This document shows positions 1 through 57,734 of a stretch of 57,734 nucleotides of DNA, one piece after another. Below the pieces are notes generated by a model. It saw only the letters and a list, made by a program, of their open reading frames with translations. It searched no databases and was not told the origin of the DNA. The stretch lies in IMG/VR virus record IMGVR_UViG_3300030107_006967, positions 1-57,734 of that record. One strand, given 5' to 3'. Within the stretch, counting starts at the first letter, position 1, and each line of letters starts with the position of its first letter. This DNA comes from a virus. Lineage: Duplodnaviria > Caudoviricetes. A program made the translations under genes and the position numbers.

Positions 1-698
1 TATCTCTCAGGTGACTTTGGGTAAGTTGGGTTTTTGCCGTTGCGTGGACCTCGGATTCCCATTTCGTGCATTAGAACCTTGGAGCGGATTCTTGCCATCG
101 TCTCACCGTAGTCAAAGATTTGTGTCTGGGCCTCTGTTAAATCTGAGATGACCAGCAAGTCATTATCCCCTTGCTTGGCTCCGTTTCTAAGCGAGGGATA
201 GAAAAACATTTCGGACACAAAGTTATCATCCGTCTTTACATATTCTAGGTGGTTGTCCCCGCAAGACCTAATGTCTACCCAGTCATAAACTTTATACTTG
301 TGGAAAGTATTTTTAATCTTTATGACCTCGCCAACTTCGTAGTAGTAGTTACGGGATTTGGTCTTAACTACAACCAGATCGTTCTCTTCCCTGATGGCTA
401 TATCTTTTAGCCCAAATGGAAGCAGACCAGAGCAAGACATCACAAACACTAGTCGGTTCCATAGTTCTAGTTTGGGTGTTCCAAACTTGGCGGTTCCGTC
501 TAGGCTGGTCATGTTTATCTCTATTTTCTCGTGGTTAAACAAGTGTAGTGGGAAATCAAGAGGAAGAAACTCAAATGGTGTTGGCTCAATAACTTCCTTG
601 AAAATAAATGTATAGTTGTTTAGGTAAGCGTAGATTAAGGCGGAAAGGTCTGAGCCTATTACAAGTTTGTTTACTTTGTAGTGGTGATTTTGCCGCAT
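1..698 (-). CDS. Hypothetical protein, truncated by the window start (not in the ORF track)
   Basis: Manual translation from ATG at 698: MRQNHHYKVNKLVIGSDLSALIYAYLNN...GIRGPRNGKNPTYPKSPER, open to the window edge; overlaps the end of 671..994. Confidence 0.7.
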   Translation of the reverse strand, partial: MRQNHHYKVNKLVIGSDLSALIYAYLNNYTFIFKEVIEPTPFEFLPLDFPLHLFNHEKIEINMTSLDGTAKFGTPKLELWNRLVFVMSCSGLLPFGLKDIAIREENDLVVVKTKSRNYYYEVGEVIKIKNTFHKYKVYDWVDIRSCGDNHLEYVKTDDNFVSEMFFYPSLRNGAKQGDNDLLVISDLTEAQTQIFDYGETMARIRSKVLMHEMGIRGPRNGKNPTYPKSPER

Positions 699-994
699 TT
701 AATGTAGTCAGTTTCTTCTTTATTCTCTTCTACATTATCATCAAACGATGGCTTTTTAAAGGATTCAGCAGCATCTTTTGGGATGTCGGATTGCTTCTTT
801 GTCCAGTTAGTAAACAAGTTTTTGTTATTCAACTGCTTGAGAAGCTCTTCATTCTCTTCAAGAAGTTGCTCAAAGTCTTCGTCCTTATCAATCTTAATCT
901 TGTATGTGATGTACTCACCTTCTTTTGGTTGTTCTGCAAACACAGGACCCGCTGTTGCCATAATACCAGCAATAACAATAATAGCAGCTTTCAT
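671..994 (-). CDS. Small secreted protein with Sec signal peptide
   Basis: MKAAIIVIAGIMATAGPVFA-EQP (AxA-type cleavage); GAGG SD upstream. Confidence 0.7.
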   Translation of the reverse strand: MKAAIIVIAGIMATAGPVFAEQPKEGEYITYKIKIDKDEDFEQLLEENEELLKQLNNKNLFTNWTKKQSDIPKDAAESFKKPSFDDNVEENKEETDYIKCGKITTTK

Positions 995-1012
995 TAAAAT
1001 TTACCTCTTTAC

Positions 1013-1040
1013 AAAAAAATAAGGCACGGGGAGTGCCTTT
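1013..1040 (-). terminator. Rho-independent terminator
   Basis: Stem AAGGCAC/GTGCCTT with 5-nt loop followed by a T-run on the minus strand. Confidence 0.6.
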
Positions 1041-1064
1041 CTACCACTTGTGTGGTTTCGTTTG

Positions 1065-1072
1065 TAAATAGT
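1065..1072 (-). promoter_or_regulatory. ACTATTTA motif (putative late promoter)
   Basis: Same motif recurs in intergenic gaps upstream of structural genes. Confidence 0.4.
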
Positions 1073-1097
1073 CCTTAAGTATAGAAAAAGACATTAT

Positions 1098-1400
1098 TTA
1101 TTCTTCTTCTACGAACATTCCTACGACATAGTTTTCAAGAACGATTTCGTGCTCTTTCCCCACCACGCTTACATTCTCGACCATAGACCCATCTACAACA
1201 ACTTTTGTTCCTTGTTGGTAAAGAAGTTTATTGTAAATGTCGTCTCGCTTGCAATCTGCTGCGGAAGCTAAAACCGTTGCCACAACATATTTGTCTTTGG
1301 GAATTACATAACCCTCTGGCAAGAGAACCCCGCTGTTGTCGGAGTCCTCTTGCTTTTGAGTTTCAATAAGTAAGTATCTATTTTGCGGATTGAATCTCAT
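1098..1400 (-). CDS. groES: GroES-like co-chaperonin (functional analogue of T4 gp31)
   Basis: 100 aa; MRFNPQNRYLLIE...SGVLLPE (mobile loop)...ATVLA...GTKVVV...HEIVLENYVVG follows the Cpn10 pattern. Confidence 0.7.
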   Translation of the reverse strand: MRFNPQNRYLLIETQKQEDSDNSGVLLPEGYVIPKDKYVVATVLASAADCKRDDIYNKLLYQQGTKVVVDGSMVENVSVVGKEHEIVLENYVVGMFVEEE

Positions 1401-1408
1401 CTCACCCC

Positions 1409-1654
1409 CTAGTATGGTACCTTAGAAACTTTCTCGTACATATCAAGCAACTGTTCAATGTCTTCGTCGTTCTTCAACATACGATAGGCACGAATAGCAG
1501 AAGAGAGTTCTTCTTTACTAAGCCATCCGTTCTGGACATAGCTTTTCTTGAGATCTTTCCGATGCTCTTGGTAAGGCAACATCTCTGCCTCTACCTCGGC
1601 GAGGGCACGAATAAAGTTCCCAATGTACTCTTGTTTAGTTTTGTCGTCAGACAT
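1409..1654 (-). CDS. Small helical DNA-binding protein, GapR/DUF2312- or T4 DsbA-like
   Basis: 81 aa; FIRALAEVEAEM...RKDLKKSY..NG.LSKEELSSAIRAYR pattern; GGAGG SD. Confidence 0.5.
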   Translation of the reverse strand: MSDDKTKQEYIGNFIRALAEVEAEMLPYQEHRKDLKKSYVQNGWLSKEELSSAIRAYRMLKNDEDIEQLLDMYEKVSKVPY

Positions 1655-1685
1655 TCTTTCCTCCGGTTGTCTAAGTTACATATAC

Positions 1686-1722
1686 ATAATATACATTTCT
1701 ACGAAAATGTCAAGCACTTTTT
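1686..1722 (-). promoter_or_regulatory. Sigma70-type early promoter
   Basis: AAAAAAGTGC-TTGACA-16 nt-TATTAT upstream of the 1409..1654 gene. Confidence 0.65.
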
Positions 1723-3590
1723 TACTTAATTTCGCAAGCACCGCCAGCACAGGCGAGTTCCCCTGAGAGGTCTGTATTATCTTCTATCTCTACGACCTTT
1801 GTGAGGTCTACTTTTTCCAATGTGTTCAACATAGCCTCGTAGGTCTCTTTAGAGCAATCTTCGAATGGCGCTTGCTTGTAGGTTCCGCCGTCATGAGGAA
1901 GAACTGACAAGCCGTTATAAACATCTCTATTTTCCCACATCCACTCACCAACATCAGCCCATTCTGCATCCTTGATAGAAATGGTGGCGGATACATTATG
2001 TGTGTTTTGACCATTTCTGGTTCCCGGCTTAACCCACTCGCCACTAATCTTAGCTACTCTTTTTAACAGAGACAAGGCGCTCTCTGTTCTCATAATAGCG
2101 CCTTCGGGGGCTTTTTGTGGGACAGAAATCACTGCTGTGTCGTGCGGTCTAAAGTATTCATCCTCAACCATATCTGGATGGAAGATGGAGAGATAGGAGT
2201 AGATTGCCTCATTTTTACCAACGCGGAGGCGACGAATATAATAATCATTATGCCAAGCATGAATGCCACTAGAGGTTCCTACGGTCAAAGATGTCGTTCC
2301 CGCTGGTTTAACTGTGGTTGTTCTGGCAGCTTTTTTTATTCCGATGAGCTTGGCTACTCTTTCATTCTCCATCTTAACAACTTTACAAGCCTCACTTGTA
2401 TCAAGTGTAAGAATCTTTCCCGATGCTATCCCGGTCATACTTACACCAATAAGTGCCTCCCTCTCTGTTGTTCTTCTCCATATATCCCGAAGATAGTGAA
2501 AATCTGTATAACCAGCTTGAAGCGTACCAATAAGCGCTGCTGCCTTAACGCGACTATTTAACTCTCCCTGACTTTCCACATCGCTCACATTCACCTCTGT
2601 CAGATTGCAAAACTGGTATGGGCGGAGGGCGATTTCGCAGCAAGGGTTGGTCCCCCAGTCTTTATCATTAGAAAAATAAAAACCGGGCTCTCCGCTACCG
2701 GATTCTTTCACTCTCTCCCAAAGATCTTGGAAGTATTCTTTCGTAATGCGGTGTCGAAGGAGCACAACAGAATTGTTAGCTCTACCTCTCTGTGGGGCTG
2801 TCTCCCACCAGTTGCCTGTCTTTGCGGCGATCATTTCATTATCGTCTGCTGAAAATAAAGATATTAGTGCGGCTCTGCGGATGCCACCTGCCAAAACTGC
2901 ATCTGCGATGTGACAGATCATATCGTGGGCTTCAATAGTGGATAGCTTGTCTCCATTTTCTTTTGCTTCAAACATACCCTGCAATTTAACCAAGCACTCT
3001 TTTAGTGGCTGTGGTCCGGGGGCTTTTCCGCCAGATGTAACAAGGCGGGAGCCCTTGGGTCTAATGTCGGAGTAGTCAAATCTTAACTTTGAACCACCCT
3101 TAAAGTAAGACTGGACGAGAGCCTTTACAGCATCTGCCCACCCCTCTATCGAATCATTTACTAAAAATCGGCGAGTTCTTTTGGATGCTGGTTTTTGAAT
3201 CTCTGGTAGCTTTTCTACGTGGTGCTTTTGCACACTATAGCCTACCCCCGTACCCCCCAGCAGCAAAAACATAATCTCACTAAATACTCGCCAATCATCA
3301 ATTGGCGCAAAGGCGCAGTTGTAAATGCGATTGGGTGCCACCTCGATGGGCTTACCCCCAAACTGCATTGAGCGCATAGATGGTAATACTTTTTTTTCAT
3401 AAACCATCTTGTAAGCACTATAAATTTCCTCTTTTAATTCTGGATATTTTTTAACGTGCATAGCCCTATTTCTATTCACGATTTCTTTCCAAGTTTCTCT
3501 TCGCTCCTTCTTAGGGAGATAACGTGCGTATTTCATATGCACGGTGATATCTGACAAAATGTCTCTCGCTACCTTATCCTTATCTGTCAT
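1722..3590 (-). CDS. nrdJ: Class II (adenosylcobalamin-dependent) ribonucleotide reductase; probable start at MTDKDK (3590)
   Basis: LPSMRSMQFGG, YNCAF, GGIRRAALI, TNPCCEI (thiyl radical Cys), TTVKPAGTTS, C-terminal CAGGACE redox pair. Confidence 0.9.
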   Translation of the reverse strand: MTDKDKVARDILSDITVHMKYARYLPKKERRETWKEIVNRNRAMHVKKYPELKEEIYSAYKMVYEKKVLPSMRSMQFGGKPIEVAPNRIYNCAFAPIDDWRVFSEIMFLLLGGTGVGYSVQKHHVEKLPEIQKPASKRTRRFLVNDSIEGWADAVKALVQSYFKGGSKLRFDYSDIRPKGSRLVTSGGKAPGPQPLKECLVKLQGMFEAKENGDKLSTIEAHDMICHIADAVLAGGIRRAALISLFSADDNEMIAAKTGNWWETAPQRGRANNSVVLLRHRITKEYFQDLWERVKESGSGEPGFYFSNDKDWGTNPCCEIALRPYQFCNLTEVNVSDVESQGELNSRVKAAALIGTLQAGYTDFHYLRDIWRRTTEREALIGVSMTGIASGKILTLDTSEACKVVKMENERVAKLIGIKKAARTTTVKPAGTTSLTVGTSSGIHAWHNDYYIRRLRVGKNEAIYSYLSIFHPDMVEDEYFRPHDTAVISVPQKAPEGAIMRTESALSLLKRVAKISGEWVKPGTRNGQNTHNVSATISIKDAEWADVGEWMWENRDVYNGLSVLPHDGGTYKQAPFEDCSKETYEAMLNTLEKVDLTKVVEIEDNTDLSGELACAGGACEIK

Positions 3591-3603
3591 TCGCTTAACC
3601 CCT

Positions 3604-4956
3604 TTATTTCTTAAATTCATTGTATATTTTATTTATTTTTTCAGATTGAACTTTGGAATCTGGTTTTTGCACGTCGTCCAACTCACTCTCTAAAACCTCC
3701 AAACTGATATTTGAAGTATCCATTCGAATCGGAAATGGTATTCCGTCTTTGCCGTTTCTGTTTTTAGCTACAAAAAACCTACCTGTGTTGTTCTTCTTAT
3801 CGGTTATGGTACGAGATAAGGAGAAAATAAAGTCAGCCACAAAGCATTTGCTGAACGCCTCTGAAATTGACTCCATCGTAATTAATTCTGCATTAAGACC
3901 AGAACGATTTGTTTGAGATGCAGTCCAGACTGGGCATTCAAATATTTGAGCAATCGCTCTCAGTTCTTCATATATCGACTCCAGATCATGTCTCTTTTCG
4001 CTGCCACGAGGGGCAGATACTGGTTTTAGCAAATCCCCGTAATCAACTATGATCATATCGATTGGAACACCCTGTTGTTTAAGTTTGTCCAAATGCGCTC
4101 GTATGGTATTTGTACTAGCGGATTTCGTTGGATACTCTTTAATTATAACATTCCCATCAATATCTTTAACCTTTTCATAAATTTGTTCCTTAAGAGAAAA
4201 CAAATCCTGTAGCTGTACCCCAGTTAGACAACTGTCATATCTTTGACCGATTGTTGTATGACACAACTCCAAAGTGTAATGAATCACATTTAATCCTGCT
4301 TTTACCGCTTGTGCCCCAAGATGTACCAAAACCATAGATTTACCAGCCCCAGTTGGAGCAATGACAACACCAAGCTCTCCACTTCCCAAGCCTCCTTTGC
4401 AGATATCGTCAACCCTTTCCCACCCAGTCGAGACCGGGTTTCTGGCTCTTAAGACATACCTGTCTTCAAAATCTTTTTTGTAATCATATCCGTAATTGCT
4501 ATCTGCGCCCAACTTAAGGGCGTCATTAATTACTGTGCTGATTTCGTCAAAAGATGAATTGTTCAAAAGTTTTACCGATTTCATCATCGCTTCTTTTAGC
4601 TTTTGCTTCTTACAAAAGTCTAAGGAAGTTTCCCTGACATAATCCGCATCCCTAATTATCTCGACATCGGTTATAGACCTCTTAAAATATTCAACAACCT
4701 GTTCTTTAACAGCGCTGTCATCATCGGATATGTCAGATTTTATCAATGATCCCACAGCCTTCAGCGATGGATGGGCATCATATTTTTTTTTGTAATCATA
4801 AATTTTAGAAACTAAAACCTGTAGATATTTTAGCTCCAAGAAAGATATGTCTAGAACTTCTCCTATCTGATCGCAAAAAGGTCTTTCCGTTATAATCAGA
4901 TAAGCCAACTTTTCTTGAAAGTCTTTCCCATATTTTGAAAAACTTGCCTGCTCCAT
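3604..4956 (-). CDS. Replicative DnaB-like helicase (T4 gp41-like)
   Basis: Walker A APTGAGKS, YTLE, IIVDYGDLL, WTASQTNR, KNRNG. Confidence 0.9.
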   Translation of the reverse strand: MEQASFSKYGKDFQEKLAYLIITERPFCDQIGEVLDISFLELKYLQVLVSKIYDYKKKYDAHPSLKAVGSLIKSDISDDDSAVKEQVVEYFKRSITDVEIIRDADYVRETSLDFCKKQKLKEAMMKSVKLLNNSSFDEISTVINDALKLGADSNYGYDYKKDFEDRYVLRARNPVSTGWERVDDICKGGLGSGELGVVIAPTGAGKSMVLVHLGAQAVKAGLNVIHYTLELCHTTIGQRYDSCLTGVQLQDLFSLKEQIYEKVKDIDGNVIIKEYPTKSASTNTIRAHLDKLKQQGVPIDMIIVDYGDLLKPVSAPRGSEKRHDLESIYEELRAIAQIFECPVWTASQTNRSGLNAELITMESISEAFSKCFVADFIFSLSRTITDKKNNTGRFFVAKNRNGKDGIPFPIRMDTSNISLEVLESELDDVQKPDSKVQSEKINKIYNEFKK

Positions 4957-5927
4957 TAATTACCTTCCTTACTCTGCACTACCATTTTTCGAAACTGAGC
5001 AAATAAATCGGCTAAGTCATACGCGCCGAAACCATCAATCATCATCATAGTTTGGACACCCGTCTTGTTAAACATTAGCTTCGGGTCTCTTAACATACCC
5101 CTAATATACTGTGCGCTTTGGGCTGAGATATTGGGGGCATACAACTGCATCATCTTGTAGTTCTTTTCAATCAGTTCTCTTTTTTCTACCGTGTTCTTGA
5201 AGACTTTGAGTTTGCTATCAACACCCTCGGCATACTCAACTAGTTCTTGTATGGTGTATGATTTTTCCTCAGAAAGAAAAGGAAATCGCTTAGATACAGT
5301 CGCCAAACCCGCTCCGCCGATGCCGGGAAGGTTGTCACTCTTGTCACCTGCGATTGCTCTAGCAAGTGCGAAGTTTGTTGGATGAATCTCAAACTGCTCT
5401 AGAATTCTTTTCTTGTTAAGAATCTCTTTTTGGATTGGTCTATAAAGAATAGTTGAGTCGTCACATAGTTGGATAAAGTCTTTGTCTGAGCTTAGGATAA
5501 TTTTGTGATATTCGGACAGGGCTTGAGACTGAGAAACTAGAGCGATAATATCATCAGCCTCCACATTCTCAACATAGGATTGCATGATAGGCATCTCATT
5601 AAGATACTCAATGAGTCTTTCCTGTTGCCAGTTCTTGTTGTCTTCTTGTTCGCCAGCAGTCATATTGTGGATGTCTCTGTTAAGGCGAACAGGCTTACGA
5701 CCAGCCTTGTAGTTCTTGTCTATAGACTTGCGCTTTTGGGAGCCGCCATCCCAAGCAACAAAGATTAGATCTGGATTAATAGTTCTGCAAACAGATTGTA
5801 GTGATTTGATAAAGCCTTTGGTGCCCCCGATGGGTTGACCATTTGTAGACAAGCTGGGGTCTACAATATAGTTTCTCATAAAAAGATTAAGTGCGTCAAT
5901 AAGTAATACTCTTTTTTTACTCGTCAT
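4956..5927 (-). CDS. 5'-3' exonuclease / RNase H (T4 rnh-like, FEN family)
   Basis: LLIDALNL, AWDG, YKAGR, VEADDII, SSDKDFIQL, GDKSDNLPGIGG. Confidence 0.9.
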   Translation of the reverse strand: MTSKKRVLLIDALNLFMRNYIVDPSLSTNGQPIGGTKGFIKSLQSVCRTINPDLIFVAWDGGSQKRKSIDKNYKAGRKPVRLNRDIHNMTAGEQEDNKNWQQERLIEYLNEMPIMQSYVENVEADDIIALVSQSQALSEYHKIILSSDKDFIQLCDDSTILYRPIQKEILNKKRILEQFEIHPTNFALARAIAGDKSDNLPGIGGAGLATVSKRFPFLSEEKSYTIQELVEYAEGVDSKLKVFKNTVEKRELIEKNYKMMQLYAPNISAQSAQYIRGMLRDPKLMFNKTGVQTMMMIDGFGAYDLADLFAQFRKMVVQSKEGN

Positions 5928-6093
5928 TATTAAGCTCGATGTTAAGTTCCTTTAAGATTTGTTCCAATTCTTCTTCGAGCTTTCCCTTATCCTCTTCGCT
6001 AGCGTAGTCTTCGTTTTCCAAAGCATTAACAAAATAAAGCGCCTCTTCGACCAATTCGAGGTAATGCTCTAAAATGTTCCTCAAACTTTCCAT
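5917..6093 (-). CDS. Small acidic hypothetical protein (probable start MESLRN at 6093)
   Basis: GAGGAG SD before ATG at 6093; the longer 6174 start overlaps the promoter. Confidence 0.6.
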   Translation of the reverse strand: MESLRNILEHYLELVEEALYFVNALENEDYASEEDKGKLEEELEQILKELNIELNNDE

Positions 6094-6124
6094 ATAAAAT
6101 TCTCCTCTTATACATATAGGCACT

Positions 6125-6165
6125 AAAAAAGGAAAAGCCCCACTGACTATAAAGTAAGTGGGGCT
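6125..6165 (-). terminator. Terminator hairpin overlapping a promoter
   Basis: AGCCCCACT (6136-6144)/AGTGGGGCT (6157-6165) inverted repeat, followed by T-runs on the minus strand. Confidence 0.55.
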
Positions 6166-6184
6166 AAAAGTCAAGAACTATTTT
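6146..6184 (-). promoter_or_regulatory. Sigma70-type promoter
   Basis: AAAATAGTTC-TTGACT-17 nt-TATAGT. Confidence 0.65.
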
Positions 6185-6186
6185 TA

Positions 6187-6426
6187 TTATCGATAATACC
6201 AGTGGGTTCTCGTTCTTATTACTTTTTTTACTCTACGGGGGTAGTGTTTTTTTATAACTACACGGTCGCGATAATAGCCCCTGTGTATATATTTAGGGGC
6301 ACTACGGTAGACCGTATAAGAAGGTGCAGTATATTCATATTCAACCACAGGGGCTGGGCGTGGGATGTATACCGCACAGCCAGATGCAAATGCTGCCAGA
6401 AACGAAATAATAATTATTTTCTTCAT
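6187..6426 (-). CDS. Small basic lipoprotein
   Basis: MKKIIIISFLAAFASG-C lipobox; Tyr/Arg/Pro-rich mature part; GGAG SD. Confidence 0.7.
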   Translation of the reverse strand: MKKIIIISFLAAFASGCAVYIPRPAPVVEYEYTAPSYTVYRSAPKYIHRGYYRDRVVIKKHYPRRVKKVIRTRTHWYYR

Positions 6427-6465
6427 CTTTTTCTCCGTTACAAATTAGACGAATTACTTATATAT

Positions 6466-7569
6466 TTATTCATCTTCTTGTTCATAAAAGTCCTCTGCTT
6501 TTCCAAGGCGCTTATCGAACTTCTGGATCACCTCTTCATCCATAACATCATAGACACGCTGTTTGAAGGCGGGGTCCTTCATCTTCTCATCCCACTTGGA
6601 TGGTTGGAACTTTACTGCTTTGCCGTCGCTCATCTCCAAGGAATACCAAGCGCCCGAACTCGTCATATAATTTGAACCCTTGATAGCCTCGAACAGACTC
6701 TGGTCGTCTTGGACTCCAATATCTTCGGTACCCCAGAGAATCTTGAAGTTGCATTGGCGACCCTGTGTTCCAAACCTACTCTTCTCCAGCTTGACCTTGA
6801 CCTCGGACCCAATGCGGAAGCCGCTTTCATCAAGAACAAAAGAAGCCTTAGCCTTGCGACCCGTAAGCCAGACACGCAAAGAATATGCGTAAATCATAGC
6901 CTTGCCACCGGGAGTGACATATGGAGTGGTCAGAGCCTCGCTTGGGCTTCTAGTAATATTGCTCTTCAACTGGTTCAGGACCAGAAAGGTTGATTGGCTG
7001 TTTGCAATCGGTACGGTCAGCTTTGACATTCCTTTAGCTAGAATTCTTGCCTTTACTGCCATGGAAGACTGTGGATTAAAGTCTCCTTCCACGTCGGAAA
7101 TAGCAGGTGTAAGAGCAAGAGAATCCCAAATGAAAAGCATACGATTTTCATTGTTAGCCAAAAGATCCTCGATAGTTTCAAGCACAAACTCAACAGACTG
7201 AGCTTGAACATATAATAAAGTACTAACATCGCATCCTGCCTTTTCCAAGAACGAAGGGTCAATAGCAGACTCGGAATCGAAATAGATAACGTCAATTCCC
7301 TTTTTCTGTGCATTTGCTGCGACTTGCGCTGCCATGTATGATTTACCTGTTGCTTCAAGACCTGCAATCTCCGTTACTTTGCCGACTGGAATACCAGCCA
7401 GCTTTCCTTTACAAATAATAGAATCTAGCCATCTAGACCCTGTGGGAATCCAATCCGTAACTTCGGTTGGGTTTTCCTCGTTTAGGTTATGTGCCACAGT
7501 CATACCCGCTCGCTTATTGATTAGCTTACGCATATCAGCCATAGATAATTTACCTGCTGCTTTTGCCAT
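6466..7569 (-). CDS. recA: RecA/UvsX recombinase
   Basis: IPTGS, GIPVGKVTEIAGLEATGKS (Walker A), DSE, WDSL, NQL, TPGGKA. Confidence 0.92.
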   Translation of the reverse strand: MAKAAGKLSMADMRKLINKRAGMTVAHNLNEENPTEVTDWIPTGSRWLDSIICKGKLAGIPVGKVTEIAGLEATGKSYMAAQVAANAQKKGIDVIYFDSESAIDPSFLEKAGCDVSTLLYVQAQSVEFVLETIEDLLANNENRMLFIWDSLALTPAISDVEGDFNPQSSMAVKARILAKGMSKLTVPIANSQSTFLVLNQLKSNITRSPSEALTTPYVTPGGKAMIYAYSLRVWLTGRKAKASFVLDESGFRIGSEVKVKLEKSRFGTQGRQCNFKILWGTEDIGVQDDQSLFEAIKGSNYMTSSGAWYSLEMSDGKAVKFQPSKWDEKMKDPAFKQRVYDVMDEEVIQKFDKRLGKAEDFYEQEDE

Positions 7570-7580
7570 AATATCTCCTT

Positions 7581-7610
7581 AAAAACAAGGGGGGCGTTAG
7601 CCCCCCCCTC
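7581..7610 (-). terminator. Rho-independent terminator after the SSB gene
   Basis: GGGGGGC-GTTA-GCCCCCC stem followed by TTGTTTTT on the minus strand. Confidence 0.75.
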
Positions 7611-7612
7611 TG

Positions 7613-8356
7613 TCACCCAACAAGCTCTTGAAGTGCTGCTTCCACATCGTTTGATGGGGAGCTATACTTACTAGTCTCCTTGGAGTTCTCCTCCGCATCC
7701 AAGTCAGAATTCATCGCTTCGTCCAGAATAGCTGCCACATCTTCCGTGGTTTTTCTCTCAAAAAGAGTGTCAAAATCCGGGACGTTATCGATTAACTCCT
7801 GACAGTCTGTGTCGTCGGTTTCGCACAATGGCGATGACTTGCGACGGGGCGTCACAGAGGTGCGAGGATAAAGTTGACCGGGATCCTTGGCGTATTTCAA
7901 AACAAGGTCAACGCCTTCTTCAGAGTCCGTAATGTCTCCAAAGTCGGGATTTAAGACAAGGCTCAAGAGTTCTTGATAAACTGTCTTACTGTATCCCCAG
8001 ACACGGACACCTTCCTTTTCTTCGCCACGCACCATCACCGGAGAAAAGAAACGTTGTCGTGCGAAGAATTTCTTCGCCATATTGATGCTCTCTGTATCTC
8101 CCTGATTGAATAATTTTGTAGCGAAGTCGCACACAGGACACTCCTCTCCAAAATTTCTCTTTGGGCACAAGAAACCATTTTGCTTTCCCACATTGTAGTG
8201 GAAATGAAACTCTTTGAACGGGTCTCCGTCTTGAGATGGAAGAATTCGTACAGTATGTTCCCCCTCTGTGATTTTCCAAAAGTCAGATTTGCCACCTTTC
8301 CCATTGCCTTGGGCAGCAGCCAATTTTGCTTTCATTTTTTTAAGATCAATTGCCAT
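7613..8356 (-). CDS. Single-stranded DNA-binding protein (T4 gp32-like)
   Basis: FWK..G...VRILP, FHY...CP...G..CPVC Zn site, VWGY, DITD..G.D, acidic C-terminal tail; next to recA. Confidence 0.8.
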   Translation of the reverse strand: MAIDLKKMKAKLAAAQGNGKGGKSDFWKITEGEHTVRILPSQDGDPFKEFHFHYNVGKQNGFLCPKRNFGEECPVCDFATKLFNQGDTESINMAKKFFARQRFFSPVMVRGEEKEGVRVWGYSKTVYQELLSLVLNPDFGDITDSEEGVDLVLKYAKDPGQLYPRTSVTPRRKSSPLCETDDTDCQELIDNVPDFDTLFERKTTEDVAAILDEAMNSDLDAEENSKETSKYSSPSNDVEAALQELVG

Positions 8357-8386
8357 TAGTTCTCCTTCATTAAAAGTTATGTGTGT

Positions 8387-8425
8387 ATTCTAAAACACTA
8401 TTTTTTGTTTGTCAACACTTTTTTT
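8387..8425 (-). promoter_or_regulatory. Sigma70-type promoter for ssb-recA
   Basis: AAAAAAAGTG-TTGACA-17 nt-TAGAAT. Confidence 0.75.
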
Positions 8426-8426
8426 G

Positions 8427-9269
8427 TTATTGTATTTGGTTGCTTCTTGCTACGAAATAGGCATATTGCTGTTCATAATTGGTTGGGAAAACTCCATAAG
8501 ATATTCTGGCGTCCTCTGTTTGGGGCTTTTCTTTTATTTGATTTTTAATTTTACCAAGCAATTTTGTGTCCGTTTGCAATTGTTCTTCTGGAATTGCGTA
8601 ATAATAGGACTTTTCTTTCAAGTTATCCAGATTATAAAATGGGCTTTCTTCTCCCGTTGATGGATTTAGTATTCCAAAAGTTGCTATCCTAGAAGCCTCA
8701 TTTGGTTCAGAAAAAGTTCCGATAATCTTTTTCTGATTCTTGAACACGTTTATCATATGGATGGTAGAGACCATAACTTCATTCAAAAAATCATAATACC
8801 CCATAATGGGGGCTCCATCAATAATTTTTTCCAACATACCATTGTCAACAATATACATACTTTCAAAAACACCAGATCTGGAGTATTCTTGCAAAACATT
8901 AAAGCATATCCTTTCTTGCAAAGTTCTTATCTCAGATAAAGAGCTTAAATCAGGCTTTATGTAGAGAATGTTTATTTTTGTTTTTTTGTGCAAATATTCT
9001 AAAATCCTCAATGCTGCGCCTGACACAATCGATGCGCCGCAAACGACAAAAAGCGCCTCATCTTCTATATTATTGAGTCTTTTCGACAAGTCTGGAACTT
9101 TGTTTTCATATTCCTCCGGACTGCCGAACTCTGGCAACTCAATAAATCTGGAATTGTTGCCATTGGTGGGAATTTCGCAGTCGATTGTGTAGCCATTGTA
9201 TTGTGGGTATTTTAAAAATTCGCTGACTACATTATGCCCTGCGGATCCTAGTCCTATTATTGTGTACAT
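8427..9269 (-). CDS. Divergent tubulin/FtsZ-family protein
   Basis: N-terminal IIGLGSAGHNVV (T1 loop), YTID, LFVVCGASIVSGA at the T4-loop position, YIKP, IVDN, LNE. Confidence 0.65.
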   Translation of the reverse strand: MYTIIGLGSAGHNVVSEFLKYPQYNGYTIDCEIPTNGNNSRFIELPEFGSPEEYENKVPDLSKRLNNIEDEALFVVCGASIVSGAALRILEYLHKKTKINILYIKPDLSSLSEIRTLQERICFNVLQEYSRSGVFESMYIVDNGMLEKIIDGAPIMGYYDFLNEVMVSTIHMINVFKNQKKIIGTFSEPNEASRIATFGILNPSTGEESPFYNLDNLKEKSYYYAIPEEQLQTDTKLLGKIKNQIKEKPQTEDARISYGVFPTNYEQQYAYFVARSNQIQ

Positions 9270-10447
9270 ATGCTTCTCATCTCCCCAAAGTTTTTCCCGA
9301 CGCTAACATTTGTCAAAAAAGTACCAAATGGCGTACTTGAAAACTCAGAAATAATATCGTTAATCATTCGCGTATCTCCCTTGCTAAAATCTATAACAAT
9401 ACTATCATGAATAACGAAAGCTATCCTAGATTCTGATTGTGAGAGAATTTTTTTAATTTTTGATGCGCGATCCATAATCAAATCACTACAAGTGCTTTGT
9501 ATTATATAATTCAAAGAATGGTACTCGTCGGATTGTATTTTTCTTTTATAAAAGTTTTTTACACACTTACCATCCCAGTAATTGCTTTTTACCTTTTCTC
9601 TATTATAGTGTTTGTCTAGAATTTTATCATAAGAATTAGGATTGTAAAGCCAAGAAAAAATATTCTTTTTTGCCTGATCGCGGGTAATAGAACTATTATA
9701 TAAATTCAGCACATTCCACGAATGTATATCTTGAGTTGGCTGTGGCATATCCAGCAATCCTATCAAAACCCTTAACTCCGCAGCATTATAATCTAATTCT
9801 AGAAAAAAATCATTATTCGGGTTAACAATAGATCTATATTTCTTGTCCATTGTCAAAATAGGAAATGAATATTTGTTTGTTGTTAATCGTCCGGTCTTTG
9901 TCCCGAAAGCGTTATAGCTTATGTAAGGATTTGATTTTTTGACTCTGCTGTGGAAGGCTCTTACCCTTGGATCTTCATAGTTCTTTTTAAGAAACTCCAT
10001 ATCTATATTCAATCTCTGGTGGGATATGTCTGTAGTTAAAGAAACTATACTTTTTAACAATTCATAATTTTCTGGCTTCTCATAAGTATCAAATACATGT
10101 TTTGTAATTTTGTTCTTTACATCGCAAAAGTCCCTAACAAATTGCTCTGGGAGTAGATCAAAAAAGCAATTTTGTTGCATATCTATTTTTGAAATATAAA
10201 ACGATTTATAAAAAGCCCTCATTTTGGACCAAACAAAGTCAAATTCTTCTTTGAATTGAGGAGGGCAAACTTCCTCTAGGCTTCTTCCAGAAACAAGTAT
10301 CTGCGCGTACTCCACTGGTCGGGGTTCCAAAAAGGAAGAATATGCCCAAGTTTTCGACAAATTATCGGGTATTTGATCATAAATAATGTGACCATCGATA
10401 TATATGCCCACACATTCTTTTTTTTCGTCTAACGCTTGGAATAACAT
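9257..10447 (-). CDS. Minimal family A DNA polymerase-like protein (polymerase domain only)
   Basis: TKTGRLTT, motif A LDYNAAELRVL, motif B RDQAKKNIFSWLY, NYIIQSTCSD, motif C IHDSIV. Confidence 0.8.
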   Translation of the reverse strand: MLFQALDEKKECVGIYIDGHIIYDQIPDNLSKTWAYSSFLEPRPVEYAQILVSGRSLEEVCPPQFKEEFDFVWSKMRAFYKSFYISKIDMQQNCFFDLLPEQFVRDFCDVKNKITKHVFDTYEKPENYELLKSIVSLTTDISHQRLNIDMEFLKKNYEDPRVRAFHSRVKKSNPYISYNAFGTKTGRLTTNKYSFPILTMDKKYRSIVNPNNDFFLELDYNAAELRVLIGLLDMPQPTQDIHSWNVLNLYNSSITRDQAKKNIFSWLYNPNSYDKILDKHYNREKVKSNYWDGKCVKNFYKRKIQSDEYHSLNYIIQSTCSDLIMDRASKIKKILSQSESRIAFVIHDSIVIDFSKGDTRMINDIISEFSSTPFGTFLTNVSVGKNFGEMRSICTQ

Positions 10448-10448
10448 C

Positions 10449-11636
10449 CTAAACCCATGCTATTTGTTTTTTGACCTGATTGTTAATATACTCCAAAGTC
10501 ATATCAAAGTCAAGCTTTTCGTAAATCTCTTCGACTTTTAATATTTCTCTGTCAAGCATGCTGATTGGAGCGTTTACTTTCGTTTCTTTTAATTTTATTT
10601 TATAATACATTTTCAACCAAAACAAATCTTTAAATGCATTACAAAATTTATCGTAAGTTATCTTTGGGCGAGGTGATTCTCTGTACTTAGGCATCTTGTA
10701 AGGTGGACATTTTGAATATAGATCGTTATAGGTGATTTCTTGCAAAACAGTTGGGAAAGTGGAGGTGTATGCATCGTACATTTGGTACATATATCTTTTT
10801 AGGTTTTCTATATCAACCCTATAAGTTGGTATATAAGCTGTTTTAAAAACGTTGTCAACAGTGAGACCATACATAGACATATATTTTTCCATCGCTGGGG
10901 AGTTTAAGTTAGCTACGAGTCTCCAAGGAGCATTTTGATCAACTAAAAAGCCAAATTTCGCAGCAGACAACAAATAGAAATTGTAATTTGTACTCATTAC
11001 AATTTTTCGAAACGTCTCATCAACTTTTGAATAATCTTGTTTAAGCGTCTCCACACACAGCCCAGTGCTGGTCGGGTTGTAGTACTTCGACATTATCATT
11101 CCAGTTTTTGTAATAGGAATCACTCGATCTATATTCACATAAAAATCGTTAAAAAATATTTTAATGAAGTGCTTGGCATTAAAAAGTTCTTCCTCTTTGC
11201 CTCTAGCTAACAAAGTCTCTTTAACATAGATTTCATAAAGATCTTTAATGTTTTGATCGTAAAAAGTATGCGGACTAGACCATGCTTTTTTTGCATCCCA
11301 CCCAGAATTAATAAAGTCATCTGGTCTTACTTTTCTTGCTGCTTCGATTTTTATGTATCTTCGCATATCTTTAAATGCATCAGCTACAAAATTTAAACAC
11401 AAAATTGGCTCACCGTCTGGAGTTTGTATGTTTTTTAAAAAAGCCTCATCAACATTTACTACATTATTTTCGCCATCGATTTTTCCATAATATGCATTCT
11501 TGCCAGAATGAAAATTGTGATACATACTTTTTTTAGTAAAAATCCTATTATAGGCAGCGTCCAGCCTAAAAGCATTTTTAGGTCCTGCCGAATTGTCTTT
11601 ATCAAAAGTAATCTGTTTGTTTTTCTTGTATGCCAT
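10449..11636 (-). CDS. Hypothetical protein
   Basis: 395-aa ORF tightly packed between the baseplate gene and the polymerase; no recognised motif. Confidence 0.75.
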   Translation of the reverse strand: MAYKKNKQITFDKDNSAGPKNAFRLDAAYNRIFTKKSMYHNFHSGKNAYYGKIDGENNVVNVDEAFLKNIQTPDGEPILCLNFVADAFKDMRRYIKIEAARKVRPDDFINSGWDAKKAWSSPHTFYDQNIKDLYEIYVKETLLARGKEEELFNAKHFIKIFFNDFYVNIDRVIPITKTGMIMSKYYNPTSTGLCVETLKQDYSKVDETFRKIVMSTNYNFYLLSAAKFGFLVDQNAPWRLVANLNSPAMEKYMSMYGLTVDNVFKTAYIPTYRVDIENLKRYMYQMYDAYTSTFPTVLQEITYNDLYSKCPPYKMPKYRESPRPKITYDKFCNAFKDLFWLKMYYKIKLKETKVNAPISMLDREILKVEEIYEKLDFDMTLEYINNQVKKQIAWV

Positions 11637-11641
11637 AATCT

Positions 11642-14434
11642 CTATTCTCCATTTTGAGTGGGGAAATTGTGAATGGATGCCACGTCTGTTGAGGGCGTTC
11701 TAAATTCCAACTTTGTGCCTCTGCTAACCTGATCAGGTCTCGCTGAATCTATTATCTTTGCTGAAACAACCGTTTCCCAAGAGGGATAATAGCTATGGCT
11801 AACTTTCTCTATCATATAATAGCCGCCCAGCCCCATTAAGTTAGAAACACTCCCCTTGTCATACGGGGACCCAAGACCACTTATAGTTGGGTCCAAATAA
11901 AGACTCCTTCCAACAAACAATAGATTGTTCCCAACTAAATTTAAATTCACATTAAAAATCTGCCACAACTGCTGAAAGGGGTTGTTTTTGTCCACATTTC
12001 TTGCTACAGCTACAGATTGGTTAATTGATGCTTTTTCAAAAGAAAAAGACTTTAAAAGACCCCTATCCGCACCTATGAAGAAGTGCGGGATATGAGCCCG
12101 CAAATTCCTCTCATATCTGTTTCCATCAGTAGAGCCAATATGGACAAACTGATTCAACCTCTCTTCGTATAGCTTTTCATCGTAAACCACATAGTATTCA
12201 TAATGGTCCTTGGCGCTTTTGCCATAGAATGTACCACCACCTTTTCTCTCAAGTGTCGTTATGCCGCCAACGCCTTCCACATCGCTCAAGCCTCCGGGCA
12301 CTGCCACAAGCTGTTTGACCATCTGTGGCTTATAATCCTTGGCAACTTCTTCATTTCTCTTGACCCTAAGCATTGCGCTTAGAAATGATGTGACCAGATC
12401 TTTTAAAAAATCTATTAATGCTCGCATCTTTATATCTTTCTTTATGTAGTTGTTCTGAAAGAATTCAGAATACGACTCTAGCGAAATTGGCAAATGTGCT
12501 ATATTTAAAACATCTACGGGCATGCCTGCTGAAAACTGATAGCCCACTGTATCCAAAATAATCGCGAACTGATTAGCCGTAAGCTCTTCGTAAATGGTTG
12601 GATTTATTTCTATAATGGTCTCTATCAAGTCCCCAAAAAAGAAATATGATATGGTTCTCTGATGGGCAACTGGTACAGGTGGGACGGTGATATTCTTATC
12701 AGCCTCAGATGCTGCATCTTCTTTAAATGTTCCAAGCACAGCATCAACTTGATCTTGCGATAGCATAGGACCTTTATTGTTACCATTGCCAAGATCAAAA
12801 ACATCAGCTTGAATCTCGTGGATCATTTGGTTATCAGCCATATGTTGCATAATTGCGCCATACAAGGTGACCTTATCCAACAATCTAGTTGGGTACCCAA
12901 TTATAGTATCGGAGACTTCAGATCCCTCATCGGGTTCACTTTTCTCCATCTGCTTCCTCAGTCCAAATATATCGCTACTACCCGCAGTGAACCACTCGAC
13001 GTTAGCACTAGAATAGCTCATAGACGCATCTAATTTTCCTGTGGGGTCGAAAACTACATCATAGTCCACCAATTGTAGTCGAAACATCTCCTCCTGCTCT
13101 CGCAGAGCCGCCCTTAATTCGCTGTTAACCAACACACCGTTGCCGGACGGAACTTCGTATCCAACTTTTAAAACTATCTCATACGCTGACTTATCGTAAT
13201 CTTCTGAAGAGCTTGTATTGGCGAAGGCAAAAAGATCCACATATTTAAAGCCTTCCCTGTCCGTGACCAAGGTTTCTGCATTTTGAAACACAAACTCTAT
13301 TGTGCAGCCTATCAATGTCTCTGCGGTTGCCATATCCTGATTTTCGTAAACGAAACTAACATTCTTTATCCCAACATCATCACCCCTCTGGTGTCTATTG
13401 GCAAAAACATCCTTAATAAAATTAATAGAATCCGTGGTATATGGTATAAAAATTTCCTTTTCAATATTTCCCTTCTCATCTCTGTATATTTTAAAAAGCT
13501 GGATCTTGGGCATAAGGGATGAAACTTCCAACGTAGTCATTTCTAAAATTTTACGCAATGAAGTAGTTTTTATAGACTTCAGTCGATGCGGAGGCGTATG
13601 CAATGCCTCCGGGTCGGAGGTTCTGATGTAATTCTTTGGTGCGCCACGGAAAGAATAATAAGCGCCTGCCGCCAAGCTCATTTGACCTAAAGCACTCATC
13701 AATATCTGTTGGTCTGAGAATTTATAAGAAAATTTTCCCTCTAACTTGCCACCGATGATGACGGGAGTAAAATTCCCTATACCCCCTGTGCCTCCGGGGG
13801 TATCGCCAGCGGGGGTATCGCCTTCATTTATTGATCCTCTTCCTGCGCCGCCTTCTTCGCCTTCTCTTTCTCTTTCCTCTATTTCTTCTATTATTTCTGA
13901 TAATGGCTTTTCCTCATCTATTGGCAGGTCTGTCCCGAATGGATCGCCGGGAGGCAATAGGTCAATTATGGGAGCTTCGGTTCCCCCTGCTGGTACTGGC
14001 TCTTCGAATCCCAAGTCTTCTTCGCTAAAGCCACCTTCTGTCAGCAGCCATTGTTCAAAATCAGCCTGTAGGAGTTTAGCCTCCGGCTTTCTGGATGCGA
14101 GTGACGGAAAAGATCCTTTTATGGCTTGCCTATATGCAAAACCAAGAAATTCTTTTGGGGATGCGTTGGTTGTGAATTTTAACACACATATTCCATAATC
14201 ATACCCGAGATCGAGACCATCAATATCAAGTCTCCTGTCATCAATCATAGAGTATTGGTATTGCTCACCGTCTGGGAGTGTGACGATCCAGTTCATCGTG
14301 CGCATGTCTGGATGTCCACCTTCGACAACGTACTTGTTTTGCGATAAGGTTCCGAATTCTGTTTTTATAAGCTCAATAAGCTCCTGCTCAGTTAAGCCCT
14401 GTTGTGGCAAAGTCTCTTGGTCCTGTGTTGACAT
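11642..14434 (-). CDS. Probable baseplate hub protein (gp27/gpD-like)
   Basis: C-terminal LNLVGNNLLFVG..LYLDP...GLGGYYMIEKVSHS resembles hub proteins; follows the gp53-like gene. Confidence 0.5.
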   Translation of the reverse strand: MSTQDQETLPQQGLTEQELIELIKTEFGTLSQNKYVVEGGHPDMRTMNWIVTLPDGEQYQYSMIDDRRLDIDGLDLGYDYGICVLKFTTNASPKEFLGFAYRQAIKGSFPSLASRKPEAKLLQADFEQWLLTEGGFSEEDLGFEEPVPAGGTEAPIIDLLPPGDPFGTDLPIDEEKPLSEIIEEIEEREREGEEGGAGRGSINEGDTPAGDTPGGTGGIGNFTPVIIGGKLEGKFSYKFSDQQILMSALGQMSLAAGAYYSFRGAPKNYIRTSDPEALHTPPHRLKSIKTTSLRKILEMTTLEVSSLMPKIQLFKIYRDEKGNIEKEIFIPYTTDSINFIKDVFANRHQRGDDVGIKNVSFVYENQDMATAETLIGCTIEFVFQNAETLVTDREGFKYVDLFAFANTSSSEDYDKSAYEIVLKVGYEVPSGNGVLVNSELRAALREQEEMFRLQLVDYDVVFDPTGKLDASMSYSSANVEWFTAGSSDIFGLRKQMEKSEPDEGSEVSDTIIGYPTRLLDKVTLYGAIMQHMADNQMIHEIQADVFDLGNGNNKGPMLSQDQVDAVLGTFKEDAASEADKNITVPPVPVAHQRTISYFFFGDLIETIIEINPTIYEELTANQFAIILDTVGYQFSAGMPVDVLNIAHLPISLESYSEFFQNNYIKKDIKMRALIDFLKDLVTSFLSAMLRVKRNEEVAKDYKPQMVKQLVAVPGGLSDVEGVGGITTLERKGGGTFYGKSAKDHYEYYVVYDEKLYEERLNQFVHIGSTDGNRYERNLRAHIPHFFIGADRGLLKSFSFEKASINQSVAVARNVDKNNPFQQLWQIFNVNLNLVGNNLLFVGRSLYLDPTISGLGSPYDKGSVSNLMGLGGYYMIEKVSHSYYPSWETVVSAKIIDSARPDQVSRGTKLEFRTPSTDVASIHNFPTQNGE

Positions 14435-14435
14435 T

Positions 14436-14774
14436 TTATACTCCGTAAAAACCCAAAACTCTCTCTATGGGGTGAGGTATATATATAATGCTACCAAACC
14501 TGACGTGTGCCTCTGTTGGGCGTTGATTAAAAAAAGCCACAACCCACCACAAAGAAGAGTCGCCATAGTTTTCAAATGCTAACTTATAATACATATCTCC
14601 ATAATGCCAGCGGTGTGCAACAATATCCAATTGAGACACTTGTGACTTAGTGGGATATCTTAAGTGTCTAGTGCCATATTGCTGTATTTGCTTGACGCCT
14701 CGATCCTCAAATATATATTCATACACCTGACTATTGTTTATAAATTTTTTTGTCCCTGCATATCTTGATGGCAT
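14436..14774 (-). CDS. Baseplate wedge protein (gp53/LysM-like)
   Basis: GDMYYKLAFENYGDSSLWWVVAFFN...G..IYIP. Confidence 0.75.
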   Translation of the reverse strand: MPSRYAGTKKFINNSQVYEYIFEDRGVKQIQQYGTRHLRYPTKSQVSQLDIVAHRWHYGDMYYKLAFENYGDSSLWWVVAFFNQRPTEAHVRFGSIIYIPHPIERVLGFYGV

Positions 14775-14817
14775 TTATTTATTCCTATATAGATTATATC
14801 TAATTTTTATTTACTTG

Positions 14818-15903
14818 TTAAAAAGGCTCGACAGGAAACGTCTCCCTGTACTCTTCACCAGTCTCTGGGTCAATGCTTATGATTTCACCTTCTTCGAAGT
14901 CGTCATCGCCACCGCTGCCGCCGCCGCTATTTCCACCGCCAGAGCCGTCGCCGGGGACTAGAACATCTCCGGCTCCCGGATTTGGCTTAACCGAATCCTC
15001 TTCGCCGGGATCGATCCCATTGTCTGTTCCCCCGTCTTCAGTCTCTTCGTTTCCGTCTCCCGCCTGACCGTCGCCGGAGCCGCCAGAGCTTCCGGGAACG
15101 TCGCTTCCGGGTGGGGGAGTAGGAACAGGCATTGTGCTAAAGTCCCCATCTCCGCTACCGCCGGAACCGCCGCCGGTTCCGCCATCACCTCCGCCGCCAG
15201 CACCGCCACCGCCTCCAGTATCGGGTGCGGGGGTTTCTGGCTCGTCTGATGCTACGTTCCAACCCAAATCATAATCATGTAGAACGTGCAACGTGAATCC
15301 AACATTAATTATTTTAGGATATATATATTCTGTCGGTCCTCCCGTTCCAGCAAGTACTCCCTCATACGCTCCAAAATTAAAGTCTGGATTTATATTTAGT
15401 CCGTCCAACGAACCTATAAGATAATTTGAATAGTTGCCACCCAAAGCTTTACCGATACTCGATAATAATTGTACGTGTTGTATGGCAAAAAGAGGCGGAG
15501 ATGATATCACCCTATAGTTTTTTTGATGCTTTTTATAAGTCGGGTATAGCATTTGTGGAAAATGTTTTGTGACTATTCTATAGTTTGCTCTTGCTTCCTT
15601 AAAATCTGCCGCCACCACCTGAAGTTGCACAGTTAAAAGACGCGACGTATTAGCAAATACGTGTATTGGATCCATTCTTCCATACACTGGCTCTCGGGTC
15701 CAATTTGAACGATATACCTCGTTCAGCGACGTTAAGTAAGCAAAAAAACTTATATCTTTCTGACTTGGGATGTGAAAAATATTAAATAATTGTCCTTTCG
15801 ATTGTGCTATTTTTGCCGGATCAACATAGCTGCTTCGTTTAATATCGAACGTGTCAGGAGCCATTTTCCTGTCTGCTGGTTTTAGTCTTCTTTTTACTGC
15901 CAT
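14818..15903 (-). CDS. Probable tail tube initiator/baseplate protein with Gly/Asp-rich C-terminal extension
   Basis: NW..EPVYGRMDPI..F.NTSR, LYP.Y, SPP; located between the tape measure and gp53-like genes. Confidence 0.55.
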   Translation of the reverse strand: MAVKRRLKPADRKMAPDTFDIKRSSYVDPAKIAQSKGQLFNIFHIPSQKDISFFAYLTSLNEVYRSNWTREPVYGRMDPIHVFANTSRLLTVQLQVVAADFKEARANYRIVTKHFPQMLYPTYKKHQKNYRVISSPPLFAIQHVQLLSSIGKALGGNYSNYLIGSLDGLNINPDFNFGAYEGVLAGTGGPTEYIYPKIINVGFTLHVLHDYDLGWNVASDEPETPAPDTGGGGGAGGGGDGGTGGGSGGSGDGDFSTMPVPTPPPGSDVPGSSGGSGDGQAGDGNEETEDGGTDNGIDPGEEDSVKPNPGAGDVLVPGDGSGGGNSGGGSGGDDDFEEGEIISIDPETGEEYRETFPVEPF

Positions 15904-15920
15904 TTATTTTTCCTCCAACA

Positions 15921-18452
15921 TCACATCCCCGGATAGCCTATTCTTGAACCTATAGATTCACGTCGCGTGGCATCATTCTGAGGTAACTGCTTTCTACTAG
16001 GGTCGGTGCCTTTGTTGATTTTGTCTACTGCTGTTTTTTCCACAAAAGCCTTGACAGCTAAATTATCTGCCAATCTCAAAGTAACCTCGGGCGGAAGAGT
16101 TTCCCCGGATTCCTTTGTTTCTTTGACCATTTCAATAAAATTCTCAAGAGTATTGGAATCAAACACTGAAATGTTACCAGCGTCCTCTATCTCTTGAAAT
16201 GCCGTTTCGACAGGGAAGGCAAAATTCTCACCCCCTGCTGGTATCATTATTTTGTTGGTGAGTGGATCATACGAAGACCCAAATTCGCCAGCCAAAGCTT
16301 GCTCTAAAAGCATCTCCGTCTCTTCATAATTTATGGTATCTATATATGGCTCATCTTCAGGAAAACCCGATTTTTGCATTATCTGAGATACGACCACATC
16401 TGTTAACCCCAGAGCATCTGCGATGGGCTTTGCTGCTCCAAGAGTGTTCATAAACTCCATCCCCATCTGGGTTCCGATGCCCTTAAATCCGGATCGCATC
16501 GCACTTATAGTAGCTTCGTCGGATCGCGCTGCTTTTATAGCCTCCAGCATTCCCTCTGGGGAGGTGGGTAAGCCGATTTCCAATAACAGTTCATTTATAG
16601 ATTCTCGCATAACTTTGGCTTGTTCCGAAACCGGATCTCTTGCTACCTCTACACCCAATCTCATTAACTCATCTGCCAAATCTGACACCATGGGGAAATC
16701 AAGACCTGCGCCTTCAAAGGCAGTTAGTGTCAGGTCTTGAATCCCTGTTTTAAATTGCTGTTGCAAGGTGACAGTTGATTTCGACAATTCATCAAATTCT
16801 GCGTCTCGACCTTCAAGCTGCTTGGCTTCTATTCTTTCTATTTCCTGATCTGTAAGCACTCCCCTTCGCAATATCCTAACTGTTTCCTGAACGGTTTTAT
16901 TCAGCGTTCGAGAAAGCGCGAATAGTTGGGCTCTTCCTGCTGTCGTCTCTTGCAATTCATCAACATCAACTCTTCCTTGTATTCCCCTAACTAACTCATT
17001 TACGAGCCCCGCTGGTCCTTGTTCAAACCTTGCCCTAACCAGTGCTGCCGGGTCTCTGAATATTGGTTGTCCGAATATTGCATTGATTTCTTGTATTGTT
17101 TGCCCTGCGGTGCCATACTCTGTAAACTTGTCTGCTATGTCTACAATCCCTTGGGCGTCCACCCTTGCTTTTCTTCCCAAAAGGGAGACTTTTGCTATCT
17201 CTGTACTAGCGGAGGAGCCAAATAAAGCCAATGTTGGTATTAGCGCTTGAAAATCTTTTGAAAATTCCTTTGGCAACACTCCCAGATCTCTCATCTGCAT
17301 TGTTAAACCTTTGAAGGCAGCTGTGGCGATCTCTATCGATTCTATTCCCTCATCGGTTACCATAGATTCTATAATTTTTCCAACACCTTCTTGTGCCAAC
17401 TGCTTTGATTGAGCGATTAATGTAGCAAGGTTAACTATCGAACCTTCATGTTCCAAATTTAACATAGCAAAGCTCTCAGAAGCATCATCGACTTCTGCAT
17501 GCAGCTCACTTAATGGTATTCTTGTTCTCGCGGCTTCAAGTGCCAGTCCTTTGTGCACTTCATTGGTCTTTTCAACAGTGCCTATATAGGGAATCATTTT
17601 TCGGCGCGTTTCATCTAATTCTAAAACGAATAAGCCAACTTCCTTCATGACTGTGCCAAAAAGACTAAAAAGACCTTCCATAACTGGTACTAAAAGTTGC
17701 ATAAAGGCCGAAGACAATTGCTTAAGTGCCTCCATTCCTGCTTCACCAACAAACCCTAGTGCCTCACCAAGCTTGCCCAACGCAGTAGCAAGCCCACCAC
17801 CGAATATCCCACCGCCGATGCCGCCAGCGCCACCGCCTCCGCCGGTAAAAATTCCCCTTATCCTTCCGAAAAGACGAACAAGAAGAGGTCCAAGTCCGGC
17901 AAGTGGTGCCATAAGCCCTGCTTGTTGCAATTGTTGCTCTTGAAATGCCGGGGAATCTGCCATATTTATAAGTTCGGGATTGCCAGCCGCAAAAGCACCC
18001 TCTGGTGTTTTAGGTGTGTCTATTTGTCCCTGCGATCCAGAAATGGTTTGAAAGTTCTGTTCAACCATATTAGCCATATTGGCTGCCTGCTCTGAATTCA
18101 GCTGTTTAATGTTTGTAAAAAGCTCGACTGCTTTTTGGTTTGATTGAATTAAAAGATCTAGCTCTTCGCGAGGCAAAGCAGCGTTGGTCCCCCCCTCTTT
18201 CATTTCTTCAAAGGCTCTCAAGCTTCTTTGCGATTCAGCTATTTCCGATTCAATTGTTTTCTCTCTAACTTCCTGCCTTTGGTCTAGAATCTCATGAAGC
18301 TTTATTGTCTGAGATTCTAGCCGTCCGAGCATAGAATCCCCAAGCAAACCCTCCATTTCAGCGAGTTCTTTTATTTTCTGCATATACTCGTCCATTGCCT
18401 TCATAGAGGCTTGGATTTGTTCTGGGGTTTTTATTTCATTATCATCAGCCAT
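15921..18452 (-). CDS. Probable tape measure protein
   Basis: 843 aa, helical Ala/Gly/Leu/Gln-rich with a hydrophobic Gly-rich segment; downstream of tube and chaperone genes. Confidence 0.6.
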   Translation of the reverse strand: MADDNEIKTPEQIQASMKAMDEYMQKIKELAEMEGLLGDSMLGRLESQTIKLHEILDQRQEVREKTIESEIAESQRSLRAFEEMKEGGTNAALPREELDLLIQSNQKAVELFTNIKQLNSEQAANMANMVEQNFQTISGSQGQIDTPKTPEGAFAAGNPELINMADSPAFQEQQLQQAGLMAPLAGLGPLLVRLFGRIRGIFTGGGGGAGGIGGGIFGGGLATALGKLGEALGFVGEAGMEALKQLSSAFMQLLVPVMEGLFSLFGTVMKEVGLFVLELDETRRKMIPYIGTVEKTNEVHKGLALEAARTRIPLSELHAEVDDASESFAMLNLEHEGSIVNLATLIAQSKQLAQEGVGKIIESMVTDEGIESIEIATAAFKGLTMQMRDLGVLPKEFSKDFQALIPTLALFGSSASTEIAKVSLLGRKARVDAQGIVDIADKFTEYGTAGQTIQEINAIFGQPIFRDPAALVRARFEQGPAGLVNELVRGIQGRVDVDELQETTAGRAQLFALSRTLNKTVQETVRILRRGVLTDQEIERIEAKQLEGRDAEFDELSKSTVTLQQQFKTGIQDLTLTAFEGAGLDFPMVSDLADELMRLGVEVARDPVSEQAKVMRESINELLLEIGLPTSPEGMLEAIKAARSDEATISAMRSGFKGIGTQMGMEFMNTLGAAKPIADALGLTDVVVSQIMQKSGFPEDEPYIDTINYEETEMLLEQALAGEFGSSYDPLTNKIMIPAGGENFAFPVETAFQEIEDAGNISVFDSNTLENFIEMVKETKESGETLPPEVTLRLADNLAVKAFVEKTAVDKINKGTDPSRKQLPQNDATRRESIGSRIGYPGM

Positions 18453-18458
18453 ACTTTA

Positions 18459-18785
18459 TTACCTTACGGGCCATTTTATACCTGTCATTGATTCGAAATC
18501 GGACACAGAGGCTTCAAGCTTGTGGCGTTGAGCCATTGCCCTTGGGTCATCTATCTTTGTATCTCCCAAAACTTTAATATATTCAAGCTCATTTCCTAAA
18601 GCCTTCGCGAACGAGCGCACTTTTGATGCGTCTCCTTTGACAGAAATGGGTGCGCCCTTTCCTGTAACCATAGCTTTTAAAATTTCCTTAACACTGTAAG
18701 CAAAGTTTTTTAAGTATTCTTCATTTATCTCATTTTTAAACTCTATAACAGCGTTGCACATCTTGTCTTCGTTAATGTTATTCAT
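18459..18785 (-). CDS. Hypothetical protein (tail region)
   Basis: 108 aa; GAGGG SD and ACTATTTA motif upstream. Confidence 0.7.
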   Translation of the reverse strand: MNNINEDKMCNAVIEFKNEINEEYLKNFAYSVKEILKAMVTGKGAPISVKGDASKVRSFAKALGNELEYIKVLGDTKIDDPRAMAQRHKLEASVSDFESMTGIKWPVR

Positions 18786-18802
18786 ATTTTAGTCCCTCTT
18801 CT

Positions 18803-18810
18803 TAAATAGT
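18803..18810 (-). promoter_or_regulatory. ACTATTTA putative late promoter
   Basis: Intergenic, just downstream of a terminator, 17 nt before the ATG. Confidence 0.55.
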
Positions 18811-18820
18811 TGTATAATAC

Positions 18821-18855
18821 AAAAAAATAGGACCAAAAGCGGTTGCTTTTGGTCC
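18821..18855 (-). terminator. Rho-independent terminator
   Basis: GGACCAAAAGC-4 nt-GCTTTTGGTCC perfect 11-bp stem plus T-run. Confidence 0.8.
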
Positions 18856-18866
18856 CATATTCATTA

Positions 18867-19068
18867 TCACCGTTTTTTGCTTTCTTGTGCAGACTTCTTT
18901 CTAGCTTCGGCTCTGGTTTTATAGTATTTTACCAATCTTTTTAAAAACCACTTTCTAATCCTGACTGGTAGGTTATACGCTTCTTGAAATGACCAATTAC
19001 CATGCATCTTTAAAGTGAAAATCTGCTCATAAACCTCTTCGATCTGTTCACTCGTTAGGCCAAAAAAA
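18867..19068 (-). CDS. Frameshift extension of the tail assembly chaperone / gp51-like small protein
   Basis: FFGLTSEQIEEVYEQIFTLKMHGNWSFQEAYNLPVRIRKWFL; no convincing start of its own; overlaps the upstream gene at a T7 run. Confidence 0.6.
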
Positions 19069-19956
19069 GTTAATGTTAATCGGTACCTCCAATTCCTGTT
19101 CATAGCCACAATTAAGGCAGGAAAAATGACTCATAACACTAACTTTGGGAATTATGTTTTTGTATACCGTTCTTAGCTTTCTCGATTCCATAGCAGGCAT
19201 TGTATCAATATATTTATTTATGTAAGCACGATCTTCATTCCCGTTTACGGAAATAACATAACATTTGAGAGAATCAGTTATTAAAGAATCTTGTAATTTA
19301 TTTTTATTTTTAGATTTAATTACCGAGGCTAATTTTTTCTCGTCATGACCGTTCATAGCCTTAACTTCTATTTTGGAATTCATTTTTGTTAACTCAATTA
19401 AAAATGTTCCCCTTTCCGTCTCTGAATATGAGACTGTGCCATAAAAATCGTTATACTGTTCACTGCTGTCATTAACAAATCTGGAGTCGTTTAAATCAAA
19501 AGTAAATTCCGTTTTTTGTTTACAAGATGGACAAGTAATTTCTGTTTCATAATCTGGTCCATATCCTGTTACTCTAGCAGCAATCAAAATAGCATTTTTG
19601 TCCCCAATAAGGATGTCGTCTGGGTGCACCCTGTCCACCATTATTGACTGCAACAGCCTGTCAAACACCACGCCTCTTTTTATCAGAGATGTGGAAGCCA
19701 ATATATCTTCCTCTTTCGCTGTCATATACTTTATTTCTACAGACTGCTTATTGTGGAGGGGGTGACCATCTGGATAGTACTTGCCCTTTGATGGCAAGTC
19801 TACAAACTCTGTCGGAATCGTAAAACCCATCTGACCTATAGGTGCCGCCGGGGGCGGCACTTCGGGGTCTGTTGGAATTTGATAATCTTGTTTTGGAGGG
19901 GTCACTGGAGGGGGCGGACTTCCTAATCTGTCCTCATTATTTCTTTCTGTCATCAT
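19048..19956 (-). CDS. Baseplate hub/tail assembly chaperone (T4 gp26-like)
   Basis: VDLPSKG..YP, MTAKEEDIL, GDKNAILIAAR..GYG, two CxxC motifs, ends FFWP. Confidence 0.75.
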   Translation of the reverse strand: MMTERNNEDRLGSPPPPVTPPKQDYQIPTDPEVPPPAAPIGQMGFTIPTEFVDLPSKGKYYPDGHPLHNKQSVEIKYMTAKEEDILASTSLIKRGVVFDRLLQSIMVDRVHPDDILIGDKNAILIAARVTGYGPDYETEITCPSCKQKTEFTFDLNDSRFVNDSSEQYNDFYGTVSYSETERGTFLIELTKMNSKIEVKAMNGHDEKKLASVIKSKNKNKLQDSLITDSLKCYVISVNGNEDRAYINKYIDTMPAMESRKLRTVYKNIIPKVSVMSHFSCLNCGYEQELEVPININFFWPNE

Positions 19957-19989
19957 AGCCTCTTTTAGATTTTATTATCGATTACTATA

Positions 19990-20017
19990 ACTATAACACA
20001 TTAGAAAAAAATGTAAA
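19990..20017 (-). promoter_or_regulatory. Possible sigma70-type promoter
   Basis: TTTACA-16 nt-TATAGT upstream of the chaperone gene. Confidence 0.4.
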
Positions 20018-20029
20018 GAAATTTATTGA

Positions 20030-20638
20030 TTATGGTCCAACGTCTGAGTTTGGTATTTGCGTCCTCTGATTATTGTTGTAAGGTGCGCGGATACCCAAGT
20101 TTTCGATTGTTGCCCAGTCGTATCTCACTTCTATATCCATATTAACCATAGCATCGTCTTCATAAGAATATTCGCCCATATTGACATTTTTCAAAAATGC
20201 ATTTTTAAGAGTCCATATCTCAACAGGACTTCCTTGTCCATCGTATCCGGTAATGGTGACTGGACTAATAGCATCAGTCGAGTTTATCTTGTTGAGAGAT
20301 TGATATGAATATCCATCTCCTGCAAACTGTTTATCTGGGAATTCGTAACCAGAAGCAATTAACATTTTCATTAAAATACCCGTGGAATCCGGATTTATTG
20401 CATCCACAGTGGTGAACCTGAGTGTTTGCCACTCTACTCTTCCCGGATAATAAAAGGTGTGATTGTAAAAAGCATGCCTTGTTTCAGTAATGTTAAAGCT
20501 TGGTCGATTCACTCTGGTGATTGTCCAGATTGGTAAGCCTCCGACATCGAAGGTAAATCTATATTTTCTTTTAGGCTCACTCCGGGTATCGGACCAAAAG
20601 CTATCATTTGAATCAAAGTCGTCTGTGTATTTTGCCAT
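20030..20638 (-). CDS. Tail tube protein (gp19-like)
   Basis: EPKRKYRF, RPSF, YYPGRVEW, EIWTLKNAF, VRYDWA; directly after the sheath gene. Confidence 0.85.
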   Translation of the reverse strand: MAKYTDDFDSNDSFWSDTRSEPKRKYRFTFDVGGLPIWTITRVNRPSFNITETRHAFYNHTFYYPGRVEWQTLRFTTVDAINPDSTGILMKMLIASGYEFPDKQFAGDGYSYQSLNKINSTDAISPVTITGYDGQGSPVEIWTLKNAFLKNVNMGEYSYEDDAMVNMDIEVRYDWATIENLGIRAPYNNNQRTQIPNSDVGP

Positions 20639-20673
20639 CTTGTTAGTTCCTTTTGTATTTATAGCCTACAGTA

Positions 20674-20681
20674 TAAATAGT
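20674..20681 (-). promoter_or_regulatory. ACTATTTA putative late promoter
   Basis: Intergenic between the sheath and tube genes. Confidence 0.55.
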
Positions 20682-20696
20682 ATTCTTTTTAATTTT

Positions 20697-23600
20697 TTAG
20701 TCATCAAAACTAGCACCAGTGTTCGTAATGTTGAAATCAATTGCAATGTATTCAATTGCTCTAGCTGGCTTCAAGAAGATCTTTGCGTACATAATATTTC
20801 TATCAATCAACTCTGGGGTTGTTGTAGTTTCATCTAACACAACTTTAAAGTCAGTTAAACCGAACGCTGTTCGAATGTTGCTTAGAAACGGATCTACTTG
20901 CGCTTTAAATCTGTTCCAAGTTGTTTGTACATTTTGGTCGAAAAGAAGATCAGCAGCAATTCTAGAAACCTGCTTCTTCACATAAATCATCAACCTTCTT
21001 ACGTTAATTCTGTCCAGTGCGGATGGAGTAACTTGAAGGGTTTTTTGTCCAAAGATCACAATTCCCTCTTGTGGGAAAGATGCAATTGGATTGACGTTAT
21101 TTTCGTAAAGATCGTCTCTTTCTCCAGAAGTTAACTTAGAGCGAACGTTCGTAATTGGGAATCCTGCTGCGCCACGGCTCAATCCGCCTCTGTTGAAGCC
21201 AGCAGGTGCAAACCATAGAGCTTTTTGCTTGTCTGAGAATGCCATTGCTCCTATCGCTGCAATCGATGGGGGTGCCCATAGAGAACCTCCAGAAATGTCA
21301 TCAGTCATTCTAACCCAAGGATAATAAGTGCACCCATAGCTGGAGTTCATTCCTCTGCGTTGCATATTAGTAACAATTTCATCGACGTGATTCGTAGAAA
21401 TTCTTGATTGCTCAGTTCCTCCCGTCTCTGAAATTGGTAGATAGCCACCTTTAGGATCAATGATCGCCAATGCGTCAGCTCTGTCTTCACAGATATTTAC
21501 TGCATGTTGTGTCAGTGATTCGTTGGTAATTCCCGGAACAGCCAGCAAGTTCATTTCAACAAACTCTGGATCTGCTAAGATATCAAGTGCTTTTTTAACC
21601 GAATAGTACATAGCATATGTTTTTTCCGTTGCGTTATCGCGAATCGCTCTGCTATTATTAAGAGGCTCTGGCTCTGTAATATCAAAGCCATCAAACCCTC
21701 CGAACAGTGGAGATGTGAATCTGTCATAACCAGCGTCAAGAATATCCTTGTAAGATCCACTTCTAGCCGTTACTGATTGACCCGTTGCTCTAGAGCCGGA
21801 CGAGTATGAGTAAGCGCCATTTAAACTAGCACTTAAGTCGTCCAGAGTAAAGATAAACATTCTCTTTGTTTCAAAACCCTCTGCAAACTGTGCATAATCG
21901 GTTGGCAATGGTCTTAAGAGGTCTAAGTTGCTAGATTCGAAGTTTGTATTTAAACTTCCACTGTCTGTGCTATAACCAAAGTAAGCCAATGTTGGATCAG
22001 ACAAATTCCCATCTGATGCATTGTTTCTCAAGAAGACGGATGGGAATTCATAGGTGCACGTAAACTCTCCACCTCTCCGAGTCTTATATGCCACGTATTG
22101 GTCTGAAGTGTCAGAGGCGTGGAAGAAGTCCGCCGCGAGTGCACTAGCTGACATAACGTTATCAATTGAGCTGCTCATATATCCCGGATTAGCATAAATA
22201 ATGCCCGGTAATGAGGTGGATCCTGTCAGTGTGCTCTGAATTGCATTAAGCCTTGGACTGCCGTCAGCGCCGGTCCAGATTGGAAGTGCACCAAACTGCA
22301 CGGGGGTGGCGGCCCTTTTGAATGTATTCCCGAAAGCACTTCTAATGTTTATGAGACCGGAATCGTCGCCAGCGCTATATATCGAAGCAGTGTGTGTCAG
22401 AACGGAAGCTGTTGCCGCTGCTATCATATTAAGAGCACCTCCAGTAGATCCAGTCGTGAATTGTGCTTGGAAGTCTTGTCTCTTTAGTGGTCCTTGAACA
22501 CCAAATGGAAGCAACTCTGGGTTTGCTGTTCCCAACTCTACTGACTCTGCTACCTCAATTCTAATGAAGTTTGAATTATTTGGATAAGTCCCGTATTCAG
22601 TAATTCTTTTCTTTGTGTTATCCCACTCATAATAAGCATCACCAACCTTCCTAGCCACATAAGCATCAGAATTTGGATTTAGATTACAATTATCATATCT
22701 TTCTACAATCATTGGTCTAGAGTCATTATCTCTAAGTGACCTAATGACAATCGAGAAAGTTCCATATGGATCTACATCGACTCTGTTGGAATACTTAATA
22801 TTTTCAATGGATATTTTAAATTGCTTCTGTTCTGACTCGCCCGTACTCAAAGTATGGAACTTGAACAATCTAGGACATATTGCTGCGCTATCTGCGTCAA
22901 AAGCTGGAGTCAGTTGATTTTCGGTCACGTTTGAACTGGCTGCTGTTGTTCGCATGTCCTGAGACATAAACCAGCCGGTTTGTCCGGGGCGTGTTGCTGC
23001 TTTGAATACGTGACCACCCTGTGTGCTTGTTGCAAGTGGTGCGATAAATCCATAACACTGAGTTCCTGTTATCTTTGTGGCAACACTCTTTTCGAAAGTT
23101 TCTCCCAAAAAGTAATTCTTTACGGCTGCGGAATCTACTAGCGAACTGTTCACCAAAGTTGGATTAGTGTTGAAAACTTTGCGTATGTAATATTTTGAAT
23201 TTCTGTCAAAGTTAAACGTTAACACATCTGACGGTGTGCCTGCGTTATCAGACCCCGAAGTGAACAATTGTGCTGTAAACGTTTGAGCTGGGCTTGTTCC
23301 TACTGAGGATTTGATTAAGGTCATCGAGCCCGACACCGTTGGTGCATATGCTGAAGTTTCTGCTCCGGGTGCCAAGGTACCGGAGAGGATAATGCCTCCC
23401 GAATTAAAATACCAAGTGGCAGCTAAGACACCCTCGACGGAGCCGGTTGAGCCAAACGAGGCAGAAGGAAACGGGTTCTGAAGGAAAAGCCCGTAAGCTC
23501 CACCGGGGTTTTCTTGATTTGAGGGTGTAGACCCCATCAGCCAACCTGCTGCGGAGTTGTCTGTGGCTGATCCCACCTCCGGGTGCTGATCTCCCAAGAC

Positions 23601-23903
23601 TCTCACTACCGTTACAGGAGATCCGTTTTTAAGCCATGCAGCCGCTGCATATGCGCCATATGTTGGCGCTGTTGGAATTCCGCCTCTCCAGACGTCATTG
23701 CTCTCGTCGCCACGTATTGGCTCTCCAAAAATTTGTATAAGTTCTGATAAAGATTCTATTCTGGTTGGTAGGAATGCTGGTCCCCTTCTAAAACGACCAA
23801 TAACCACTGGTCCGACAGGGGGGGCTGTTTTTGTTAACTGTGAGTTGTCAATTTCCTTGACAAAAACTCCGGGGGAAACAAACTTAAAATTCTTAGCTGA
23901 CAT
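20697..23903 (-). CDS. Contractile tail sheath protein (gp18-like); true start MSAKNFKF at 23903
   Basis: FVSPGVFVKEID, YYPW, WFAPAGFNRG, LYENNVNPI, FGQKTLQ, ALDRINVRRL; AAGGAG SD before 23903. Confidence 0.95.
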   Translation of the reverse strand: MSAKNFKFVSPGVFVKEIDNSQLTKTAPPVGPVVIGRFRRGPAFLPTRIESLSELIQIFGEPIRGDESNDVWRGGIPTAPTYGAYAAAAWLKNGSPVTVVRVLGDQHPEVGSATDNSAAGWLMGSTPSNQENPGGAYGLFLQNPFPSASFGSTGSVEGVLAATWYFNSGGIILSGTLAPGAETSAYAPTVSGSMTLIKSSVGTSPAQTFTAQLFTSGSDNAGTPSDVLTFNFDRNSKYYIRKVFNTNPTLVNSSLVDSAAVKNYFLGETFEKSVATKITGTQCYGFIAPLATSTQGGHVFKAATRPGQTGWFMSQDMRTTAASSNVTENQLTPAFDADSAAICPRLFKFHTLSTGESEQKQFKISIENIKYSNRVDVDPYGTFSIVIRSLRDNDSRPMIVERYDNCNLNPNSDAYVARKVGDAYYEWDNTKKRITEYGTYPNNSNFIRIEVAESVELGTANPELLPFGVQGPLKRQDFQAQFTTGSTGGALNMIAAATASVLTHTASIYSAGDDSGLINIRSAFGNTFKRAATPVQFGALPIWTGADGSPRLNAIQSTLTGSTSLPGIIYANPGYMSSSIDNVMSASALAADFFHASDTSDQYVAYKTRRGGEFTCTYEFPSVFLRNNASDGNLSDPTLAYFGYSTDSGSLNTNFESSNLDLLRPLPTDYAQFAEGFETKRMFIFTLDDLSASLNGAYSYSSGSRATGQSVTARSGSYKDILDAGYDRFTSPLFGGFDGFDITEPEPLNNSRAIRDNATEKTYAMYYSVKKALDILADPEFVEMNLLAVPGITNESLTQHAVNICEDRADALAIIDPKGGYLPISETGGTEQSRISTNHVDEIVTNMQRRGMNSSYGCTYYPWVRMTDDISGGSLWAPPSIAAIGAMAFSDKQKALWFAPAGFNRGGLSRGAAGFPITNVRSKLTSGERDDLYENNVNPIASFPQEGIVIFGQKTLQVTPSALDRINVRRLMIYVKKQVSRIAADLLFDQNVQTTWNRFKAQVDPFLSNIRTAFGLTDFKVVLDETTTTPELIDRNIMYAKIFLKPARAIEYIAIDFNITNTGASFDD

Positions 23904-23955
23904 TGTTGCGAGTCTCCTTTTATATTCTCTTGGAATAAAAACAATTTTTCTTAAG

Positions 23956-23963
23956 TAAATAGT
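23956..23963 (-). promoter_or_regulatory. ACTATTTA putative late promoter
   Basis: Intergenic upstream of the corrected sheath start. Confidence 0.55.
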
Positions 23964-23987
23964 AAGGAGCAACTAGAAAGGACAAAA

Positions 23988-24935
23988 TTATTCAATATAT
24001 CCGGTTCTATCTGAGGAATATGGATTTTTGCCTCTGGCTTTACCGTCTCCAGAATACTCTGGTATGTCACCAAATACGGTTCTTTCTCTAGGTATTTTTA
24101 CTTCAACAGCGTTCTCTCTGACACTCACAAAAGGTCTTTTATCATTGGCTCCCTCGCCCACAAGATAACCTAAAACTTTTATATCTATAGAAGTTTCGAA
24201 TTTTCTCTCCTCGCCGTCCATTGAAGAAATGTTGTTATTTTGTGCAAAATTACCCTGCACAAAAGCTTCATACTTATGGTCATCCCTCTTCAGCATTAAG
24301 TGGTTAATGGTTCCGGGTCTGGTTGCAAACACCTGTATTAATTCATTCATCTGTTGCTGGTATTCTGTCCTCAATACCACCCTATAAGTGATATCGACAT
24401 ATACTATTGGCGGCACAGAAATTGTTTCATAGACCACTTTCTTGTTGTCTGATCGGCGTATAAACTTTGGTCCAGTCGTTGGGCTGTTGACTGGATACTT
24501 CCTTGCTTGATCTGCATTATTAAATTCCGAAGTCTTTTTTTGTTGAATTCTTCTTGCCACGACTAAGCCGCCGCCTTTTTCATCAGTATTGGCAAGTTGA
24601 TCACCATAGTATGCACCCCTCGTTGTTAGGTCTTTTACAACAGAAGCCCTCTCTATCGTTATAACAGGCATAATTATTGCGCCCTCATCATCTCTAAGCT
24701 CTTTTTTGTTTTTAATTTGATGTGACCTCTCAGCCGCAACCCAGATAACTGGTACCTTTTCGAACCCCTTGTTTGTGGTCACACTAAAGTTTATTTCTTC
24801 GTTCATATAATCATATATGGAATAATCTATTGTTTCCATCGTGGAAGGAGAAAAAGAAAAATCCTTCAGTCCGTGCGGGTATTTTTTAGAGATTGGCTCT
24901 GGTGGCAAATCTTTGTAGTCGTCGTTACGTTGCAT
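23988..24935 (-). CDS. Probable tail terminator/sheath stabiliser (gp15-like)
   Basis: KVPVIWVAAER, MPVITIER, P.YVDITY..., QMNELI; between neck and sheath genes. Confidence 0.6.
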   Translation of the reverse strand: MQRNDDYKDLPPEPISKKYPHGLKDFSFSPSTMETIDYSIYDYMNEEINFSVTTNKGFEKVPVIWVAAERSHQIKNKKELRDDEGAIIMPVITIERASVVKDLTTRGAYYGDQLANTDEKGGGLVVARRIQQKKTSEFNNADQARKYPVNSPTTGPKFIRRSDNKKVVYETISVPPIVYVDITYRVVLRTEYQQQMNELIQVFATRPGTINHLMLKRDDHKYEAFVQGNFAQNNNISSMDGEERKFETSIDIKVLGYLVGEGANDKRPFVSVRENAVEVKIPRERTVFGDIPEYSGDGKARGKNPYSSDRTGYIE

Positions 24936-25416
24936 CGAATACCCCCCTTCTTGCTCTTGTACATCTAGCTAATATTTCCATTTTATGGTCCACTTGTCCA
25001 AATATTTGCTTTGGTTCATCCAAAGATAGAATCTCATACAGAAAAGTTCCATACAAAACAAAATCTCCCTCTCTAACGAAAAGATCTTGGTCTTCTGTTA
25101 GCCTCCTCTTGTGAAAAAACACATCAATTGAAGATTTTTTATCAATACCAATATTGGTATTTGTTGACTCAATACCTTGCCACTGCACTAATGCATGTAC
25201 TCTCACGGGAGGCAAAAAAGTCTTCTTTATAGCCTCACCGTACAAGGGATGAAAGTTTGTGTGCTCTAAACTTATTGGATAATAGAGGACAGTTTGACCT
25301 ATAACTCTTTCAATGATCTCATCATTAATCTTCTTAACGAGATCACGCTCCTTTTTCCCCGTAAACAGGGGCGGAGGAGGGTTATTAGGTTGTGTCCATT
25401 TGTTTTTTTTAGCCAC
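24925..25416 (-). CDS. Neck/head closure protein (gp14-like)
   Basis: GQTVLYY, HPLYGEA..K.F, VREGDFV, YEI; synteny. Confidence 0.65.
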   Translation of the reverse strand: MAKKNKWTQPNNPPPPLFTGKKERDLVKKINDEIIERVIGQTVLYYPISLEHTNFHPLYGEAIKKTFLPPVRVHALVQWQGIESTNTNIGIDKKSSIDVFFHKRRLTEDQDLFVREGDFVLYGTFLYEILSLDEPKQIFGQVDHKMEILARCTRARRGVFDAT

Positions 25417-25422
25417 TGATTA

Positions 25423-26712
25423 TTACCCCACGAATACAGGCAACGGTACTCCCTGCATTGTTTTTGTCGTGTTTTCTATTTCTTGCGCTGTTTCTTCGGC
25501 CAACTTAGGATATTCCATAGATTCCAATATTTCTTTTAATTCATCTCGCAGAGCTGTCTGTTCTGCTTTTCCTTCCGAAACGAGTGTGGGACCGTTAAGG
25601 GTGACACTATCTCCGGGTATGGGCAAAGAAGCAAATTTGCTCCTTGTGTTCCCTAGCATCTCTTTACAAACTGCTAGCGCGAATCTCCTTATCCACTGTT
25701 TGCCAATAGAATTTATATTTAAATATTCTATGTTTTCAAAGGGGAGCGTGTTCATATTGTTGATTCCTCGAACACCATGCTTATCCTCGGCTACATCCCA
25801 CGCATCAGCCGTGACACCAAACTCAACCCACATCTTTGTTGGAGAGACACTAGTTGCGTCTGGGAACAGCCTTAATTTATTGTTTTTAATCTCATAGGAG
25901 TAGTGAGATAGTCTGGTATAGATAGCGTCTTCGAATGCCATAGCTTGTGACTTGTTCTGCCAGACTGGGATTACTTCAAATGTAGAATCATCGGCATATT
26001 GACCGTAATAGGACAAATTGCCCACTGTGTTTAGCCCTCCAAAATATCCAAAAAATCTCCACATAGCCTGTGGTGTTTTATAGAAAACTTTTCTAATGGT
26101 TACTTTTTTATTGCCAACCTTGTTGTAAAATGGACTATCTGAGTCACTGGTTGATGTGCTTTCAATGATTGATTGTAAATCATAATCTTGTTGACCCACT
26201 GTGGTATCAAAAGATGCAGAATATATTGGCACATCTCCACCAAATCCACCCTCTGTAGCTACAGTGCTAGCCACTCTTTTTGCGTATTCAAAATTAAATC
26301 TTGGATATCTAGTTTCAATATTAGAGCCACTTAAAACTTCTCCGCTAACAATTTCCCCGTCTTGATCAAAGGAGCCGGTTGTGTTCCCCAAAAGGTCTGA
26401 CATTGCGTTTCTTGCTTGGTGAACATTCACAAGGTATGAGTATTCTAAAACAGCCTCTTCATACGCAGCATACACCTGAAACTCAGTCAGTTCCAGATCA
26501 AGAATATCTCCGCCTAGTTTTTGATAAACATAAGATACTTGATCGGACGCACCCTCTTTGAAAGCGGTGGCGGCTGCGTCAGTTGGAGCCTTTGCTACAT
26601 ACACCCCATATGGCAGTGGGTTAGTTGCAATATTGACATTATCTGTGTTGCCAGTTATAGGCAGAATAGACACACTTGTGTTGCTAGATGGTGTCAAAGT
26701 TGGAAGAGCCAT
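25423..26712 (-). CDS. Neck protein / head-tail adaptor (gp13-like)
   Basis: KLGGDILDLELT..Q, WIRRFALA..KEMLG..RSKF...PIPG..VTLNG. Confidence 0.8.
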   Translation of the reverse strand: MALPTLTPSSNTSVSILPITGNTDNVNIATNPLPYGVYVAKAPTDAAATAFKEGASDQVSYVYQKLGGDILDLELTEFQVYAAYEEAVLEYSYLVNVHQARNAMSDLLGNTTGSFDQDGEIVSGEVLSGSNIETRYPRFNFEYAKRVASTVATEGGFGGDVPIYSASFDTTVGQQDYDLQSIIESTSTSDSDSPFYNKVGNKKVTIRKVFYKTPQAMWRFFGYFGGLNTVGNLSYYGQYADDSTFEVIPVWQNKSQAMAFEDAIYTRLSHYSYEIKNNKLRLFPDATSVSPTKMWVEFGVTADAWDVAEDKHGVRGINNMNTLPFENIEYLNINSIGKQWIRRFALAVCKEMLGNTRSKFASLPIPGDSVTLNGPTLVSEGKAEQTALRDELKEILESMEYPKLAEETAQEIENTTKTMQGVPLPVFVG

Positions 26713-26752
26713 ATTTTAGATCTCCTTATTTTAAAATACATTTCACTAGTAG

Positions 26753-26760
26753 TAATTAGT
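26753..26760 (-). promoter_or_regulatory. ACTAATTA putative late promoter
   Basis: Variant motif after the capsid terminator, upstream of the neck gene. Confidence 0.5.
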
Positions 26761-26790
26761 TTTGAACTCCTGTTATGGATATAATCAAAT

Positions 26791-26822
26791 AAAAAAAGCC
26801 CCGCCAAATAAATGGCGAGGCT
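26791..26822 (-). terminator. Rho-independent terminator after the major capsid gene
   Basis: GCCTCGCCA-loop-TGGCGGGGC followed by T7 on the minus strand. Confidence 0.8.
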
Positions 26823-26848
26823 CTTAATGTGTTGAAAATCTAATCGAT

Positions 26849-28672
26849 TTAACCGTTCAGATCGCGCACAATGACAAGACCGTACATATCAGGTCTAACC
26901 ATCTTCTTGGCATAACGGGTCATAACACCCTTACGAGGTACGAAGTCCTCTACACCGAAGATAGTTGGTGTCACCTGTAATGGTACATATGGTGCGTACA
27001 CATATCCGCTCTCAAGGAACGATCCACCCTTGCGTCCAACAAGAACAGCGTTTCTTGGGAAATAAGGATCAACGTATACATCCCACTTCTTGCTCAACGA
27101 CCCAACGTTAACAGCACCAACTGTTCCCTTGTCGGAATCAGCAGTTACATTAGCGCGGAATCCAGCAGTAAACTCAAGAACATTCGCAACTTCTGGTGAA
27201 CAAACAACAAAGTTTGCTCCGCCGCGAAGAGTTTTTCTGTGGATTTGAGCCGATACATCGTTAATGGATTCGATGAGAGTCTCATACCATTCAGAAACAG
27301 TACCGGTGAAGTCTGCACCCATCAAAGATTCGTTATCTAGAGTTCCACCAATTTGTGCACCAGTTTCTCTGTTTAGGAATCTACCCGGACGACGTGACCA
27401 GTAAATGGTCCCAGCAGTTGCGCCTGCGATGAGGTCCTTAAGGATCTCTCTATCAATCTCAAGAGCAATTTGCTCAGAAAGAATGCTTGTAAGCTCAACT
27501 TCTGCATCAAGGTTGTGGTAAGCATTGAGATCTTGTCCCAATTCTGGTGTCCACTTAGCCTTGAGCTTCTTGGTCAACGCAGTGACACTCACGGAATCAA
27601 CTTTGATGTTAATTTCTGGAATGTTTTCGTTGTTTTCGAGTCCCCAGTCAGCAGCACCCGCTACAACGCCAATGCTGTCTGCTGCTGCTGCAACCGGATT
27701 GCCATTGAAGTTGTCTTCGATTACGAAGGTAGCACTGACTTCAGAACCAGTGACGGCGGCTGCGAGGTTGTTCGCAAGAGTGTTGCCGTCAGCCTCAGTA
27801 CCAGTAGCTCCAGTATTGGAACCAGTAGATACAAATACCAGATTGAGTGTAGCTTTGTTAGACCCAGTGGCGTATGATGTAAGTCTTCTTACGTGTCTAC
27901 CTCTATGGTAGTTAGTACCGTTTGCTGCTACAGCGCCCGGAATTGTGACTTGCAATCCAATGAGATTGTCTTTATTAAGCCTAGTGCCATTGGATCCAGT
28001 AAGATTGTTTGCCCAATCCGCAAAAGAGGCAACAACCACAGCCGAACCAGAAGGAATGTCTGCATCATATGCAGCTAATTTTGCCGCATCGGAAACATCG
28101 TCACCCGGCCATGCGTTGATCTGAGCCACAACTTGTAGGTGAGCATCATCAAGGTCAACCGACTGAGTTGGTGATGAGTATCCGTTGTTAAGAGCATAAA
28201 AGCCTTTCTCTGGACTCTGATCATCCGTATTAAGTGTCATCCCAAGGTCAACACCGCCTGTCAATGCTTGACCGACAACATCTCCACCGTAAAGTGATTC
28301 ACCTTGAACTGCACCTGCTGCACCTTTGCCTTCACCATAAGTAAAGTCAAGGAAGAAGATGAGTCCGGATGGGAGGCTCATTGGCTGAACGCTGACAAGA
28401 TCATTAGCAATTAGGCTACCGAATACACGTCGAACGATTGGGAATGCAACTGCTGCAAAACCCTCGACATCTCCACCAGCCATGGTGGATGCCGCTTCTC
28501 TCAAAAGCTCTTTCGCTTGGTTTTCAAGCAAACGAGCCATACTGTTCTTAGACTGATCGTTATTCAATCCTTCAAGAAGTCCAGTGTTTTCCCACTTCGC
28601 AAGTAGGGCAGCACCTTCCTTCTGGAGATCACGATTAACGATGCCTTCAGTTAATTTATTTAAAACTGACAT
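26849..28672 (-). CDS. Major capsid protein (gp23-like)
   Basis: KW..TGLLEGL, FPIVRRVF, VSVQPMSLPSGLIF, KLKAKWTPELGQDLNAYH.LDAE.EL, GYVYAPYVPL, GVMTRYA. Confidence 0.97.
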   Translation of the reverse strand: MSVLNKLTEGIVNRDLQKEGAALLAKWENTGLLEGLNNDQSKNSMARLLENQAKELLREAASTMAGGDVEGFAAVAFPIVRRVFGSLIANDLVSVQPMSLPSGLIFFLDFTYGEGKGAAGAVQGESLYGGDVVGQALTGGVDLGMTLNTDDQSPEKGFYALNNGYSSPTQSVDLDDAHLQVVAQINAWPGDDVSDAAKLAAYDADIPSGSAVVVASFADWANNLTGSNGTRLNKDNLIGLQVTIPGAVAANGTNYHRGRHVRRLTSYATGSNKATLNLVFVSTGSNTGATGTEADGNTLANNLAAAVTGSEVSATFVIEDNFNGNPVAAAADSIGVVAGAADWGLENNENIPEINIKVDSVSVTALTKKLKAKWTPELGQDLNAYHNLDAEVELTSILSEQIALEIDREILKDLIAGATAGTIYWSRRPGRFLNRETGAQIGGTLDNESLMGADFTGTVSEWYETLIESINDVSAQIHRKTLRGGANFVVCSPEVANVLEFTAGFRANVTADSDKGTVGAVNVGSLSKKWDVYVDPYFPRNAVLVGRKGGSFLESGYVYAPYVPLQVTPTIFGVEDFVPRKGVMTRYAKKMVRPDMYGLVIVRDLNG

Positions 28673-28694
28673 AGTTTTATTTCTCCTTTTTAGT

Positions 28695-29732
28695 TTAATT
28701 AATACCAGCCAAACGTTTCATACGATCCAGTTTTGGATCGGCTTCCTGTTTAGCCTCGCTGCCTTTAAGCAAAGCTGAAGAACGCTTTGTTACCGCCTCG
28801 CTAAGTGATTTCGGAGCGTGTTTTTGTTTAACTCGCTCTCCCACTGCGCCTTGAAGGGTCTCGTAAATTACTTTTGCCTCTTCAACTGTTTTAGAATTTG
28901 AAATAGCTTCGACAATTTTATCTTTTTGTCGCCCATTCAACGAGTCACTATTCAAAGTCTTGTTTGTATAAAGCAACCTAGCATTTTGCAGGTTAACTTC
29001 ACTTAAAGTATCTTTTACCTTGTCGGCGAAGGCTCTCATCTCTTCAACCCCTTCGCTCATTGTTTTTAGTTTTTTCTCAAGGATTTTGTTTTGTTTTTGC
29101 GAAAGCACTAGCGCTTCCTTAAGCTTGTCCATTTCCTCATCATCACTATCATCATGGGCAGCAAGAGCCTCTGCTTCAAGCTCTGCTTGGCGAGTCTCAT
29201 ATTGTGGCTTTTCTAGCCAGCCTGTTTTTTCTGGATGAAAGTCAAGGGTGAGTTTTTCTGCAATATCTTTTAGTTTCTCTTCTGAAATTTCAATTTCATC
29301 ACTATTCTCAAAAAGATTTGCCAAATCAATTTCTTCATCTATATTACCAACATCTTGGCTCACTTCAGAAGAGTGCTCGGCGGCTTCTAGTTCTGTTGAA
29401 ATTTCTTCGTGCTCCATCATATCTTCAGGGTCAGTCTCTTCTCCTAGAGTTGCTTTTACCAATTCTTCCAATTGGTCTAGATTTAACTCCAAAGGCTTGT
29501 CTCCAGACATCTCTAAGTCATCTTCAACCGATTGTGATGGTACGGGTTGCACGGCGGCATATTCCATTTCGTCTTCTGGTGCTTCGTTTAGCATAGCATC
29601 AACCGCTTCTCGTATCTCTGTTGAATATTTTTCGATTATTTCTGATTCGGCATTTTTTATAGCCGCATCCTTAAGGGCTGCTGCGTCCACAATTGCTTGT
29701 TCTAACATAGATGACATTTTTTGATCTCCCAA
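28695..29732 (-). CDS. Prohead core/scaffold protein (gp22-like); start may be MSSMLE
   Basis: Acidic coiled coil with many L/I-x-E sites, LSEVNLQNARLLY, ends RMKRLAGI; directly upstream of the capsid gene. Confidence 0.75.
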   Translation of the reverse strand: MGDQKMSSMLEQAIVDAAALKDAAIKNAESEIIEKYSTEIREAVDAMLNEAPEDEMEYAAVQPVPSQSVEDDLEMSGDKPLELNLDQLEELVKATLGEETDPEDMMEHEEISTELEAAEHSSEVSQDVGNIDEEIDLANLFENSDEIEISEEKLKDIAEKLTLDFHPEKTGWLEKPQYETRQAELEAEALAAHDDSDDEEMDKLKEALVLSQKQNKILEKKLKTMSEGVEEMRAFADKVKDTLSEVNLQNARLLYTNKTLNSDSLNGRQKDKIVEAISNSKTVEEAKVIYETLQGAVGERVKQKHAPKSLSEAVTKRSSALLKGSEAKQEADPKLDRMKRLAGIN

Positions 29733-29765
29733 ATTTTATAAATAAAAAGAATAATTTTCCAGTAA

Positions 29766-29773
29766 TAATTAGT
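29766..29773 (-). promoter_or_regulatory. ACTAATTA putative late promoter
   Basis: Intergenic upstream of the scaffold-capsid operon. Confidence 0.5.
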
Positions 29774-29812
29774 CTCTTTATATTCAAAAGATCCAAAAAA
29801 ACACACTTTGTC

Positions 29813-30067
29813 CTAAGAAATCACAAGGTTATCATTTTTATCCCAATAAATATTGGTATTCCCCTCTATAAATGAAGATATTGCTTGCAAATAAAATTCC
29901 ATTTCTCCGGGGCTCATTTTCTTTATGTTGACTTGATATATACACCATTGAATAACGGTGTTAACTAGGAAGGCTTTTTTCGCATATACAACGTTATCTT
30001 CAACACGATAATCTTTATCGTATGCCCTTATGTACTCCAAAATATCTTTTCTAGATGCGATTTTCAT
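29813..30067 (-). CDS. Hypothetical protein
   Basis: 84-aa ORF filling the gap on the coding strand. Confidence 0.55.
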   Translation of the reverse strand: MKIASRKDILEYIRAYDKDYRVEDNVVYAKKAFLVNTVIQWCIYQVNIKKMSPGEMEFYLQAISSFIEGNTNIYWDKNDNLVIS

Positions 30068-30084
30068 AATATATAAAGATGAAC

Positions 30085-30106
30085 TCGGGGGTCCTTAGAC
30101 CCCCGA
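30085..30106. terminator. GC-rich hairpin after the long fibre gene
   Basis: TCGGGGGTC-CTTA-GACCCCCGA perfect 9-bp stem; weak T-tract. Confidence 0.55.
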
Positions 30107-30120
30107 ATCCAAATTAAGAA

Positions 30121-32970
30121 TTACTTCTTAAGGTTTGTGATAACTTTTTTCAAGTCGTCGATTTGAACTTGTTGAGCCTTTACAGCCTCTACGAGAACAG
30201 AAGTAAGCCTTGAATAGTCAACACCGTGGATTCCGTCATTACCTACGGACACGGCTTGTGGGAGAACGCTCTTTACGTCCTGAGCGAGGAAACCGAAGTC
30301 TCTTTCGCCAGAACCTTTCCAAGTGAACTCAACACCATTAAGGCTCATAACTGCATCGAGAGCATTGTCCATAGCAGTTATTTCTTCCTTGAGGCTTTCA
30401 TCCGAGTAGGTTACGAAAGCAGTTGCCTGAATTTTACCAGCATCGCCAGCAAGATTCGCAACTTCAATAGCGTATCCACTTGTTGTTGTGCCCAGTTCGA
30501 GAATTTGAGCAGTTCCATTGTGCATGACCGCCTTGTCATCAGAAGCGTCATACATGAAGTATGCGCCAGCAGTGTCACCGAAAACTTTGAAGTCATTGGA
30601 CATAGATCCATCATTCTTGTTAATAGTAACATCAGTAGCGAATTGGGTTCCGCCAGAAGCCGCTTTAGCAAAGGTAACCCCGCCTCCGCCGCCGAAGCCA
30701 CCAAGAGTGGAGAAACCAGCTTGAGAAGCATCACTGTCCATTTGAATAGCAGCTACACCTTGACTGTTAGCGATATTTTCTCCGATAATTTGGACATTTC
30801 CGTGGAAACCAACATTACGACTTGCAGACTCAAGTGTCATATTTGGCGTAGTTCCAACAGTAGAGCCAAGACCAATCAACAACTTATCTGCGGAATCGTC
30901 AAGACCCATATAGAAGTCTTGTGCGTTACCGTCAAAAACAAGCTTGCTATCTTCTGCGTCAGCATCACCGATAACAAGTGTCGGAGTAGTACCAGCGATT
31001 ACAACACCTGCTGCTGGAGCAGCAATGCGAAGCTGATCTGCTCCATCTTCGTCATACTCAATGGAAGCATCTTGATCATTACCGAAGTAAATTTTCTTAT
31101 CATCAGCGATGTAAACATCGCCAAATTCTGCACCGGTAGAACCAATGTCAGCACCGCCAGCGGCGTCTGGAAGGAGTGAAGTGTTAACGGTGACAGTTGT
31201 GAATGTTGCAGCAGCAGCAGATTCTCCACCGATTACTACTCCATCGATTTCACCAGAGCTGATATATGCAGCAACTGGGTCTGCATCTGTACCAAGTTGA
31301 TCGATGTAACCAATACCATTAACATAGAGATCTTTCCACTGAAGACTTGCAGCACCTAAGTCATAAGTGTTATCAGTTTTAGGATCAATATCAGCAGCAA
31401 TGCGACCAGTAATAACAACATCATCACCAGTGGCATCACCAAGAGTTACTGCGCCGTCAAAAGAAACAGCCTGTTCGAATGTTACAGCATTGCCAGCGAA
31501 ACGAAGTTCACTTGTGCCGTTTGCATCATATTCGATGGATGCGTCTTGATCGCTACCGAAGTAGATTTTCTTGTCATCAGCAAGGTAAACGTCGCCAAGC
31601 TCTAAAGTTGCAGAACCAAGGTTTGTTCCACCAGCGGTTACTGGTAAGAGGTTGGAAGCGAGATTTACCGCTCCAGTTACATTAAGGGTTCCACCCAAGA
31701 ATGCATTGCCTTGGAAAAGAACTTCACTTGACCCGGACATCTTTCCTGATGTAGAGACAGCGCCTACTAATTCAGAAGATCCTGAAACAGCAAGGTTGCT
31801 CGTGAATGTAGCACCGTGCGCTTGAACCTTAGAAGAGCCCGAGATGCTTGTTGCTGTGAACGCCTTTGAAGAAAGTGGACCAGAGAAAGTCACTGTGTCG
31901 TTGGATTGGTTACCAAAGGTAACATTCCCACCCAAATCAACATTGAAGTCTAACTTGTTTGCAGCAATTGCAGCATCAGACTTGACATTGGCGTTTACAA
32001 CAGAGTTGTCAGCCAATTTTGCCTCAGTAATAGCGTCGTTGGCAATAGTCAAAGCACCGCCAGCAGCAACAGTTGCGTCACTGGAGATTGTTACGTAAGA
32101 CGGATCAGTTCCATCAGATTGAAGGAATTGTGCAGCAGTACCTTTTGCAAGAAGTGAAGGATCACCAGATGCATCACCTAAGATGATAGAACCTCTAGTA
32201 ATGCCTGCCATCTTAGCCAAAGTAACTGCGTTGTCAACAATGCTTGCTTCAACGACAGCGTTAGCAGCCAGCTGATCAGCGCCAACTGCGTCATCAGCAA
32301 TCATTGCTTGCTCAACAGCGTCGTTAGCGATTGTTACTGCACCATTTGCAGCGAGAGCAATGTCACCAGATACTGCAACAGAATTAACATCTGTTCCGTC
32401 ACCGACAAGGATTTGACCGGATGTCTTCGCATCTAAGTCAGTTGGAGCATTAGCAGCACCACCAACCTTGACAGACCCACGAGTGATGTTTGCCAACTTA
32501 GCGTTGGTTACTTGATCATCAGCGATGTGCACTGTGTCGATTGCGCCATCAGCGATTTCATCAGAGTTAACAGCGTCATCAGCAAGCATGCTGTTTTCAA
32601 CTGCTTGAGCAGCAATTGTAAGCGCTCCGGCAGAGTTGATTGTGGCGTCACCGCCAGTAACCAAGGCGAAAACACCTTTGGCGAGATTTGTCATACTAAC
32701 ACGCTTTTCAGTTCCGTTGTCAGAGACAAGGAACTCATCTTGAGTGGCGTGAGGGGCGTCATCCAATTCAGTAAATGAATCGATATCAACAGATTTTTCG
32801 AGATCAATTGGGTTTCCGTCCTCAAGTTGCATATAAAGTTTAGCATTGGTCATCGTACCACTAGCAAAGAGGTAGACACCACCCTTTGGGGCGGATGCAG
32901 GGTCTCCAGAACCTGAAACGTTCTGAAGTTGAATATATTTACCATATTCTGATTCTGTAAAATAAGCCAT
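30121..32970 (-). CDS. Long fibre protein with C-terminal peptidase S74 intramolecular chaperone
   Basis: Ala/Asp/Gly/Thr-rich repeats (AVxxxxIADD pentads); C-terminal YSDESLK...L.GV.F.WK...GFLAQDV..VLP.AV...VDYSRL...LVEAVK. Confidence 0.85.
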   Translation of the reverse strand: MAYFTESEYGKYIQLQNVSGSGDPASAPKGGVYLFASGTMTNAKLYMQLEDGNPIDLEKSVDIDSFTELDDAPHATQDEFLVSDNGTEKRVSMTNLAKGVFALVTGGDATINSAGALTIAAQAVENSMLADDAVNSDEIADGAIDTVHIADDQVTNAKLANITRGSVKVGGAANAPTDLDAKTSGQILVGDGTDVNSVAVSGDIALAANGAVTIANDAVEQAMIADDAVGADQLAANAVVEASIVDNAVTLAKMAGITRGSIILGDASGDPSLLAKGTAAQFLQSDGTDPSYVTISSDATVAAGGALTIANDAITEAKLADNSVVNANVKSDAAIAANKLDFNVDLGGNVTFGNQSNDTVTFSGPLSSKAFTATSISGSSKVQAHGATFTSNLAVSGSSELVGAVSTSGKMSGSSEVLFQGNAFLGGTLNVTGAVNLASNLLPVTAGGTNLGSATLELGDVYLADDKKIYFGSDQDASIEYDANGTSELRFAGNAVTFEQAVSFDGAVTLGDATGDDVVITGRIAADIDPKTDNTYDLGAASLQWKDLYVNGIGYIDQLGTDADPVAAYISSGEIDGVVIGGESAAAATFTTVTVNTSLLPDAAGGADIGSTGAEFGDVYIADDKKIYFGNDQDASIEYDEDGADQLRIAAPAAGVVIAGTTPTLVIGDADAEDSKLVFDGNAQDFYMGLDDSADKLLIGLGSTVGTTPNMTLESASRNVGFHGNVQIIGENIANSQGVAAIQMDSDASQAGFSTLGGFGGGGGVTFAKAASGGTQFATDVTINKNDGSMSNDFKVFGDTAGAYFMYDASDDKAVMHNGTAQILELGTTTSGYAIEVANLAGDAGKIQATAFVTYSDESLKEEITAMDNALDAVMSLNGVEFTWKGSGERDFGFLAQDVKSVLPQAVSVGNDGIHGVDYSRLTSVLVEAVKAQQVQIDDLKKVITNLKK

Positions 32971-33049
32971 ACATAAATCCTCCTATTAGGTTTAATTATT
33001 TGTTAAAAAGATTGAGATTAAAGAAAAGACGCTACAAGAGCGCCTATTA

Positions 33050-33057
33050 TAAATAGT
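33050..33057 (-). promoter_or_regulatory. ACTATTTA putative late promoter
   Basis: In the 185-nt gap upstream of the fibre gene. Confidence 0.55.
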
Positions 33058-33155
33058 TTTGAAGGGGGGATTTAGTTCCTAAAGAATGCTTATTTTATTC
33101 GTAGTATAATTAAACACCAGAAAAGACTGCAATTTTATGCACAAAAATCTGATTA

Positions 33156-33623
33156 TTAATGATGATGAATACCTGATCCAGTTAAAACATACATGTCTCC
33201 GCTTGGAATATGAGTTAACTCTGCTGCTAGCTGAAAACCGCTTTGTCCCTCGCCAGCGCTGGATATGTACACCTCTTTGCACTTAATGTTAAATACAGTT
33301 GGCTGATTCCTAAAAGATCCGGTGATGTAATTGTCCAGACTCCCAGAGGTATGCTTTGTCATATCTGGCGGTACTACATAATAATTTCTAGCTGGTATGA
33401 TGCCTTGGTTTGCGACGACATCAACAAAATGAAACTTTATCGAAGCGGATCCTGTATTCAAGATTTGGATTGATCTTGTGACATAGGGAAAATCAAGTCT
33501 CAATTGAGAACCAGCTTGACTACCATCTCCATTTTCTATAACAGACCCTGTTATGTATGGACGCCCTGCGACCTGATATGCGCCTGTGCTCCCTAGCCCA
33601 CTTGCTCTTGGTTGATATGCCAT
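33156..33623 (-). CDS. Probable small virion structural protein
   Basis: Beta-rich, five [ST]GS motifs, MAY start, AGGAG SD; in the head gene cluster. Confidence 0.6.
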   Translation of the reverse strand: MAYQPRASGLGSTGAYQVAGRPYITGSVIENGDGSQAGSQLRLDFPYVTRSIQILNTGSASIKFHFVDVVANQGIIPARNYYVVPPDMTKHTSGSLDNYITGSFRNQPTVFNIKCKEVYISSAGEGQSGFQLAAELTHIPSGDMYVLTGSGIHHH

Positions 33624-33634
33624 TTTATTTTCTC

Positions 33635-33871
33635 CTAGTCCTTATATTTAGCATCATATTCTCTTTGAAGCCTTTTTAATATTCTGTTGCGTTCTTTTCT
33701 TTTGCGGCGGCGCTTATCCGTTGGTTTTTCAAAAAACATATGTTTTTCTCGCCATTCATCTTGAATGCCTTCTTTTTTAACCTTTTTTATAAATCTCTTG
33801 ATCATCCTTTCGGGAGATTCATTTTTTCTTGGTGTAACCTCAACATTAACTGGTTTTGCTCTCTTTCTCAT
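33635..33871 (-). CDS. rpsU: Phage-encoded 30S ribosomal protein bS21
   Basis: V...KNES.ERMIKRF.KKVKKEGI..E.R....FEKPT.KRRRK matches the bS21 consensus. Confidence 0.88.
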   Translation of the reverse strand: MRKRAKPVNVEVTPRKNESPERMIKRFIKKVKKEGIQDEWREKHMFFEKPTDKRRRKRKERNRILKRLQREYDAKYKD

Positions 33872-33878
33872 TGTGTAC

Positions 33879-34310
33879 CTATTTAATCATTTGTTTCCAC
33901 GCGGAGGAAGCGCCCAGAATTCCAGAAATATCTACTCCGGGATCACTTGGGTCAACATCGCCCAGCGGAGATGTGGGTGCGGCTGATGCTCCGGGAGCGC
34001 CACCTTTTTTTACCGGTGTAGTGCCCTCAAAAACATTAACTCCTCCATATGCGTCCTTACCAATCGCATCAAGCATTCTTTGCTTTGTTTCTTGAAGTTG
34101 CTTTTTCTTTTCTTGTGTTCGCATCTCTTGAAACTTTACTTTTTCCTGTGATTCTTGTTGCGAGGGCTTCTTTTCAACAACTCTTTCGGTCACAACATTT
34201 GTACCAATGCCCTTTACAACTTCTGATACAATTGTTGAGAGAAAACCCTCGGTCACAAGAACTTCCCTTACGCTTTCCTTAATAAGTTGTTTAAATTCTG
34301 ATTTTTTCAT
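33879..34310 (-). CDS. Hypothetical head-cluster protein (possible prohead core/internal protein)
   Basis: N-terminal MKKSEFKQLIKESVREVL; follows the prohead protease gene. Confidence 0.65.
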   Translation of the reverse strand: MKKSEFKQLIKESVREVLVTEGFLSTIVSEVVKGIGTNVVTERVVEKKPSQQESQEKVKFQEMRTQEKKKQLQETKQRMLDAIGKDAYGGVNVFEGTTPVKKGGAPGASAAPTSPLGDVDPSDPGVDISGILGASSAWKQMIK

Positions 34311-34314
34311 ATTA

Positions 34315-34911
34315 CTAACTTAAAATATCCTGTATTAGCCTGTTTAATTTATCTGCCTTGGTAAAGACGTTGTTGTCTTTATTTTCCTTCATCATAAAAG
34401 CACCAGCCGTAGAAGGTTCCGAAACCATATCAAAGCAAATTAGCTGAAAGTCGTCGTTTACCAGTGATCCTTTCGGGCTTTCTGATAGAGTGCCTGTCCC
34501 TCTAGAGGAGATACCAATTTTGCACCCCCCTTCAACTAAAGCCCTCAATATTTGACCAGATGGCGTATTAAGGACTTGTAATTTACCATAAACATCATTG
34601 CCTTCCATCCAGACGGCTGTCATCTTGTGAGAAACATTGGCAAGATTAACAATATTGGACTCCGGATGGTCTAGTTCTCCCAAGGCTCTGTTTTCTTCCA
34701 CTAGCTTTTCGTATAAACCTATCTCTCTTTTCAACACACCCTCTGTGTATATCCTACCGTTTCCATTGGGAACACCACAGCGTTGAATTACTCCGGATAA
34801 TATCATACCCCCATCTGCCACAAATCTTTTTTCGGATTCAGTAAGCAAATCTTGACAGATACCTCCGTCGCAAAGCTCATAATACTCTCTAATTACCATT
34901 TTTTCAGTCAT
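34315..34911 (-). CDS. Prohead protease (gp21-like)
   Basis: NGNGRIY, ALGELDHP, VSH, TPSGQI, GISSRGTG, FDMVSEPST. Confidence 0.95.
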   Translation of the reverse strand: MTEKMVIREYYELCDGGICQDLLTESEKRFVADGGMILSGVIQRCGVPNGNGRIYTEGVLKREIGLYEKLVEENRALGELDHPESNIVNLANVSHKMTAVWMEGNDVYGKLQVLNTPSGQILRALVEGGCKIGISSRGTGTLSESPKGSLVNDDFQLICFDMVSEPSTAGAFMMKENKDNNVFTKADKLNRLIQDILS

Positions 34912-34945
34912 ATTTTTTTCCTCTGACGGGCGTTACCCGTGCGAG

Positions 34946-34999
34946 CTACGATCCTTTGCAGCATCTTCTAACTGGTTGTAAAATCCATTTTGCCGTCAT
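34946..34999 (-). CDS. Unannotated 17-aa peptide MTAKWILQPVRRCCKGS
   Basis: AGGAG SD 8 nt upstream of the ATG; fills the gap between two genes. Confidence 0.5.
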   Translation of the reverse strand: MTAKWILQPVRRCCKGS

Positions 35000-35010
35000 A
35001 TCGTACTCTC

Positions 35011-35328
35011 CTATTCATGAATATGGTTTATTTTTATTCCACTATCGCCAATAACGGTATTTAAAGCATAAGATGTAGCAGATGATACACAACTTAAAAT
35101 TATCAAATTAGCGATATTATACTCAAAATTAAATAGTTCTGTTAAACCATTTATTCCAAACAAAAATACGCCCACCCAAAAACCCGTACACATTGGGCAA
35201 TGAATAAGTGTCCCAAGCCAATTGGATTTTTCCATAATCCATTCTCTTTGATTTTCAAAAATTGTTCCGTAAACTAAGATTTGAGTCATACCCCAAGAGG
35301 CTAAAACAAAATATATTAAATCCATCAT
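35011..35328 (-). CDS. Small membrane protein with CxxC (DUF1360-like)
   Basis: Three hydrophobic segments; LIHCPMCTGFWVG motif. Confidence 0.6.
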   Translation of the reverse strand: MMDLIYFVLASWGMTQILVYGTIFENQREWIMEKSNWLGTLIHCPMCTGFWVGVFLFGINGLTELFNFEYNIANLIILSCVSSATSYALNTVIGDSGIKINHIHE

Positions 35329-35891
35329 TCATACCTATAAACGCCTGCCAGACCGTAAGAGTATCCGGGATAATATGGCTGCATTGAGCCCTTCGATGTT
35401 TCTTGAGGAACTTCTCCAAGTTCTGTAGAATTCTTTTTAGATGGGTCCAGCAAATCTTCTTCTCTTTCGATCTCCATTTTCTTAACTGAGTTCATATATT
35501 CGTTTTCTGCTACCATAAAGGTTGCTATATTATACAATATGACTTCAGATAAATTTCCTATTTCGTCGCTCTCCGGGTATGTGCCCCCTAGTGAACCAAA
35601 TACATTTGTTCCCTTTACTGTTTCAGGGTCTATCACGCCATGTTCAACAAGGTGGTTAAAAAATCTGTTTTGAGTATTGTAAATTATATCACTAAAATTT
35701 CCTTTACTGTAAGCCACGATCTTTCTCTCGCTTAATTTTACAACTACATTCATATCCCTATGATTAAAAATCATTATATGACCGCCGAGAGACTTTTTCA
35801 TATCTAAAGTCTCGATAAATTCCTGCAAATACTCGGTATTCTCTTTATCTCCTTTCAACTCTATTTTAATCATCTTTTTTTGATTCCTCAA
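35325..35891 (-). CDS. Hypothetical protein (head cluster); start probably MIKIELK
   Basis: Continuous ORF overlapping its neighbours. Confidence 0.7.
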   Translation of the reverse strand: MRNQKKMIKIELKGDKENTEYLQEFIETLDMKKSLGGHIMIFNHRDMNVVVKLSERKIVAYSKGNFSDIIYNTQNRFFNHLVEHGVIDPETVKGTNVFGSLGGTYPESDEIGNLSEVILYNIATFMVAENEYMNSVKKMEIEREEDLLDPSKKNSTELGEVPQETSKGSMQPYYPGYSYGLAGVYRYE

Positions 35892-36684
35892 TAAGTTCTT
35901 GAATCTTTATAATGCTTTTAAGAAGACTGACATCGATTTCCTTATTAGAAAAAGACTCAATTAAATCCAAAATTTCAGTTTTTTGCTCCGGAAATATTTC
36001 CAATACCTCTGAAGAAGTTATTTCTTTTTTTAAGCTTCCCAATTCTTCGTCTAAATAAATTTTCATTTCCAAATCATCATTTGTTGTTGAATTTAAATAA
36101 ACTCCCAAAAGTTTTCTTTGCCTCTCGTTCAACCCACTATAAGATTCGTTGAATTTATTAACAAAAGTTTTATATACAACATTATCTATATGCTGCATTC
36201 CGCTATCGCTTAATACACCATCCCCTAAGAGCATCTTTTCGATTATACCCTCTTCCAAAAGCACTCTGTTCTTTGCTTCAATTTTTGGATTATTAAATAT
36301 TTGATGAAGTGTTGCTAAATCTTTATAATTTGGTACAAAATTTGAGTATATATCTTGCGAAACTTCCTTGTTTATTTTAGATATTAAATTACTTTGCTCG
36401 TTAAACAAAGCCTTGTTATCTATGGCGCTTCTCTCCAGCCTAGATTCAAAAAATATTTTTTCCGCTACTCTTTTTTCTTCTACATTCGTATTCAAAATAT
36501 TTTGATATAATTTTAAATCTTTACGAAGAATTGAATTTGGTCTAAAAAACTCTTTTAATATAGACACAATCTTATCGCGCTGCACTTGGTCTTTTGCTAA
36601 GGATGCTTTTGTTAATTGTCTTATCAGTGCTTCATAAAGAAAAGCGGTGTTTCTTTTCTTATTGTGTTTGAATTTACTTGACAT
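35866..36684 (-). CDS. Hypothetical helical protein downstream of the portal gene
   Basis: 272 aa; KHNKKRNTAFLYEAL N-terminus; coupled to the portal gene. Confidence 0.75.
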   Translation of the reverse strand: MSSKFKHNKKRNTAFLYEALIRQLTKASLAKDQVQRDKIVSILKEFFRPNSILRKDLKLYQNILNTNVEEKRVAEKIFFESRLERSAIDNKALFNEQSNLISKINKEVSQDIYSNFVPNYKDLATLHQIFNNPKIEAKNRVLLEEGIIEKMLLGDGVLSDSGMQHIDNVVYKTFVNKFNESYSGLNERQRKLLGVYLNSTTNDDLEMKIYLDEELGSLKKEITSSEVLEIFPEQKTEILDLIESFSNKEIDVSLLKSIIKIQELIEESKKDD

Positions 36685-38617
36685 CTTTTTTGGTCTCCAT
36701 CTCTGTTATTAAGTTCTTAATCTCGTTATTAGCCTCTAGGATATCTCTTTCTTGCTCATCATAATTAGATTGCTGTTCAGTGTAAACACCCCTTGCAAGC
36801 CTATCCATTTTTTTATACCCTTTCGGGACGCCGCTTATATCCCTCATAGACGCCTGAGATTTCATTGACCTCTTCATAGCACCTTTTTTGGATAAATCAT
36901 CCCTTGGCTCATACCAATTTCCTTTAGATTTATTAGTAGTTGTGTACACCTTTCCTGCCGAGCCTCTTTTAGCCATCTTGACGATATTGTCGTCTCTATT
37001 TCCCGGAACCGCCAAGAGATTTGTGTCCGGCTCTTCAGTCTCTGCGTCGCCCGCTTCGTCGCCCGCTTCGTCGCCTGCTTCATCGCCCAATTCTGGCGTG
37101 TCAAGCTCATCCCCAGCGTCGTCGCCTCCAAGAAGACCGCCGATGCCTCCTCCGCCGCCCACATCTTCTCCCTCAGAAGCCATATCAAGCTCGCTTTGAT
37201 ACAACCTGTCATACACTATTTCTCTTTGATTTCTCAAAAACTCTTCTTCAGAAATATTAAACAAGTTAGTTGCAAGCCATCTTTTGCTGAAAAATCCCTC
37301 TGCGGCTCCGGAAGCTACATCGAACTTTACTCTCCACTGCTCCAACTCTTGCAATTCCGCTATTTTTGATGGATTGTTCAAAGACATTTTAAAAGAAATG
37401 AGATCGTTTCCCCTATATCCCAACGTATACAAATGAATAATTGCTATTTTTTCCAATTCTGTTATAACAACTCTCTGCAAGCGTTGAATTGTTCTTGCGA
37501 AGCGGATATCCTTTTGTGCCAAAGTTGTTTGGTCTTCGTTCGCCCCCTCACCCCTGAAAAGATATGACTGTGGAATTTTTAATGCTGAAAACAATTTGTC
37601 TTTTAAGTATTTAACATCTTCGATGTCTCCAGTGTAGGTTCCGCCGGGAAGTGTTTCTATTTTGGTTGATTGACCACCCCGAACTGGAATAAAGTAGTCC
37701 TCATCAACCGACATTGGATTATAGCGAAGATCTACTCTACCCGTGGTTGAGTCAACAACTTGGTTTCGCTTCATTTGCGTAACAACCTTCTGCATATATT
37801 GCTCTATTTCATTTGGATTTATTGCCCCGACATCAACATAAAACACGCGGCGTTCTGGGGATCTGACAATCCTGTACGACATCATAGCGTCTTCTAGCAA
37901 CGTTAGTTGTCTCCATATTCTCCTTGCTGGATCCAGAACTGATGTTCCATATGGGGCATGCTTGTCGTTGCCCAAGATTCTAAAATGTGCCAATTGCCAA
38001 TTCTCAAATGTCATTCCGGCGGAGTTCCACTGGTACTGAATGTAATTTGGGTTTGTTTTATCTTCGCCCTCCAACCTCTCTACTTCTCTGGTGGGTAAGC
38101 CAATAGCATTGACCACGCCCCTGTTTTCCTCTATGTCCAAGTAAAGCATGAAATCTCCAAACTTGCACATTGTCCTACACCATCCAAAAAGATTGTGCTC
38201 AACATTCAGAATATTGTGAAAAAGAGAGTTTAAGATAATTTTTATTTCTTCGTTAGGACAGCTAATCTTCAATAAAGGGTGCAAATGAGATGATGTAGTC
38301 ATTTCATCCGCATAAATATCCAAGGCAGAGGCTATGATTGGCTCATATTCCATTTGATCAAAGTCAATGTATCTTTGACTTCTGGAGACGTTTGCCATTG
38401 TTGCCGTAGTTAGGTTGGAGAAAGGATTATAACTAGTTTTTTTAAATTGCTGACCACTTGCAGACTTAAATCTAGATGAAAATTTATCAGCGTCTGTCCT
38501 GCTGTTTCTAACAACCATCTGGGCGTCGTAATTTACCAAAGGTCCCGAAAAGAGCCTTGTAAGCCTTTTAAATAGGGGCGATGCTTCATTTCTAGGGTTT
38601 CTGTTTCTATCAGCCAT
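36674..38617 (-). CDS. Portal protein (gp20-like)
   Basis: IASALDIYADE, YGTSVL...R..W.QL.LLEDAM..YRIVRSPERRVFYVDVG, EDYFIPVRG, IETLPGG, IEDVKY. Confidence 0.95.
   Translation of the reverse strand: MADRNRNPRNEASPLFKRLTRLFSGPLVNYDAQMVVRNSRTDADKFSSRFKSASGQQFKKTSYNPFSNLTTATMANVSRSQRYIDFDQMEYEPIIASALDIYADEMTTSSHLHPLLKISCPNEEIKIILNSLFHNILNVEHNLFGWCRTMCKFGDFMLYLDIEENRGVVNAIGLPTREVERLEGEDKTNPNYIQYQWNSAGMTFENWQLAHFRILGNDKHAPYGTSVLDPARRIWRQLTLLEDAMMSYRIVRSPERRVFYVDVGAINPNEIEQYMQKVVTQMKRNQVVDSTTGRVDLRYNPMSVDEDYFIPVRGGQSTKIETLPGGTYTGDIEDVKYLKDKLFSALKIPQSYLFRGEGANEDQTTLAQKDIRFARTIQRLQRVVITELEKIAIIHLYTLGYRGNDLISFKMSLNNPSKIAELQELEQWRVKFDVASGAAEGFFSKRWLATNLFNISEEEFLRNQREIVYDRLYQSELDMASEGEDVGGGGGIGGLLGGDDAGDELDTPELGDEAGDEAGDEAGDAETEEPDTNLLAVPGNRDDNIVKMAKRGSAGKVYTTTNKSKGNWYEPRDDLSKKGAMKRSMKSQASMRDISGVPKGYKKMDRLARGVYTEQQSNYDEQERDILEANNEIKNLITEMETKKDVK
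37045..37088. repeat. 12-bp tandem repeat (~3.7 copies) encoding GDEA in the portal C-terminus
   Basis: CGTCGCCCGCTT repeated on the plus strand. Confidence 0.8.
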
Positions 38618-38620
38618 TTT

Positions 38621-40195
38621 TTATCCTTTTAAAATCCAAGCAAATTGCTGCTGTTCTTTTATCTTATCACTTTTTGCAATTGGTTTATAGCCCTGTTGAC
38701 CCGGAATTGATGTATTTAATTGCGTTTTTGATTTAGTCATCGTGCTTAAAAATGCTTTTGTGTATTCTATATCCCTCTGGTTAACTTCCAATGCTGTGTC
38801 CCTGACCCAACAGCCTATTGCGAAAGCCATAACTAAATCATCATTGTACATCCTCATTGCTTGAGGGCGACCATTATGCCAAACAAAAGTTTCTAACTCA
38901 CTAAATAGTCTAGCAGAATATATAGTAACTAGTTTATTTCTAATGAACTCTTCCATTTTCGCGACAATCAGCGGTCTTGTTTTTGAAGTAGTAGAAAAAC
39001 CGGCAACAGCATTGCTCATATTTTCTCCCGCATACTGTTCTACATATTCGTGGGTTGATTTAATAGAATAATAAAGGTTGGGATAACATAATTCTTTTAA
39101 TTTTTCCAAAACAGCAAACCCAACAGAATTGTTTTCTACCACCATTAGGCAATTCCCAAATTCTCTACCAACATCATTAATCATACTTGCAAACAAGTCA
39201 GGAGTTATCTTTGATTTGTACTCTGCTACAATTTCCATTGTTTCTAGCTTAAAAATATGAAATACAGAAAAATCTTTATCATCACCTCGGGAAACATCAG
39301 CGACCAATAAATATTTGCACTCTGGATTGTATTTTTCCCATATCCAGAAGTTTCTATCAAAGCCTGTTCTGTAAATTGGGTCGGAAAGATTTTGTTTTAT
39401 CCTCTCCATGTCATCCGAGTGTATAACTGTCTCACCAGACATATTAAAGTTGCACTCATATTCTTGAGCGATTTGCCTTTTTGACATATTCTTTGTTTCT
39501 TCTGCAAACCATTCTTCGTCTCTTTCGGGGTGCACATCCCAAGGCAAAATAGTGTATCGAAAATCGTTGTTGCCTAATTCTGAATCGATATATGTTTGAT
39601 GAAACCAATTACCCACACCATTTGGAGTGGATAAAGCGATGCAGCGACCCCCCGTTGATAGCGTGGGGTAAAGACCGGTCCACAGTTCATCAAGCCCTTC
39701 TACGTGCGCTGCCTCATCAATAACAAGCAGGGACAACGCTTCGGAGCGACCTGCATCTCCAGAAGTTGTTGAAGCTTTAATCTGAGAGCCATTGTTCAAT
39801 TCAAACGATGTCCTATTGTCAATGGATATGCTAGCAATTTGCATCCAGTCTGGAAGGTTTTTCATAATTGCTTTGACTTTTTTAACTAAGTTGGCTGCCG
39901 TCTGGAACTTAGTAGCCATAACAAGGATATTCTTGTCCTTATGAAACAACATCATCCAAGCAACATATCCAGCGGTAATGGTTGAGATGCCTAGCTGCCT
40001 AGCTTTTAAAATAATATTAAAACGATAATCGTTGAAGTCTTCCAGCAATTGATCTTGAAAGTCGTAAGTTTTAAATGGAATTTGTCCCTTAATGGGGTGT
40101 GATATTTTTGTGTAGTTGTTTATGAAATAAGAAGGGTTTTTTCCACACTTAACAATTTCTTTGAGTTTCTCTTTTTTTGTTAATTGATATGACAT
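38621..40195 (-). CDS. Terminase large subunit (gp17-like)
   Basis: LKARQLGIST, LLVIDEAAH, STPNG, QEYECNF, ADVSRG...DFS, ENNSVG, DDLVMA. Confidence 0.95.
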   Translation of the reverse strand: MSYQLTKKEKLKEIVKCGKNPSYFINNYTKISHPIKGQIPFKTYDFQDQLLEDFNDYRFNIILKARQLGISTITAGYVAWMMLFHKDKNILVMATKFQTAANLVKKVKAIMKNLPDWMQIASISIDNRTSFELNNGSQIKASTTSGDAGRSEALSLLVIDEAAHVEGLDELWTGLYPTLSTGGRCIALSTPNGVGNWFHQTYIDSELGNNDFRYTILPWDVHPERDEEWFAEETKNMSKRQIAQEYECNFNMSGETVIHSDDMERIKQNLSDPIYRTGFDRNFWIWEKYNPECKYLLVADVSRGDDKDFSVFHIFKLETMEIVAEYKSKITPDLFASMINDVGREFGNCLMVVENNSVGFAVLEKLKELCYPNLYYSIKSTHEYVEQYAGENMSNAVAGFSTTSKTRPLIVAKMEEFIRNKLVTIYSARLFSELETFVWHNGRPQAMRMYNDDLVMAFAIGCWVRDTALEVNQRDIEYTKAFLSTMTKSKTQLNTSIPGQQGYKPIAKSDKIKEQQQFAWILKG

Positions 40196-40204
40196 TTATC
40201 TTCA

Positions 40205-40705
40205 CTATCTTGAAGCCTTAATCCAATTTTTAATGCTTTCTTCTAACCTCTGGGATGGAGGGATTGTCTCTTCCTCGCCTAGACCAGCGACACCGCCCAA
40301 CCTGTAGATCGAAGTTGTCTGATACCAAGTCCTTATGTTAGACATCTTTTGTACATGTATATCTGTTTCTCCCTCTTGCACCAAAGATAAGTTTTTTCCA
40401 GCGGCAGATCGATATTCTTTTTTAAGGAACGAAACAATATCAGCTATTTTCTGCTCAACTTTAGACTCAAACTTATGATCCGCAACGCTTTTAATATTGC
40501 ACTCCGAAGAGTAACTCAAGACCATTTTGTTTCCCTGAAACCTAACCTTGAATCCGTCAACAAGTCTTGGGTCTGTTACAATATTGTCAACTTCTCTTCT
40601 GAGCCCGATGGTTACTGGCTTTCCTTCTTCATCAAGCGCTCCGTCGTATCCTTTTGTAGCAACGATGTTTTGAATTGTCTGTACAACATCTAAAATATTA
40701 GCCAT
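40205..40705 (-). CDS. Hypothetical protein upstream of terminase
   Basis: 166-aa ORF coupled to its neighbours. Confidence 0.7.
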   Translation of the reverse strand: MANILDVVQTIQNIVATKGYDGALDEEGKPVTIGLRREVDNIVTDPRLVDGFKVRFQGNKMVLSYSSECNIKSVADHKFESKVEQKIADIVSFLKKEYRSAAGKNLSLVQEGETDIHVQKMSNIRTWYQTTSIYRLGGVAGLGEEETIPPSQRLEESIKNWIKASR

Positions 40706-41114
40706 TATCTTTCCCCTTATAAAAGTTTCCTAAAAACTCCACTCTTTGGTCTATGTCTGCCCAGCGCTCTTCCCTGTTGACAACAAAATGCACATAACAC
40801 TTGTAACAGCAGTCATATTTGCTCATATATAAATCGTCTTTCAAATTAAACGAATATTCAAAGCAAGCAGGACAAACACGGTCTTCGTCTCTAGTAAGTA
40901 GTTTTTTTGAAAGGAAAAAACCATCTTTGTTAATCTTTTCGGCGCTTTCCTTTTGCTTGTTATCTTTTTTGTATCTTTGTTTTATTTGCTCAAGGTAGCT
41001 AGCCTCTTTTTCTTCATTCCAAAAAGAACGTGGGTTTTGTATTGCAATATCGCCATATTTTTCCGCTATTGCCCGTTCTACTTTTACTATCCAACTAGAA
41101 TCTTTCTTGTTCAT
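40698..41114 (-). CDS. Hypothetical Zn-finger protein
   Basis: CPAC...CCYKC. Confidence 0.65.
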   Translation of the reverse strand: MNKKDSSWIVKVERAIAEKYGDIAIQNPRSFWNEEKEASYLEQIKQRYKKDNKQKESAEKINKDGFFLSKKLLTRDEDRVCPACFEYSFNLKDDLYMSKYDCCYKCYVHFVVNREERWADIDQRVEFLGNFYKGKDNG

Positions 41115-41123
41115 ATCTCACCA

Positions 41124-42050
41124 TTATACATCTAATTTATCTAGTTTTTCAGCCAAAAGGTCTATTTTCTTTTGCTGCTCTTTTATTGCTTCTACTAAAA
41201 ACGAAATTATCCTAGTGTAATCCATTGTGTTGGCATATTGAGGATCTGCGCTCCACTCAACAATTTCGGGGATTACCTTTCCTACTTCCTCGGCAATAAA
41301 GCCAAAATCTTTTTTCCCCGTATCTTTCCAGCTATATGATACACCCTGAAGCTTGCTAATTGTTTTAACGGCGGACTCAAGGGGCTCAACATCTTTCTTG
41401 TACCTTATGGAAGAATATGATACGAAAGCATTTGCCTTCACCTTACCTGCTGGATCGCTAGTATCTGGTAAAGTTATCCCATGGCTTGCATTTCCCTCTC
41501 CGACGCCGACACCCAAATAATTTTCTATATTTACGGCGGAGCCAGATATTGTAACGCCTCCCGGATTGGTAGAACCAGAAATGACTAATGCATTGCTAGG
41601 GTCGGTTTGAAAAAATATTCTTGCTTCGTTGTTTGGTCCAAAGTTAAAGGCGGAGGCTGCGCCTTCTGAGGCGACAAACTGGATTGCGCCGCCAATCTTC
41701 AGGGGGGATGCACCCTCCAGTGTTCCGTCTATCTGAATTGTCGAGCCAGACAGAACGATGCCCTCAGATGATCCGGATATTACTAAAAAGTCATCCCCAT
41801 TTTCGTTGTACTCTATATGACCTTCTTGCGTGTCTCCAAAGTGAAGTTTTTTGTCATCAGGAATGGTTATCTCATTTCCATCAAAAACAACAGTGGTCAC
41901 AGCCCCAAATGATCCACCGTCATTAAACTGAAGCTGCCTGTTGCTCCCGGCTGGATTTCCTGCAACTTCACCAGTTGGTATTCTGTCATGAGTTTGCTTT
42001 ATTATCGATACTAATTTTGCGTGACTATACTTGCCAATACCTGCTGCCAT
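41124..42050 (-). CDS. Short fibre protein with C-terminal S74 chaperone
   Basis: G.N.QLQFNDGGSFG, DDKKLHFG module; YSSIRYK...L.GV.Y.WK...GFIAEEV..VIPEIV...MDY.RI..LVEAIKEQQ. Confidence 0.8.
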   Translation of the reverse strand: MAAGIGKYSHAKLVSIIKQTHDRIPTGEVAGNPAGSNRQLQFNDGGSFGAVTTVVFDGNEITIPDDKKLHFGDTQEGHIEYNENGDDFLVISGSSEGIVLSGSTIQIDGTLEGASPLKIGGAIQFVASEGAASAFNFGPNNEARIFFQTDPSNALVISGSTNPGGVTISGSAVNIENYLGVGVGEGNASHGITLPDTSDPAGKVKANAFVSYSSIRYKKDVEPLESAVKTISKLQGVSYSWKDTGKKDFGFIAEEVGKVIPEIVEWSADPQYANTMDYTRIISFLVEAIKEQQKKIDLLAEKLDKLDV

Positions 42051-42487
42051 TAGTCCTTAATCTCCACGGCGACTGCAAAGACTGCTATGGAAAGAACTAT
42101 GCCACCAAGCACACCACCGGCAAGCCACCAATGGCTGTTATCATTTGGTCTTTCTAGTGCTAGTTCTTGTAGTCGCTTGTTCTCCTCGTCTTTTATATTG
42201 AGAAGATTTGTGTATTTGTCGGTTGCCGAGGTTAGTTTGATCTCGCTGATTTTGAGATCTAGTTCTAACTTGGCTTTTAATATTTCTATCTCTCTATCCA
42301 TTTCCAGCCTACACTCTTCTGCGGTGTATTTCTGCTCTGTTAGAACTTTGGCTGCTGCTTTGGCATCCATTAGGACACCAGTAAAGGGTGCTTGTTGCCC
42401 TTTCTGTATTTCAGTTATAACTCCCTCTTGCGCCCAAGCAGGGAAAGCAAAGAGTATAACTAAAAATATGGATAGTAGTTGTTTCAT
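42050..42487 (-). CDS. Exported coiled-coil protein with C-terminal TM helix (possible spanin partner)
   Basis: Signal peptide ...FPAWA-Q, KGQQAPFTGVL, coiled coil, WWLAGGVLGGIVLSIAVFAVAV. Confidence 0.6.
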   Translation of the reverse strand: MKQLLSIFLVILFAFPAWAQEGVITEIQKGQQAPFTGVLMDAKAAAKVLTEQKYTAEECRLEMDREIEILKAKLELDLKISEIKLTSATDKYTNLLNIKDEENKRLQELALERPNDNSHWWLAGGVLGGIVLSIAVFAVAVEIKD

Positions 42488-42879
42488 ATGATTGAGTGCG
42501 CCTCTTCTTCAGCATATTCGTATTCTTCATCACTATATGTGCCAAATGTATCCTCAATTTCTTGTTGTGTTATTTCTCGGTAAGTTAAGCCGTCTCCACT
42601 AATGTTTTGGGTTATATCTCTAACTGGCATTCTTCCACGACAATCTATAGCTTCATCTGTATCAGGATCATAGACAAAAACATGCTGTATGTCGCCTGAT
42701 TTATCAAAAATGCCGTAAGTCGGCAGTTCTAACATATCTGCCACTACATTAGCCAAGAGAGAGCAGTCACCTCTTTTAAAATCAATATACTCGGAGGGCT
42801 GTGTTTCTTCTTCCCCACCCAACTCAATATCTATACCTTCATTTAAATACTGTCGCCAGTTTTCAAGTAGTTGTTTCAT
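42484..42879 (-). CDS. Putative internal head protein with Cys-His-Asp (papain/transglutaminase-like) domain
   Basis: Leader MKQLLENWRQYLNE; GDCSLLA, HVFV, IDCRG. Confidence 0.55.
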   Translation of the reverse strand: MKQLLENWRQYLNEGIDIELGGEEETQPSEYIDFKRGDCSLLANVVADMLELPTYGIFDKSGDIQHVFVYDPDTDEAIDCRGRMPVRDITQNISGDGLTYREITQQEIEDTFGTYSDEEYEYAEEEAHSII

Positions 42880-42974
42880 TACTTTTCCTTACAACAGCAA
42901 GTACAGCAGCCGCAACAGCAGCAGCAGTGTGCGTCGTTAAATAAGTTTGCTAATCTGTGTAGTATCTTTTTCAT
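42879..42974 (-). CDS. Unannotated 31-aa Cys-rich peptide MKKILHRLANLFNDAHCCCCCGCCTCCCKEK
   Basis: GGAGG SD; TAA stop overlaps the next ATG (TAATG); fills the gap exactly; mixed TGC/TGT codons. Confidence 0.75.
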   Translation of the reverse strand: MKKILHRLANLFNDAHCCCCCGCCTCCCKEK

Positions 42975-42977
42975 TTT

Positions 42978-43349
42978 TTATTCCTCCGCTTTTACGCAGT
43001 TTCTGTATGTCTTACCATACATCTTTTTTGTTTTTGTAGTTGGATGAGTCTTGTAGCCTTTTTGGCAGCGTTCTTCCATACCAAACTCTTGTTCATCTAT
43101 AACATCCCTGAACTCTACGCCCAACTCTTCTGCCCTATCGTAATCTCCGTCCTCAATCGCTTCTTGCTGTTCTGGTGTTTCTACAACCGCCAACATAAAA
43201 TCTCTTGGATCATACACGGCTGGCTCGCCAGACATATTGACCATAACAATATCTCGTAAAGCTTCTTTTTCTTTTTGAGCCCTGTATTTTTGGAAGTCAA
43301 TAACTTCTTCCTTGATTATCTGGATTAGTTGTTTTTTTGTAAGTTTCAT
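42978..43349 (-). CDS. Putative internal head protein with C-terminal CxKGY...NCV module
   Basis: Leader MKLTKKQLIQIIKEE; RCQKGYKTHPTTKTKKMYGKTYRNCVK. Confidence 0.6.
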   Translation of the reverse strand: MKLTKKQLIQIIKEEVIDFQKYRAQKEKEALRDIVMVNMSGEPAVYDPRDFMLAVVETPEQQEAIEDGDYDRAEELGVEFRDVIDEQEFGMEERCQKGYKTHPTTKTKKMYGKTYRNCVKAEE

Positions 43350-43981
43350 CTCTTTACTAACTCCTTATTTACGATATCGTAGCCTTCCACAACTCCTACC
43401 TTTTCGTAGTCAAAGCCGGGGAGTAGGGCAATCTTCTGCTCTGGGAACTTACCATTCACAATAAACGAGCAAGCCTGACCTACCACTTCTGTAAAGAGGG
43501 CTGGGTGTGATGCTGGCGGCATAGTTTGTATGTGTGCGTTGTAAGAAGCAATCTCGCCCTTAGCATCAAACTGTGTGCCTCGCTGAATGTGAGACATAAA
43601 ATCGTGGACTGCCCTAAACTTTGCGTTTGTTTGTGGATCAAAGATGTCGTGTTCTGCGTCAAGGGTGGAGATTTTTAGAACACCATTTCTATCAACATCT
43701 TGTTTTAGTTCTTCTGCGTTGGCATATGGGTGCTCTTCAACAAACTCAATGTCTACAACGCCCTCAATCCTTTTGAACATCTTGTCAACAAAAGGCTTCA
43801 TAGCTTCAAAAGAAGATACAGCACTCTCATCAAACTTGGGTGCTCTTGCGTATGCTTCGGCAACCAACTGACAATATTTATCCCAACCATTTGGTCCGGG
43901 TTTGAGCATTAGTTTTTCATTTAGGGCGATGAACTTTCGCCATTCTGTTAAGATCTCTTTCATTAGTTCTTTTCCTGCCAT
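43346..43981 (-). CDS. Putative internal protein with zincin-like HDxxxH domain
   Basis: Leader MKEILTEWRKFIALNE; NAKFRAVHDFMSH...F...GE...Y..H...LFTEVVGQ. Confidence 0.55.
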   Translation of the reverse strand: MAGKELMKEILTEWRKFIALNEKLMLKPGPNGWDKYCQLVAEAYARAPKFDESAVSSFEAMKPFVDKMFKRIEGVVDIEFVEEHPYANAEELKQDVDRNGVLKISTLDAEHDIFDPQTNAKFRAVHDFMSHIQRGTQFDAKGEIASYNAHIQTMPPASHPALFTEVVGQACSFIVNGKFPEQKIALLPGFDYEKVGVVEGYDIVNKELVKR

Positions 43982-44388
43982 TGATAAGATACTTTATCTT
44001 CATCTATCGGTCCACCAGCAGCCCAAGTGTAACAAGTTCTAGCAGAGTGGCATTTAAATTTATGCATCCAGCAATATCCTAGCATGCCTTCCTCATCTTC
44101 TATGGGCTGTGATACAGGTCCGGGTAAACACTCTAACATCCTTGGGGATATATCAAAGGCAGTGCAGTTGGAACATTTTGATTTTTTTGCAACATCTACG
44201 CTAGTATTCCAATGCTTTGCTATTCTTTCATAGTATCCCTCGTCTGATAGATTAAGTGGACCATACTGAATATGTTCAGCCTTTATAGAAGCATTTCTGT
44301 TCTTGGTATTGAGTTCCAAGTCTTGTGTAGCTTCTGGGCAAGACCCTTTTTGTTTTTTAGATTTGATCTTTATTTTAATCATTACCAC
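43963..44388 (-). CDS. Cys-rich protein, possibly Fe-S/Zn binding (HiPIP-like spacing)
   Basis: CSNCTAF...C...GYCWMHKFKCHSARTCYTW. Confidence 0.6.
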   Translation of the reverse strand: MVMIKIKIKSKKQKGSCPEATQDLELNTKNRNASIKAEHIQYGPLNLSDEGYYERIAKHWNTSVDVAKKSKCSNCTAFDISPRMLECLPGPVSQPIEDEEGMLGYCWMHKFKCHSARTCYTWAAGGPIDEDKVSYQWQEKN

Positions 44389-45284
44389 TTCCTACAAGAC
44401 CAATACCTTGCTTTTGTCTTTGGACCCGGATTATCACAATTGTGTCTAGCTCTGAATGATTTACGTCTTTTTGGATTAGACTTTTTAATTCTCATATTTG
44501 GATCACCGAAGTTTACTTTTTTAACATTGCCTGTCTTTGGATCTTTTACATAAACCTTGAACTTTTTAACATCGCCTCGTGTCGGCTTATTCAAAGTAAC
44601 TTTTCTACCTTGGTATTCTGCTTCAACAACAACATCATCCCAAAACTCAAGCATAAAGTCAATAGCATTGCCATCGTCATATGTTGCGTCGGAGGCAGCA
44701 ATGTAGTTGTACTCAATCTCTTCTATCTGCTCTTTCTTTTGAAGGTTAGAACCTCTGCGTTTGTAGCCTTTGCATTGTGCTGGGGTAGGTCTACATCTGG
44801 GATACTTTGATCTCTTTTCTCCCTTTTGTCTTCCGCAGGATTTCTTTTTTCCGCCTTTGTCTTTGCGACAGGTATTACAATCAACCCACCCACCCTTCTT
44901 GCCGGGGGCACCTTGGCGATCAAACCACTTCTTAAGGTCTTCTACAATATCCTTTGCTTTCAATCCCATTTTCGCACTGTCTCTATCTCTATCTTTTTTA
45001 TTTCTTTTTACAACCTCATCATTATAAGTGTCCCTAATTTCCTCTTCTATCGCATTTTCATACTCTTGATTTTCAGCTAACTGCTCATCAGTCATATCCT
45101 CTGATAAGCCTTTCCATATTTTACCTGCACGGCACCTTACAACAGCACCAGATGCATATGCAGACGGCCAAGCATCGTACTTACGCTTTGCAATACGAGT
45201 ACAGCGGTCATCTTTCTTTTCTTTTTCTTTTAAGGACTCATCAGAATATTTTTCTCTAATGCTTTTCATAAATTCTTTAATCAT
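44382..45284 (-). CDS. Modular basic/Cys-containing hypothetical protein
   Basis: Three short modules (WPSAYASG..VRCR; GWVDC..C...CGR...YPRCRP; AEYQGRKV.LNKP...VNFGDP...RRKSFRARH.C...ARYWSC) separated by acidic linkers. Confidence 0.7.
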   Translation of the reverse strand: MIKEFMKSIREKYSDESLKEKEKKDDRCTRIAKRKYDAWPSAYASGAVVRCRAGKIWKGLSEDMTDEQLAENQEYENAIEEEIRDTYNDEVVKRNKKDRDRDSAKMGLKAKDIVEDLKKWFDRQGAPGKKGGWVDCNTCRKDKGGKKKSCGRQKGEKRSKYPRCRPTPAQCKGYKRRGSNLQKKEQIEEIEYNYIAASDATYDDGNAIDFMLEFWDDVVVEAEYQGRKVTLNKPTRGDVKKFKVYVKDPKTGNVKKVNFGDPNMRIKKSNPKRRKSFRARHNCDNPGPKTKARYWSCRKW

Positions 45285-45717
45285 CTTTTAATACCTCAAT
45301 GTGTACGATATCGAATCTTTCCGATAACAATTTAGACAGAGTGGCTGGATCTTCACTATTTTCTGCTACGAGCTTCTTAACCTCTGCTCTCTTTTTATCG
45401 GAAAGTGTCTTTTTCTTTTCCTTATATTTTTTTTCTATTTTATCAATAATCTGCTGATATTTGTCCAAAGCCTCATCTCGTGAAGCGATCTCCTTCGCGT
45501 GACTACTGTTAAGCGTATCTACCTCTTTTTTATGAGCATCTTCTTCTACGCTAAGGACCTCCTTGATATTGTCAACCTTGCCCTTAAAGTATATCCATAC
45601 AGCGACTGTGTAGATCGCTCCGGCAAATATCTGCCAATACTTTTTTATAAAAGCCCAAATCTTCGCGGACCAGACTTTAGCTACTAACCAAAACTCCATC
45701 ATTTCCCGTGTCTCCAC
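45277..45717 (-). CDS. Membrane-anchored coiled-coil protein (i-spanin-like)
   Basis: N-terminal TM (WQIFAGAIYTVAVWIYF) then a charged coiled coil; directly after the holin-like gene. Confidence 0.55.
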   Translation of the reverse strand: METREMMEFWLVAKVWSAKIWAFIKKYWQIFAGAIYTVAVWIYFKGKVDNIKEVLSVEEDAHKKEVDTLNSSHAKEIASRDEALDKYQQIIDKIEKKYKEKKKTLSDKKRAEVKKLVAENSEDPATLSKLLSERFDIVHIEVLKDD

Positions 45718-45911
45718 TGCGTGGCGATATCAGCCAGTCCCTGAATTCCGATATATGCCAAGGAAATAGCAACCCAATCACTAGAATCTAGCGGAGTTCT
45801 CTCAGAAAGCATAAGCCCTGTGGCTGTAATCCATACCATAAGTTTCCTAGAAACTAATTTTGTCAACAATTTATCTAATGCGTGTCTGACCGCCATCATA
45901 TTATCCTCCAT
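45699..45911 (-). CDS. Holin-like protein
   Basis: 70 aa, two TM segments, SRKL motif, YIG.QG..D. Confidence 0.6.
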   Translation of the reverse strand: MEDNMMAVRHALDKLLTKLVSRKLMVWITATGLMLSERTPLDSSDWVAISLAYIGIQGLADIATQWRHGK

Positions 45912-46095
45912 CCGGTGTCTTAAATTTTAGGTTCTCAGCAGGAGTTGCAGTTATGTTTTCCCAATCTGGATGTAATTCTTGGAATATTTTTACTATCTTG
46001 TCGTTGTCATACCATTTGAGACTAGCTTCAATGTGAAATATATACTTCGTATTATTTAAATAGTACCTTATTACCCAGTAATCTCGGGACTTCAT
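45901..46095 (-). CDS. Hypothetical protein
   Basis: 64 aa with AGGAGG SD. Confidence 0.65.
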   Translation of the reverse strand: MKSRDYWVIRYYLNNTKYIFHIEASLKWYDNDKIVKIFQELHPDWENITATPAENLKFKTPDGG

Positions 46096-46103
46096 TCAGC
46101 CTC

Positions 46104-46262
46104 CTAGCCTAAAAAATCTGTCTTTTCAAAAAAAGCCAATGAAATAAACACACCTGAAAGTATCCAAAGTGCTGTATCCATTGGCTCTAACACTACGAAA
46201 CCAAAACAAAAGAAGATCAGCGCTTTTAGTAAATTAGACTGAAAAAAGCTTTTTGGTTCCAT
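46104..46262 (-). CDS. Unannotated 52-aa two-TM membrane protein
   Basis: MEPKSFFQSNLLKALIFFCFGFVVLEPMDTALWILSGVFISLAFFEKTDFLG; fills the gap, and its TAG overlaps the next gene's SD. Confidence 0.6.
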   Translation of the reverse strand: MEPKSFFQSNLLKALIFFCFGFVVLEPMDTALWILSGVFISLAFFEKTDFLG

Positions 46263-46266
46263 ATTC

Positions 46267-46274
46267 TAAATAGT
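46267..46274 (-). promoter_or_regulatory. ACTATTTA putative late promoter at the early-to-late boundary
   Basis: In the 17-nt gap after SbcDC, at the head of the lysis/head gene block. Confidence 0.6.
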
Positions 46275-46279
46275 ATCAA

Positions 46280-49200
46280 TTATTGGTTTACACAAGCAAA
46301 TCCATTTACTTTATCAATCTCGATTGTCATATCGGCAATATCTTTAAGGTGATCTACGTGTGAGATAAGTAAAACAGTTTGGTAATATGACTTTATCATA
46401 TCCAATATTCGAATAAAGCCCTCCATATTTTCGGCATCTAGGGCTGTTGCTGGCTCATCTAGGATGAAAACTGAGCCTTTTGGCAAGGAAGACACCGAAA
46501 GAAGTGCGAGGCGAATTGCCATGGCAGCAATAGTCTTCTCCGCTCCCGAGCCCATCTCAATTGGTCTTGCTTCATATTTTGGGTGCTTGATATAAACATC
46601 CAACTTGTTGCCCTCGCTCTCGAAAAAAACTTCAAAATCAACTACATTAGCCAACACTTTGCTTATTTCATCATTGATTACGGGCAACTTTTTCTTAATA
46701 ACATCAAGCGAGATACCATTAGTGTGCATACATCGCATAAACAAATCATAAGCAGCAAAATTATCACGCAAAGCTTCCATTTCCGCCTTTTGTGCGATGA
46801 GATTTTCTAATCTCTGCTCTAGAGACCCGCGCTCTTTAATTAAGACAACAATTTCTTTATTGCAATCGCCCAAAACACTCTGCTGACCTTTGAGGTTATT
46901 TTGTTGCTCTACCTTTTGGGAAAGGAGTTGTTCCAAATTTTCAATAGCTTCACGATTTTCTTCATATTCTTCTATTTTCACCTGTAGCTTTTCTATCTCA
47001 AGATTCAAAACGGATACATTACTCTCGTTCTTCTCAATAACAAGCTCATTTTGGTTGATAGTATTATAAATATCATCACGCATTTCTAATACTTCTTCGT
47101 ATTTATCTATTTTCTTGTCTATCAACTTGGGATTTAAACTTTGTATATCCTCATACAGGGTTTCAGACTCTTCACGAAGCTCTCTGATGTTTTTTTCAAT
47201 AACAGTTACATTACCTTGAGCCTTGTAAGCGTCTTTAATAAACTTACAAGACCTGTATTCATTTCCACATGGCACCTCAAGAAGAAGTTTAACTTTATTC
47301 TTGTTTTGAGTTAGTCGATATTCCTGTTGTTCGATAGAATGGTTTGTTGCCTTTAAAAGAACTTGATTATCTTCTATTTCATTCCTATGGCTTCGAAGAG
47401 CTTCAATATCAAAGCTATCCAAAACCTGACTTATTTTCTTGTGATCTATTCTTTTTGACCGATTCTCTTCTTTCAGAAATTTTATTTGTTCAACCAAATT
47501 ACCAACTTCGTTGTTTTTTGTAATTTGTTCCTCTTTTACCTCAACAATATTTATAATCTCTGTGGGTATTGAATCTATTTTCCCGATGATTTCGGAAATA
47601 ATTGTTTCGGTTTTTTCGATTGCAGAAGAGTATTTCCTGCATCTATTCTCTTGTTTTCTCTTTGCGGTAGTGTTTTCTTCAAGCGATTGTTTGACATTTT
47701 CGATGTCGGTATCATATTCTTTACCCTCTAGTAGTTTTAATGCACCCTTCATATCAGAGGCATCTTCTTTGGCTTTCTTAAATTTCTTGTCGAAGATTTC
47801 TAGGTCAAGGAATTTTCCTAGTATTTCTTTGCGTTTAGTTGATCCTTCGTTGATAAAAGATAGGCTATCAACCTGAGAAGCCATCGAAGTAAGTAGGAAG
47901 TCTTCGACTGTTCCGAACATTTTTCTTATGTTTTTGTCAGTTCCGTTTCGGCTATCGCCGTTCAGTTCGTTTTCTTCCTGCATAACGTTGTCGTAGCAAG
48001 AGAAGTTGAGGTCTGTTTTAGCCTCTAAAGTTTCAGTCCCCTTGAGTTTCTTCAAATACTTGTAGGAACTTCTTTCAATGGTATAGTCTCGATCACCGAT
48101 TCTGATCTCAAGCCTACCCTTCCCCTCTTCTTTATTTTGGTTAATAACATTGAGGTTCTTTCTCTCATTCTTGCTTGTGGAGTTGAATAGGGTATAGAGC
48201 AAGGCATCAATGATTGAGGACTTTCCTGAATAGTTCTTCCCGAAAATACCGACAATCCCGTGGAGCCTCTCAAAGTTAACCCTGTTGTTTTCCCCATAGT
48301 TAAAGAGATTGTCCCACTCAAAAGATTTAAGGGACCAGTTAACATTTCTGGATACCTCTTCCTCTTCTTCAGCCATCGTATTGTACTTTCGGTTAAGAGA
48401 AAATACTTTTTCAAGAGTCTCTGGTGTGGCTTCATAGTCCTTGAGATACTCGTCGATGAGTTCTTCTTGGACTTTGGGATCTCGCAGATCTTCAATGTTA
48501 ATGCCGTCAGTCAGGTCTTGAACGGACCCCCGCTCTCCACTAGACCTGTTGAGAAAGGTTACACTCTCAGGCTTAAATCTACCCTTAGCAATGTCTAAGG
48601 CTCTCCGCATAACATCAAGTGGTAGGTTGTTCTGGGATACTAGGCGTAACCGAGCACCATTTGGAACCTCTAGGTTCTTAGGCATCTTGCCCTTTGGCGT
48701 CAACTCAATAGTAACAAAGGGCTTGGGATTGGCGAGTGGGTAGTGTTCGCAGGTAAAATTTTCTTTACCTTTAATGTCCCAAAGTAAAAATCCCTTGTCT
48801 TCGCTCTCACCAAAATTCTGTTGCACCAGAGACCCCGGATACGCTACTTTGCCTTTTTCATCAAGCCGCTGGTATGTCTTGTGGATATCTCCCAACAAAG
48901 CATAGTCAAAAGGGGCGAAATTCTTAATGTCTATATCCCCATGTTCCATAACCCAACCAGTATCAGTTGTGACACCAGCGACAGATCCGTGGAAGAGGGC
49001 AATATTTACCTTACTTTCGTCTGTTGGGTCTATCCATTTGTCCTCATCAATAATAGAAAGGACGTTGAGGACAAAGCCATTGCCCAAGTCTACTTCCTGC
49101 GAGAACTTATGAAAGTGAATATTTTTGTGGTCTAGTGCCTCAACAATAGGAGTTACAGCGTCAATTTTGCCCGGATTGCGAAGGTTTAGGTCGTGGTTCC

Positions 49201-49432
49201 CAAGTATAACGTGTAAAGGCGCTATGTCTGCTAAGTTCTCAAAAAACTTGGCAGTCATATGAAAATATGCAGGACTTAGCTGCAATTTGGTATGTGCTGT
49301 GTCGCCCGTGTTCACAATAATGTCTGGTTTAAGTTCTCGTAGTTTTTCATAGAGATCCTCAAATACAGCCTTGTACTCTTCATGATACCTATGGTTCCTG
49401 ATATGAACGTCTGAAATGTGTGCAATTTTCAT
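46280..49432 (-). CDS. Fused Mre11/SbcD nuclease - Rad50/SbcC ATPase (gp47-gp46 fusion)
   Basis: SDVH, TGD, GNHD, FHG, GDIH, YPGS; then GKNYSGKS, ASQ, coiled coil, GSGAE, FILDEP, ISH in one 1050-aa ORF. Confidence 0.9.
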   Translation of the reverse strand: MKIAHISDVHIRNHRYHEEYKAVFEDLYEKLRELKPDIIVNTGDTAHTKLQLSPAYFHMTAKFFENLADIAPLHVILGNHDLNLRNPGKIDAVTPIVEALDHKNIHFHKFSQEVDLGNGFVLNVLSIIDEDKWIDPTDESKVNIALFHGSVAGVTTDTGWVMEHGDIDIKNFAPFDYALLGDIHKTYQRLDEKGKVAYPGSLVQQNFGESEDKGFLLWDIKGKENFTCEHYPLANPKPFVTIELTPKGKMPKNLEVPNGARLRLVSQNNLPLDVMRRALDIAKGRFKPESVTFLNRSSGERGSVQDLTDGINIEDLRDPKVQEELIDEYLKDYEATPETLEKVFSLNRKYNTMAEEEEEVSRNVNWSLKSFEWDNLFNYGENNRVNFERLHGIVGIFGKNYSGKSSIIDALLYTLFNSTSKNERKNLNVINQNKEEGKGRLEIRIGDRDYTIERSSYKYLKKLKGTETLEAKTDLNFSCYDNVMQEENELNGDSRNGTDKNIRKMFGTVEDFLLTSMASQVDSLSFINEGSTKRKEILGKFLDLEIFDKKFKKAKEDASDMKGALKLLEGKEYDTDIENVKQSLEENTTAKRKQENRCRKYSSAIEKTETIISEIIGKIDSIPTEIINIVEVKEEQITKNNEVGNLVEQIKFLKEENRSKRIDHKKISQVLDSFDIEALRSHRNEIEDNQVLLKATNHSIEQQEYRLTQNKNKVKLLLEVPCGNEYRSCKFIKDAYKAQGNVTVIEKNIRELREESETLYEDIQSLNPKLIDKKIDKYEEVLEMRDDIYNTINQNELVIEKNESNVSVLNLEIEKLQVKIEEYEENREAIENLEQLLSQKVEQQNNLKGQQSVLGDCNKEIVVLIKERGSLEQRLENLIAQKAEMEALRDNFAAYDLFMRCMHTNGISLDVIKKKLPVINDEISKVLANVVDFEVFFESEGNKLDVYIKHPKYEARPIEMGSGAEKTIAAMAIRLALLSVSSLPKGSVFILDEPATALDAENMEGFIRILDMIKSYYQTVLLISHVDHLKDIADMTIEIDKVNGFACVNQ

Positions 49433-49680
49433 TTCGCCTTCCTTACTAATTCTAGCTCTTCATTCCACACGGGCATCGGATGTGATGCCCCTGCTGGTAT
49501 TACCATATAATAATACTTGTTCCAATCGTGATTGGCACCTTGTACTTTTCCCTTTACTTCTGATATCACTCCAAGCATTTGCAGTGAGTTCTTGATCAAC
49601 ACTAGATCTCCGACCTCAAAGGACTTATAACTTCTAACCACTTTATCGGCATCGGATCTGCCTTGTTGTTTGATACCCAT
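49429..49680 (-). CDS. Small SH3/KOW-like hypothetical protein
   Basis: FEVGDLVLIK....LGVI.E...ELELV. Confidence 0.6.
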   Translation of the reverse strand: MGIKQQGRSDADKVVRSYKSFEVGDLVLIKNSLQMLGVISEVKGKVQGANHDWNKYYYMVIPAGASHPMPVWNEELELVRKAK

Positions 49681-49790
49681 GTTACCTCTGCCACTCCTAA
49701 CTCTTCGCTCATGTCCGTAACAATACCCAAAGGCGAATTATTTGGTAAGCCTATGGGCGTTTTATAGTATACTAAATCACCGATCTTCAT
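49602..49790 (-). CDS. Small SH3/KOW-like hypothetical protein (start MKIGDLV at 49790)
   Basis: MKIGDLVYYK...LGIVTD...AEVTW...WLEVIS. Confidence 0.6.
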   Translation of the reverse strand: MKIGDLVYYKTPIGLPNNSPLGIVTDMSEELGVAEVTWVSNNKADPMPIKWLEVISPLRSEI

Positions 49791-49791
49791 A

Positions 49792-49827
49792 ATAAAAAAG
49801 CACCCTTGCATTTTAACAAGGGTGCTT
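49792..49827 (-). terminator. Terminator hairpin overlapping a promoter
   Basis: AAGCACCCTTG/CAAGGGTGCTT 11-bp stem followed by a T-run. Confidence 0.7.
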
Positions 49828-49848
49828 AATAAAGTCAAGAACTTTTTT
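49810..49848 (-). promoter_or_regulatory. Sigma70-type promoter
   Basis: AAAAAAGTTC-TTGACT-17 nt-TAAAAT. Confidence 0.65.
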
Positions 49849-51545
49849 TATTTTTGGAGTTTAGGATAAATGCCTGAGCGCAGATCTACATCTCCAAAAA
49901 GAATAACGCGATTATCTCCAGTAGAAACTCTAACTGAACTTTTAACGCGATTGCCATTTACCCTAGTGGAAACCTTCTGATACTGGTTTACATCTAAGGG
50001 AATAGAAGTGACTCTTGTCTCAGCTAGGGGTGTGACCTCTTCCGTGGTGCATTTACCATCGTAGTTTGTGTCTGCCCACACATAAAGATTTCCGAATCCT
50101 TTGTCTTTTACACTAACTACTCCATCTTTGTTTGTGTCCATAGTAGCTAGATGGGCGAATCCTCCCGAAAACTCTGGTGAGGTTCCAAAGAACTCTGTTC
50201 CGTCGTCGGCAATACCATTAGAGTTTTTATCAACAAAGAGGAATCCATCTCCACTAAGCCAACTAACCGCCGTGGTTCGTTTGCCAAACATAGAAAAGTT
50301 AACCCCATTCTCTACAGATGTGATATCAAAGCGTCCATTATTGTTTAAATCAATAATAATGGGGTCTGACACATTGCAAGGCACAACTTTAAAGATCTTT
50401 ACAGCAGCCAAAGCAAACTCATCTGCAATTCCTACCTGAAGCGCATTACTATAATCGCTTTGTGCCTGTGCAAACATAATCTCATCATCGCTGCTAGTTG
50501 GAACATAGTCATCACAAAGTGGATTCTGTTCCATAGCTTGACTGATAGTGTTCATTGCTTCGTTAAAAACTGGGTCTAGCAAGGACTCATTAGCCTGACA
50601 AACTTCGATAGGGTCTGACATAATTGGATAATCTGCTGAATAACCATTTGTGGCGAGCCAATTATTCATAGAGTTAATAAAATGTTGCCGACCAACTACC
50701 TGTCCTTTTTCCTCAGAACTTTTAACAGGAGAAGGGTTCACGTTACAAAGCTGTTTTGCTTTTAGGTCCACACGCACAAGCACACGAGCTTCCTCCAAAC
50801 CGCTGACAGCACCTTGTTCGAACCAAAAATCTTCTTCGCTAAGATCCGGATCATAACTTTCTCGGTTAGCTTTAAGAGTTCCGTAGAGTTTAGAATATGC
50901 CTCCGAACGGGCTTTGTCTACGAGATATTCGCATGCATAACCAGTCATAACAGCTTGATTATTATAAAACTCTACATAAGGACAATCCGATACCTCTGGT
51001 AGATCACTGCTTTCGTCTAGGATCTGATAACCGTTATCAATCCCAAAGCCTTCCAGTGCCAATGAGACTTGAGCCAAATAAAGTTCCTTGCCGACATCAA
51101 GACCCCCAAAAATATTGTCTCGCAAGATTTCAATTTCAGCAAGATCTTCTGCCGTCAAGTCCTCTAGGCTAACTTCGTCTTCAACCGGATCTACTTCGGT
51201 TGTCTCCTCCTCGATTGGCTGCTCTTCAGCAGGGTCAGCCTCTACGGGATCCGAAGGATCAGACCCCTGTTCGGGGGTCGTCTCCTCGGTTTCCGTTGGA
51301 ACCGTGTTGGTTTCATTGTTTTCATCTACTTCAGTAGGCTCAACTGTCCCAGTGTTTTCTGGGGTGGTTGTGGTCTCGTCCGTAGTAGTTGTGGTGGTGG
51401 TAGTAGTGGTAGTTCCACTATTATCATCAGCACCAATGAAGGTTGTACCTTTAGTGTTTTCAGTTGTCTCGGTTGCTGTTTCAGTTGTATCTTCACAGGC
51501 AATCAAGGCAAATGCCAACATTACTCCAATAATAAAGTTTCTCAT
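49848..51545 (-). CDS. Lipoprotein with Thr/Glu-rich stalk and C-terminal FrpC-like self-processing (Ca-binding) module
   Basis: Lipobox ALIA-C; SD-PIIIDLNNNG, W..GDGFLFVDKNSNGIADDGTEFFG, GFAHLATMDTNKDGVV...D..F..LYVWADTNYDG....E...L. Confidence 0.8.
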   Translation of the reverse strand: MRNFIIGVMLAFALIACEDTTETATETTENTKGTTFIGADDNSGTTTTTTTTTTTDETTTTPENTGTVEPTEVDENNETNTVPTETEETTPEQGSDPSDPVEADPAEEQPIEEETTEVDPVEDEVSLEDLTAEDLAEIEILRDNIFGGLDVGKELYLAQVSLALEGFGIDNGYQILDESSDLPEVSDCPYVEFYNNQAVMTGYACEYLVDKARSEAYSKLYGTLKANRESYDPDLSEEDFWFEQGAVSGLEEARVLVRVDLKAKQLCNVNPSPVKSSEEKGQVVGRQHFINSMNNWLATNGYSADYPIMSDPIEVCQANESLLDPVFNEAMNTISQAMEQNPLCDDYVPTSSDDEIMFAQAQSDYSNALQVGIADEFALAAVKIFKVVPCNVSDPIIIDLNNNGRFDITSVENGVNFSMFGKRTTAVSWLSGDGFLFVDKNSNGIADDGTEFFGTSPEFSGGFAHLATMDTNKDGVVSVKDKGFGNLYVWADTNYDGKCTTEEVTPLAETRVTSIPLDVNQYQKVSTRVNGNRVKSSVRVSTGDNRVILFGDVDLRSGIYPKLQK

Positions 51546-51568
51546 TTATTCTCCTTTGTTAAAATGAT

Positions 51569-51916
51569 TTACTCTTCTTCTTCTTCGTCTTCGTCGTCTT
51601 CTTCCTCTAGCTCTTCGCCTTCCTCGTCAGATTCTTCGGACTCTTCCTCCTCTTCTTCTTCAGCTTCTTCTTCTTCTTCTTCTTCTTCTTCTTCAGCTTC
51701 TTCTTCTTCAGCTTCTTCTTCTTCAGCTTCTTCTTCGGCTTCTTCTTCAGCTTCTTCTTCGGCTTCTTCTTCAGCTTCTTCTTCGGCGGCATCAGATTCC
51801 TCTTCAGCAGCCTCTTCTTCAGCCACTACTGCTTCGGCACAGTCTGCGGCTTCTTCTTCTTCGTGGCATCCAATAATGCTAAACACTAGCATGGATGCAA
51901 TAATCAAGTTTTTCAT
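51569..51916 (-). CDS. Poly-glutamate lipoprotein (true start MKNLII at 51916)
   Basis: AAGGAG SD; lipobox-like SIIG-C; mature part almost entirely E/A/D. Confidence 0.75.
   Translation of the reverse strand: MKNLIIASMLVFSIIGCHEEEEAADCAEAVVAEEEAAEEESDAAEEEAEEEAEEEAEEEAEEEAEEEEAEEEEAEEEEEEEEEEAEEEEEEESEESDEEGEELEEEDDEDEEEEE
51573..51860. repeat. Imperfect GAA/12-bp (GAAGAAGAAGCY) tandem repeats encoding EEEA
   Basis: Runs of TCT/TCTTCTTCAGCT on the plus strand. Confidence 0.85.
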
Positions 51917-51932
51917 AAAATAAATTCTCCTT

Positions 51933-52892
51933 TTAAAAATCAAAACTATTGATAAACTTTTGTAAATATGCGTCTTCCGACGACACACGCCTTGCGGCTT
52001 TTTTCCTCTTCAGGAATTCCTTTTTCGGCATTTCGCCGACATCACTATACGGCAATATATCTATTTTGTATACCTCCGCACCATATTTTATTAAATTTTG
52101 TATAAGAAACGAAGCTTTCTCCTCGGCATCAGAGTCTAGTGCAACATAAACTGGCGTTTCATTCATAATAATACTTTTAAACAACTTTGATTGTTCCTTA
52201 AGCGAAGAACCCAATATGGGTACCGAATTCTTGCCAGCTACTATAGCATCAAATACACCCTCTGTCAAGGTTAAATCTTCGCACCAGTCAATATATAGTT
52301 CATTAAAGATTATCTTACTCTTAGAAGTGCGAGGATTCATATATTTTCTCCAATCATCCCGGTATGTTCTAGCAATAAAGAAGTTGCAGTCACCGCTTTC
52401 ACTAAAAGAGGGAATTATTACTCTTCCTGCATATTCCCCACTAGAACAATACCCTATTTTCCAAAATAAAATGTCTTTATCTGATATATTTCTCTTGTTT
52501 AGGTAGTTTTTGGCTATTTTAGCCTCGATTGAATTGTTTTTGTTAGCCAAAGAAACAAATTCTCTAGGCAAATCTATAACAATCTCTTCTTCTGGCTCAT
52601 TTTGCGGAAATATGCTCTCTAAAATGTTTTCAAAGTCTAAAAGATTTAGTTTTCCTGATAGTTCTTGCCATTTTGACCTTTTTTCATATGAAGCGTACTT
52701 CCTAACCAGACGATATATGCTATTTCCTCTATAATCGCAGATCCAACACTTAAAAACATCCTTATCGATATTAACACTCATCTTTTTCTTGTGATGATTG
52801 CATTTGGGACACGCAAACAGGTGCTCTTGTCCTGTTTTATTGTATCCTCCAAGAAAATCTTTAAGAATTTTTACTTTTTCGTTCTTCGACAA
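51933..52892 (-). CDS. DNA primase (Zn finger + TOPRIM); likely TTG start near 52892
   Basis: CPKC.HH...FKCWIC, YL..R, GRVIIP, FIAR, KYMNP, TEGVFDA, ALDSDA, DVGE. Confidence 0.88.
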   Translation of the reverse strand: MSKNEKVKILKDFLGGYNKTGQEHLFACPKCNHHKKKMSVNIDKDVFKCWICDYRGNSIYRLVRKYASYEKRSKWQELSGKLNLLDFENILESIFPQNEPEEEIVIDLPREFVSLANKNNSIEAKIAKNYLNKRNISDKDILFWKIGYCSSGEYAGRVIIPSFSESGDCNFFIARTYRDDWRKYMNPRTSKSKIIFNELYIDWCEDLTLTEGVFDAIVAGKNSVPILGSSLKEQSKLFKSIIMNETPVYVALDSDAEEKASFLIQNLIKYGAEVYKIDILPYSDVGEMPKKEFLKRKKAARRVSSEDAYLQKFINSFDF

Positions 52893-53400
52893 GTGTGTAT
52901 CCTGCTTTTGCAATAACGATGCTATCGGCAATATCATAATACTTGGGCTTCAAGTTCCCAGATTTTGTGTACTCTACAACAAAACAGGGTTCGTTGTCAA
53001 GTAAAAACTTAACAACTTGTTCTTTTGCCTTAGTCCCCTTCTTGATAGTTATGCCGCAAGCCTTACGAGCAGAGGAGGCTGGGATATGTTCTGGTTTAAT
53101 GCTTAGTTCTCTGTAGCAAAGGTAAGTTATGACTCCGTTAAACGAGGATAGGGTTGATAATGTCTTGGCTGATGAAAAGCCAGAGCGGAACATCTGGAGG
53201 CTTTGCTCAATAAAAATATGTTCTATCTTGTATTCTCGCTGAATATCAAGCAGTTCTCCTTGGATGTGGTTGTATTTTGAATAGATGTCTGGGAATTTGT
53301 TCTTGTTTCTTAGATCTACTGCGAATGTCTTTGCTATTTCGCCCTGATCTATAATGGTGAAACCAACAATGCTTGTTGAAATGTCTAAACCTAAAATCAT
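52861..53400 (-). CDS. RuvC-like Holliday junction resolvase
   Basis: ILGLDIST..VG, IFIE, ARK..G, AKEQV, DIADS. Confidence 0.8.
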   Translation of the reverse strand: MILGLDISTSIVGFTIIDQGEIAKTFAVDLRNKNKFPDIYSKYNHIQGELLDIQREYKIEHIFIEQSLQMFRSGFSSAKTLSTLSSFNGVITYLCYRELSIKPEHIPASSARKACGITIKKGTKAKEQVVKFLLDNEPCFVVEYTKSGNLKPKYYDIADSIVIAKAGYTLVEERKSKNS

Positions 53401-53405
53401 AGATA

Positions 53406-54590
53406 TTATATATCAAGTTTTAGCTTAAATGTCAAGTCTCTTTCTTCAGTCTTTTTTACTGGGGTTGCTAGTTTGGCGACGGCAATTAGCCTCATGTCGT
53501 CATCATAAATCCCAATCTTGGAAATGTATGTTTGTTTTTTGAACTCTGCTGGCAAATCTGAATATGCGCCACTAACAGTATTGTGTGCTTGCATTCTTTG
53601 ATCTTGGATGTATTTGTTCTCGGTAGTTGTAGTTCCATCAAAAATATCTCGGGCGCTTGATGCTGAAAAGAAGGTTGGATTTTGTGAATAATTTAATCTA
53701 TTTCTTTCAGCATGGGCAAACATTGTTAATCTTGGAATAGTTGTAGAGCCAGAGAATTTTAACTCAAAACTACTATTAGGGATATTATAGCCCAAACTTG
53801 TTATTTCTGCCCCGACTCCATAGTATATCCATTTAGGATTAACACCAGATCCAATGTAGTTTTCTGAGTGTGCAGGGTCTAATGTCCACGAGCCTGTCAA
53901 CACTATTAACCCCTCGTTATAAAGTACAACACCTGCAACAGAACCCGAACCAAAGTCGGCTCCTAATTCATTGGCTGCTCCAGCTACCTGCCTAAGTTCG
54001 CCATTACCTCTTTCATCTTTCAGTCTAGCAACCAAGGTTCCTGTAACATAAAAATTTAACTCAACATTTGTTTTTTGCAGACTATCGCCATAGAATATCG
54101 AAGGAATAGATATTAGGTTAATGTCTTGGTCGGACTTGTCCCCTAAACTTGAGTTATAAGCGTAGTGATTACTTCGTGTTTTGTAATAATTTAAAGTGTT
54201 TTGCAGGGCTTCAATTTTATCCCTGCTTTGCCCTTGTGCGTAATAATTTCTAGATATGCTGGCAGAGAGGGGGTAGCTACCTGTCAAAGTATCGCCATAC
54301 TGAAAGTCTGCATTATATTCGGATGTTGATATTGTTTTGAATGCTGTGAGGCTGCCGTTCTTTGACACAAAAGGGTATATAAGCTCTGCCGTTGGTCTGT
54401 CAACGTTTATTTCGTACAAGCTTGTATATCCAACCGGGACACCATCGACTGTAGTTGGTCCCCTGTCAGCTAACAACTCAGGCTTGTTGTTATAATAAAT
54501 TGCACCTTGGTATATAAAAAAGTTCTCCCTTGGGTGAACTTTTACCGTATTATATATTAAGTCATCTTGTCCAAACTTGTAGTAAGGCAC
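53406..54590 (-). CDS. Baseplate/tail structural protein (GTG start)
   Basis: G.V.YNEG.IV, YSQNPTF, YISKIGIYD....LIAVAKL..PVKK...L.F.LKLD; paralogous to the next gene. Confidence 0.6.
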   Translation of the reverse strand: MPYYKFGQDDLIYNTVKVHPRENFFIYQGAIYYNNKPELLADRGPTTVDGVPVGYTSLYEINVDRPTAELIYPFVSKNGSLTAFKTISTSEYNADFQYGDTLTGSYPLSASISRNYYAQGQSRDKIEALQNTLNYYKTRSNHYAYNSSLGDKSDQDINLISIPSIFYGDSLQKTNVELNFYVTGTLVARLKDERGNGELRQVAGAANELGADFGSGSVAGVVLYNEGLIVLTGSWTLDPAHSENYIGSGVNPKWIYYGVGAEITSLGYNIPNSSFELKFSGSTTIPRLTMFAHAERNRLNYSQNPTFFSASSARDIFDGTTTTENKYIQDQRMQAHNTVSGAYSDLPAEFKKQTYISKIGIYDDDMRLIAVAKLATPVKKTEERDLTFKLKLDI

Positions 54591-54605
54591 AATTCACTAT
54601 ACCTC

Positions 54606-55775
54606 CTAGTAATCAAGCCTTACTCTTAAAGTAAGCTCTGTGTCTGGTGATTTCTTGAGTGGCTCTGACACCTTTGCAACTGCCAGTAATTCGTTTGTAG
54701 CACTATACAAACCAACGCTTGTTATGTAAGAGACAGGTTGTTCGAGCGTGTTTGTCTTAACTCTTATTTGGCTGTCCTTGAGATAGGTTGGGTTCGAGCT
54801 ATAATTAAATTCGTTATGTGCTGCTCTACAGAAATAAATTGTAGAATTTAATTCAGTCGTATTGTTAAAACTAAGATTGTAAATTCTGTTTCTAATGGCA
54901 TCACAGGAGCCAGAAATAGAAGACCCCGTGATGAAAGCAAATCCGGTTGCTCCTGCTGTTTTGTTAAATGGGTTTCCTAAAGCCATTGAGCCAATTGCGT
55001 TTTTTAGGAGACCCGGCCCTCCGGGATTGGTGACTGTAGCGACATCACTAAACAAAGACCCAGTGATGACAGCAACACCTGCTTGATAATAGATTAAGCC
55101 AACAGGTACCTGTTCATTTTCTAGGGTCGCATTCGCTACAACGTCATTGGATGAAGTAGCATAAAGAATACCATATTCTCCAGCAGGAGAATTTACATGA
55201 TACTGAGATGATCCGCTAAGATCTTTTACAGAAAGTAGTTTGCCGAAATTTCTTCCCGTGAAGTCTGCTGTATTGCTAAGGGTTCCATCGTTAGAGCCCG
55301 ACATTCCAAACACAACCTCAAAAGTACCTTTCTTAACTTCGTCTTTTTGCAACAATCTAGCAAAATTAATGAAGACTACTTCTGTCATTTTTTCGCCGCC
55401 AGTAAGGTTACCGTCCTTATCAAATGGTCGAATGTTTCCATTAACATCATGCCCAACAAGCATTTGAGCCATTTGCTGGTAAACATTAATCTTATCTTCT
55501 TGTTGTACTCTGTCGGAGGAGGCTGACATTCCAGACCCAGTACCATATCCTACAGTAATATCCAAGATATGATTTGCCGACGAGCTAAGGTAAGGATAAT
55601 CATAAACCGACTGGAACAAGCCATGCGAGTAGTTTTTAATGTTCGTCTCTGTAGTGGTGTATCCTTGGTTATACGTACCAGACAAAATCGACCCTGTTAC
55701 CGGGATTGCTTCGTGGAGCAATGTTCTGGTTGATGTTACATCATTGTTTAAAAGTTGTTTAAAAGTTGTTGCCAT
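54606..55775 (-). CDS. Baseplate/tail structural protein
   Basis: G.IYYQAG, FNYSSNPTY, YITSVGLY...NELLAVAKVSEPLKK...LTLRVRLDY. Confidence 0.6.
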   Translation of the reverse strand: MATTFKQLLNNDVTSTRTLLHEAIPVTGSILSGTYNQGYTTTETNIKNYSHGLFQSVYDYPYLSSSANHILDITVGYGTGSGMSASSDRVQQEDKINVYQQMAQMLVGHDVNGNIRPFDKDGNLTGGEKMTEVVFINFARLLQKDEVKKGTFEVVFGMSGSNDGTLSNTADFTGRNFGKLLSVKDLSGSSQYHVNSPAGEYGILYATSSNDVVANATLENEQVPVGLIYYQAGVAVITGSLFSDVATVTNPGGPGLLKNAIGSMALGNPFNKTAGATGFAFITGSSISGSCDAIRNRIYNLSFNNTTELNSTIYFCRAAHNEFNYSSNPTYLKDSQIRVKTNTLEQPVSYITSVGLYSATNELLAVAKVSEPLKKSPDTELTLRVRLDY

Positions 55776-55790
55776 TTTTAGTCCTGCCTA

Positions 55791-56750
55791 TTAATCTTTC
55801 TTTAGAAATCTAATTGGAATATCTATTCTATATCCTGTTGTAGCGCCAGTAATTCTTACAGTTGTATCAATGTGGGAAAAAGTGGTATCTGCTACACTGC
55901 CCCATGTAACACCAGTTGTGCCTAGCCTTTGGAAGAGGAATGTGCTTGTTTGTAGCTCCAAGCTTGGCGTTACTTGAAACCTGAAGAATGTTCCTCGTGG
56001 ACCCTGAATTGGAGAAGACTGTGTGGCAGTCCTGTTTCCAATCATATTGGCACCCACACCAGATGTTGTTACATTATATGTAGCAATATTATCATCGTCT
56101 AAGAAATTATATGATACGGCTTGACCATTGGGTGTTGCCAAGGTTCCCAGCCTGTTGTCAAGCTCTACTATGTATTGCGTTTCTCTAAGTGTGGAGTCTA
56201 ATACTTGGTTGCTAGAAATTGATAATGTATTTAGTCCCTGATCGACTATGATTCCAGTATCTTGTTCAGGATCAAACCCCCTAAAGAGTCCGACCCTATT
56301 TGCTTCGGCTACCGGGGCGTCTCCCCCAGTGCCAAAGAATGCTTCATCGGTATTTTTATCACATGTAATCGCATAAGAACCATTTGCTTGAGTTGCGGTT
56401 GCATTTAGCGCTTTTGCATTGTTCAACGTTTGATTTAATATCATAACTGGAAGGAATAAAAGATTGGCTCTTGGGATGGAAACCAGCTTGCTTTTCATCG
56501 AGGAGGCGTTATTTGTAAAAGACTCCAAAACAGGGGTCCTTAAAATTTCTATATCATAATAAGCAGATCCACTTGGGTGTGCCCCATTAGCATGATTTGC
56601 ATTTTGATATTTAGAGTAATCTATTTCATCATCTGCAAAAGCATATTTTACAATTTTAAAAGATCCGTCGCCCTGAGCTAATCGTGCTCGTCCCGCATCT
56701 GTAAGTACGGCATCTAGGATGATGTCTCCACTGTTGTCTAAGAAAGCCAT
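55791..56750 (-). CDS. Baseplate/tail structural protein
   Basis: MAFLDNSGDIILDAVLTDAGRARLA.G...F.I..YAF.DDEIDY, resembling the N-terminus of tail-collar/wedge proteins. Confidence 0.55.
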   Translation of the reverse strand: MAFLDNSGDIILDAVLTDAGRARLAQGDGSFKIVKYAFADDEIDYSKYQNANHANGAHPSGSAYYDIEILRTPVLESFTNNASSMKSKLVSIPRANLLFLPVMILNQTLNNAKALNATATQANGSYAITCDKNTDEAFFGTGGDAPVAEANRVGLFRGFDPEQDTGIIVDQGLNTLSISSNQVLDSTLRETQYIVELDNRLGTLATPNGQAVSYNFLDDDNIATYNVTTSGVGANMIGNRTATQSSPIQGPRGTFFRFQVTPSLELQTSTFLFQRLGTTGVTWGSVADTTFSHIDTTVRITGATTGYRIDIPIRFLKKD

Positions 56751-56790
56751 TTATTTATCTCCATGTAATAAAATTTGTATATATTCTTAA

Positions 56791-56816
56791 TAATTAGCAA
56801 GTTACTTGTAAATAGT
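56791..56816 (-). promoter_or_regulatory. Tandem ACTATTTA and GCTAATTA putative late promoters
   Basis: Intergenic upstream of the 55791..56750 gene. Confidence 0.5.
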
Positions 56817-56829
56817 GCAAATTTACAAA

Positions 56830-57734
56830 TCAATCGCATAAATTTACTTTTTCATCTTCAGTTGTAACATGTTCTGTCTTAAAACTTAAATTTAAGTCTA
56901 AAGCTCTGCCAGTGTCTCTTGACCTTATTCTAAATTTAAATCTTTTGCCATTCCATATTGATTTTGTCGCTGTCCCAAGCACAGGATTTTTTCCTGTTAC
57001 TGCGGTTGACCCGTCTATTTCGGACTCTTCTTCATTTAAAAATACTTGTTGATCAGCCGCATCAACCATTAGAAATCTTCTAAATCTTTTGGTGTCAGAA
57101 TATTCTTTTTCGTCTTCAAACTCACACAATTTGATTATAGGGTACGCGACATCTGAATTTTCGACCATCTCAACTTCATAAACAGGAGACGGATTGGATA
57201 TGTTATTGTGCCTGTCTATGGTTCTAAAAGTATAATAATACTTAACATTTGTTTCAATCGTATCTTCTAAAGAAGTTTCATAATTTTGCAAATCCAAGGT
57301 TGTGTGTAGCGAGTCTACAAAATCATTGTAGCTTTTGGGCTTTTTTCCTTTTACCCTATAAATTTCGTATGACAATGGTGCATCATCAGAACTAAACGTT
57401 AGAGAGGGGTTAAAAAAGTCTCCACTAGGAAGTGTAAAAGTTCTCTTTTGGTTTTTTCTAGCTGCGTCAAAGTAAGCAACGTCTTGACTCGTGAGAGGTA
57501 TTGGCTCCATGTCTCTTTCGCCAGATTGATTTTCTAAAGTTAACAATATTTTATTTTTCTTTCCCGATATTGGATAAACGTTGCTTAAAGGGGGCAACGG
57601 AGGCTTATCTACAATAACCACTTCTGCCTCTCTATACAGGGGAGTTTTCATAATTCTTATGTCTGGTCTGTATTCTATTTGCATTATCATTAATCTATAA
57701 TTGCTTAAATCAACTCCCGTTGCAGTGTCTATGG
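56830..57734 (-). CDS. Large structural protein with FN3-like domain, truncated by the window end
   Basis: Frame is open from the window end; YEIYR...D...NVKYYYTFR.ID...NISNPS is FN3-like. Confidence 0.65.
   Translation of the reverse strand, partial: IDTATGVDLSNYRLMIMQIEYRPDIRIMKTPLYREAEVVIVDKPPLPPLSNVYPISGKKNKILLTLENQSGERDMEPIPLTSQDVAYFDAARKNQKRTFTLPSGDFFNPSLTFSSDDAPLSYEIYRVKGKKPKSYNDFVDSLHTTLDLQNYETSLEDTIETNVKYYYTFRTIDRHNNISNPSPVYEVEMVENSDVAYPIIKLCEFEDEKEYSDTKRFRRFLMVDAADQQVFLNEEESEIDGSTAVTGKNPVLGTATKSIWNGKRFKFRIRSRDTGRALDLNLSFKTEHVTTEDEKVNLCD

Follow-up and report, generated by a model that had tools for sequence, protein, structure and literature searches.

A lipoprotein with a C-terminal FrpC-type self-processing module encoded by a T4-like marine phage

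What would a phage do with a module that, in its studied bacterial relative, clips its own polypeptide chain and leaves a reactive end? This question is raised by an ORF in the window (the whole stretch of DNA analyzed here, 57,734 nt), which stems from a T4-like marine myovirus with a genome of ~180 kb. The phage genes of the window lie on a single strand and include those for the sheath, baseplate, major head protein, portal, terminase, UvsX, SSB, helicase, and primase. The reaction in question, clip-and-link, is a Ca2+-triggered Asp-Pro cleavage that generates an anhydride and is among the very few routes of protein welding that use ordinary amino acids (PMC7078468). In the literature consulted, it is tied exclusively to giant RTX proteins that Gram-negative pathogens secrete by the type I route, and what it naturally serves is left unclear. 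The elements listed in an earlier note on this DNA—the ORF, a lipobox, a stalk, a Cys-containing helical domain, an Asp-Pro pair, and Ca2+-loop motifs—are all found in place, and their coordinates are collected in Table 1 together with those of neighboring features.

Table 1. Features of the lipoprotein locus (positions refer to the window; SPM, self-processing module)
Feature	Position	Strand	Details
SPM lipoprotein ORF	49848..51545	-	565 aa; ATG start; AAAGGAGA 8 nt 5' of it
Signal peptide and lipobox LIAC, residues 1-17	51495..51545	-	MRNFIIGVMLAFALIA; from sequence; Cys17 lipidation predicted
Disordered stalk, residues 18-122	51180..51494	-	105 aa; T 33%, E 21%, D 9%, P 9%
Helical "cargo" domain, residues 123-393	50367..51179	-	six conserved Cys; AF2 all helical
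Asp394-Pro395, predicted scissile bond	50361..50366	-	alignment with FrpC
FrpC-type SPM, residues 395-565 and stop codon	49848..50363	-	phmmer, profile, Foldseek, VIA-align
Poly-Glu companion lipoprotein-like gene	51569..51916	-	115 aa; MKNLIIASMLVFSIIGC...; mature part 67% Glu
Promoter-like match	52240..52268	-	TTGACA-17-TATAGT, TG before -10; sigma-70 consensus scan, 11/12 matches
Terminator-like hairpin	49798..49827	-	12-bp stem, 6 GC pairs, then TTTTTTATT; 20 nt past the stop codon

Sequence, profile, predicted fold, and key residues alike identify the last domain of the protein, P395 to K565, as a true homologue of the FrpC SPM. It runs to the C terminus, as described before, and measures 171 aa instead of the 172 aa given then. 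In a phmmer search with the complete protein as query, which covered 177,635 distinct PDB sequences, only the FrpC SPM entries 6sjx and 6sjw are found (E 4.8e-15 and 5.2e-15), and the alignment begins exactly at D394-P395, with ~30% identity between the phage and FrpC modules. A profile built from 35 diverse members of the family matches chain residues 1-171 of the 179 in the FrpC SPM with an E value of 4.4e-49, taking in the C-terminal GDLLL of FrpC, which lies opposite GDVDL here. Similarity at this level far exceeds chance. The SPM fold consists of two perpendicular β-sheets and a helix-turn-helix and was called novel in 2020 (PMC7078468). It recurs in the AF2 structure of the phage module, a predicted and not a solved one, with pLDDT values mostly of 82-92 over residues 395-565. 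Foldseek of this model yields two matches only, 6sjx and 6sjw (E 1.6e-9 and 4.7e-9; target TM 0.73 and 0.74), and VIA-align places residues 395-562 on chain residues 1-175 of 6sjw with a Z score of 20.6 and an rmsd of 2.7 Å over 157 of 179 residues, the next row having a Z score of 6.2. The earlier note had proposed an FrpC-type SPM at this C terminus and had named the lack of a structural match as a ground for giving the proposal up; the predicted structure does match, and the proposal of an SPM is supported. Local Pfam and NCBIfam scans gave no significant match to the SPM lipoprotein. Homologues already carry the precomputed Pfam tag PF26745, which is taken to cover the SPM because truncated homologues without an SPM lack it, and which is not named in the literature searched.

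Conservation of the residues on which the FrpC reaction depends was counted over 121 aligned homologues, down to 38% identity, with residue roles as described for FrpC in PMC7078468. When the protein is aligned from the Asp-Pro pair onward, as had been suggested, D394-P395 falls on FrpC D414-P415; both residues are kept in 120/121 homologues, the remaining row being a gap. The sequence from residue 394 onward reads DPIIIDLNNNG. All four Ca2+ sites have counterparts. Site 1 is formed by D399/N401/N403/G404 and D433 (FrpC D419-G424 and D456), with D399, G404, and D433 kept in 119-120/121 and N or D at positions 401 and 403 in 120. Sites 2 (D439/N441/N443/G444/E451; FrpC D462-E474), 3 (D470/N472/D474/D481; FrpC D499-D510/511), and 4 (D492/N494/D496/G497/E503; FrpC D521-E532) are likewise present, with D439...E451, D470...D481, and D492...E503 each kept in 119/121. 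Loop positions 1 and 12 of every site, for which Ca2+ binding is predicted, are retained in 119-120/121 homologues. The corresponding motifs read GDGFLFVDKNSNGIADDGTEFFG at 432-454, DTNKDG at 470, and DTNYDG at 492. The stacked Trp pair of FrpC, W451/W519, is represented by W429/W490 (120/121 and 119/121). FrpC D579, whose replacement by Ala abolishes cleavage (PMC7078468), corresponds to D552, which is present in 118/121 homologues, with G551-D552-V-D-L555 opposite G578-D579-L-L-L582.

At the position of FrpC D478, the phage module carries T455 in place of the acidic residue (T in 94/121 and N in 25/121 homologues). D478 is part of a proposed transient fifth, catalytic Ca2+ site, for which the authors conclude a structural rather than a catalytic role; the D478A exchange strongly reduces cleavage, D478N reduces it moderately, and the double mutant D478N/D579N is not dead (PMC7078468). 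Because FrpC mutants of this residue cleave less, the phage module may be slower. In 4 of the 35 distant family members, moreover, Ser-Pro or Thr-Pro replaces Asp-Pro, so the SPM fold can persist without the chemistry. Both observations speak for a domain that folds on Ca2+ but is no longer an efficient autoprotease, its role at the C terminus being structural or Ca2+-sensing. Such a role is nevertheless improbable for the phage protein, since a structural function alone would not need D394, P395, and D552, which are kept in 118-120/121 homologues down to 38% identity, and since FrpC D478N still cleaves.

The N terminus combines a hydrophobic stretch with a lipobox, the consensus of which is [LVI][ASTVI][GAS]C. 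By sequence, the protein thus belongs to the bacterial lipoproteins, the substrates of Sec and signal peptidase II, with lipidation itself being predicted. This agrees with the earlier reading: the lipobox Cys17 is kept in 113/121 aligned homologues, and N termini of the lipobox type are found throughout the distant family too. The stalk that follows is highly variable in length and sequence in the family alignment, and AF2 assigns pLDDT values <50 across residues 1-122. Surface lipoproteins of Bacteroidota carry acidic residues just after the lipidated Cys (LES; K-(D/E)2, SDDDD, and SDDFE are described in PMC5080379). Acidic residues resembling LES follow the Cys in the phage protein (C17-E-D-T-T-E) and in its companion (C-H-E-E-E-E). 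Sigma-70-like promoter matches and Shine-Dalgarno-like motifs, the latter at 25/60 genes, an intermediate level of use, do not favor a Bacteroidota host. Among isolates, the terminase is most similar to that of a Flavobacterium phage, with only 42.8% identity, no tRNAs were found in the window, and an S21 search gave matches limited to marine relatives.

Between the stalk and the SPM lies the helical domain (residues 123-394, 272 aa), which AF2 predicts on its own with a pLDDT of 86.4 and a pTM of 0.86. Its six cysteines, 188, 205, 267, 316, 344, and 390, are each kept in 119-121/121 homologues, and K383 and K386 are conserved in 116/121 and 99/121, respectively. No known fold could be recognized in it, which is not taken as a sign of a new fold: Foldseek returned nothing at E<=1e-3, the best PDB match has a Z score of 5.8, and the Protein Atlas gave no usable match to the domain. 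The full-length model has no match at E<=1e-3 among the BFVD viral structures, a search in which a multidomain query may miss single domains. Kinship with membrane helices or PhoU-like bundles was considered and rejected, as Z scores of 5.8-6.2 are at noise level for helical proteins. Among 1.84 billion proteins, the domain has 61 cluster representatives. At least four of these (P0140, P0169, P0172, and P0176) stop at …C-x-x-G-P without an SPM; the cargo domain is therefore able to work without an anhydride.

The SPM gene is preceded directly by a gene for a poly-Glu lipoprotein-like companion, the start of which was set at the ATG at 51916, the ORF finder having listed a GTG at 51988. This arrangement is found in the window and in loci L001, L002, and L004, and in L002 and L004 it is kept despite different other flanking genes; in nine other loci examined, no separate poly-Glu ORF was listed. 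A role of the companion as a Ca2+ buffer that delays SPM firing was set aside, most relatives being without a companion. The promoter-like match lies in the 3' part of the primase gene, ~320 nt upstream of both lipoprotein genes, and is a possible promoter of the cassette. Together with a strong hairpin resembling an intrinsic terminator, it brackets the two genes, both sites being consensus matches only. PADLOC assigned no defense family to the SPM protein or three of its neighbors, and among the 20 runs listed, there is no RNA run with the gene.

The gene is present on 15 viral contigs, namely the window and 14 other IMG/VR contigs of 35-267 kb, and the viral copies lie in at least three different gene neighborhoods. 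Cellular relatives occur in Myxococcota-type MAGs (L008-L032), where the lipoprotein/helical-domain/SPM layout is the same. These proteins share 33-59% identity among themselves and 23-47% with the phage protein, and the phage clade nests within the sequences from Myxococcota-type MAGs. That the closest cellular relatives are found there might point to cellular DNA wrongly joined to the phage contig, by mis-assembly or host contamination. Several observations make this very improbable. The position between the primase and an SbcCD-like gene is shared by L001, L003, and L005, and other phage contexts are seen in further IMG/VR contigs. The GC content of the gene region (0.42-0.43) fits that of the remaining window (0.35-0.45), as opposed to 0.53-0.72 for the MAG loci. 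In runs X2 and X3, identical contig pieces span the 3' end of the gene and the downstream phage ORF without differences, and the phage major head protein is found in none of five Myxococcota MAGs with a homologue. Hence, the earlier attribution to a phage stands, given the structural and replication genes around the ORF and the 14 other contigs, although the gene is not specific to phages, as Myxococcota-type MAGs share the architecture. The best explanation is an accessory, moron-like gene of the ~180-kb T4-like marine myovirus. Morons are accessory cassettes that are transcribed independently, from a promoter of their own to their own terminator, that vary in presence among related phages, and that the surrounding module does not need; here, promoter-like and terminator-like sites flank the cassette, and the gene lies in at least three neighborhoods.

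From these features, a course of events can be proposed. The precursor would be exported via Sec and lipidated on Cys17, and the SPM would bind Ca2+ and fold once outside the Ca2+-poor cytoplasm. Seawater contains ~10 mM Ca2+. As the Ca2+ affinity of the FrpC SPM is ~150 μM (PMC7078468), seawater would saturate the module, so export, rather than an environmental cue, would be the trigger. Folding would strain D394-P395, the side chain of D394 would attack its own carbonyl, and the bond would break. The 171-aa SPM would thereby be released, and the stalk and helical domain would remain lipid-anchored, tipped with a cyclic Asp anhydride. This course from Sec export to SPM release is judged probable as a whole, and cleavage on Ca2+ binding, with a lipid-anchored domain bearing an anhydride tip left behind, is likely. 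In fusions with an unrelated protein, cleavage and ligation were observed for all homologous SPMs, the most divergent of which had 60% identity to FrpC (PMC12538545); the SPM is therefore portable.

The anhydride would then either be hydrolyzed or acylate whichever amine lies closest, be it on a Lys of the helical domain or on one of a protein that this domain binds. The link step and its target are much less certain than the preceding course and are put forward tentatively, at less than even confidence. The targets named in the earlier note, a receptor, incoming virions, or neighboring or prey cells, are conjectural. The likeliest use, we infer, would be that the phage lipoprotein becomes irreversibly fixed to a host envelope protein, which would be altered or blocked while the infection lasts; the benefit might be, for instance, that other phages are kept out or that progeny are shielded from receptor-bearing debris. 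As for the target, the cellular loci offer a lead: in 16 of the 25 Myxococcota-type loci, the next gene encodes a lipoprotein with Big_7 and PQQ/BamB-like β-propeller domains, and in L012 it overlaps the SPM gene by 4 nt. By analogy, a host relative of this BamB-like lipoprotein would be the best candidate. A β-propeller partner was found neither in the window nor by profile in five related viral records, which are 9-85% complete and were searched without a positive control. The idea of a partner has a parallel in FrpC itself, whose lipoprotein partner FrpD is encoded in the same operon (PMC5233953; PMC7078468).

The SPM could also act by clipping alone, as a self-removing C-terminal pro-domain that aids Ca2+-dependent folding, keeps the protein competent for export, or acts as a timer; the anhydride would be hydrolyzed, and the matured, lipid-anchored helical domain would carry the function. 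The stand-alone helical domains, which end at the equivalent point, are consistent with this, as is the lack of a partner gene in the phage records searched. In the engineered system, self-cyclization was seen and the hydrolyzed product is a normal outcome (PMC12538545), and the phage anhydride, too, may hydrolyze or cyclize onto K383/K386 of its own domain. Clipping alone is still rather unlikely to be the whole function: Asp-Pro and C390 four residues upstream, each in 120/121 homologues, suggest a defined position for the reactive end, and the second lipoprotein paired with the gene in the Myxococcota loci fits a bound target, as FrpD is for FrpC.

The fixation to a host envelope protein can be extended to an export-triggered anhydride as a covalent phage weapon, a doubtful proposal. 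Herein, the helical domain would dock on an outer-membrane or periplasmic protein, such as the BamB-like β-propeller lipoprotein or the phage's own receptor, and the weld would amount to irreversible receptor masking or superinfection exclusion. In a bolder variant, the Asp394 anhydride would acylate the free amine of diaminopimelate in peptidoglycan, giving a phage-made, enzyme-free tether that ties the outer membrane to the cell wall much as Braun lipoprotein does. If true, either version would be the first natural SPM role beyond RTX proteins and the first case of a phage lipoprotein that modifies its host covalently.

What is new at this locus is a compact carrier, predicted to be Sec-exported and lipid-anchored, with the SPM as its last module; it occurs widely in marine phages and Myxococcota and hints at covalent modification of host envelopes by phages. 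Since the family is small, two-component, and tractable, it offers a route to asking what SPM chemistry does, with the neighboring β-propeller lipoprotein as the obvious first partner candidate. In addition, these divergent modules, ~30% identical to that of FrpC and shaped by life in cold seawater with 10 mM Ca2+, could serve as reagents.

Compared with the FrpC SPM, the phage module is alike in its length (~171-177 aa for the two), the Asp-Pro at its N-terminal edge, four EF-hand-like Ca2+ loops, the T-stacked Trp pair, the C-terminal G-D motif, and the predicted fold. The carriers differ: FrpC has >1,000 aa, and its SPM precedes RTX repeats and a type I secretion signal, whereas the phage-encoded carrier is a Sec/lipobox lipoprotein of 565 aa that ends with the SPM. 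It contains no GG.G.D motif, and no RTX-repeat family is among the eight Pfam rows listed at E<=10. Because of its size, the SPM at the stop codon, and the absence of RTX repeats, it stands outside the class of SPM-bearing RTX exoproteins (FrpC and ApxIVA), and without such repeats or a type I secretion context, it represents a new architecture for a known module. An SPM in a phage or on a lipoprotein is not described in the literature searched, which upholds the earlier statement that no phage example had been described; databases qualify it, with PF26745 tags on homologues and SPM-like segments in phrog_3677 and two RTX-type giants. These three (MT835772, labeled "UNVERIFIED"; IMG/VR locus L053; and PHROG phrog_3677, labeled "protease") carry an SPM-like segment beginning with D-P-L-(V/I)-(L/I)-D on viral-labeled contigs. 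Unlike the phage lipoprotein, they have an internal SPM, many GGxGxD repeats, a length of >1,100-1,600 aa, no lipobox, and unrelated cargo. The family in Myxococcota-type MAGs shares the three-part layout, the six Cys, and the ...PCNV(S/G)DP junction, and differs in being cellular and high in GC, with the usual Big_7 and PQQ/BamB-like neighbor and no poly-Glu companion. Llp of T5 is a small phage lipoprotein that masks the receptor FhuA noncovalently and without a self-processing module. The present protein is likewise a phage lipoprotein whose gene lies apart from the structural modules, and it, too, would have the host envelope as its site of action. The domain order is shared with NeissLock, in which a binding domain is directly followed by the SPM and the anhydride forms at the C terminus of the binder (PMC7846742; PMC12538545); NeissLock is engineered, whereas the phage protein is natural and lipid-anchored.

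The C-terminal part of the lipoprotein encoded at 49848-51545 in the window is an FrpC-type self-processing module (SPM), as is evident from four independent lines, namely sequence, profile, fold, and function-bearing residues. When the whole protein was searched with phmmer against all PDB chains, the FrpC SPM entries 6sjx and 6sjw were the sole matches (E 4.8e-15 and 5.2e-15), with the alignment beginning at the Asp-Pro. With a profile of 35 diverse relatives, the match to 6sjw reached E 4.4e-49 and covered residues 1-171 of the 179 in the chain, the C-terminal strand included. The AF2 model, computed with 68 homologues as input, has a mean pLDDT of 73 and of ~82-92 within the module; residues 1-122 are unstructured (pLDDT < 50). 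Foldseek matched this model to 6sjx and 6sjw only (E 1.6e-9 and 4.7e-9, target TM 0.73 and 0.74). When 48,161 chains were scanned by a method independent of Foldseek, 6sjw superposed on model residues 395-562 with a Z of 20.6 and an rmsd of 2.7 Å over 157 residues, the second-best row reaching a Z of 6.2. The likeness to FrpC from the Asp-Pro onward, which an earlier note had proposed from the sequence, is thus borne out in sequence and in predicted fold. The elements it had listed (lipobox, stalk, Cys-containing helical domain, Asp-Pro, and Ca2+-loop motifs) are all present as described, and the module does run to the C terminus, with a length of 171 aa instead of the 172 given there.

Features of the SPM lipoprotein and its gene. 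Conservation was counted over 121 homologues (38-94% identity); FrpC residue roles are those given by Kuban et al. 2020 (PMC7078468), transferred via phmmer and profile alignments.
Feature	Position	Strand	FrpC counterpart	Details
SPM lipoprotein gene	49848-51545	-		single ORF, 565 aa
Signal peptide and lipobox	MRNFIIGVMLAFALIA-C17			N terminus; from sequence
Stalk	residues 18-122			105 aa; 33% Thr, 21% Glu, 9% Asp, 9% Pro; from composition
Helical domain	residues 123-393			all-helical, confident prediction; Cys 188, 205, 267, 316, 344, 390
Asp394-Pro395	codons 50366-50361	-	D414-P415	from sequence; 120/121, remaining row a gap
SPM part	171 residues after Asp394, up to stop codon			C-terminal end
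SPM motifs	GDGFLFVDKNSNGIADDGTEFFG at 432; DTNKDG at 470; DTNYDG at 492			from sequence
Ca2+ loop	D399/N401/N403/G404 + D433		D419/D421/D423/G424 + D456	loop positions 1 and 12: 119-120/121
Ca2+ loop	D439...E451		D462...E474	loop positions 1 and 12: 119-120/121
Ca2+ loop	D470...D481		D499...D510	loop positions 1 and 12: 119-120/121
Ca2+ loop	D492...E503		D521...E532	loop positions 1 and 12: 119-120/121
Trp residues	W429, W490		W451, W519	120/121 and 119/121
Gly residues	G454, G462		G477, G491	G454 119/121; position 462 G in 93, A in 26
Gly-Asp	G551-D552		G578-D579	D552 118/121
Terminator-like hairpin	20 nt past SPM gene stop codon			12-bp stem and T-run; consensus match only
Sigma-70-like site, near-consensus	~320 nt upstream of cassette			consensus match only

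Among the mapped FrpC residues, the sole departure is D478, which is T455 in the phage protein (T in 94 and N in 25 of the 121 homologues). In FrpC, cleavage is strongly reduced in D478A, moderately reduced in D478N, and abolished in D579A; the authors assign both residues a structural, not a catalytic, part as ligands in a fifth Ca2+ site that forms transiently (PMC7078468). The module is a member of the SPM family; it has every tested defining feature except D478, a residue not essential in FrpC. The phage SPM looks cleavage-competent, and it may be slower than that of FrpC because T455 replaces a residue whose mutants cleave less.

The SPM lipoprotein gene is a phage gene. The window's 60 substantial ORFs all lie on the - strand, and PHROG matches include virion structure, maturation, and packaging proteins (tail sheath, tail tube, baseplate hub and wedge, major head protein, head maturation protease, portal, and large terminase), replication and recombination proteins (UvsX-like recombinase, gp32-like SSB, DnaB-like helicase, primase, and RuvC-like resolvase), as well as an SbcC-like nuclease, ribonucleotide reductase, and ribosomal protein S21. 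CheckV rates the record as 32% complete and its 106-kb and 120-kb relatives as 60% and 66%, which points to a genome of ~180 kb. That the gene belongs to the phage contig, a point the earlier note wished to see confirmed, is supported by contig pieces from three sequencing runs that tile the region, one of which (X1) may be the source sample; those of the other two (X2 and X3) continue with no difference from the gene's 3' end into the following phage ORF. The GC of the region agrees with the window, and the position between a primase and an SbcCD-like gene is kept in the related viral loci L001, L003, and L005. The survey of viral databases, likewise suggested there, yielded relatives on 14 other IMG/VR contigs, 13 of them (35-267 kb) at 36-91% identity and one more (L049) by a scan with the SPM only; these occupy at least three distinct gene neighborhoods.

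Directly upstream of the SPM gene, at 51569-51916 (-), lies a companion gene for a 115-aa lipoprotein-like protein; Glu accounts for 67% and Ala for 17% of its mature part (…EEEAEEEAEEE…). This gene accompanies the SPM gene in viral loci L002 and L004 despite differing other flanks, and of 13 related loci inspected, 9 have no separate poly-Glu ORF listed. Ca2+ buffering by this protein is conceivable. The promoter-like and terminator-like layout around this two-gene cassette, as read from consensus matches only, would be typical of a phage moron. The ORF-finder start (TTG at 49838) of the next ORF, 49602-49838 (-), falls within the terminator hairpin; its true start is probably the ATG just past the T-run, giving MKIGDLVYYK…. 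A small cytidylyltransferase-like gene adjoins the SPM gene in two contexts (L001 7752-8219, L003 7433-7885, L034 7694-8161, and L036 4728-5138), with PF01467 confirmed in L001 and L036 and the same N-terminal sequence in the other two; it is absent from the window, where the terminator directly follows the SPM gene. The full length of the SPM lipoprotein is matched by tblastn in viral contigs L034 (6001-7617) and L035 (6001-7590), the longest listed ATG-started ORF covering only ~300 C-terminal residues, which could reflect an interrupted gene, another start codon, or a sequencing error.

The 1050-aa protein at 46280-49432 (-) matches SbcC-like nuclease subunits over residues 330-1046; its N terminus presumably resembles an SbcD/Mre11-type phosphoesterase, and the protein appears to be a fused SbcCD. 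Adjacent ORFs at 53406-54590 and 54606-55775 (-), of 394 and 389 aa and without family match, are distant paralogues (24-28% identity in cross-matches on related loci), a pair kept upstream of a RuvC-like gene in L001, L003, and L005. Ribosomal protein S21 is encoded between head genes at 33635-33871 (-; PF01165, E 1.9e-13; phrog_21469) and has 59 close relatives, all marine. Two tail-fiber-like proteins, encoded at 30121-32970 (-; domain E 1.4e-14) and 41124-42050 (-; domain E 1.7e-13), have at their C termini a Peptidase_S74 intramolecular chaperone domain, which is another self-cleaving C-terminal module of the same phage.

In a collection of 5.8 billion proteins, 129 of 7,993 scored candidates are relatives at E<=1e-3, marine or metagenomic wherever a source is named, and nearly all have 530-600 aa and a precomputed Pfam PF26745. 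Since members truncated before the C-terminal part have no PF26745, this family covers the SPM. Across 35 diverse full-length members, neither Pro395 nor the Ca2+ ligands vary, and Ser or Thr replaces Asp394 in four. With the helical domain as the sole query, an exhaustive HMMER search retrieved only 61 cluster representatives among 1.84 billion; phmmer finds the SPM in 37 of them as well, the alignments of two others extend through it, and most start with a lipobox. Those without SPM are chiefly fragments, and four stop just past the domain (…C-x-x-G-P, stop). These stand-alone domains (P0140, P0169, P0172, and P0176) end at the very point that in the phage protein reads C-N-V-S-D-P, and they look like natural "already clipped" forms.

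Cellular members occur in 25 loci of species-representative genomes (GC 0.53-0.72), titled Myxococcales, Myxococcota, Bradymonadales, or Polyangiaceae (18), 'Deltaproteobacteria' (2), or unclassified proteobacterial MAGs (5); their spread is patchy, with the helical domain in 7 of 201 sampled Myxococcota genomes. In a maximum likelihood tree of 62 rows, obtained by a quick search and rooted at the midpoint, the window's clade (eight viral and two metagenome rows, support 100) is nested within a group of MAG sequences, and a second viral pair, L038/L039, adjoins a different Myxococcales sequence (support 99). Constraining all viral rows to one group, a grouping chosen after the tree had been seen, lowers the log-likelihood by 98.5 units (AU p 4e-8). 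The two separate placements and the costly constraint therefore imply at least two moves of the gene between Myxococcota-type bacteria and phages, the midpoint-rooted tree giving no direction.

Given this observed architecture, homology, and conservation, a mechanism can be proposed. The precursor would be exported by Sec and then lipidated at C17. Outside the cytoplasm, Ca2+, which seawater contains at ~10 mM, would drive folding of the SPM. With an SPM affinity of ~150 µM against < 100 nM Ca2+ in the cytosol (PMC7078468), and with this external supply, the module should fire upon export. D394-P395 would be cleaved as the Asp side chain attacks a twisted amide, the chemistry described for FrpC (PMC7078468). 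The 171-aa module would thereby be freed, and the helical domain would stay lipid-tethered, ending in an Asp anhydride. Invariant C390, four residues ahead of D394, probably pins this tail through a disulfide, and the 105-aa stalk would let the domain extend far out from the membrane. The anhydride could react with a partner Lys, K383 or K386 of the helical domain itself, or water. Engineered fusions of unrelated binders to SPMs that share 60-98% identity with FrpC are reported to all cleave and ligate (PMC12538545); by analogy, the domain order of the phage lipoprotein would in principle suffice.

A candidate partner is found beside the cellular genes. Next to the SPM gene in 16 of the 25 cellular loci is a gene for a ~560-750-aa protein that likewise carries a lipobox. 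This neighbor lies directly downstream in 14 loci (with a 4-nt overlap in L012); in L030 and L031 it is found upstream, on the opposite strand. All five scanned neighbors combine a Big_7 Ig-like domain with a PQQ/BamB-like β-propeller; NCBIfam BamB models match below cut-off. This arrangement resembles that of FrpC, which uses its N-terminal part to bind FrpD, an outer-membrane lipoprotein encoded in its operon, with a Kd of ~0.2 nM (PMC5233953). The β-propeller lipoprotein is not encoded in the phage records searched (the window and related viral records). Should the parallel with FrpC and FrpD apply, the target of the phage protein would be a host protein.

The SPM is stated to be exclusive to RTX proteins (PMC7078468). 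The phage lipoprotein falls outside the class of SPM-bearing RTX exoproteins, as it has no RTX repeats, nothing after the SPM, and a lipoprotein export signal. The searchable literature on the FrpC SPM, on clip-and-link with phage, and on SPM with lipoprotein holds no description of a phage or lipoprotein SPM. The earlier claim that no phage example is described hence stands for the literature searched; databases are ahead of it: PF26745 is already assigned to members of this family, phrog_3677 ('protease') contains an SPM-like segment, and two RTX-type giants occur on phage-labeled contigs. The latter run off their loci, at L053 1579-6498 (> 1,640 aa; 89-kb IMG/VR contig) and L007 2090-5425 (> 1,112 aa; MT835772, an UNVERIFIED gut phage record), and match phrog_3677 through the SPM segment only. 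In these giants, an internal D-P-L SPM is followed by RTX GGxGxD repeats, whereas the SPM of the phage lipoprotein is terminal and without such repeats. What is new in the phage lipoprotein is thus a known SPM chemistry in a different carrier, export route, and biological setting.
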